This document shows, piece by piece, positions 1 through 32,000 of a stretch of 32,000 bases of DNA; position 1 is the stretch's first letter; the number at the start of each line of letters is the position of its first letter. This DNA comes from Ktedonobacterales bacterium. Lineage in GTDB: Bacteria; Chloroflexota; Ktedonobacteria; Ktedonobacterales; JADMIN01. Location: contig CP126532.1 of NCBI GenBank assembly GCA_030167145.1, positions 3,720,001 to 3,752,000 of the forward strand, read 5' to 3'. The notes beneath the pieces are model-generated. The model was not told the DNA's origin, searched no databases, and was given only the letters and a program-made list of their open reading frames with translations. The position numbers were made by a program, and so were the translations under genes.

Positions 1-1
1 C

Positions 2-583
2 GTGGAGCTTGGCGGTGGCCCCGGCTGGGCGCCCTCTGCCCGCCGCTATGCGCTCGCGCCCGCGCTCGCCACGCTCGCCCCGGTGATTGTCGCGCTGCTC
101 GTCGCCATCTGGTTCGCGGCAACCAACTCCGGCTGGCAGAACACCACCTTTTTCAGCCTATCTCTGGGTTCGTTCTCCATCGCCGCAACGTTGCGCGGGT
201 TGGCGTTGTTATTGGGTATACTCCTGCCCTACCTGCTGCTGATCGAGCTACCCTACCGCATTGGCATTCGCCGCTGGCGGCGCGCCTGGCTGCGCGACCT
301 GACCGACCGTCGCGCCGATGTCGAATCGCACGTGCGCCGCCTCTCCGCCGCCGACCCCGACAGCGGCGCGCAAGACACCAGCGACGAGAACCTGCGCGCT
401 ATGCAGTACGACATGGTGCTGCTCCAGTTCTATCAGAGCAAGACTCACGACATTCAGCGCACCCCCAGGGGACCTTACTCGCCCCGGCGCACGGTTGTCG
501 CGCTGATCCTTGTCGTCGCCCTCGCGCTGCTGCTCGATCAAGGGCTGCCGCTGTTGGCGCAGGCGCTCGCCACAACGCGCTAA
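2..583 (+). CDS. hypothetical integral membrane protein (may be truncated at the window edge)
   Basis: ORF with about 3 hydrophobic helices (e.g. LAPVIVALLVAIWFAA, LALLLGILLPYLLLI, VVALILVVALALLL) and GC3-biased codons. No recognisable catalytic motif. The first in-frame GTG lies at base 2, so the true start may be upstream. Confidence 0.45.
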   Translation: MELGGGPGWAPSARRYALAPALATLAPVIVALLVAIWFAATNSGWQNTTFFSLSLGSFSIAATLRGLALLLGILLPYLLLIELPYRIGIRRWRRAWLRDLTDRRADVESHVRRLSAADPDSGAQDTSDENLRAMQYDMVLLQFYQSKTHDIQRTPRGPYSPRRTVVALILVVALALLLDQGLPLLAQALATTR

Positions 584-681
584 CCCTCAGCAATTCTGCT
601 TGCATCTTTCGCCCCGCCCCCATTTTCTGCTATGCTGGCGGTGTCGTTCGTTGTCGCGTTCGCAGTCTCGCGGAGCCAGCC

Positions 682-1410
682 ATGACAACGCCATCCACCG
701 GTAGCACCCCAGCGGATGCTACCGCGATTCGCATCCTCATCTGCGAAGACCAAACCCTCATGCGTGAGGGGTTGCGCACCGTGCTGGACCTCGAACCCGG
801 CTTCGTCATCGTCGGCGAAGCCGCCGACGGCGCGGAGGGCGTGCGGCTCGCCGAGCAGTTGCGCCCCGACATCATCCTGATGGACATCCAGATGCCCCGG
901 CAGAACGGCGTCCAGGCCACCGCCGCCATCACCGCGCGCGGCCTACCGTCCCGCGTCATCATCCTCACCACCTTTGACTACGAAGATTACGTTTTCGACG
1001 CCATCAAGGCCGGAGCCGTCAGCTATCTGCTCAAAGACACCCCCGCCGCTGAACTTGCCGCCACCATTCGCCGTGTCTATGCCGGCGAATCCTTCATTCA
1101 GCCCAGCGTTGCCACCAAACTGCTGATGGAGTTCGGTCGCCGAGGACCCGTCGCCAGCGAATCGGACCCCCGAACTGGCGACCGCGACACGGCTGGCGCA
1201 TCCAACCAGCCCGACACCGAAGGCCTCAGCCAGCGCGAGGTAGACGTGCTGCGTTTGCTCGCCCAGGGCGCCAGCAACCGCGATATCGCCGATCAACTCG
1301 TGCTCGCCGAGGGTACCGTCAAGAATCATGTCTCCAACATTCTGATGAAGCTGCATGCCGCCAATCGCACCCAGGCCGCTAATCTCGCCCGTGAGCGCGG
1401 CCTCATTTAG
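682..1410 (+). CDS. two-component response regulator, NarL/FixJ (LuxR-type HTH) family
   Basis: The receiver domain has the acidic pocket (ICEDQ), phospho-acceptor Asp (DIILMDIQMP), ILTTF and the conserved Lys (YLLKD). The C-terminal LuxR HTH reads LSQREVDVLRLLAQGASNRDIADQLVLAEGTVKNHVSNILMKL. No cognate histidine kinase gene is visible in the window. Confidence 0.9.
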   Translation: MTTPSTGSTPADATAIRILICEDQTLMREGLRTVLDLEPGFVIVGEAADGAEGVRLAEQLRPDIILMDIQMPRQNGVQATAAITARGLPSRVIILTTFDYEDYVFDAIKAGAVSYLLKDTPAAELAATIRRVYAGESFIQPSVATKLLMEFGRRGPVASESDPRTGDRDTAGASNQPDTEGLSQREVDVLRLLAQGASNRDIADQLVLAEGTVKNHVSNILMKLHAANRTQAANLARERGLI

Positions 1411-1543
1411 TTCATGCACACCATCCCGTGCGCACGTGGTGCGCAGGTGAGCAGAAGGGGTGGAAGGCTCCAGATATAGCCGTCCGTTTGGCACAAAAGA
1501 TGCGCACGGGTGATACAGGCAGAAATGGGAGGTGTGACGGGAA

Positions 1544-2824
1544 GTGAAAAGCCGGTTCCCTTCGAGCGCGCTGGGCCGCCTCGCGCTGCTCAGTCTCTTC
1601 GCCACCGTGCCACGCGTTGCCTACGCCGTTGAAGTCTCCGGCTTGGAGCACGCCGCCCGCACGCCGCGCACCTATATCGCCATCCAGCACAAGCGTGACT
1701 TCGACCCCGTCGCGCCGCTGCCCGCCGTGCTCCGCCGCTGGGGTTGGCGTGGCATGGCGGGCGAGGTCCACTTTGCCATGCGCTCCGACGCCTTCGCGGC
1801 GGGCTTCCTCTCGCGCATCGTTCTGCACCCGCGCTGGTTTTCCCTTGCCTTGCGCCCACTCTCCGTCGGACCATTGCTACGCCGCCTCGGTGTCCACCCC
1901 CTCGCCGACCTGCATCAGCGTCCCGCCGAAGCCTGGCTGCGCGATGCCCAGCGTGTCGAAGGCAACGTGCCCGCCGGCGACATCCTCACCTCCGCCTTCC
2001 TCGCCGATCTTGCCAGCGCCAGCCATACCTCACCCGACCAGCTTGCCAAGCTCTCGCTCTCGCGACTCCTTACCCGCCGCTATCATCTCGCGCTTCAGCG
2101 GTTCACCAGCGCAGACATCTTCTTGGGCGAGGCGCATCGCCGTGCGGTACGCCGCTCTGTCGCCGAAGCGAAGCGCCTGCTCGAAGACCTCAGCGCATGG
2201 CTCTGGGCCGGTGGCTCGCTCTTCAGCGCGCCCGAAGGCCAGCTCTCTCCCACTGGCGCGCTCAGTCCCATCAACAACGCTCTGCACCGCATTCTGCGCA
2301 CCGCGCCCCCAGAAATGCGCATCCTGCCCATCGCTCTCGTCTACGACTTCATGACCACCCGCCGCCCGTGCATCTTCGTAGACCTCGCCCCCGCCATTGA
2401 GCGCGCGCCCGCCCTGCCGCACCACGATCTCGATGCGCAGCTACGCCACGCCTGGCGAAGCGCCGCCCACTTCACCTGCACCCAAATCGCCAGCGGCTTC
2501 CTCGTCGAAGCCGCCCAGACGCGCCAGCCCGCCACCTTCACCACTGGCGAGCTAGCTGCGGCGACATTCGCCCACGCACGGCAACTCGCGGCGGAGGGCC
2601 GTCACGTAGACCCGCGCCTGCTGGATACCGCGTCAGTGTACCAGCGGGTTAGCGCCTATCTGACCTATGCGCGTCGCCACCACCTCGTGCGGCGGCTCAA
2701 GCGCGGCGTCTGGCAGGTCACCGGCGCGACGATCATGCCGCCCGTGCCCCCAGGTGAAGTAGGCTATCGCTTTGCCCCGCTCGCCTATGCGTATAATGAA
2801 CTGCGCGACCTGCTCGACGTGTAG
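1544..2824 (+). CDS. PlsC/LPLAT-superfamily acyltransferase with a long C-terminal extension
   Basis: Carries the HX4D motif (IQHKRDFDP), a block-III-like motif (FSAPEGQLSPTG, compare FPEGTRS) and a block-IV-like motif (ILPIALVYD). GTG start with GGGAGG upstream. About 200 extra C-terminal residues have unknown function. Confidence 0.6.
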   Translation: MKSRFPSSALGRLALLSLFATVPRVAYAVEVSGLEHAARTPRTYIAIQHKRDFDPVAPLPAVLRRWGWRGMAGEVHFAMRSDAFAAGFLSRIVLHPRWFSLALRPLSVGPLLRRLGVHPLADLHQRPAEAWLRDAQRVEGNVPAGDILTSAFLADLASASHTSPDQLAKLSLSRLLTRRYHLALQRFTSADIFLGEAHRRAVRRSVAEAKRLLEDLSAWLWAGGSLFSAPEGQLSPTGALSPINNALHRILRTAPPEMRILPIALVYDFMTTRRPCIFVDLAPAIERAPALPHHDLDAQLRHAWRSAAHFTCTQIASGFLVEAAQTRQPATFTTGELAAATFAHARQLAAEGRHVDPRLLDTASVYQRVSAYLTYARRHHLVRRLKRGVWQVTGATIMPPVPPGEVGYRFAPLAYAYNELRDLLDV

Positions 2825-2947
2825 CGACCCGAATCCATGGGGGTCAACCGTCGGCTATCTGTGCGCCAGCCATTGATGGCCGCGACAGCCGAAAAATTCA
2901 CGCTTTCCAGCCTTCGCATTTAGGTTTCTTAATGGTACTATAAGTCA

Positions 2948-2977
2948 TTGCCTTGGCCAGAATGGCTATGGTATACT
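2948..2977 (+). promoter_or_regulatory. candidate sigma-70 promoter of the atp operon
   Basis: TTGCCT (2948-2953), an 18-nt spacer, then TATACT (2972-2977). It sits in a locally AT-richer stretch about 30 nt upstream of the atpZ-like start. Confidence 0.45.
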
Positions 2978-3008
2978 CCTGTTGGTGCGCGTAGTAGAAG
3001 GCGCATTG

Positions 3009-3239
3009 ATGAAGACCGACAACGATCACAACGACTCTGACGCAAGTCTCTGGGCAGCGTTCGCGGTGCCGGGTCAGGTGCTGGCCTACATTCTGGGTGG
3101 CGCGGGCCTCGGCCTCCTGGTCGGTCACTTCATTGATGACGCTTTGCACTCCTCACCCATAGCAACTTTTATCGGGCTGCTGCTTGGCCTGGCTATCGGC
3201 ATCTATGGTGTGTATCGCCTCGTCACCTCGCTCAAATGA
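3009..3239 (+). CDS. AtpZ/AtpI-like small membrane protein (ATP synthase gene 1 family)
   Basis: Small two-TM protein directly upstream of atpB, with family-typical GLGLLVGHFIDDALHSSPIATFIGLLLGLAIGIYGVYRL. The ORF opens at 2982, but the ATG at 3009 (MKTDNDH...) is the more likely start. Confidence 0.6.
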   Translation: MKTDNDHNDSDASLWAAFAVPGQVLAYILGGAGLGLLVGHFIDDALHSSPIATFIGLLLGLAIGIYGVYRLVTSLK

Positions 3240-3311
3240 GCGTAACAGCGGGCGCGAACCATTGCGGAGCAGGCGCGCGAAAGGCAGCCCGGAAGCGAAG
3301 GGAGTGCCTTT

Positions 3312-4205
3312 GTGTTCGGGAAACTGCCTCACATAGCGGTGCCGTCCGATGTGCTCTTCACCATCGGTGGCTACCCCGTCTATAATACCTTCCTCATCAC
3401 GATTCTTAGCGCGCTGGTCATCATCGGCATGTTCTACATCGCGCTCCGCAAGAGCCGCATCATCCCCCACCGCGCGCAGAATCTCGTCGAGTGGATCTTC
3501 ACCTCGATCCTCAACCTCTGCTATGAGGTCGCTGGCAAGAAGAACGGCCGCCGCTTCTTCCCTTGGGTGCTCACCATCTTCCTCCTGGTGCTGATTAGCA
3601 ACTGGTGGGAAGTCATCCCCGGCATCGAGACCATCGGCACTAAGTCCGCCGAAGTGCCGGGATGCCCGGAGCAACTCAGCGGCATCCTGCTCTGGGGCAA
3701 CAGCGCGAACTGCATCGTGCCGTGGCTGCGCCCGCCCTCGACCGACCTCAACTTCACCATCGCCCTCGCCGTGATCTCCGTCGTCGCTACCCAGATCTAC
3801 GGATTCAAGGTGCTCGGTGCGGGTAAGCAACTTGGCCGCTACTTCACGTTGAAGGATGGCCCGATGGGCCTGGTCGTCGGCCTGCTGGAGCTGGCGCTCG
3901 AACCCTTGCGCATCCTCTCGCTCAGCTTCCGTCTCTTTGGCAACCTCTTCGCGGGCGATGTGCTGCTGCTGGTGATCGGCTTCCTGTTGCCGGTGGTCGG
4001 CGTCATCCCGTTCTACTTCCTTGAACTCTTCGTCGGCTTCATCCAAGCCTTCGTCTTCGCCTTCCTCACGCTCATCTTCATGACCCTCGGCACCACGGCC
4101 CACGGCCACGAAGACCACGAGGAAGAGCACATGGCGGAGGTGGCCCATGAAGACCATGCGCGCGTCGAGCACGCGCTCAAGCGCGAGGAGGTTCCCGTCG
4201 CGTAG
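3312..4205 (+). CDS. atpB: F0F1 ATP synthase subunit a
   Basis: Polytopic membrane protein with the essential Arg motif LSFRLFGNLFAGD. GTG start preceded by GGGAG. It occupies the first position of the atp gene order. It has an unusual His/Glu-rich C-terminal tail. Confidence 0.9.
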   Translation: MFGKLPHIAVPSDVLFTIGGYPVYNTFLITILSALVIIGMFYIALRKSRIIPHRAQNLVEWIFTSILNLCYEVAGKKNGRRFFPWVLTIFLLVLISNWWEVIPGIETIGTKSAEVPGCPEQLSGILLWGNSANCIVPWLRPPSTDLNFTIALAVISVVATQIYGFKVLGAGKQLGRYFTLKDGPMGLVVGLLELALEPLRILSLSFRLFGNLFAGDVLLLVIGFLLPVVGVIPFYFLELFVGFIQAFVFAFLTLIFMTLGTTAHGHEDHEEEHMAEVAHEDHARVEHALKREEVPVA

Positions 4206-4370
4206 CATCCACGGGCGGCGCTGCCGCCAGAGCTTCGCTCACGCGCCTGGCATTTGTACACATCTGTTCGTTACTGTGTTGTTCACGTTGAGTTTCGTTG
4301 GCTCTGGCAGTTCAGAGCCGTTCCAGGGTATCCCTGGATGCGCGTATGTAGCCCCCACTGAGGCGGGTAA

Positions 4371-4643
<273 letters not shown>

Positions 4644-4703
4644 CGCTCTCCTTCGCGTATTCATCGCCGGGGAGCAGTCCCCAATTGGAAGAAGGAGGAG
4701 CGC

Positions 4704-5195
4704 GTGGGTCTTGGTATTAACGCGCCGCTTTTCATCTCACAACTCATCACGTTTATCATCCTGATCGTGATCCTCTGGAGATGGGCGTTTCCCGCCCTCT
4801 TCAAGTTGCTCGATCAGCGTGAAGCGACGATCCGTTCTGGCGTAGAGAACGCCGAGCGTGCCCGCCGCGAAATCGCCGAGGCTGAGAAGCGTGTCGAGCA
4901 GATGCTCGAAAAAGCCCGCCTTGAGGCGCAGGCCTCATCGGCCAAGGCGGCCCAAGCCGCCGAGTACATGCGCGCCCAGGTCGAGCAGCAAGCGCGTGAG
5001 CGCTCGCAGCAGATCTTCGAGCAGGCCCAGCGGCAGATCTCCCAGGAGTTTGAGAAGGCCCGCGCCCAGCTCCGTCAGGAGGTCGCGGACCTCGCCGTGC
5101 AGGCCGCCGAGCATGTCGTCGGCAGTTCGCTGGATCAGACGACGAGCCGGCGTCTGGCCAATGAGTTCGTGGCGCAATCGAGGGAACTCAAGTGA
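4704..5195 (+). CDS. atpF: F0F1 ATP synthase subunit b
   Basis: Single N-terminal TM helix followed by a long charged coiled-coil rich in A/E/Q/R. GTG start with AAGGAGG upstream. Position in the operon fits. Confidence 0.85.
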   Translation: MGLGINAPLFISQLITFIILIVILWRWAFPALFKLLDQREATIRSGVENAERARREIAEAEKRVEQMLEKARLEAQASSAKAAQAAEYMRAQVEQQARERSQQIFEQAQRQISQEFEKARAQLRQEVADLAVQAAEHVVGSSLDQTTSRRLANEFVAQSRELK

Positions 5196-6001
5196 GCGGC
5201 AAAACGGCGACCGCACGCCACTACGCCGAAGCGGTCTTCGAGATTGGCGTCGAGGCGGAGAAGCTGGACCAGTGGCGCGATGATCTGCATCGCATCGCCG
5301 AATACTACGGCAACCACCGGCTGCTCTTCGTCTTGCGCGAGCCGAAGATTGCCTTTCAGCGCAAAGAAGCCATCGTGCGCGACCTGCTCGGCTCGCAGGT
5401 CCAGCCCGAGGCGCTCAATCTGGCGCTGCTGCTGGTGGAGCGCGATATCGCCGATATTGCGCCCGCCCTCAGCAAGCAGTTCGATGCACGCTACAATGAC
5501 TATAAGGGCGTCGCGGTGGCCCAGGTCACCACGGCGATTCCCCTGGATGATACCCTGCGCGCGCAGATTGCCAGCCAGCTCGCGCAGATCACCGGCAAGC
5601 GCATCCAGCTTGAGGAGCGTGTGGACCCGGCGATCCTGGGCGGCGCTATCGCCCGCGTCGGCGATACGCTGATAGATGGCAGCCTCAAGCGGCGTTTCAA
5701 TCTGCTGCGAACGCAGATTGCCAGCGGCGCGCTCGGCGGTCCGGATGATGGCACTCTGGCGGCGATCCTTGGCCCAGACGGCGGCGGCTCCGGCGGATTT
5801 GACCTTGGCCCGCTGCCCGGCGGCCCGGATGCCTCCGCGCCCGACGCCAGCGCCGGTGGCCCCAGCAGCGCGACCGATATGGCGCCGCGCAGCAACACTT
5901 CGGCGCATATGGCCCCGAAGACGCAATCTTCAGCTTCGCAGACCGGCGGTGGCAATGGCCGCCGCAACGACCGCCAGAACAACAAGCGGCGGCGCCGCTA
6001 G
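5192..6001 (+). CDS. atpH: F0F1 ATP synthase subunit delta (OSCP) with a ~91-aa low-complexity C-terminal extension
   Basis: The GTG start overlaps the atpF stop (GTGA). The OSCP-like core runs from ARHYAEAVFEIG to VDPAILGGAIARVGDTLIDGSLKRRFNLLRTQI. A G/P/S/A-rich tail follows and ends in RRNDRQNNKRRRR. Confidence 0.85.
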   Translation: MSGKTATARHYAEAVFEIGVEAEKLDQWRDDLHRIAEYYGNHRLLFVLREPKIAFQRKEAIVRDLLGSQVQPEALNLALLLVERDIADIAPALSKQFDARYNDYKGVAVAQVTTAIPLDDTLRAQIASQLAQITGKRIQLEERVDPAILGGAIARVGDTLIDGSLKRRFNLLRTQIASGALGGPDDGTLAAILGPDGGGSGGFDLGPLPGGPDASAPDASAGGPSSATDMAPRSNTSAHMAPKTQSSASQTGGGNGRRNDRQNNKRRRR

Positions 6002-6052
6002 CGTCCCGCCTGCTGGCGGACGCTCAGGGGATGCGGATACAAGGAGAATCAC

Positions 6053-7585
6053 ATGGCTATCGCGGACGAGATTACACGAGTCATACGCGATCGAATAGCG
6101 AATTTTGACAGCACAGCCACCGATACCGCGATGGTGAGCGTGGGCACGGTGATCGAAGTCGCCGACGGCATCGCCCGCGTCTATGGACTCTCCGGTGTCG
6201 GCTACCTTGAGCTGGTCGAGTTTCCACGCACCGGCATGATGGGTGTGGCCTTCAACCTCGAAGAGGATTCGGTGGCCGTGCCTGTCCTCGGCGACTACAC
6301 CCAACTGCGCGAAGACGACGAGGTGCGTACCACCGGACGCATCATCCAGGTGCCTGTCGGCGACGCCCTGCTGGGCCGCGTGGTCAACGCCCTCGGCGAG
6401 CCGATTGACGGCGGCGGCCCCATAGCCACCGATAAGTTCCGTCCGGTCGAGCGCGTCGCCCCCGGCGTCATCACCCGACATCCGGTAGATACCCCGGTGC
6501 AGACCGGCCTCAAAATCGTGGACGCCCTGATTCCTGTTGGCCGCGGCCAGCGCGAACTCATCATCGGCGACCGCCAGACCGGCAAGACGGCGATGGCCCT
6601 GGACACGATCATCAACCAGAAGGGCAAAGACCTCATCTGCATCTACGTGTCCATCGGTCAGAAGAACTTCCAGGTCGCCCGTATCAAAGAGATCCTCAAG
6701 GAATACGGCGCGCTCGAACACACGATCATCGTCCACGCCAGCGCCGAAGATCCGGCCCCGCTGAAGTATCTCGCGCCGTATGCGGGCTGCGCCATGGGCG
6801 AAGAGATCATGGAGAGTGGCCGCGACGCCCTCGTCATCTATGACGACCTCTCCAAACATGCCGACGCCTATCGCAACATGTCGCTCATCATCCGTCGCCC
6901 TCCGGGCCGCGAAGCCTATCCGGGCGACGTGTTCTACCTGCATAGCCGCCTGCTGGAGCGCGCCGCGCGCCTCAACAAAGACTACGGCGGCGGTTCGCTG
7001 ACGGCGCTGCCGATCATCGAGACCAAAGCCAACGACGTGTCGGCCTATATCCCGACCAACGTCATCTCCATCACCGACGGCCAGATCTTCCTCGAAACCG
7101 ACCTCTTCAACGCGGGCATTCGCCCCGCCATGAACGTCGGCATCTCGGTGAGCCGCGTCGGTGGCGCCGCGCAGACCCAGGGCATGAAGCAGGTCGCAGG
7201 CACCCTCAAGCTCGACCTCGCCCAGTTCCGCGACCTCGCCGCCTTTGCCCAGTTCGGCTCCGACCTGGATAAAGCCACCAAGGCCAAGATTGACCGTGGC
7301 CTCCGCCAGCAGGAAATCCTGAAGCAGAAGCAGTACGAGCCGATGTCCGTAGAGCATCAGATCATGATTATCTACGCCGCCTCGAAGGGCTATCTGGACA
7401 CGGTGCCGGTGGAGAAGGTCGCCGAGTGGGAGACGCAGTTCCATCGCTACATGGATGCCAACTATCCTGATCTGGTTAAGGGCATCTATGACACCACCGT
7501 CGTCAACAAGAAGAAAGTCGCTCCTGAGATGTTTGCCGAGCTTGACGCGGCCATCAAGGACTACCAGAAGACCGCGCCGCGCTAG
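6053..7585 (+). CDS. atpA: F0F1 ATP synthase subunit alpha
   Basis: Walker [10 protein letters not shown] plus highly conserved alpha-subunit blocks ([40 protein letters not shown]). AAGGAG RBS. Confidence 0.97.
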
Positions 7586-7649
7586 GGTTTGGCGGCGACG
7601 ATCCGCGCCTGTTGCCAGCCCGCATCGTCGGGTTGCGCGACCGCTCCTT

Positions 7650-7688
7650 CTCCCCTTCCCTCAAAGGGAAGGGGCCGGGGGTTAGGTC
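7650..7688 (-). repeat. REP-like 39-nt palindromic element (copy 1, inverted relative to copies at 17375 and 18862)
   Basis: CTCCCCTTCCCTcaaAGGGAAGGGGCCGGGGGTTAGGTC. It has a perfect 10-bp stem with a 3-nt loop (7652-7674). Its reverse complement matches 17375-17413 at 37/39 positions, and both differences are in the loop. Confidence 0.75.
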
Positions 7689-7733
7689 ATTCAGGCGCGA
7701 TTTCAACCGCCAACCCTCCACGAGGAGGACACT

Positions 7734-8612
7734 ATGGCATCAACTCGTGAGATTCGGCGACGTATCCAGGCGACCAAGAATATCGCGCAAATCACCCGCG
7801 CGATGCAGATGGTTGCCAGCAGCAAGATGCGCCGCGCGCAAGAGCGTGTGCTGGCCGCGCGCCCGTACTCCGAGCAACTCATGAAGCTGCTCTCGCGACT
7901 CTCGACCCAGGCGGAGGGGCAAGAAGACCTCCCGCTGATGAAGTCGCGCGCCGTGAAGCGCATCGGCATCGTCGCCGTCACGCCGGATCGCGGCCTTGCG
8001 GGCGCGCTCTCCAGCAATATCAACCGCCGCGTGGGCCAGCTTGCCGCTGAACTGCGCCGCGAACACAACGACCCCAACCTGCCGATCTCGTTCATCGCCG
8101 TCGGCCGCAAGGGGCGCGACTTCCTGGCGCGCTCAAAGCAAAACCTGATCGCCGAGTTCACCAAACTTGGCGATCAGCCCAAGCTCGCGGATGTCCGCGC
8201 CATCGCCCGCGCCATCACCGATGCGTACCTGAATGAAGAGGTGGATCAGGTCTATCTGGTCTACCCGAAATACGTCTCAACCGTCGTCCAGACGCCAACC
8301 GTCAGTCAGTTGCTGCCCGTGCAAGCGCCGGAAGCCGCTGACGAAACCGGACCAGCGCCGCAATATATCTTCGAGCCGGACGCGACGGCGATCTTTGCGG
8401 AGCTATTGCCCCGCTATATCGAAACGCTGATCTACCAGCCCCTGCTCGAAACTGTGGCGAGCTTCTACTCGGCGCAGATGGTGGCCATGCGCAATGCCAC
8501 CGACAGCGCGACCGAGTTGCAGGCCGACCTGACCCTCACCTACAACAAGGTCCGCCAGGCGGCGATCACCACGCAGATACTCGAAATCGTCGCGGGATCG
8601 GGCGCTCTCTAG
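7734..8612 (+). CDS. atpG: F0F1 ATP synthase subunit gamma
   Basis: The N-terminus (REIRRRIQATKNIAQITRAMQMVASSKMRRAQ) and C-terminus (YNKVRQAAITTQILEIVAG) are typical of gamma. GAGGAGG RBS. Confidence 0.95.
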   Translation: MASTREIRRRIQATKNIAQITRAMQMVASSKMRRAQERVLAARPYSEQLMKLLSRLSTQAEGQEDLPLMKSRAVKRIGIVAVTPDRGLAGALSSNINRRVGQLAAELRREHNDPNLPISFIAVGRKGRDFLARSKQNLIAEFTKLGDQPKLADVRAIARAITDAYLNEEVDQVYLVYPKYVSTVVQTPTVSQLLPVQAPEAADETGPAPQYIFEPDATAIFAELLPRYIETLIYQPLLETVASFYSAQMVAMRNATDSATELQADLTLTYNKVRQAAITTQILEIVAGSGAL

Positions 8613-10079
<1,467 letters not shown>

Positions 10080-10091
10080 AGGAGGCCGAGC

Positions 10092-10556
10092 GTGTCGCAA
10101 CGCCCGTTGTTGCACGTCACCGTCGTGACGGCGCAGCAGACTGTATTCGATGGCTCCGCCGAAATGGTGATCGCTCCTGGCGGGGACGGCCAGCTTGGTA
10201 TCTTGCCGCGTCACGCGCCGCTGCTGACCACGCTGGCTCAAGGTGAACTACGGGTGCGCCAGCACGGCGTGGACGAGAGCATCTTCGTTGCGGGCGGCTT
10301 CCTCGAAGTCAACAGCAACGTCGTCACCATCCTCGCCGACGACGCCGAGCGCGCCACCGAAGTGGACGAGGCCCGCGCCCAAGAGGCGCGCGACCGCGCA
10401 CGGGCGCTGCTGGCGCGCGGCGGCCTCTCCACCGAGGTCGAGGCTGAGACGACCGCCGAGCTGAACCGCGCCGTTGGTCGGCTGCGCATCGCCGAGCTGC
10501 AACGCCAGCGTCGCGGCACGCGCCCGCGTCCGCCCCAGCCCGAACAAGAGATCTAG
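10092..10556 (+). CDS. atpC: F0F1 ATP synthase subunit epsilon
   Basis: Beta-sandwich N-domain (GQLGILPRHAPLLTTL) and a C-terminal helical hairpin. GTG start with AAAGGAGG upstream. It is the last gene of the operon and carries a ~17-aa basic/Pro tail. Confidence 0.9.
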   Translation: MSQRPLLHVTVVTAQQTVFDGSAEMVIAPGGDGQLGILPRHAPLLTTLAQGELRVRQHGVDESIFVAGGFLEVNSNVVTILADDAERATEVDEARAQEARDRARALLARGGLSTEVEAETTAELNRAVGRLRIAELQRQRRGTRPRPPQPEQEI

Positions 10557-10611
10557 CGCCCACCCCGTAGCGCCAGCGTTCCGCTGGCCTCTGGACGGCA
10601 CACCTGCACCG

Positions 10612-10650
10612 AGTCCGGTTGTCAGCTCATGGCAGCCGGACTTTCCATTT
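10612..10650 (+). terminator. candidate intrinsic terminator of the atp operon (in a convergent gap with hisC)
   Basis: AGTCCGGTTG...CAGCCGGACT forms a 10-bp stem (one G-U pair) with an 11-nt loop, followed by TTTCCATTT. An overlapping alternative hairpin (CCGGACTT/AAGTCCGG) exists on the minus strand after hisC. Confidence 0.4.
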
Positions 10651-10678
10651 GTGCCCTTGGAGAGAAGTCCGGCATGCG

Positions 10679-11788
10679 CTAGCCGTTGATTGCGGCCAAT
10701 GCGGCGCGCAGCGCATCGGCGAAGGCGGCGCGCTCAGCAGGCATGCCCACCGTCACGCGGACGCAGCGGTCTAGCGGCGGGGCGCCCGGCATGCGCACGA
10801 ACACGTCGCGCTCGGTCAGCGCTGCCATCAGCGACCGCGCCCGCGCGGCGTCGCCCAGGTCGAAGCAGATGAAGTTGGTCGCCGAGGGCAAGGTGGGGAT
10901 GCCCAGCTCACGGCCCAGCGCGGTGTACTCGTCGCGCCCCTCCGCCACGGATGCCACCATGCCGCGCAGGTAGTCCGCGTCGGCAAGGGAGGCGAGCGCG
11001 CCCGCCTGCGCCGCGAGGTTGACGCCAAAGTGCAGCCGGATCTTCTCGAAGGCGCCCATCATCTCCGCTGTGCCCAGCGCGTAGCCGATGCGCGCGCCCG
11101 CCATGCCATAGGCCTTGGAGAAGGTGCGCATCCGCAGCAGGCGCGGGTCATCCGCGCCTACCGGCGGCGCGGCCTCCGCCGGGGCGAACTCGATGTACGC
11201 CTCGTCGAGGATGAGCAGGCAATCGTCCGGCAGGCTCTCGCGGAAGGCGTGCAGCGCCGTCGCGGAAGCATAGGAGCCGGTGGGGTTGTCGGGGTTGGCG
11301 AGATAGACCAGCCGTGCGCTGGTGCGCCGCGCCGCCTCGGCCAGCGCGGTGAGGTCGTTGGCGTCGTCGCGATAGGGTACGCGCTCCAGCACGCCGCCGT
11401 AGCCCGCGACGTGGTAATTGAAGGTGGGATACGCGCCCAGCGAGGTGACGGCGGTCGCTCCCGGTTCCAGGTAGGCGCGGACGGCGAGACCCAGTAGGTC
11501 GTCTATGCCGCTGCCGACGACGATCTGCTCTAGGCTGACCTGGTGGTGTTGGGCGAGGGCCGCGCGCAGGTCGTAGTTCTCCGGGTCGGCGTACCAGCGC
11601 ATCTCGCTTGCCGCCGCGCGCATCGCCTCCACCGCGCGGGGCGACGGGCCGAACGTGCTCTCGTTCGCGCCCAGCCGCAACTGGAACGGGCGGCCTCGCT
11701 GCCGCTCCATCGCTTCGGGCGCAACGAATGGCACCGTCGCCGGTAGCCCCGCCACCAGCCGCGTCGTCGCCGGTCGCTCATCAGCCAT
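10679..11788 (-). CDS. hisC: histidinol-phosphate aminotransferase (class II aminotransferase)
   Basis: PLP-lysine motif FSKAYGMAGARIGYA, plus LGANESTFGPSP and YLANPDNPTG. The ORF opens at 11839, but GGAGG sits 7 nt upstream of the ATG at 11788 (MADERP...), which is taken as the start. Confidence 0.85.
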   Translation of the reverse strand: MADERPATTRLVAGLPATVPFVAPEAMERQRGRPFQLRLGANESTFGPSPRAVEAMRAAASEMRWYADPENYDLRAALAQHHQVSLEQIVVGSGIDDLLGLAVRAYLEPGATAVTSLGAYPTFNYHVAGYGGVLERVPYRDDANDLTALAEAARRTSARLVYLANPDNPTGSYASATALHAFRESLPDDCLLILDEAYIEFAPAEAAPPVGADDPRLLRMRTFSKAYGMAGARIGYALGTAEMMGAFEKIRLHFGVNLAAQAGALASLADADYLRGMVASVAEGRDEYTALGRELGIPTLPSATNFICFDLGDAARARSLMAALTERDVFVRMPGAPPLDRCVRVTVGMPAERAAFADALRAALAAING

Positions 11789-12153
11789 AGACATTCCTCC
11801 CCCTTTCGCCCTTTTCGCCGGATCGTACCCAACGAGCACGCGGTCGGCGTGTGGAGTACAGTCTACACCTGATTTGGCGTTGGCGCACCTGGCATTCGCA
11901 GCGAGCGGACGATGTGGTGAAGGTGCGCATCTTCTGCGCTGGCCCTGCGCTCACATCGCCCAGTTCTGCACAGCATCGCGCCTGTTCTTGCCTATGCTGG
12001 CGTGTGGAAGTCCGCAGTCCTCGCCCAATCGCCTGCGGGCGTTCTCCTCTTGGCGCCCCCACGCGCTGGCCGATGCGTTTCGCAGTCGCGGACGCCCGCC
12101 GTGGGGGTGCGCTTTTGCCTATGTGTTTCTCTCATCCCTCCTGGCATGCGCTC

Positions 12154-14715
12154 TCACGAGACCGCACGCGCACGAGTGCGCATCGCCTCATGCACGTGTT
12201 GTAGCAGGATGTCGCCGCGCTTGCGCAGGAAGTCCGCATGCACGGTGAGCGCCTCTGCGCGGCCCTGCTGGCCCAGCGCCAGCGCCTCGGGGTACGCGCC
12301 AAGCTGGTAGGCTGATTCCCCTTGTTCTAAGAGCATGTCGCTGACGGTATACGGGTCATGCATCTTGCGGATGACTGGTATCAGCCGCTCGAAGTAGTGT
12401 TGCGATTGCGTGAAATCGCGCTGGGTGCGGGCGATTTCGATCCAGATTTCCAGGAAGAGCGGATTCTGCTCTAGCTCAGGGTCGGTGGCGGGCTGCCCCA
12501 GCAGTGCGGCGGCGGCGCTCGCGTCGGCGTAGGCTGCGTCCAACTTGCCTTGCATGCGTGCCGCTGTGGCGCGGGTCATCAGCGCCATCGCCAGCATGCA
12601 CGGACTCTCAGCGTCCATGCTCTGGCGCACGTTCTGGTCGGCATAGCGCCATGCCGCCGCTGGCTCGCCGAATTGATTACCCAGGATGCTCAGGTTCATC
12701 AGCACGTAATTGCGCACCATGGCCAGATCTGCTGTGGTGGCATGTTCGAGCGCCGCCTCCCAGCTTCGACGGGCGTTGGCGATGAAGCCCTGGTAATACT
12801 GCACCACGCCGAGCCGGTTCAGAAATTTGGCCTCATAGAGCGCATCGTGCAGTTCCTGGCTGGCGCGCAGCCCCCAGCCGACGATCCGCTCGCTCTCTGG
12901 GCCGCCATAGACGCGCAAGGCCATCGGCGCGACATCGCCCACCAGGCGCAGCACCGCAGAGTGCTGGCGCAGTTGCCATGCCTGGTATGTGGCCGCCAGT
13001 AGCAGCGCATGTTCACGTTCGCGTGCAGCCATATCCGCGCCATGCTGATCGAGATAGGCGAGCGCATAGTCCACGATGCCACGCCCAGCGCGCAGCCGCA
13101 GTGATGGTTCCACCTGCGCCGCCGCTTCGGCGGCATAGGCGCGCACCAGCGGCGGCAGGCGGAAACGTGTATCCTGGTCAGCATCGCTTTCTGGCCGCTC
13201 ACCCTGCCCGGCGACCGCAACCGGCGTCACCGGCACGACGAGCGAATGGCGCACCAGCGTGCCCAGCAGGCCAGTAGCGCGCGCCTGTGACGAATCGAAG
13301 GGTGATGATGCGGCGATGTCCGCTGTGTCTACCCGCGCCAGATTCACGCCCGCCAACGCTCCGCCTTCCGCGTTGATGGTCTGCACGGCTCGCACTGGCT
13401 CACCTGGGTCGCTGTAGGCGCGTTCGAGCGCCGTCGCCGCTTCTAAGCCGAAGGGATGGGTCCCCAGCCACGAGAGCAGCGCCAACCGTTGCCGTGCCTC
13501 GGGCGAGAGCGCGTTCACCGCGTGCGCCAGTCGCGTATGGAGTTCACTTTCGCCGTCGAGAAGCGCGTCGAAGGGCGCATGCGCCAGGTGGGTCGCCAGC
13601 AGCGGCAGCGGCAACCCTTGCAGCCGCGCGGCGCTGGCGGCGGTTTCGATGGCCAGCGGCACGTGCCCAACGTAGGCGCCGATCTGCCGGGCATACTCGC
13701 GTTCCTCAGGTGATAGCGCCCGCCCCATCACCATCTCCAGATAGGTGATGCTGGCCTCTGGTGTGAGTGGGGCGAGTGGCAGATGGTAGGCCATCAGCGG
13801 CGGATTGGGCACGTAGCGGCTCGTCACCAGCACCACACGGCCAGGCGATGCCGCACCGCGCTGGGCCGTTGCGTTTTCGCTGACCAGCGCTTCCACCAAT
13901 TGCCGCCACGGAATATCCGGCTCCACGTCATCGAGGAAGATGAGCACCCGCTTTTGCGCCAGCAGCGCGCGCACGTCATTGATCGCCTGCGTGAGCGCCG
14001 CCTGCGAGAGCGACGAGCTAGCGTCGCTCTCGCCATCATCCCCAGCGCCAGCGGCCACTAGCTCGCCGGTGTGGATGGGCGGCGAATCGGGGCGAAAGAG
14101 CGTCGCGACATCGCGCAGCAGCGAGAGCAGGCCCGCGATGCCGCGCCGACCCGTGGCGGTGAGGGTGACGATGCCGTCGGGGAAGAGGCGCAGATGCTGA
14201 TGTGGATTCGCCGCGATCTGATGCAGCGCTTCGGCGGCCAGCGCGCTCTTGCCCAGGCCTGGCATGCCGGTCATCACGCCGAAGCCCGATGCCGCCGAGC
14301 TGATCCATTCGATCAGCGCGCGCAACTCCGCATCGCGCCCGATCACCGCTTGCGGGCGAACCGGCAACACCAGCGGCCCCGGATGTTGCGCCGCCGCTAA
14401 ATGGGTCAGCAGCCGCTCTACCTGTTCGTTCTCCTCACTGCTCAGGTCGGTCAGCTCAGCGGCTCGCAGATAGGCCTGCGCCTGACGCGGCGTGGCGCAG
14501 AACAGCCAGGCCAGGGCCAGTACGCGCGTGCGCACCGAGCCACGGAACGGATGCGCGAGCAGTCCCGCTTCTAGCCGCGCCAGAAACGCTTCGGAGATGC
14601 CAGCGGCACGCGCTTCGGGATGCGCATTGGCGGCATCCGTCAGGGCGCGCTGGCTTGTCCACCCATGCAGACGGCGGCGTTCGCTCAGCCATCTGCCAAA
14701 CTGTAAAGCATCCAT
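12154..14715 (-). CDS. STAND NTPase: XRE-type HTH + NB-ARC ATPase + C-terminal TPR array
   Basis: N-terminal HTH (FGRWLSERRRLHGWTSQRALTDAA...ISEAFLARLEAG). NB-ARC motifs: Walker A GMPGLGKSALAAEAL, Walker B VLIFLDDVE, VLVTSRY, LAPLTPEASITYL and GHVPLAIETAA. The C-terminal ~350 aa are TPR-like helical repeats. Confidence 0.8.
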   Translation of the reverse strand: MDALQFGRWLSERRRLHGWTSQRALTDAANAHPEARAAGISEAFLARLEAGLLAHPFRGSVRTRVLALAWLFCATPRQAQAYLRAAELTDLSSEENEQVERLLTHLAAAQHPGPLVLPVRPQAVIGRDAELRALIEWISSAASGFGVMTGMPGLGKSALAAEALHQIAANPHQHLRLFPDGIVTLTATGRRGIAGLLSLLRDVATLFRPDSPPIHTGELVAAGAGDDGESDASSSLSQAALTQAINDVRALLAQKRVLIFLDDVEPDIPWRQLVEALVSENATAQRGAASPGRVVLVTSRYVPNPPLMAYHLPLAPLTPEASITYLEMVMGRALSPEEREYARQIGAYVGHVPLAIETAASAARLQGLPLPLLATHLAHAPFDALLDGESELHTRLAHAVNALSPEARQRLALLSWLGTHPFGLEAATALERAYSDPGEPVRAVQTINAEGGALAGVNLARVDTADIAASSPFDSSQARATGLLGTLVRHSLVVPVTPVAVAGQGERPESDADQDTRFRLPPLVRAYAAEAAAQVEPSLRLRAGRGIVDYALAYLDQHGADMAAREREHALLLAATYQAWQLRQHSAVLRLVGDVAPMALRVYGGPESERIVGWGLRASQELHDALYEAKFLNRLGVVQYYQGFIANARRSWEAALEHATTADLAMVRNYVLMNLSILGNQFGEPAAAWRYADQNVRQSMDAESPCMLAMALMTRATAARMQGKLDAAYADASAAAALLGQPATDPELEQNPLFLEIWIEIARTQRDFTQSQHYFERLIPVIRKMHDPYTVSDMLLEQGESAYQLGAYPEALALGQQGRAEALTVHADFLRKRGDILLQHVHEAMRTRARAVS

Positions 14716-14754
14716 GGTAGTCGCCTTGGCTCCCTATTCAATCGCCGGGTGAGG

Positions 14755-14772
14755 TTCGCTACATTCGCTACA
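14755..14772. promoter_or_regulatory. tandem 9-bp direct repeat upstream of the STAND/HTH gene (possible operator)
   Basis: TTCGCTACA TTCGCTACA, two perfect copies, 40-57 bp upstream of the ATG at 14715 of an HTH-bearing protein. Confidence 0.3.
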
Positions 14773-15485
14773 TCTGTGGCGGATATGGCGGGAGATGCTC
14801 ATCAATCTGCCCGCGCCCACAGCAATCGCCGCTTTCTGTGCCTCCTCATGCCGATGTTGTTGATTTCGGCTCTTTGTTCAACCGCACAAAGAACTTACGT
14901 TCGGTGGGCCGCCTTTCTCTCACAGCTCAACCGTTCTACACGTTCCGTCAATCCGCCAAGTTTTCGCCGTGCAGTCAGCGATCTGGAATGTCGTGTGCCA
15001 GCCACGACGCCCGTTGATTTGCAGGCCCCGCTGATATTGAGACGTCTGTCACTCTGCGCATTTACCACAGTCTCTCTGCGCTGTGCTGCGGAGAGCCTGC
15101 GCTGGTGGTGTGCGGCATCCACTACCCTTGCTCGTGGCAACCGACACGGGATGCCGGTGATGACGCACGCCCAGTGGGCCGTCACCGGCGATGGTGGCGC
15201 GCCAGTACATCGCGCCCCACTTCACGGCCACTGTGCGGACGTGCGTGGGCGTCCAGCACTTTGGGCCACATCAGTGGGCGCGTCGCGCGCACGACAAGAG
15301 GAGGCTCGGCAAGACAGATTTTCAGCATGGCATGGCAGTCTGGTCTCCGCGCTGGCCGTCAGTTCCCCTGGGTGGAGCGACGTGCGCGGGCCGATGTGAA
15401 CAGTTGTGACAGCAGCGAGGCGCTTCGACGGCGATTGTGCCGTAGAAGGACAAGCTTCGCTATCCAAAAACAAGGAGACCCTTGT

Positions 15486-17237
15486 ATGCGATTGGGACTT
15501 CGCAAACTCTCGCTCCCAGGACTGCTCGTCCTGTTGGGCACGTTTGCACTGCTGGTATCCGCCTGCGGCAGCACCAACACGAGCAGTGGCAACCTCGCCA
15601 AGAATCAGGTGTTCAACATTGCCTGGGCAGGCGGCGGCAGCCCCGACATTGCCACATTCGACCCCGGCCAGGCCTCCGACAGCGGCTCCAGCCCCCTCAT
15701 CAATATGGTGTTCGATGGTCTGGTGGTGCTGGATAAGAACCTGAATGTCGCCAACTGGGGCGCGGACAAGGTGACGACGAGCGCCGACGGCCTGACCTAC
15801 ACCTTCCATGTGCGCCCCGGCCAGAAGTACTCCGACGGCACACCAGTGCATGCCTCGGACTACGCCTACGCCATTGATCGCTCGGATAATCCCTGCCTGC
15901 AATCTCCGGTGAACTACTATCTGTGGGCGATCAAAGATGCGGCGACCTATGCGGGCGAGACCTGCACCAATGGCACGATCACTGGCAGCGTTCAGACGCT
16001 GATCGGTGACTCGGTGGTGGCCGATGATGGCGCGGGCACGCTGACCATCACGCTGGCGCAACCTGCGGGCTACTTCCTGGATGCGATGACCTATTCCACG
16101 TCGTATGCCCTGGAAAAGAGCGTCGTCACTGGTGACAATCAGGGCCAGGACGACAAGTGGACCAACACCCTCGCGGCTGACACCTCTGGCAAGCAATTTG
16201 GCCAGGGCGGCAGCGGCATGTTCTACATCAAGACGTGGGATCACCAGGGCAATGTGATTTTGAAGGCCAACCCCAACTGGTGGGGCATCTCGGCTGGCTT
16301 GAAGCCTAAGCTGACCGAAGTGGACTTCAAGATCTTCGCTGATGGCGATACCCAGTACAACACCTACAACTCCGGCACCACCTACGACCTGACCGACTAT
16401 ATTCCAAACGCGCAACTCGCGGCGGCCAAAGGCCAATCCGACTTCGTCTCTACACCGTATCTGGCGGTGAATACGGTGGCGTTGAACTGGAACATCAAGC
16501 CGTTCGACAACCTCGACGCACGGCTGGCGTTCTGTGAGGTCATCAACCGCGACCTGCTGAACGTAACGGTCTCGAAGGGCGCGAATATTCCGAGCTGGCA
16601 TCTGGTGCCCAAGGGTATGCCGGGCTATAACACCAGCCTGACCGGCCCGGATGGTATCACCGCGACGACGGGCGACATCGCCAAGGCGCAGGCGCACTGG
16701 AACGCCTACCTGGCGACGGTGGGCGGGCATGTGCCGCCGATTCTCTACTCGTACAACACGTCTAGTTCGGCGGCCAAGCTCTATGCTGAGGCGTTGATCT
16801 CGGCGTGGAACCAGAATCTGCCAGGGGCGAATGTCACCTCGGACAGCCGCGACTGGACGACGATTCTGAAGCTGGAGCAGCAGAAGAAGGTGCAGTCGTA
16901 CCGCTTTGGCTGGCTGGCGGACTACCCGGATGCGCAGGACTTCCTGACGCTGCTCTACTCGACGACCTCGAGCTACAACGAGCAGAACGCGAGTGTGCCG
17001 CAGGCGGACCAGTTGATGACGCAGGCGGATGCGGTCTCGGATCCAGCCAAGCAAGATCAGCGCATGCAGCTCTACAACCAGGCGGAGCAGTTGCTGGTCA
17101 ACAACGTGGCGGTTTGCCCGCTGTCGCAGGCCGGGAACTACTATCGCGTGCGGACGTATGTCAAGGGCTATCTGCAAGATGCGGCGGGCTTCCAGCCGAC
17201 GACGGAGTGGCCGAACGTCTTCATTCAGGCCCATTAG
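15486..17237 (+). CDS. ABC transporter substrate-binding lipoprotein, family 5 (peptide/nickel/oligosaccharide type)
   Basis: Signal peptide with lipobox (MRLGLRKLSLPGLLVLLGTFALLVSAC) and an AAGGAG RBS upstream of the ATG at 15486. SBP_bac_5-like blocks include DPGQASDSGSSPLINMVFDGLVVLD and LTYTFHVRPGQKYSDGTPVHASDYAYAI. The ORF opens at 15105, but that N-terminal stretch is not protein-like. Confidence 0.85.
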   Translation: MRLGLRKLSLPGLLVLLGTFALLVSACGSTNTSSGNLAKNQVFNIAWAGGGSPDIATFDPGQASDSGSSPLINMVFDGLVVLDKNLNVANWGADKVTTSADGLTYTFHVRPGQKYSDGTPVHASDYAYAIDRSDNPCLQSPVNYYLWAIKDAATYAGETCTNGTITGSVQTLIGDSVVADDGAGTLTITLAQPAGYFLDAMTYSTSYALEKSVVTGDNQGQDDKWTNTLAADTSGKQFGQGGSGMFYIKTWDHQGNVILKANPNWWGISAGLKPKLTEVDFKIFADGDTQYNTYNSGTTYDLTDYIPNAQLAAAKGQSDFVSTPYLAVNTVALNWNIKPFDNLDARLAFCEVINRDLLNVTVSKGANIPSWHLVPKGMPGYNTSLTGPDGITATTGDIAKAQAHWNAYLATVGGHVPPILYSYNTSSSAAKLYAEALISAWNQNLPGANVTSDSRDWTTILKLEQQKKVQSYRFGWLADYPDAQDFLTLLYSTTSSYNEQNASVPQADQLMTQADAVSDPAKQDQRMQLYNQAEQLLVNNVAVCPLSQAGNYYRVRTYVKGYLQDAAGFQPTTEWPNVFIQAH

Positions 17238-17324
17238 TACATCGCGACGATCTGGCGTACCGCCGGAATGCCTTCGGGGCCAGTGTGGCCGCGCGGGCTG
17301 ACCGGCGGCGCGGAGCGGGTTTCG

Positions 17325-17354
17325 CGTGGGGTGGATGCTTGCGTCCGCCCCACG
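17325..17354 (+). terminator. strong GC-rich stem-loop downstream of the binding-protein gene
   Basis: CGTGGGGTGGATGC-tt-GCGTCCGCCCCACG forms a ~13-bp stem including two G-U pairs. There is no U-tract, so it may be a stabiliser or terminator of a non-canonical type. Confidence 0.35.
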
Positions 17355-17374
17355 TTGTCGTGCGCTGTGGATTG

Positions 17375-17413
17375 GACCTAACCCCCGGCCCCTTCCCTAC
17401 GAGGGAAGGGGAG
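17375..17413 (+). repeat. REP-like 39-nt palindromic element (copy 2)
   Basis: GACCTAACCCCCGGCCCCTTCCCTacgAGGGAAGGGGAG, matching the reverse complement of 7650-7688 at 37/39. A half-copy (GAGGGAAGGGGAG) follows at about 17446-17458. Confidence 0.75.
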
Positions 17414-18832
17414 GGCGGAGGCCGCTCCTCCCGCGCCGCTGCTATGAGGGAAGGGGAGCGCAGCACGACGACGTTGGCGGTGGGTGAGCGCGGGCTGGCG
17501 GGTGGGTGGCTTTTTGGGGTGTGGAGTGTGCGGTGGGCAGACAGGAATGTCCACCCCACCAGTTGCCGATTCTGCCGATTTGCGCAGAGAGGGAGTTGCC
17601 GATTTTGCCGATTTTGCCGATTTTTGATGTTGGGGCGTGTGGGACGTGTACATCCGGCCATCAATGGCCGGAGCACGGTCGAGGCCAAGGAGGCGGATGA
17701 TCTGGCGCTGGACGTTGAGGGCGACGCGCAGGTAGGCGTCGGGACGGCAGGGGATGTGCGGTGGGCGGACCTCTCCCCCCAGCCCCCTCCCCTGCGAGGG
17801 GAGGGGGAGAGGAGTTGCCGATTCTGCCGATTTTTCAGGAAGGGTGGTGGGGAAGGCTTGGGCGATGAGCGATTGGTGGAGGGTGGCATCGGTGTCGTAG
17901 CTGGCCCAGGCGGCGGCGAGGAGTTGGCGCAGCCCTTCGAGGGCGGTGGTGAGCTGGGCGGTGTAGGTATGGAGGGAGTCGGCGCGGATCTCGTCCTGGA
18001 TGGCGGCGATCCAGGCGCGGATGGTGCGCTGGGGGACGCCAAGCTGTTGTGAGATGGCGGGGGCGCGCAGGCCCTGGCAGTGGAGGGCGAAGGCTTGGTC
18101 GCGCAGCGGGATGCGGTCGAGATGGGGGGCGTGGGGGGTATGGGCGTTGTCGGCGCGCTTGGCGCTCTCGGCCATCAATGGCCGGAGCACGGGCGAAGGG
18201 GCATGAATGCCCAGACGCGCTGTGGCAGGAGTGGCCGATGGCGCAGGCGGGCAGACAGGAATGTCCGCCCCACCAGTTGCCGATGCTGCCGATTTGGCGG
18301 TGCTCTGGGCAGAGGCGGGAGTTGCCGATGTGGCCGATTTTTGGATGATGGTCCGCGCTGGTGATCCAGCAGGCGATGCGGGTATCGCCCCTACGGCGGC
18401 AAGGTGAGAGGGTTGGGGAGTTGCCGATGCTGCCGATTTTTTGTCAGAGGTGGAGGTGTAGAGTTCCTGGGCGAGGAGTTGGGCGAGGGCGTGGTCGGCG
18501 TCCTGGGTGGCGGGGTCGTCGGGGTCGAGGGAGTCGAGATGGTCGAGGGCGGCGGCGAGGTGGGGTGGGAGGGAGTGGAAGAAGGCGAAGAGGCTGGCGG
18601 GGTCGGTGTAGTCGAGGGCGTGGAAGGCGTCGAGGAGGGTGGGAGATGGGGGCTGAGAGATAGGGTGCGGCGCGGTGAGCAGGTCAGGCGCTGATGGTGT
18701 GGATGGTGTGGATGGCGCGGTAGGTGGCGCAGATGTTCCCGCTGGATCAGCAGCGGGCGATGTGGACATTGCCTCTGCAGTGGCAAGGGAGATGGGGGTG
18801 ATGGGGGTTGGATGAGCAAGGATGGCAGACAT
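17378..18832 (-). CDS. hypothetical HTH-domain protein interleaved with DNA repeat modules (terminase-small-subunit-like or IS630-N-terminal-like HTH; possibly degenerate at the 3' end)
   Basis: The ATG at 18832 is preceded by AGGAGG with an 8-nt spacer. The HTH-like segment reads LRDQAFALHCQGLRAPAISQQLGVPQRTIRAWIAAIQDE. A later segment is AYLRVALNVQRQIIRLLGLD. Six KSAxSAT peptides are encoded by a recurring DNA motif. The last ~90 codons consist only of repeat elements, so the true end is uncertain. Confidence 0.4.
   Translation of the reverse strand: MSAILAHPTPITPISLATAEAMSTSPAADPAGTSAPPTAPSTPSTPSAPDLLTAPHPISQPPSPTLLDAFHALDYTDPASLFAFFHSLPPHLAAALDHLDSLDPDDPATQDADHALAQLLAQELYTSTSDKKSAASATPQPSHLAAVGAIPASPAGSPARTIIQKSATSATPASAQSTAKSAASATGGADIPVCPPAPSATPATARLGIHAPSPVLRPLMAESAKRADNAHTPHAPHLDRIPLRDQAFALHCQGLRAPAISQQLGVPQRTIRAWIAAIQDEIRADSLHTYTAQLTTALEGLRQLLAAAWASYDTDATLHQSLIAQAFPTTLPEKSAESATPLPLPSQGRGLGGEVRPPHIPCRPDAYLRVALNVQRQIIRLLGLDRAPAIDGRMYTSHTPQHQKSAKSAKSATPSLRKSAESATGGVDIPVCPPHTPHPKKPPTRQPALTHRQRRRAALPFPHSSGAGGAASALPFPRREGAGG
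17535..17581 (+). repeat. 47-bp composite repeat, copy A (hairpin GACAggaaTGTC module plus AGTTGCCGATTCTGCCGATTT motif)
   Basis: GGGCAGACAGGAATGTCCACCCCACCAGTTGCCGATTCTGCCGATTT, matching 18249-18295 at 45/47. Confidence 0.85.
17594..17625 (+). repeat. AGTTGCCGAT(TTTGCCGAT)2TTTT motif copy with three 9-bp units
   Basis: AGTTGCCGATTTTGCCGATTTTGCCGATTTTT. The 9-bp unit TGCCGATTT is reiterated. On the minus strand it reads KSAKSAKSAT. Confidence 0.85.
17655..17678 (+). repeat. 24-bp repeat with palindromic core GGCCATcaATGGCC, copy 1
   Basis: CGGCCATCAATGGCCGGAGCACGG is identical to 18169-18192. The offset between the copies is 514 bp, which is not a multiple of 3. Confidence 0.85.
17770..17812. 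repeat. G/C-rich bulged hairpin module inside the repeat locus
   Basis: Perfect 11-bp stem CCCCCTCCCCT-gcg-AGGGGAGGGGG (17783-17807), extended by CCTCT/AGAGG across an 8-nt bulge. GTGCGGTGGGCGGAC lies immediately before it and a GCCGAT motif copy immediately after. Confidence 0.7.
17813..17835 (+). repeat. AGTTGCCGATTCTGCCGATTTTT motif copy
   Basis: Direct match to the motif consensus, in the same orientation and frame as the other five copies. Confidence 0.85.
18169..18192 (+). repeat. 24-bp repeat with palindromic core, copy 2
   Basis: CGGCCATCAATGGCCGGAGCACGG, identical to 17655-17678. Confidence 0.85.
18249..18295 (+). repeat. 47-bp composite repeat, copy A'
   Basis: GGGCAGACAGGAATGTCCGCCCCACCAGTTGCCGATGCTGCCGATTT, matching 17535-17581 at 45/47. 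Confidence 0.85.
18320..18342 (+). repeat. AGTTGCCGATGTGGCCGATTTTT motif copy
   Basis: Match to the motif consensus, in the same orientation and frame. Confidence 0.8.
18419..18442 (+). repeat. AGTTGCCGATGCTGCCGATTTTTT motif copy
   Basis: Match to the motif consensus, in the same orientation and frame. Confidence 0.85.
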
Positions 18833-18861
18833 GGTTGGGAACCTCCTGGTTGATGGCGAGA

Positions 18862-18941
18862 GAACCTAACCCCCGGCCCCTCCTCGGAACGGCTCGGAGG
18901 GGCCGCTCTGCGTGCCCTTCCCTACCAGGGAAGGGGAGAGG
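18862..18941 (+). repeat. REP-like element (copy 3) carrying a nested ~35-nt hairpin insertion
   Basis: GAACCTAACCCCCGGCCCC, then the insert TCCTCGGAACGGCTCGGAGGGGCCGCTCTGCGTGCC, then CTTCCCTaccAGGGAAGGGGAGAGG. The insert has its own stem, CCCCTCC/GGAGGGG. Its core CCTCGGAACGGCnCGGAGGG recurs in the 39-bp tandem at 19029-19110. Confidence 0.7.
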
Positions 18942-19028
18942 CGCGGTCCGCAACGCCTGATGGGCCGCCGAGACGGCGGCGGTACATGGGGCGCGGCGAT
19001 GAATGGCCGGCGCAGGTGAATGGGCGCA

Positions 19029-19110
19029 CGCCTCGGAACGGCGCGGAGGGACTGCGCTCCGCTTGCCCGCCTCGGAACGGCGCGGAGGGACTGCGCTCCG
19101 CTTGCCCGCC
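19029..19110. repeat. perfect 39-bp tandem duplication (about 2.1 units)
   Basis: The unit CCTCGGAACGGCGCGGAGGGACTGCGCTCCGCTTGCCCG occupies 19031-19069 and 19070-19108 and is identical in both. Each unit contains the GCGGAG/CTCCGC stem. Confidence 0.9.
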
Positions 19111-19235
19111 GTGCGCCACTACGAAATCGCAGGGTGGCATAGAAAAGGCGCCGCGCGGTTCCCGTGGGGCGTGGGAGTGGAGACGCCCAGGGAGGATGCG
19201 CGGCGCCGAATCTACGGCTCACCGTGGTTGGAGAT

Positions 19236-19264
19236 AGTATAGAATATTTGTTCGAGATATGCAA
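19236..19264 (-). promoter_or_regulatory. candidate sigma-70 promoter reading leftward toward the HTH ORF
   Basis: On the minus strand: TTGCAT (19264-19259), a 17-nt spacer, then TATACT (19241-19236). It lies in the only AT-rich patch of the divergent intergenic region and implies a leader of about 395 nt. Confidence 0.45.
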
Positions 19265-19386
19265 GAGGGTCAGCGGGCGCTGTGGCGTGGCGGGTTGCCC
19301 TCCACTGCCCAACCTGCTATAGTGGAATCATCGGCGGGCGCTGGCTGTAGTGCTGGCTGTGACCAGGATTCGAGGCAGAGGGCATC

Positions 19387-22300
19387 ATGTCGCAACCGCT
19401 CACCGACGCTATCACGGCGCTCATTGCTGCGCTGGGTGGCGGCGATGCTACTCATGCTGGTGATGCTGGAGCCGATGCGCGCGATCATGCCATCGCCGCC
19501 CTTCCCGTGGAACGGGCGCTCGCCATCGCGCTGTACCTGGCCCGCTGCGATGCTGGCGCGGCCAATGACGCGGCCCGCGCCGTCGCCGCGCGCATCTACG
19601 CCGCGCTGACCCCGGTCGCCTTCGAGAGCATGCGCATCACCGACGACCTCGCGCGCATCGCCCTGGCCCTGGATATACCGGCGGATGCCGTCGCCCTGCT
19701 GACTGACCGGCTCGCCCGCAGCGAAAGCCTCAGCGCGCTGCAACTGCTGGCGCGCGGCTATATCGCCCAGGGCGACCGCGAACACGCGCAGGCGCTCGCC
19801 GCGCGCCTGCGTAATGGGTCCGACATGCGCATCACCATCTGGCTGATCCTGGGTGAACTGGCTCTCGCCTTCGAGACACCCACCGCCAGCGCCGAAGCCT
19901 ATCAGCACGCGCTGGACCTCGCCCCCAATGGTGGCAGCGCCATTCTGGGGCTTGCCCGCTGCCGCGCGGTCCAGGGCGACGCCACCCGCGCTCGCGAACT
20001 GCTGGCGCGCAACATGGCCGCCTATGGCGAGACGCCTTCCGCGTGGGTGCTGCGCGAGACGCTTGGCATCGTCGCGCTGCTCGGCGCTAGCGACCAGGAT
20101 AGCGATGAGATTGGCGCATGGCGCACGCGGCTGGCGGAGATCGAAGCGGGCGAGGCCACGAGCCTGCGGCTGAGCATCACACCGGATGCTGCATCGGGCG
20201 CGCAGAATGCTCCCACACGACCGCGCCGCCGGGCGGTTGGCGCGCTGCCCATCGCCACCGCCCGCGCGCAGGCCATCGGACACGTCCCCATCGCCGCCAG
20301 CAATACGGATGCGGACGATGATGATGATCGAGATGATTTGGATGCCGCGGCGGCTTCGTCCGCCGCGTCTCAGGTGATCGAAGAAGAACCTGCGTCGCCT
20401 GAACTGCTGGATGCGCTGCGCGAAACGTTCGGCTATGAGAGCTTCCTCCCTGGCCAGGCGACCATCATTGGCGCGGCGCTGGCTGGTGAAGATCTGCTGG
20501 CCCTGATGCCCACCGGCGCGGGCAAATCGCTCTGCTATCAGTTGCCCGCGCTACTGCTCCCCGGCACGACGGTGCTGATCTCGCCGTTGATCGCGCTGAT
20601 GAAAGACCAGCTCGACGGCCTGCCCGCCGCTGCTCGCGCCCAAACGACGATCATCAACAGCCTCGTCGAACGCGATGAGTTGGCGCAGCGCCTGGCCGCC
20701 ATCGCCGCCGGGAAGTATAAGCTGGTCTATGCCGCGCCGGAACGCCTGCGCCAGCAGTCCTTCATCTATGCGCTGCGCCGCGCTGGTGTCGCGCGTTTCG
20801 TCATAGATGAGGCGCATTGTGTGAGCCTGTGGGGACATGACTTCCGCCCTGATTATCTTTTCATCGCTAAGGCGCTGCGCCAACTCGAAGCGGACGGCGC
20901 GCGCATCCCCGTCCTTGCGCTGACGGCTACGGCGACGCCTGAGGTGCGCGCGGGCATCGCCGAGGCGCTGGGGCGCGACCTGCGGATCGTCAATCGTGGG
21001 GTATTTCGCGGCAATCTGCGCTATGAGGCGCTGCCCGCCTACAACGACGACGAACGCCTGCGCGCCGTCGCCCAGATCGTCACCGAGACGCCTGGCAGCG
21101 GCATCATCTACGTGCGCTCGCGCGATGGCTGTGAGAAGGTCGCCGAATTTCTGCGCCGCCGCTGCCACGTCAACGCCATCCACTATCACGCGGGCATGGA
21201 GCGCGATGAGCGCGAGCGCGCCCAGGACGACTTCATCTCCGGGCGGGCGCGGGTGGTCGCGGCAACGGTTGCGTTCGGCATGGGCATTGATAAGCCGGAT
21301 GTGCGCTTCATCGTCCACTATCAGTTGCCCAGTTCGCTCGAAGCCTACGTGCAGGAGTCCGGGCGCGCGGGCCGTGATGGGCAGCCATCGCGCTGTGTGC
21401 TGTTCGTCTCGCCGGGCGATGTCAGCGCGTTGCGCCGCCATGTGCGCCAGGATGAGCTATCTATCGAAACGCTGCGTGCCGTCTACGCCGCCGCGCGCAA
21501 TCTGGTTCGCGCCTCCGCGCCTGCTAGCGCAAGCCTGGGGCGTGTCACCGCTGGTGAACTAGAGACCAGCATCGCCACCGCATTCCAGGCCAGTGGACGC
21601 GCGGTGGATGATACGTCCTCGCGGGTTGCGCTCAGCCTGCTCGAACGCGCGGGCTTCCTGCTGCGCCATCCCGATGTGCCGCGCTCGCCCGCTGTGCGCC
21701 TCACCGGCAGCGCGCCATCTCCGGCGGACCCGCGCGCCGCCGCATTCAGCGCCTTCGTGGCGGCGGCGAACCTGCGCCCCGGCGAGATGCCCGCGCTCGA
21801 TCTCGTGGCGCTGTCCGCGCGCCTGGCTACTACGCCCGCTGCCCTCGAAGAACAGGTGCTTGGCTGGCGCGATGCTGGCCTGCTGGACTATCGCGACAGC
21901 GGGCGCGACTACCTGCTCGAAATCTGCCCGCCGCCACCTGATGGCAAAACCGCGCTGCCCGCGCTGCTCGCCAGCCTTGTCGAGCGCCACGAACGCCATG
22001 TCAGCGACCTCGTGGGCTACACCAGAGTGGCCACCTGCCGTCAACGCCGCATCGCCCGCCATTTCGGCGAGCGCCTGCCCGTTGCCAGGTGCGGTGTCTG
22101 CGACCGCTGCCAGGGGTCCGCATCCGGCGCATCTGGCGAGACGGGCCGTGCCACCCGCCGTGAGCGCCGTGAGCATCTGCCCCGCATCCGCGACGACGCA
22201 GTGATCCGCGAGGCGATCCTGGCGTGCTTGCGCGACCTGCCCTATGCCGTCGGCGTGACCGGCCTCGTCAAGATTCTGCGCGGCTCAGCCGATACCGGCG

Positions 22301-22452
22301 CCACCGCTACCCGCTCGCCCCAGTTTGGCGCGCTGGCTGGCGTTGGCGTCAGCCGTATCTCGAAAATCATCCTAGCGATGGTGATGGATGGCGTTCTCGA
22401 ACGGGATGATGCTGCGGAATATCCCACGTTGCGCATCCATGGCGAGCCATGA
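19387..22452 (+). CDS. recQ: RecQ-family DNA helicase with a ~340-aa N-terminal TPR-like extension, an expanded linker before the Zn motif, and a C-terminal winged-helix-like domain
   Basis: Helicase motifs: MPTGAGKSLCYQLPA, VIDEAHCVSLWGHDFRPDY, ALTATAT, VATVAFGMGIDKPDVRFIVHYQLPSSLEAYVQESGRAGRDG. Zn motif: CRQRRIARHFGE...CGVCDRC. The N-terminal region shows good GC3 codon bias and TPR-like segments (AEAYQHALDLAPNGGSAILGLARCRAVQGDATRARELL). It is 1021 aa, against roughly 600-730 aa for typical RecQ. Confidence 0.85.
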   Translation: MSQPLTDAITALIAALGGGDATHAGDAGADARDHAIAALPVERALAIALYLARCDAGAANDAARAVAARIYAALTPVAFESMRITDDLARIALALDIPADAVALLTDRLARSESLSALQLLARGYIAQGDREHAQALAARLRNGSDMRITIWLILGELALAFETPTASAEAYQHALDLAPNGGSAILGLARCRAVQGDATRARELLARNMAAYGETPSAWVLRETLGIVALLGASDQDSDEIGAWRTRLAEIEAGEATSLRLSITPDAASGAQNAPTRPRRRAVGALPIATARAQAIGHVPIAASNTDADDDDDRDDLDAAAASSAASQVIEEEPASPELLDALRETFGYESFLPGQATIIGAALAGEDLLALMPTGAGKSLCYQLPALLLPGTTVLISPLIALMKDQLDGLPAAARAQTTIINSLVERDELAQRLAAIAAGKYKLVYAAPERLRQQSFIYALRRAGVARFVIDEAHCVSLWGHDFRPDYLFIAKALRQLEADGARIPVLALTATATPEVRAGIAEALGRDLRIVNRGVFRGNLRYEALPAYNDDERLRAVAQIVTETPGSGIIYVRSRDGCEKVAEFLRRRCHVNAIHYHAGMERDERERAQDDFISGRARVVAATVAFGMGIDKPDVRFIVHYQLPSSLEAYVQESGRAGRDGQPSRCVLFVSPGDVSALRRHVRQDELSIETLRAVYAAARNLVRASAPASASLGRVTAGELETSIATAFQASGRAVDDTSSRVALSLLERAGFLLRHPDVPRSPAVRLTGSAPSPADPRAAAFSAFVAAANLRPGEMPALDLVALSARLATTPAALEEQVLGWRDAGLLDYRDSGRDYLLEICPPPPDGKTALPALLASLVERHERHVSDLVGYTRVATCRQRRIARHFGERLPVARCGVCDRCQGSASGASGETGRATRRERREHLPRIRDDAVIREAILACLRDLPYAVGVTGLVKILRGSADTGATATRSPQFGALAGVGVSRISKIILAMVMDGVLERDDAAEYPTLRIHGEP

Positions 22453-22491
22453 GCGCGCCGTGTCAGCCCGCCGTCCACGGCGGCCGGGCTG

Positions 22492-23085
22492 CTACGCCAG
22501 GGTCGCCCCTGGATCAATCGGCTGCGGCTGAAGGTTCGGCGGCAGCTTCGCCTGGAGCCGCTGCCGTACAATCACGTAGCTGAGCGGAATCAGCGCCGTG
22601 GCCGCCAGCAAGATGCTCACCAGGAGGTAGTAGCGCGGGTAAAAATCCGAGCCGCCAGCGGCGAGCAGGCGCTGCCATGCGGCGTACAGCGTGAGCACGC
22701 GCAGCGGGGTTTCCAGCGCGGCGGTCAGCAGGTTGTTCAGCACGATGCCCGTGATCAGCGCGACAAACCACTGCCACTGCGCCCGCTGCGCCGTCCGCAC
22801 CAGACCGACGTAAGCCGCGACACCGAAGGCGACGTTGCCCGCGTCAATCAGAATCTGGGCGGTGGTGCTCATCCAGACGTAGGGCGTGCCGTTGCGCTCG
22901 CTGATGGCCAGGGAGATGAACGACTGATGCAATGATAGCCCGCAAATCAGCAGCAGCGCCGCCGCGTAGGCGAGGATGCGAATCACCCGGAAGGTGGTCT
23001 TGCGGCTCAGCGCGATGGTGATGGCGAACGCCACCGGAATCAACACCATCTCCATCACGAACAATATCTTGACCGGCGCATCCAT
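22492..23085 (-). CDS. hypothetical polytopic membrane protein (about 6 TM)
   Basis: Multiple hydrophobic helices. GAGGAG sits 9 nt upstream of the ATG at 23085 (MDAPVKILF...), while the ORF opens at GTG 23121. A possible own promoter is TTGTGT-17 nt-TAGAAT on the minus strand around 23140-23170. No recognisable family motif. Confidence 0.55.
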   Translation of the reverse strand: MDAPVKILFVMEMVLIPVAFAITIALSRKTTFRVIRILAYAAALLLICGLSLHQSFISLAISERNGTPYVWMSTTAQILIDAGNVAFGVAAYVGLVRTAQRAQWQWFVALITGIVLNNLLTAALETPLRVLTLYAAWQRLLAAGGSDFYPRYYLLVSILLAATALIPLSYVIVRQRLQAKLPPNLQPQPIDPGATLA

Positions 23086-23280
23086 TGGACGCGGCTCCTC
23101 TCTGCTGCCAGCTACCCGCACAACACATGGCCGCTATTCTAGCGGGTTGGGGAGGATGACACAAGAGGGGAAAATGCTGAGTCGGGGAGTCCTCTCCCCC
23201 TGCCCCTCGCGTTCCTGCATGCGGGGGTCGCAGGTGTGGAAGCCTGCGGGCCGCAGTGGGGGATGGGAGCGCGAGTTTTG

Positions 23281-24780
23281 TCAGCTTTCGACGGCTTTGG
23301 CGCGGGCTTCGGCGTCGCGGGCGTCGTCTTCGCGGCCCATGGCGCGCAGGACCATGGCGGCGTTGGTCCAGGCGGGGACGTAGGTGGCGTCGAGGGTGAG
23401 GGCGTGCTGGCAGGCGGCCAGGGCGTCGCCGTAGCGTTGGAGCATGGCGAGCGCGCCGCCTTTGTTGCTCCATGCGGCGACGTAGGTGGGGTCGAGCGCG
23501 AGGGCATGATCGCAGGCTTCGATGGTCTCGGCATAGCGCTGGAGCTTGGCGAGCACGCTGGCTTTGCGGTTCCAGGCGAAGAGTTGCGTGGGGTCGAGGG
23601 CGAGCGCGCGGTCGCAGGCGATCAGCGATTCGTCGTAGCGTTGCAGGCGGAAGAGGGCGTTGGCTTTGCTGGTCCAGGCGGGGGCGAAGCTGGGACTGAG
23701 CGCGATGGCGTAATCGAAAGCGGCGAGCGCTTCGGCGTGGCGGTCGAGTTTGGCGAGCACCAGCCCTTTGTTGCGCCAGTAGTCGGCTGATTTCGGCTCG
23801 CGGGCCAAGGCGGCTTCATACGCCGCCAGGGCTTCGATGTAGCGTTGCAGGGCGGCGAGCGCGACGCCTTTGGTATTCCAGGCGAAGGCGGAATTGGGAT
23901 CAAGGATGAGCGCGTGGTCGCAGGCTTCGAGCGCGGCGGCGTATTCGCCCGCACTGACCAGGGAGTTGCCCTTGCTGGCCCAGGCCATCGCGTACTTGGG
24001 GTCGAGGGTGAGGGCGTGGTCGAAGGCGTCGAGCGCTTCGTTGAGGCGCTGCGCCTGTTGGTACGCATGGCCCAGATGGAACCATGCCTGTGCAGAGTCT
24101 GGGTCAAGGTCGGCGGCGCGCTGAAAGAACTCCATCGCCTCGTCGTGCCGCCCCTGGGTTTCCGCCGCGACGCCACGCGCCAGCAAGCCTTTGGTGCTTT
24201 CGTCGTGCTCATCCCATTCGACGAGGCTGCCGGGCACGCTGGCCGCCTCTGGCGGCTGCGGAGGCTGCGGGACGCTGGCGGGGTTCACGGGAGCCAACGC
24301 GAGCGCGCGCAAGGTGCGGTGGATGGCCTCGGCGGGGGGATAGTGCTGGATGCTCAAGCTTTCGCGGGGGAGGAAGTCTTGCAGGAACATCCAGAGCGCG
24401 CCGTGGTCTACGGGCTGGGCCAGGACGGGCAGGAAGATGCGATTAGTATCGTGGCGCTGGTAGGCCGAAGCCCAGCTACACTCGGCGTAGACGCGCCCCG
24501 AACGCAGGGCCATCGGCGAGAGGATGACGATGAAGATGGGCCGCGCGCGCACTTCGACCTCAATCGCGGTCATGAGTTGGCCCAGGTCCAGGTTGCGTTC
24601 GTTATACCAGACATCGGCCCCAGCGCCGCGCAACGCCCGTACCATCTCGTGGCAGAAGGGGTCGTCTTCGTGGCTGTGACTGATGAATATACGCGCTGGG
24701 CTTCTGGGGGCCAGTTCCCTACCAGTTGAGACAGGAATCGTCATATCGCGAGCGGCGCCTCCGCCGAATGCCATCCACAT
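23281..24780 (-). CDS. TIR-domain protein with a C-terminal array of about 9 TPR repeats
   Basis: TIR hallmarks: RIFISHSHEDDPF, GADVWYNERNLDLGQ, IFIVILSPMALRSGRVYAEC (Ser-x5-Glu at the position of the catalytic Glu in NADase TIRs). The TPRs are very regular 34-aa units (AWxxKGxxLxxLQRYxEALxAxDxALxLDP). The start is ambiguous: ATG 24780, or ATG 24744 with GGAGG 13 nt upstream. Confidence 0.8.
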   Translation of the reverse strand: MWMAFGGGAARDMTIPVSTGRELAPRSPARIFISHSHEDDPFCHEMVRALRGAGADVWYNERNLDLGQLMTAIEVEVRARPIFIVILSPMALRSGRVYAECSWASAYQRHDTNRIFLPVLAQPVDHGALWMFLQDFLPRESLSIQHYPPAEAIHRTLRALALAPVNPASVPQPPQPPEAASVPGSLVEWDEHDESTKGLLARGVAAETQGRHDEAMEFFQRAADLDPDSAQAWFHLGHAYQQAQRLNEALDAFDHALTLDPKYAMAWASKGNSLVSAGEYAAALEACDHALILDPNSAFAWNTKGVALAALQRYIEALAAYEAALAREPKSADYWRNKGLVLAKLDRHAEALAAFDYAIALSPSFAPAWTSKANALFRLQRYDESLIACDRALALDPTQLFAWNRKASVLAKLQRYAETIEACDHALALDPTYVAAWSNKGGALAMLQRYGDALAACQHALTLDATYVPAWTNAAMVLRAMGREDDARDAEARAKAVES

Positions 24781-24903
24781 CAGGTCGTGCCATGCGATGA
24801 TACACCCAAATGTCCAGGCGGCGCACCTTTTCGGGCAGAATGGGGGACATGAGAGCGCCCAGCTTTCGCCACTAGCAGAGCAGAGGCTTCTCTGTGCGTT
24901 GCA

Positions 24904-26043
24904 TCATGCGAGCCGGTTTGTAGTGGTTGGATCGAAGAGATGGAGCTTGGCGCTCTCCACGGTGAGCATGATATGGTCGCCTGGTTGCACGCGCACATGG
25001 GGTGGCAGACGCACCGTAGAACCCTGCGTTTCGGCGGCGCCCAGCATCAGCGCGCCGGGTATCTGCATATGGACGAGTTGCTCGTTGCCCAGATGTTCCG
25101 CGACCTCGACTGTGCCGGGTACGGTGTTCTGGGCGTGGTCAGTGGCGGGGCGGAAATCTTCTGGCCGGATGCCCACGACGACCGGGCGGCCTTCGGTGGT
25201 CGCCTCGCTCGCGACACGCTCCGCGAGCGCGTCGCCGATGGCAATCTCGCGCGTTTGGCTGTCGGCGCCGACATCTACATGTATGCCTGCGGCGCTACGT
25301 ATCAGCCGCGCGTTGAAGAAATTCATCGCGGGGCTGCCGATGAAACCGGCGACGAAGAGATTGGCCGGGGTATCGTACAACTCCTGTGGGGTGCCCAACT
25401 GCTGGATGACGCCCGCGTTCAAGACGGCGATGCGGTCGCCCATGGTCATCGCCTCGACTTGATCGTGCGTGACGTAGACGAAGGTGGTGCCGGTGGTCTG
25501 GTGCAGGCGGGCAATCTCGGTGCGGGTCTGCACGCGCAGCTTGGCATCGAGATTGGAGAGCGGTTCATCTAGCAGAAATACCTGGGGGTCGCGGACCAGC
25601 GCGCGCCCCAGCGCCACGCGCTGGCGCTGGCCACCGGAGAGCGCCTTGGGCTTGCGGGCGAGATAGTCGGCGATGCCGAGCATTTCCGCCGCGCGCTCCA
25701 CTCGTTGCTGGATTTCAGACTTTTCCACGTGCCGCAGCTTGAGGCTGAAGGCCAGATTCTCATAGACGCTCATATGCGGATAGAGCGCGTAATTCTGGAA
25801 GACCATCGCGATGTCGCGGTCTTTGGGGGCGACATCGTTGATCCGACGATCGCCAATATAGAGGTCGCCTTCGGTGATGTCCTCCAGCCCGGCGATCATC
25901 CGCAGGGCGGTGGATTTGCCGCAGCCCGATGGGCCAACCAGCACCAGAAATTCATGATCGCTGATCAGAAGGTTCAGATCGTTAATCACGGGCGCATTGC
26001 CGCCATAGCGTTTTGTCACGTGGTCAAAGCGCACCTCTGCCAT
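24904..26043 (-). CDS. sugar ABC transporter ATP-binding protein (MalK/UgpC/MsmX type)
   Basis: Walker A GPSGCGKST, signature LSGGQRQRVALGRAL, Walker B FLLDEPLSNLD, and a C-terminal MalK-like regulatory domain. GGAGGTGA lies upstream of the ATG at 26043, so the GTG at 26052 falls inside the RBS. Confidence 0.92.
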   Translation of the reverse strand: MAEVRFDHVTKRYGGNAPVINDLNLLISDHEFLVLVGPSGCGKSTALRMIAGLEDITEGDLYIGDRRINDVAPKDRDIAMVFQNYALYPHMSVYENLAFSLKLRHVEKSEIQQRVERAAEMLGIADYLARKPKALSGGQRQRVALGRALVRDPQVFLLDEPLSNLDAKLRVQTRTEIARLHQTTGTTFVYVTHDQVEAMTMGDRIAVLNAGVIQQLGTPQELYDTPANLFVAGFIGSPAMNFFNARLIRSAAGIHVDVGADSQTREIAIGDALAERVASEATTEGRPVVVGIRPEDFRPATDHAQNTVPGTVEVAEHLGNEQLVHMQIPGALMLGAAETQGSTVRLPPHVRVQPGDHIMLTVESAKLHLFDPTTTNRLA

Positions 26044-26093
26044 ATGGATCACCTCCCACTACGCAGTCTGTGGACGTCACCCGCTCACGCGGA

Positions 26094-27047
26094 TCAGCCT
26101 TTGACGGAACCGGCCAGGATGCCGCGAACGAAGTAGCGTTGCAGGCTGAAGAAGACCAGCAGCGGCAAGGCCATCGAGATGAACGCGGCTGCTGTGAGTA
26201 CCTCATAGTTCGAGCCAAACGAGTTGACGAGATTGGCGATGGTCACGGGCATCGGTGCGCGCTCTGGACTGCCACCTAAAAAGATGAGCGCCACCAGCAG
26301 ATCGTTCCAGACCCACATGAACTGGAAAATGATCAGCGAGGCGAGGGCGGGCACGGCCAGCGGCAGCAGGATTCTGGAGAAGATGCGCAGATGCGAGGCA
26401 CCGTCTATCGTTGCCGACTCGAAGAGGTCCGATGGCAGCGCGCCGAAGAAGCTGCGCAGCAGGTAGATGGCGAACGGCAGGCCAAAGGCGGTGTGCGCCA
26501 GCCAGATGGCCAGAAAGCTGCCGGTGATGCCGGCGGCGGTGAAGATCCCCAAGATGGGGATGAGCGTCATTTGGATGGGTACGACGAGCAAGGCGACGAT
26601 GGTGAGGAAGATCCAATCGCGTCCAGGGAACTTCATCCAGGCGAAGGCATAGGCGGCGAAGGCGGCGACGAAGACGGGGATGATCGTTCCGGGGATGGAG
26701 ATGATCAGGCTATTGATGAAGGCCTGCCCCATATCTTGCGCGCGCAGCACCTGCTGGTAGTTCTCGATGGTGAAGTTCCAGGGCGGCACCAGACCGTTCC
26801 ACCAGCCGCTGCTCTGCGTGGCGGAGGCTGGGCGGAATGATGCGACGAAGAGGCCGAAAGTGGGCACGGACCAGATCAGGGCGATGAGCACGACGATGAA
26901 GGTGAGGATGCCGTTATTGGTCCAGCGCACCACCCGCTGGCCCGGCGAGGTGGGCGGCGGCGCCTTTGCCCATGCCGCAGGTTCGTTGGAGCCGGCCACA
27001 TCGAGAGGAAGGCCGGATGAATCTTCGGGGTTGACGATGGTGCTCAT
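26094..27047 (-). CDS. carbohydrate ABC transporter permease (MalG/UgpE-like)
   Basis: Six TM helices with an EAA loop (ESATIDGASHLRIFSRILLPLAVPAL). The ATG overlaps the upstream permease stop (ATGA). Confidence 0.9.
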   Translation of the reverse strand: MSTIVNPEDSSGLPLDVAGSNEPAAWAKAPPPTSPGQRVVRWTNNGILTFIVVLIALIWSVPTFGLFVASFRPASATQSSGWWNGLVPPWNFTIENYQQVLRAQDMGQAFINSLIISIPGTIIPVFVAAFAAYAFAWMKFPGRDWIFLTIVALLVVPIQMTLIPILGIFTAAGITGSFLAIWLAHTAFGLPFAIYLLRSFFGALPSDLFESATIDGASHLRIFSRILLPLAVPALASLIIFQFMWVWNDLLVALIFLGGSPERAPMPVTIANLVNSFGSNYEVLTAAAFISMALPLLVFFSLQRYFVRGILAGSVKG

Positions 27048-27970
27048 CGCTGGGCCTCCTGTTGCCGGAACCGGCGGATGTTGTAGAGCATGATCGGAAT
27101 GATGGCGATCAGCAGCAGCACGGCGAGGGCGCTGGAAAGCCCGAAGTTGCCGAAGTTGAACTGCTGCTGGTAGTACTCAACGGCGACGACATTCGTGCGG
27201 AAGTTGCCGCCGGTCATGACGTAGACGATGTCGAAGATTTTCAAGAGATTGATAATCATCGTCGTCGCCACGACGGCAATCGTAGGGGCAATCATGGGGA
27301 CGATGATGCGAAAGAAGATGCGTACTTCGCTGGCGCCATCCACACGCGCTGCCTCTAGAATCTCGGCGGGGACGCCCTTGAGCGCCGCTGAGAGAATCAC
27401 CATGCAGAATCCCGTCCACATCCACACGTAGACGGTGATGAGGGCGAAATTGTTGATGGTTGGATTGATGAGCCAGGCTTGCGGCTGCACGCCGAAATTG
27501 GTGACGAAGGCGTTGAGTAGCCCGGTCTGCGCTTGGCCCGGTGGCGCGTACTGATAGACGAAGCGCCAGATGACGCCCGCGCCAACGAAGGAAATGGCCA
27601 TGGGAATGAAGATGGCGGACTTCGCGATGCTCTCGATGCGTACCCGATCCACCAGAACGGCGATCACCAATCCCAGGAAGACCGTCGCCACTGTGCCGAC
27701 GACCAGCCAGAGCAGGTTGTTGCGCAAGACCAGCAGCATGCGTGGGTCGGTGAAAATACGGCGGTAGTTCGTCAGCCCGGCGAACGCCGAGGAATCGAAG
27801 TTCAAGAGGCTGAGCCAGATGGTGTTGATGACAGGGTAGAGCAGGAAGATGGCGACGAATAGGATGGCCGGGGCGATCCAGAGCCAGGGCACGAGCGCGC
27901 CGCCTCGCCGTGCCCAGCGTTCCCCGGAACTCTTCGGTCTATTCGCTCGCGTATATAGGGTCGTTGCCAT
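27044..27970 (-). CDS. carbohydrate ABC transporter permease (MalF/UgpA-like)
   Basis: Six TM helices with an EAA loop (EAARVDGASEVRIFFRIIVPMIAP). Position in the operon fits. Confidence 0.9.
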   Translation of the reverse strand: MATTLYTRANRPKSSGERWARRGGALVPWLWIAPAILFVAIFLLYPVINTIWLSLLNFDSSAFAGLTNYRRIFTDPRMLLVLRNNLLWLVVGTVATVFLGLVIAVLVDRVRIESIAKSAIFIPMAISFVGAGVIWRFVYQYAPPGQAQTGLLNAFVTNFGVQPQAWLINPTINNFALITVYVWMWTGFCMVILSAALKGVPAEILEAARVDGASEVRIFFRIIVPMIAPTIAVVATTMIINLLKIFDIVYVMTGGNFRTNVVAVEYYQQQFNFGNFGLSSALAVLLLIAIIPIMLYNIRRFRQQEAQR

Positions 27971-28099
27971 AGATCTATCCCCTCGTGGTTCGGTTCCTAG
28001 TTGTCGCGGATGAGCGGCGGAGCGGCTTCATTGGGAGCCAGACGCGGAGAGCCAGACGCGCCGCCCATGCCGCTGGCAAGTCGCGCGGCGAATCGTTTG

Positions 28100-29497
28100 C
28101 TAGCTCTGATAGGATTGCTGCGCGACGCCTTCGATATCTTGCAGCACGCTATCGAGCTGGCTCTGGTCGCCGATGTAGGTCAGCATGCCTTTCCACCATT
28201 CCTGCTGAACCGCTGGTGGCATGATGTCGCCCGCGCCGAAGCGGAAGATGGGCGCGGCAACGAGCTGGCTGGCGGAGTCTTTGGCGACGACGTTGGGATA
28301 GGCGCTGAGATCCACGGATTTGTTGACCGAGGTGAAACCACCGCGCTTGACCCATATCGTCTGCGCGGCGGCGGTCTCCAGATAGGTCACCAGGTCGCGC
28401 ACGCCGTTGTTGTTCTTCATCGCCACGACAACATCCGCGCCACCCGTCACCGCGCCCTGATAGGTGGGCGTGATGGTCGGGAAGGCGAAGAAGTTGAAGC
28501 CTGTGCCTGGTTGCAGGCTGGGGAACTGTGTGGTGATGAAGCCTGCGGTGAAGTCGCCCAGGTAGTACATGTATGCCTCAGGTGGGGTCTTGAATGGCGG
28601 GTAACTGGCGTCCTGGAAGCCGGTGGCCAGTATGGCTTGGGGCGCGCCGTTGATGTAGTGGTTGCCGCCGGCGATGCGGCCAAAGGTCTGGAACGCGGTC
28701 TTGATGCTCGCGTCGGTCCACGGGATCTTGTGAGCGACCCATTGATCGTACATATTGGGGCCGGACTGGTTGAGATAGATCTGGGCCACCCAGTCGCTGG
28801 CGGGCCAGCCGCTCGCCGCCGCGCTGGACACGCCCATGGACCACGGATATTTGCCGCTGCCCGCGATCTGGTCTGAGAGCGCGGTGAGTTGGTCCCAGGT
28901 TTGTGGAACCTGATAGCCGTTACTCTGGAATTGGGTGGGGCTGTACCAGATGGTGGCCTTATTGGCGGCTTTGTAGAAGATGGCGTAGAGCTTGCCGTTG
29001 TAGGTGCCCAGGTCAATCCAGGGTGTGGCATAGTCGGCGCGCACCTTGTTCATATCGAGGAAGGTGTCCAGCGCGATCAGCTTGTTCTGGCTGGCGAGTT
29101 GCTGCATCTTGCCGGGATTGGGCAGAATGGCGAGGTCTGGTGGATTATTGCCACGGATGCGGGTGGTGAGGACGGCATCGAGGTCGCGGGTGGCTTCGAT
29201 GTTCACCGTGATGCCAGATGCTTGCGTAAACGGCGCGACGACTGCTTTGAACGAGTCTTGCTCTTCGCCACCCCAGGTGGTGAGTAGATTGACCGAGGTG
29301 ACCTTGGCGGCGCTGGTGGTTCCGCCGCAGGCGGCGAGCAAGGTGGAGGCGGCGCTGACGGTCAGACCGAGGGCGAAGGCGCGCTGAAAGAACTGGCGTC
29401 TGCTGAGGCCGCGCTGCGTATATTCCTCTACGAGCTGATCTACGGTGTCGTTCTCGCGGCGATCGAGGTCTGCTGGCGGGCGATCATAGCTGGGCAT
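28100..29497 (-). CDS. extracellular sugar-binding lipoprotein (CUT1 family) with a Tat-type signal peptide
   Basis: Twin-arginine motif plus lipobox: LSRRQFFQRAFALGLTVSAASTLLAACGG. SBP_bac_1-like body. GGAGG sits 6 nt upstream of the ATG at 29497. Confidence 0.9.
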   Translation of the reverse strand: MPSYDRPPADLDRRENDTVDQLVEEYTQRGLSRRQFFQRAFALGLTVSAASTLLAACGGTTSAAKVTSVNLLTTWGGEEQDSFKAVVAPFTQASGITVNIEATRDLDAVLTTRIRGNNPPDLAILPNPGKMQQLASQNKLIALDTFLDMNKVRADYATPWIDLGTYNGKLYAIFYKAANKATIWYSPTQFQSNGYQVPQTWDQLTALSDQIAGSGKYPWSMGVSSAAASGWPASDWVAQIYLNQSGPNMYDQWVAHKIPWTDASIKTAFQTFGRIAGGNHYINGAPQAILATGFQDASYPPFKTPPEAYMYYLGDFTAGFITTQFPSLQPGTGFNFFAFPTITPTYQGAVTGGADVVVAMKNNNGVRDLVTYLETAAAQTIWVKRGGFTSVNKSVDLSAYPNVVAKDSASQLVAAPIFRFGAGDIMPPAVQQEWWKGMLTYIGDQSQLDSVLQDIEGVAQQSYQS

Positions 29498-29897
29498 GCG
29501 GTTCCTCCATTCGCATCACGTACACATGGCCTGGTATTGGGCCGGCGGGAACGGGGAACAGATTGCGGGAGCGCGCAGGCGCGGCGGCTGATCGTCGTGG
29601 CGGTTCGCAGAGCGCCGCTGCTTAAGAGCAAGCCCGCGCTTAAGTTCGTCGTTTGTCCGCTAGTACGAGACTGCTTGCAAATCCTATGCCTCGGTTGCCG
29701 CAATGTGTCTTTGACGGTCCGTGACAGCCCTTGATGGTCATTCCTATGGAACCGCGATCCCTGCATCACAGACGAGCATATGCGGTACGCATGTATGGTG
29801 CTATCCAGAGGGAATACGTACGCTGAGTGAAGACGGCCACGCTCCACAGCAGGACCGTGCCGTGGGGCGTGGTAGTTGGCGCGCGTTGGCGCAGGCG

Positions 29898-31589
29898 CTA
29901 GAGGTAGCCCAGGTTTTCGAGGCGTTCTTTGATGCTGGCCTCTTCTTCTTCGGTGACGGCGTATTCATCGGCGTTGAAGGCGCTGGGGCCGCCAGCGGCG
30001 ACGGTGACCAGGTCGGCTTCGGACGCATAGACGCCGGGCTGCACCGCGCCTTCCATCCAGTCTGGCGCGGCGAGGCCCAGCCCGCGCAACGCGGTGGGGG
30101 CCATGTTCAGCAGCAGCGCGTTGTCTACCTCTGCGCCAGCGTTGATGCCGGGGCCAGCGGCGATCATGATGCCATAGTCGTCGTGCCAGCCGCTGAGCGG
30201 TCCGCGCACGTCGTCTTTGGTGAGCTTGGTGAAGAAGGGCGGCTCCGGGTTGATGCCGACGCGATACATCGGGTGCAGGCGCATGATGATGTCGGGCACT
30301 TGCTCCATGTATGTGCCGGGGAAGATCTCTTCGCGGCGGTAGACGCCGAGCATGAGCGGTTCGTTGGTGTCGGGTGTGCGGAGTTCGCGGAGACCGGCGA
30401 TGATCTTGTCGCGCAGTGCTTCGTATTCCTGGCCTGGCTGCACGATGCCCTGCGGCTGGCGTCCGGCGAGGTTGATCACGACGCCCTCGGCCTGGGTGAC
30501 GATCTGGAAGCGGTATGCGCGGGTCTTTTCGGGGTCGAACTTGGTGCCGCTGTCGGCGACCTCGTAGACGCGATCCATCACGCCGCCGAGACCGGCTTTC
30601 TTCACGACGGCGGCGGGCACTTTCAGCGCGGGTGAGATTCTGCGGAACCACGCCTGTTCTTTCATCTCGCGCACGGGGAAACGCTTGAGGCGCTTGATGG
30701 CGGCACGAGTGAGGCCGTAGCCCGCCTTGGCAGCGCCGCCGCTGACCGGCACAAAGTAGCCCTGCTCAGCCAGCCAGGCGTTGAGGTGGAAGGCGTTGGG
30801 GGCGGAGACGGTGCCGCCGTGGTCTGAGACCACGAGCACGGTCGTCTCTGGGCCAGCGTACTTCAGCAGGCGGGTGAGCGCTTCGTCCAGCGCGATGTAC
30901 ATGCGGTCAATATAGTCGCCGTAGCGCGCGGCGTCGGCTTTGGTGTAGGCGGGGCTGCGGTCGTCGGAGTAGCGCATGAAGTAGTGATGCGCCCAGTCGG
31001 ACTCCATGAAGACGGTCATGAAGAGGTCTGGCTGCTCGTTGGTGAGCACTTCTTCGCAGATCTCGGTCTGGCGGGCGATATGATGCTTTGACCAATCGAG
31101 CCGCTTCACGGGGTCGAGGGTCCAGGTGACGCCGGTGAGGTTGCCCCAACGCGCGGCACGGTCGCGCGGGAAGGCGCAGGCGGACGAGCCAGCGGGCGCG
31201 GGATAGCCGGAGAACATGACGCCGTTGACCGGCCACGCGGGGAAGGTCATCGGAACGTGAATCGAGGCGACTTTCATGCCTGCCTTGCCGGCGATGTCGA
31301 AGATGGTTTTGCCCTGGCGCGCATCTGAGAGGGTGGGCGAGCCACGACGGCTGTACTTGGTGAGTTCCAGTTCGTAGAAGTTGAACGCGCCGTGGTTGCC
31401 GGGGGTCATGCCGGTGAAGCAGGTGGGCCACGCCGCTGAGGTATGGGGCGGATAGATGGACTCCAGCGGGGCGCTGGCGCCGCGCTGCATCAGCGCGGCG
31501 AGGGCGGGGGCGCGGCCTTGCTCGGCAAGGGGGCGCAGGAAACGGAAGGTGGCCCCATCGAGGCCCAGAATCATTACACGTGGTGGCAT
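29898..31589 (-). CDS. alkaline-phosphatase-superfamily enzyme (type I phosphodiesterase/nucleotide pyrophosphatase-like)
   Basis: N-terminal MILGLDGATFRFL, PPHTSAAWPTCFTGMTPGNHG and VLVVSDHGG, which are typical metal-ligand and nucleophile blocks of the AP superfamily. GGAGGAG RBS. Confidence 0.65.
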   Translation of the reverse strand: MPPRVMILGLDGATFRFLRPLAEQGRAPALAALMQRGASAPLESIYPPHTSAAWPTCFTGMTPGNHGAFNFYELELTKYSRRGSPTLSDARQGKTIFDIAGKAGMKVASIHVPMTFPAWPVNGVMFSGYPAPAGSSACAFPRDRAARWGNLTGVTWTLDPVKRLDWSKHHIARQTEICEEVLTNEQPDLFMTVFMESDWAHHYFMRYSDDRSPAYTKADAARYGDYIDRMYIALDEALTRLLKYAGPETTVLVVSDHGGTVSAPNAFHLNAWLAEQGYFVPVSGGAAKAGYGLTRAAIKRLKRFPVREMKEQAWFRRISPALKVPAAVVKKAGLGGVMDRVYEVADSGTKFDPEKTRAYRFQIVTQAEGVVINLAGRQPQGIVQPGQEYEALRDKIIAGLRELRTPDTNEPLMLGVYRREEIFPGTYMEQVPDIIMRLHPMYRVGINPEPPFFTKLTKDDVRGPLSGWHDDYGIMIAAGPGINAGAEVDNALLLNMAPTALRGLGLAAPDWMEGAVQPGVYASEADLVTVAAGGPSAFNADEYAVTEEEEASIKERLENLGYL

Positions 31590-31600
31590 AGCACGGTCTC

Positions 31601-31642
31601 CTCCACAAACACTCCAACAAACACTCCAACAAACACTCCACA
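31601..31642. repeat. 12-bp tandem repeat (ACAAACACTCCA, three full units plus partial flanks)
   Basis: Perfect units at 31605-31616, 31617-31628 and 31629-31640. On the minus (mRNA) strand this reads TGGAGTGTTTGT x3 and runs directly into the GGAGGAG RBS of the AP-superfamily gene. Confidence 0.9.
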
Positions 31643-31658
31643 GGTTCTTCTATGCGGC

Positions 31659-32000
31659 TCAGTCGTCTTGGGTTTCGTCGTCACCAGACGAACGTTTGCG
31701 TTCAGTTAAGCGTAACGGTATCGAGAGCTTCCCGGTGCCGCGGCGCGCGGGCGCCACAGGCGCATCAGCATCCCCGGCGAGTGCGGCGTATTTGGCCTCG
31801 GCTTCGCGCTCCAGTTGTTCGGCGTAGGTGTTCCAGATGGAGACACGCCAGAGGGTCAGGGTTTCCTGGGCATCGAAGCTTTCATCTATCACTGGCGGTT
31901 CATCGAGCCGCTGCTCAAGGATCGAGGTTTCCTCCCAGCGGGTGACCGCATGGTCTACGGCGGCGCGGGTGCGGTCGAGATGGCGTCCGGCTACTTTCTC
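31659..32000 (-). CDS. hypothetical protein, C-terminal part (ORF open to the window edge)
   Basis: My own translation of the minus strand stays open from 32000 down to the stop at 31659 (...HLDRTRAAVDHAVTRWEETSILEQRLDEPPVIDESFDAQETLTLW...). GC3 codon bias is good. The ORF track only shows the part from the internal GTG at 31892. Confidence 0.45.
   Translation of the reverse strand, partial: EKVAGRHLDRTRAAVDHAVTRWEETSILEQRLDEPPVIDESFDAQETLTLWRVSIWNTYAEQLEREAEAKYAALAGDADAPVAPARRGTGKLSIPLRLTERKRSSGDDETQDD

Follow-up and report, generated by a model that had tools for sequence, protein, structure and literature searches.

Six co-oriented copies of a short repeat lie inside a single open reading frame (ORF) of a Ktedonobacterales genome, and the explanation we favour, while giving it somewhat less than an even chance, is that they form a cis-acting array, that is, candidate cognate binding sites of the small-terminase-like helix-turn-helix (HTH) oligomer encoded by the same gene, carried in-frame within its translated linkers. 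An initial annotation had offered two readings, a clustered site array of the pac, centromere or iteron kind and an in-frame-tolerated insertion module. Of the first, the general idea of sites is sustained by constraint on the nucleotides of the motif, by its link to one family of HTH genes and by a motif variant that tracks a recognition-helix residue, but the pac, centromere and iteron precedents are in the strict sense unsupported, because there are no phage genes nearby, viral, phage and plasmid collections yielded no family members and the spacing is irregular. Of the second, what survives is that the repeats are translated, fall in disordered linkers and were gained once in SucA; they are not, however, palindromic, nor, judging by about 104 kb of flanks and 5.8 billion proteins, do they seem high-copy or host-promiscuous in the way of RPE or MITE elements, and that identification is likewise not supported.

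The window, meaning the whole 32-kb stretch of DNA analysed, contains exact plus-strand matches of AGTTGCCGATNNNGCCGATTT at 17561, 17594, 17813, 18275, 18320 and 18419, so that the pattern search agrees with the six exact co-oriented copies first reported, one of them with three 9-bp units; in 100 dinucleotide-preserving shuffles, matches averaged 0.02 and never exceeded 1. A seventh match, at 17603 and with two mismatches, corresponds to the third unit in a threefold 9-bp run of TTGCCGATT (17596-17623). That nothing similar occurs elsewhere in the window also proved correct, a search of both strands of the 32 kb yielding no further copy. The copies are spaced by 33, 219, 462, 45 and 99 nt, each divisible by 3, and translation confirmed that all six are read as AAA TCG GCx xxA TCG GCA ACT, or K-S-A-x-S-A-T, in the minus-strand ORF at 17378-18832. 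This phasing, which the initial annotation had singled out as not forced, is real but less puzzling than it seemed, because the copies share one translated ORF and in-frame duplicates stay in phase; the duplication units in evidence are 9-bp slippage, a 51-nt module and, in relatives, 30-nt units. Structurally, the motif repeats a 9-bp unit directly and has no inverted arms, being neither a palindrome nor bounded by terminal inverted repeats. Helical phasing of the copies was dropped as evidence: multiples of 21 make up 9 of some 30 spacings where roughly 4 would be expected, an excess judged too weak.

The host ORF (17378..18832, minus strand) is a real protein of 484 aa with an HTH (WIG60847.1, OJF49_003595, from a Ktedonobacterales MAG), of which the JGI annotation holds only the last 265 aa. 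The locus is chromosomal, flanked by recQ on one side and by the gene of an ABC-transporter binding protein on the other. A Shine-Dalgarno sequence AGGAGG with the ATG (18830..18848, minus) is conserved with a paralog, P0001, as is an upstream block, TTGCAT-17 nt-TATACT (19236..19264, minus), which by inference is a putative promoter and was not called in a consensus promoter scan. The protein has an N-terminal folded domain at aa 61-130 (18443..18652, minus; GC3 0.90), common only to P0001, and a conserved family core at aa 236-392 (17657..18127, minus) in which the 3-helix HTH (nt 17999-18097) leads into a helix of 59 residues and, past a disordered loop, into a return helix. Folded parts carry a coding GC3 signature; the disordered linkers have no coding-type codon signature and are mosaics of other genome repeats. 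The presence of an HTH, claimed at the outset, is upheld by a Pfam HTH_23 match at aa 246-278 that falls just short of the gathering threshold (E 4.6e-5, 23.6 bits, cutoff 24.6), by an AF2 model (pLDDT 88) in which the HTH runs into a long helical hairpin, and by PF13384 hits precomputed for two relatives, P0003 and P0005. Among full-length PDB structures, the one that best matches the model is the phage G20c small terminase (Foldseek, probability 0.97), a match that is statistically weak (E 0.1, TM 0.36-0.41), and structural matches in BFVD have E values of 7e-3 or worse. A PDB sequence search with the protein gave no hit, and a PHROG match to 'RNase E' (phrog_645, E 8e-4) on the HTH-to-helix core was not accepted as functional evidence.

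All copies, given here as read on the minus strand of the host gene, fall, according to the structure model, in disordered linkers between the folded parts and in the C-terminal tail. Copy 1 (18419..18439; KSAASAT, aa 132-138) directly follows the N-terminal domain and has a positional counterpart in P0001, and copy 2 (18320..18340; KSATSAT, aa 165-171) has the CGGCC variant as its first half-site. Copy 3 (18275..18295; KSAASAT, aa 180-186), missing from the paralog, is joined to a REP-like hairpin, GGCGGGCAGACAGGAATGTCCGCCCCACC (18246..18274), that is translated as GGADIPVCPP. Copy 4 (17813..17833; KSAESAT, aa 334-340) occupies the predicted disordered loop that links the long helix of the core to its return helix. 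Copy 5 (17594..17623; KSAKSAKSAT, aa 404-413) consists of three tandem 9-bp units where the paralog has two, and copy 6 (17561..17581; KSAESAT, aa 418-424), again missing from the paralog, abuts a second copy of the hairpin (17532..17560, translated as GGVDIPVCPP). Hairpin and motif together make a 51-nt module, present twice in the window (once at 17532-17582) with 94% identity.

P0001 resides in the same genome and is 91-92% identical across all conserved blocks, with homology that starts at the shared upstream block and ends at a REP-like element past the stop codon; the comparison of the two loci revealed no mobile-element structure around the gene, neither terminal inverted repeats nor a target duplication. 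Its use as an ortholog proving additional DNA conservation of the motif was rejected, P0001 being a same-genome paralog, and the comparison is uninformative on the motif because identity is equally high in all conserved blocks. The wider family is more telling. A core profile free of the motif retrieved 405 relatives, and among the best 153 of these, 35 contain strict motif peptides, 83 in all where shuffles predict 1.4. The core CGGCA-N4-CGGCA-A is present in every gene of the motif-bearing clade that was read as DNA (at least 6 genomes), and 8.5 kb of HTH-gene sequence contain GGCA-N4-CGGCAA 29 times, as against once in 104 kb of flanks (at least 6 genomes), the lone flank copy lying 15 nt past the stop codon of a family gene. 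Within family genes the copies keep to the sense strand and to the same codon phase without exception. Their spacing is irregular, from 9 to 519 nt, unlike that of classical operators or iterons, a point against a cognate array; so is the lack of any copy in the promoter region, the usual place of autoregulatory sites. A further point against it is that in the large subfamily with ITITRRPDGPEN tails, no array was seen in or near the one gene examined (L099).

The pattern of conservation within the motif bears on the level at which selection acts. In eight family genes, in matches made at the peptide level, the motif codons follow NCG GCA NNA NCG GCA with almost no exceptions, and alanine is encoded by GCA in 60 of 60 motif positions versus 28 of 464 (6%) in the remainder of the same genes. 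The variable bases occupy first and second codon positions, giving S or P, then E, K, A, T or I, then S or T, and the resulting peptides range widely (KSAESAT, IPAKTAM, AAKTAN, PANSAT). In some genes all copies have switched variant together: all four copies of L086 are CGGCC...CGGCC and all three of L100 are of the AAAACG type. Since wobble bases are fixed and first codon positions free, the constraint is on nucleotides and not on the peptide, and across the family sequences compared the motif is conserved as DNA, not as protein. A further correspondence involves the protein itself: the recognition-helix residue between R and W (RT[IV]R-X-W) is Ala in 14 of 14 E-type genes and non-Ala in 14 of 14 K-type genes. 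The association of motif type with helix residue (Fisher p = 4e-5, uncorrected for phylogeny and representing maybe 5-7 independent clades) is confounded by phylogeny, yet one helix residue tracking the E-type versus the K-type motif hints at a recognition code.

Outside the family three arrays were found: one in SucA, where a copy was gained in a hypervariable linker in a single lineage only, one in an ORF of the serA-hemE spacer in a related MAG, and an intergenic one, L009, upstream of an ABC ATPase gene in Chloroflexia. The L009 copies are in mixed codon phases, at spacings not divisible by 3, and L009 is therefore not a peptide feature. A genome with E-type family genes, GCA_035310125.1, also has arrays of the same variant elsewhere (L084, L058 and L088 all come from it), and L088 holds 30-nt tandem units. 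In every context, namely the HTH genes, sucA, the pre-hemE ORF and L009, every copy reads in the sense direction of its local transcription unit, a bias that is needless for a site in double-stranded DNA but needed for an RNA element and that also speaks against a cognate array. The reading frame is identical in the HTH family, SucA and a 149-aa ORF, P0155. A genome-collection scan with an 18-specified-base pattern returned at least 75 loci, and those listed are nearly all chance singletons in unrelated phyla, only L058 (Ktedonobacterales) and L009 among them being informative. In metagenomes the exact 21-mer matched only the SucA locus, the same one twice, and viral scans gave chance singletons only. 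Queried with the concatenated peptide, 5.8 billion proteins included 1445 that share peptide words, of which only P0154 and P0155, both tandem arrays, scored; the query is insensitive to dispersed single copies.

Under the explanation we favour, each unit would consist of two to three tandem 9-bp half-sites of the form (A/T-rich)-CGGCA-N4-CGGCA-A, and the encoded protein would prefer CGGCAGAATCGGCAAC arrays to scrambled DNA. With an N-terminal HTH whose recognition helix is prolonged into a long helical hairpin, the protein would have the ring- or bundle-forming architecture of a small terminase; such an oligomer would hold several HTHs facing the same way, an arrangement suited to direct repeats. 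The candidate sites lie in the gene body, where the DNA codes for the C-terminal tail and the disordered linkers, and for that reason are translated and frame-bound, with new copies arising by in-frame duplication. Bound to its own gene, the oligomer could regulate it in cis through a roadblock or wrapping, and it may also bind paralogs of the same motif type and a few other loci, among them the sucA 5' region and the serA-hemE spacer of the related MAG. The array itself, the constraint on its nucleotides, its tie to the family, its translation and the fold are established; the encoded HTH as binder, DNA and not RNA as target, and the regulatory effect are inferred. Against this explanation count the statistical weakness of the small-terminase resemblance and published work in which the isolated HTH of SF6 TerS had little sequence specificity for the pac repeats (PMC4737164). 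A broader proposition, which we consider quite doubtful, is that TerS-like HTH oligomers form a cellular, chromosome-encoded family, found in Ktedonobacterales and other Chloroflexota, whose genes hold their own recognition sites in-frame in linker-coding DNA, with matching arrays at a small number of housekeeping loci, namely sucA and the region upstream of hemE. Were that so, it would amount to a previously undescribed self-gene-targeting DNA-binding system, with protein specificity and intragenic sites co-evolving, and might represent a packaging-initiation or gene-transfer recognition system that has been domesticated.

Among the alternatives, the one that survives best, though we think it unlikely, is a coding minisatellite or small mobile module that perpetuates itself without a function of its own, and whose 9-, 30- and 51-nt units expand, contract and copy by slippage or gene conversion and persist only where disordered linkers tolerate them in a harmless frame. 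It would account for the difference of one 9-bp unit between paralogs (KSAKSAKSAT versus KSAESAT), for the arrival of the two extra window copies inside the 51-nt module, for the tandem units of L088, for the single-lineage gain in SucA and for linkers that are mosaics of genome repeats lacking the coding GC3 signature. Slippage cannot, however, homogenise dispersed copies with unique sequence between them, and the same 16-mer, with its rare codons, persists among genes only 30-37% identical in their cores. Moreover, the 104 kb of flanks hold a single copy although they contain other repeats, and the peptide words occur in few of the 5.8 billion proteins.

Also improbable, in our judgement, is a cis element of the sense transcript, a binding site through which a ribonuclease, a complementary small RNA or an RNA-binding protein would govern how stable the HTH mRNAs and a few others are, or how they are translated. 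The consistent sense orientation, the constraint on nucleotides and not amino acids, and the leader-like positions of the L088 and L009 arrays all fit such an element. But orientation within the family is accounted for by descent; there are only about four independent contexts, with a probability of about 0.06 that all would be sense by chance; Rfam gave no match; and the motif offers just a 3-bp CCG/CGG stem (by inspection, with no fold run), which the KSA variant is without. Nor would the co-variation with the recognition helix be predicted, unless the HTH itself binds RNA.

Selection on the protein, with [IK][PS]AE[ST]AT serving in disordered tails as a short linear docking or Ser/Thr phosphorylation motif, appears very unlikely: the shared frame in three contexts agrees with it, and the tails are translated, as conserved C-terminal PWMM or PALTHRQRR motifs come after them, but invariant synonymous sites, a rare Ala codon and variable amino acids are the reverse of what peptide selection would leave, and L009 obeys no single frame. 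A genuine phage or satellite pac site within a small-terminase gene, initiating headful packaging, is least credible of all, for although the architecture is TerS-like, Terminase_5 is matched weakly (18.0 bits, cutoff 20.3; PHROG terminase E 0.018-0.06) and SPP1 sets a precedent in the direct repeats that overlap the start of its terS (PMC4737164), no TerL or any phage gene stands beside any of the ten family loci read, whose neighbours are housekeeping genes, IMG/VR holds one marginal HTH-only match and the 50,697 phage genomes of INPHARED none, and three paralogs sit at unrelated housekeeping loci of one chromosome.

If the encoded protein does bind these sites, they would be a clean natural case of dual constraint, in which DNA readable by a protein doubles as a harmless in-frame linker. 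Binding would also supply a function and a recognition code for the TerS-like HTH family, which numbers at least 405 clusters and has so far gone uncharacterised, in a phylum that is itself little studied. Disordered linkers could then act as a landing zone for regulatory DNA, and inverted conservation, with wobble bases fixed and first positions free, could be used to find hidden intragenic cis-elements. Should the neutral minisatellite be correct instead, it would warn that long tails of hypothetical proteins in high-GC genomes may be in-frame repeat mosaics.

Several known systems resemble this arrangement in part. The P22 pac site lies in gene 3, and parS sits inside spo0J/parB; the latter parallels a candidate cognate site within the coding sequence of an HTH protein, but parS consists of one 16-bp palindrome and the fold of ParB is that of a CTPase, features that are both missing here. 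RepA_N iterons (oriV) reportedly occupy the central region of repA, which is poorly conserved, in pAD1 and pSK41, and there too binding-site repeats occur in-frame within the variable linker-coding part of a DNA-binding protein's own gene; they are, however, tightly clustered, semi-palindromic plasmid origins belonging to another fold, whereas these repeats are irregular and non-palindromic at a chromosomal locus, and a search of a plasmid collection found no family homolog. There is also a likeness to the pacL-pacR box repeats of the SPP1/SF6 pac sites, with direct repeats that fall within or across the gene for an HTH protein, here one whose helical core would oligomerise and array its HTHs one way, as fits same-strand repeats, and whose coding sequence would be dual-purpose (PMC4737164). 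Unlike phage pac, the repeats spread across the whole gene, in linkers and tail, with strictly conserved sequence, in a chromosomal, multi-copy family that has neither phage context nor TerL and whose likeness to TerS in sequence and fold is weak. With RPE and MITE elements they share translation as a tolerated extra peptide, including one lineage-specific gain in a housekeeping gene (SucA), but RPEs are palindromic, 100-150 bp long and scattered over many unrelated genes, while this motif is 16-21 bp, non-palindromic, concentrated in one gene family and deeply conserved. Uptake sequences (USS/DUS) are likewise short words conserved as DNA, strand-biased and in preferred frames inside genes, yet they recur about once per kb genome-wide, whereas the present motif is locally arrayed, with 1 copy in about 104 kb of flanks.

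A pattern search of the window for AGTTGCCGATNNNGCCGATTT returned exact matches at 17561, 17594, 17813, 18275, 18320 and 18419, all on the + strand and all inside the minus-strand ORF 17378-18832, against 0.02 matches expected by chance from dinucleotide-preserving shuffles; at 17603, the last unit in a run of three TTGCCGATT gives a further match with 2 mismatches. In codons the copies are read as AAA TCG GCx xxA TCG GCA ACT, or K-S-A-x-S-A-T (hereafter the KSA motif). The initial annotation had described six co-oriented, in-frame copies with nothing similar in the window, and this is accurate on both counts, as the matches are exact, on one strand and in one ORF, and a search of both strands found no similar motif elsewhere in the window.

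The window derives from a 5.07-Mb contig of a Ktedonobacterales MAG, and the ORF is NCBI WIG60847.1 (OJF49_003595), a protein of 484 aa, in disagreement with JGI, which annotates only the last 265 aa, from Met220. The 484-aa form is the real one, because a paralog shares both its start (AGGAGG + ATG, 18848-18830) and a conserved block further upstream (TTGCAT-17-TATACT, 19264-19236), codon usage in the N-terminal domain (aa 61-130) is strongly of coding type (GC3 0.90), and there are zero stop codons between that domain and the HTH core. JGI also calls a 71-aa antisense ORF (18479-18694, + strand), which appears spurious. Two paralogs, OJF49_002391 (P0001, 450 aa) and OJF49_004054 (P0005), lie at unrelated loci of the same genome; DNA identity between the window gene and P0001 is 91-92% across conserved blocks, and numerous in-frame indels set their linkers apart.

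A core-only profile, with the motif columns excluded, was searched against 1.84 billion representatives and found 405 relatives. Strict motif peptides ([PSKA]A[EKQR][ST]A[TMKN]) number 83, in 35 of the 153 top relatives, where 1.4 are expected from shuffles, almost all of them in the tail at the C-terminus. DNA was read for eight family genes, which come from at least six genomes: their 8.5 kb contain 29 copies of GGCA-N4-CGGCAA, against one in 104 kb of flanks (15 nt beyond the stop codon of a family gene), and throughout the eight genes the copies keep to the sense strand and one codon phase. When motifs were located by peptide first and their codons inspected afterwards, the codons were almost always NCG GCA NNA NCG GCA A.., with GCA in 60 of 60 Ala codons of the motif versus 28 of 464 elsewhere in those genes; outside the motif, family genes share codons for only 50-74% of identical residues. 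Variable motif bases are first or second codon bases (yielding S/P, E/K/A/T/I and S/T) and the wobble base is invariant, the K-type AAAACG form included. At locus L086 all four motif copies have CGGCC...CGGCC, the variants switching jointly within the gene. This pattern is the opposite of peptide-level selection, and we read the motif as a DNA-level feature tied to the HTH family.

Motif type (E-type, GAA[T/A]CG; K-type, AAAACG) was compared with residue X, which is flanked by R and W in the recognition helix (RT[IV]R-X-W) and occupies helix position 6 in the model. X is Ala in 14 E-major and 0 K-major genes and another residue in 6 E-major and 14 K-major genes (Fisher p = 4e-5, with genes counted without phylogeny correction and perhaps only 5-7 independent clades). 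Genes with His, Asn, Asp or Tyr at X are of K-type, the sole exception being the relative P0054 (Asp, one ET copy). It is suggestive that X tracks motif type, which would link the motif to the HTH. A motif-less subfamily has Arg at X in most members, and its one gene read as DNA (L099) has no array.

Pfam places HTH_23 at aa 246-278, slightly below threshold. The AlphaFold model of the core (aa 236-392; pLDDT 88, 63-sequence alignment) consists of a three-helix HTH with its third helix extended over 59 residues, a disordered loop of ~37 residues holding motif copy 4 and a REP-like element, and a return helix. Its top full-length PDB structure matches are the phage G20c small terminase (probability 0.97 but E 0.1, TM 0.36-0.41), and viral predicted structures give weak small-terminase (TerS) and HTH matches. 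The layout as modelled is TerS-like; membership is not shown, because the Terminase_5 match to the window protein is under cutoff, no phage genes stand beside the family at any locus read, IMG/VR gave one marginal match, to the HTH part only, and INPHARED phages, PLSDB plasmids and PDB sequences gave no family match. Five relatives of 600-1300 aa (P0020, P0063, P0092, P0125 and P0130) have 9-12 matches each to the HTH portion of the profile and appear to be tandem arrays of the family HTH.

Our leading, though tentative, reading is that the array comprises candidate cognate nucleic-acid sites of the encoded TerS-like HTH oligomer, and that it is kept in frame because it is written into the linker-coding DNA of its own gene. 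The oligomer would bind its own gene, with autoregulation or a nucleoprotein complex as the likely consequence, and would also bind a few other loci. The site array proposed initially is retained in this form, on nucleotide-level conservation and family specificity.

The linkers are translated, since copy 4 (17813..17833) lies between two conserved core helices and the proteins end, beyond the tails, in conserved motifs (PALTHRQRR in the OJF49 paralogs; PWMM-stop in P0003, P0004, P0008 and P0009). Linkers and tails are mosaics of genome repeats, with a GC3 of 0.53-0.72 versus 0.81-0.90 in folded parts and no coding codon signature. Between the window gene and its paralog one 9-bp unit has been gained or lost (KSAKSAKSAT versus KSAESAT), a 51-nt motif-plus-hairpin module is present twice in the former and zero times in the latter, and relatives carry 30-nt tandem units. 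Copies are in phase because new ones come from in-frame events, which preserve phase automatically. Such indel dynamics favour a self-perpetuating coding minisatellite without function, which is nevertheless rather unlikely, being hard to reconcile with the deep rare-codon conservation and family specificity. The uniform sense orientation would suit an RNA-level element acting on the sense strand, to which we give slightly less credence still. As for the in-frame insertion module of the initial annotation, the copies are indeed translated and the indels in frame; an RPE- or MITE-like element was rejected because a palindrome is absent, the host range narrow and the copy number low in the DNA read.

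The motif is rare overall: of 5.8 billion proteins, only 1445 have peptide words in common with it. Two further motif sites are found in MAG GCA_035310125.1, a genome with E-type family genes (P0013). The hypervariable N-terminal linker of its SucA contains EKSAESAT and FPAESAT in the codons of the family motif; the closest homolog has KSAETAT only, and the motif is missing from every other SucA homolog examined. VKQ30_03410, a 149-aa ORF between serA and hemE, has eight copies, a good SD and a stop codon overlapping the hemE start, and is without coding signature. A Chloroflexia MAG (L009) has nine degenerate copies ahead of an ABC ATPase gene; they lie in mixed phases, at spacings (42-62 nt) that are not multiples of 3, and the element is therefore independent of any reading frame. 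That the repeats are conserved as a peptide motif is contradicted by this array and by the codon pattern, and is very improbable. On a metagenome contig (L083, 999-4378), family gene P0002 is immediately followed by a gene for a fused E1 2-oxoacid dehydrogenase, and the spacer between the two contains a motif copy (2126); in a different genome (L058, 5446 onward) the motif is in the linker of 2-oxoglutarate dehydrogenase E1 (SucA). This association may be a functional link or coincidence.

RepA_N plasmids have iterons within repA, and parS is located within parB. Both are among the nearest precedents for the array, as are the SPP1 pac repeats overlapping terS, where three sets of direct repeats extend across the promoters and start of the small terminase gene (PMC4737164). 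Cis-acting sites placed inside the gene of the protein that binds them are, as a general class, already known. Unlike these three, the present array is chromosomal, multi-copy, strictly conserved in sequence, spread through linkers and tail, and without phage or plasmid context. A true phage pac site is contradicted by that genomic context and is the least probable reading of all.

A 28-nt palindrome-containing module, CGGCCATCAATGGCCGGAGCACGG, occurs at 17655-17682 and 18169-18196 (96% identical) and is read in two frames of the ORF (PVLRPLMAE, aa 213-221; RAPAIDGRM, aa 385-393), with two VLRPLMAE copies in P0001 and VPRPFMAG in the relative P0021; this REP-like DNA element, in contrast to the KSA motif, is tolerated in more than a single frame. 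G/C-rich palindromic REP-like elements of CCCCTTCCCTACGAGGGAAGGGG type (17382-17418, 17427-17461, 17777-17811 and 18907-18941) flank the gene, with one inside it translated as PLPSQGRGLGGEVRPP; an element of this type also contains the stop codon of the ORF, and tails of relatives have similar peptides (GEGPGVR, GKGPGVRS). Perfect 18-nt repeats lie at 17376-17393 and 18864-18881. The 39-nt unit GCCCGCCTCGGAACGGCGCGGAGGGACTGCGCTCCGCTT (18877-19103; two near-identical tandem copies and one diverged) is inserted in the 5' leader relative to the paralog, lengthening it from ~130 to ~380 nt. The hairpin GGGCAGACAGGAATGTCC(A/G)CCCCACC (17532-17560 and 18246-18274, with a related inverted copy at 17326-17350) adjoins the ...GGCAACT end of the KSA motif in both of its occurrences, which could reflect a duplicated composite or hairpin insertion targeting ...GGCAACT. 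At a contig end just past a VWA-domain gene (L099, 3294-3397) lies a perfect 13-nt tandem repeat, AGCAGATCGAGTG, in ~6-7 copies; this contig also carries the motif-less family member.
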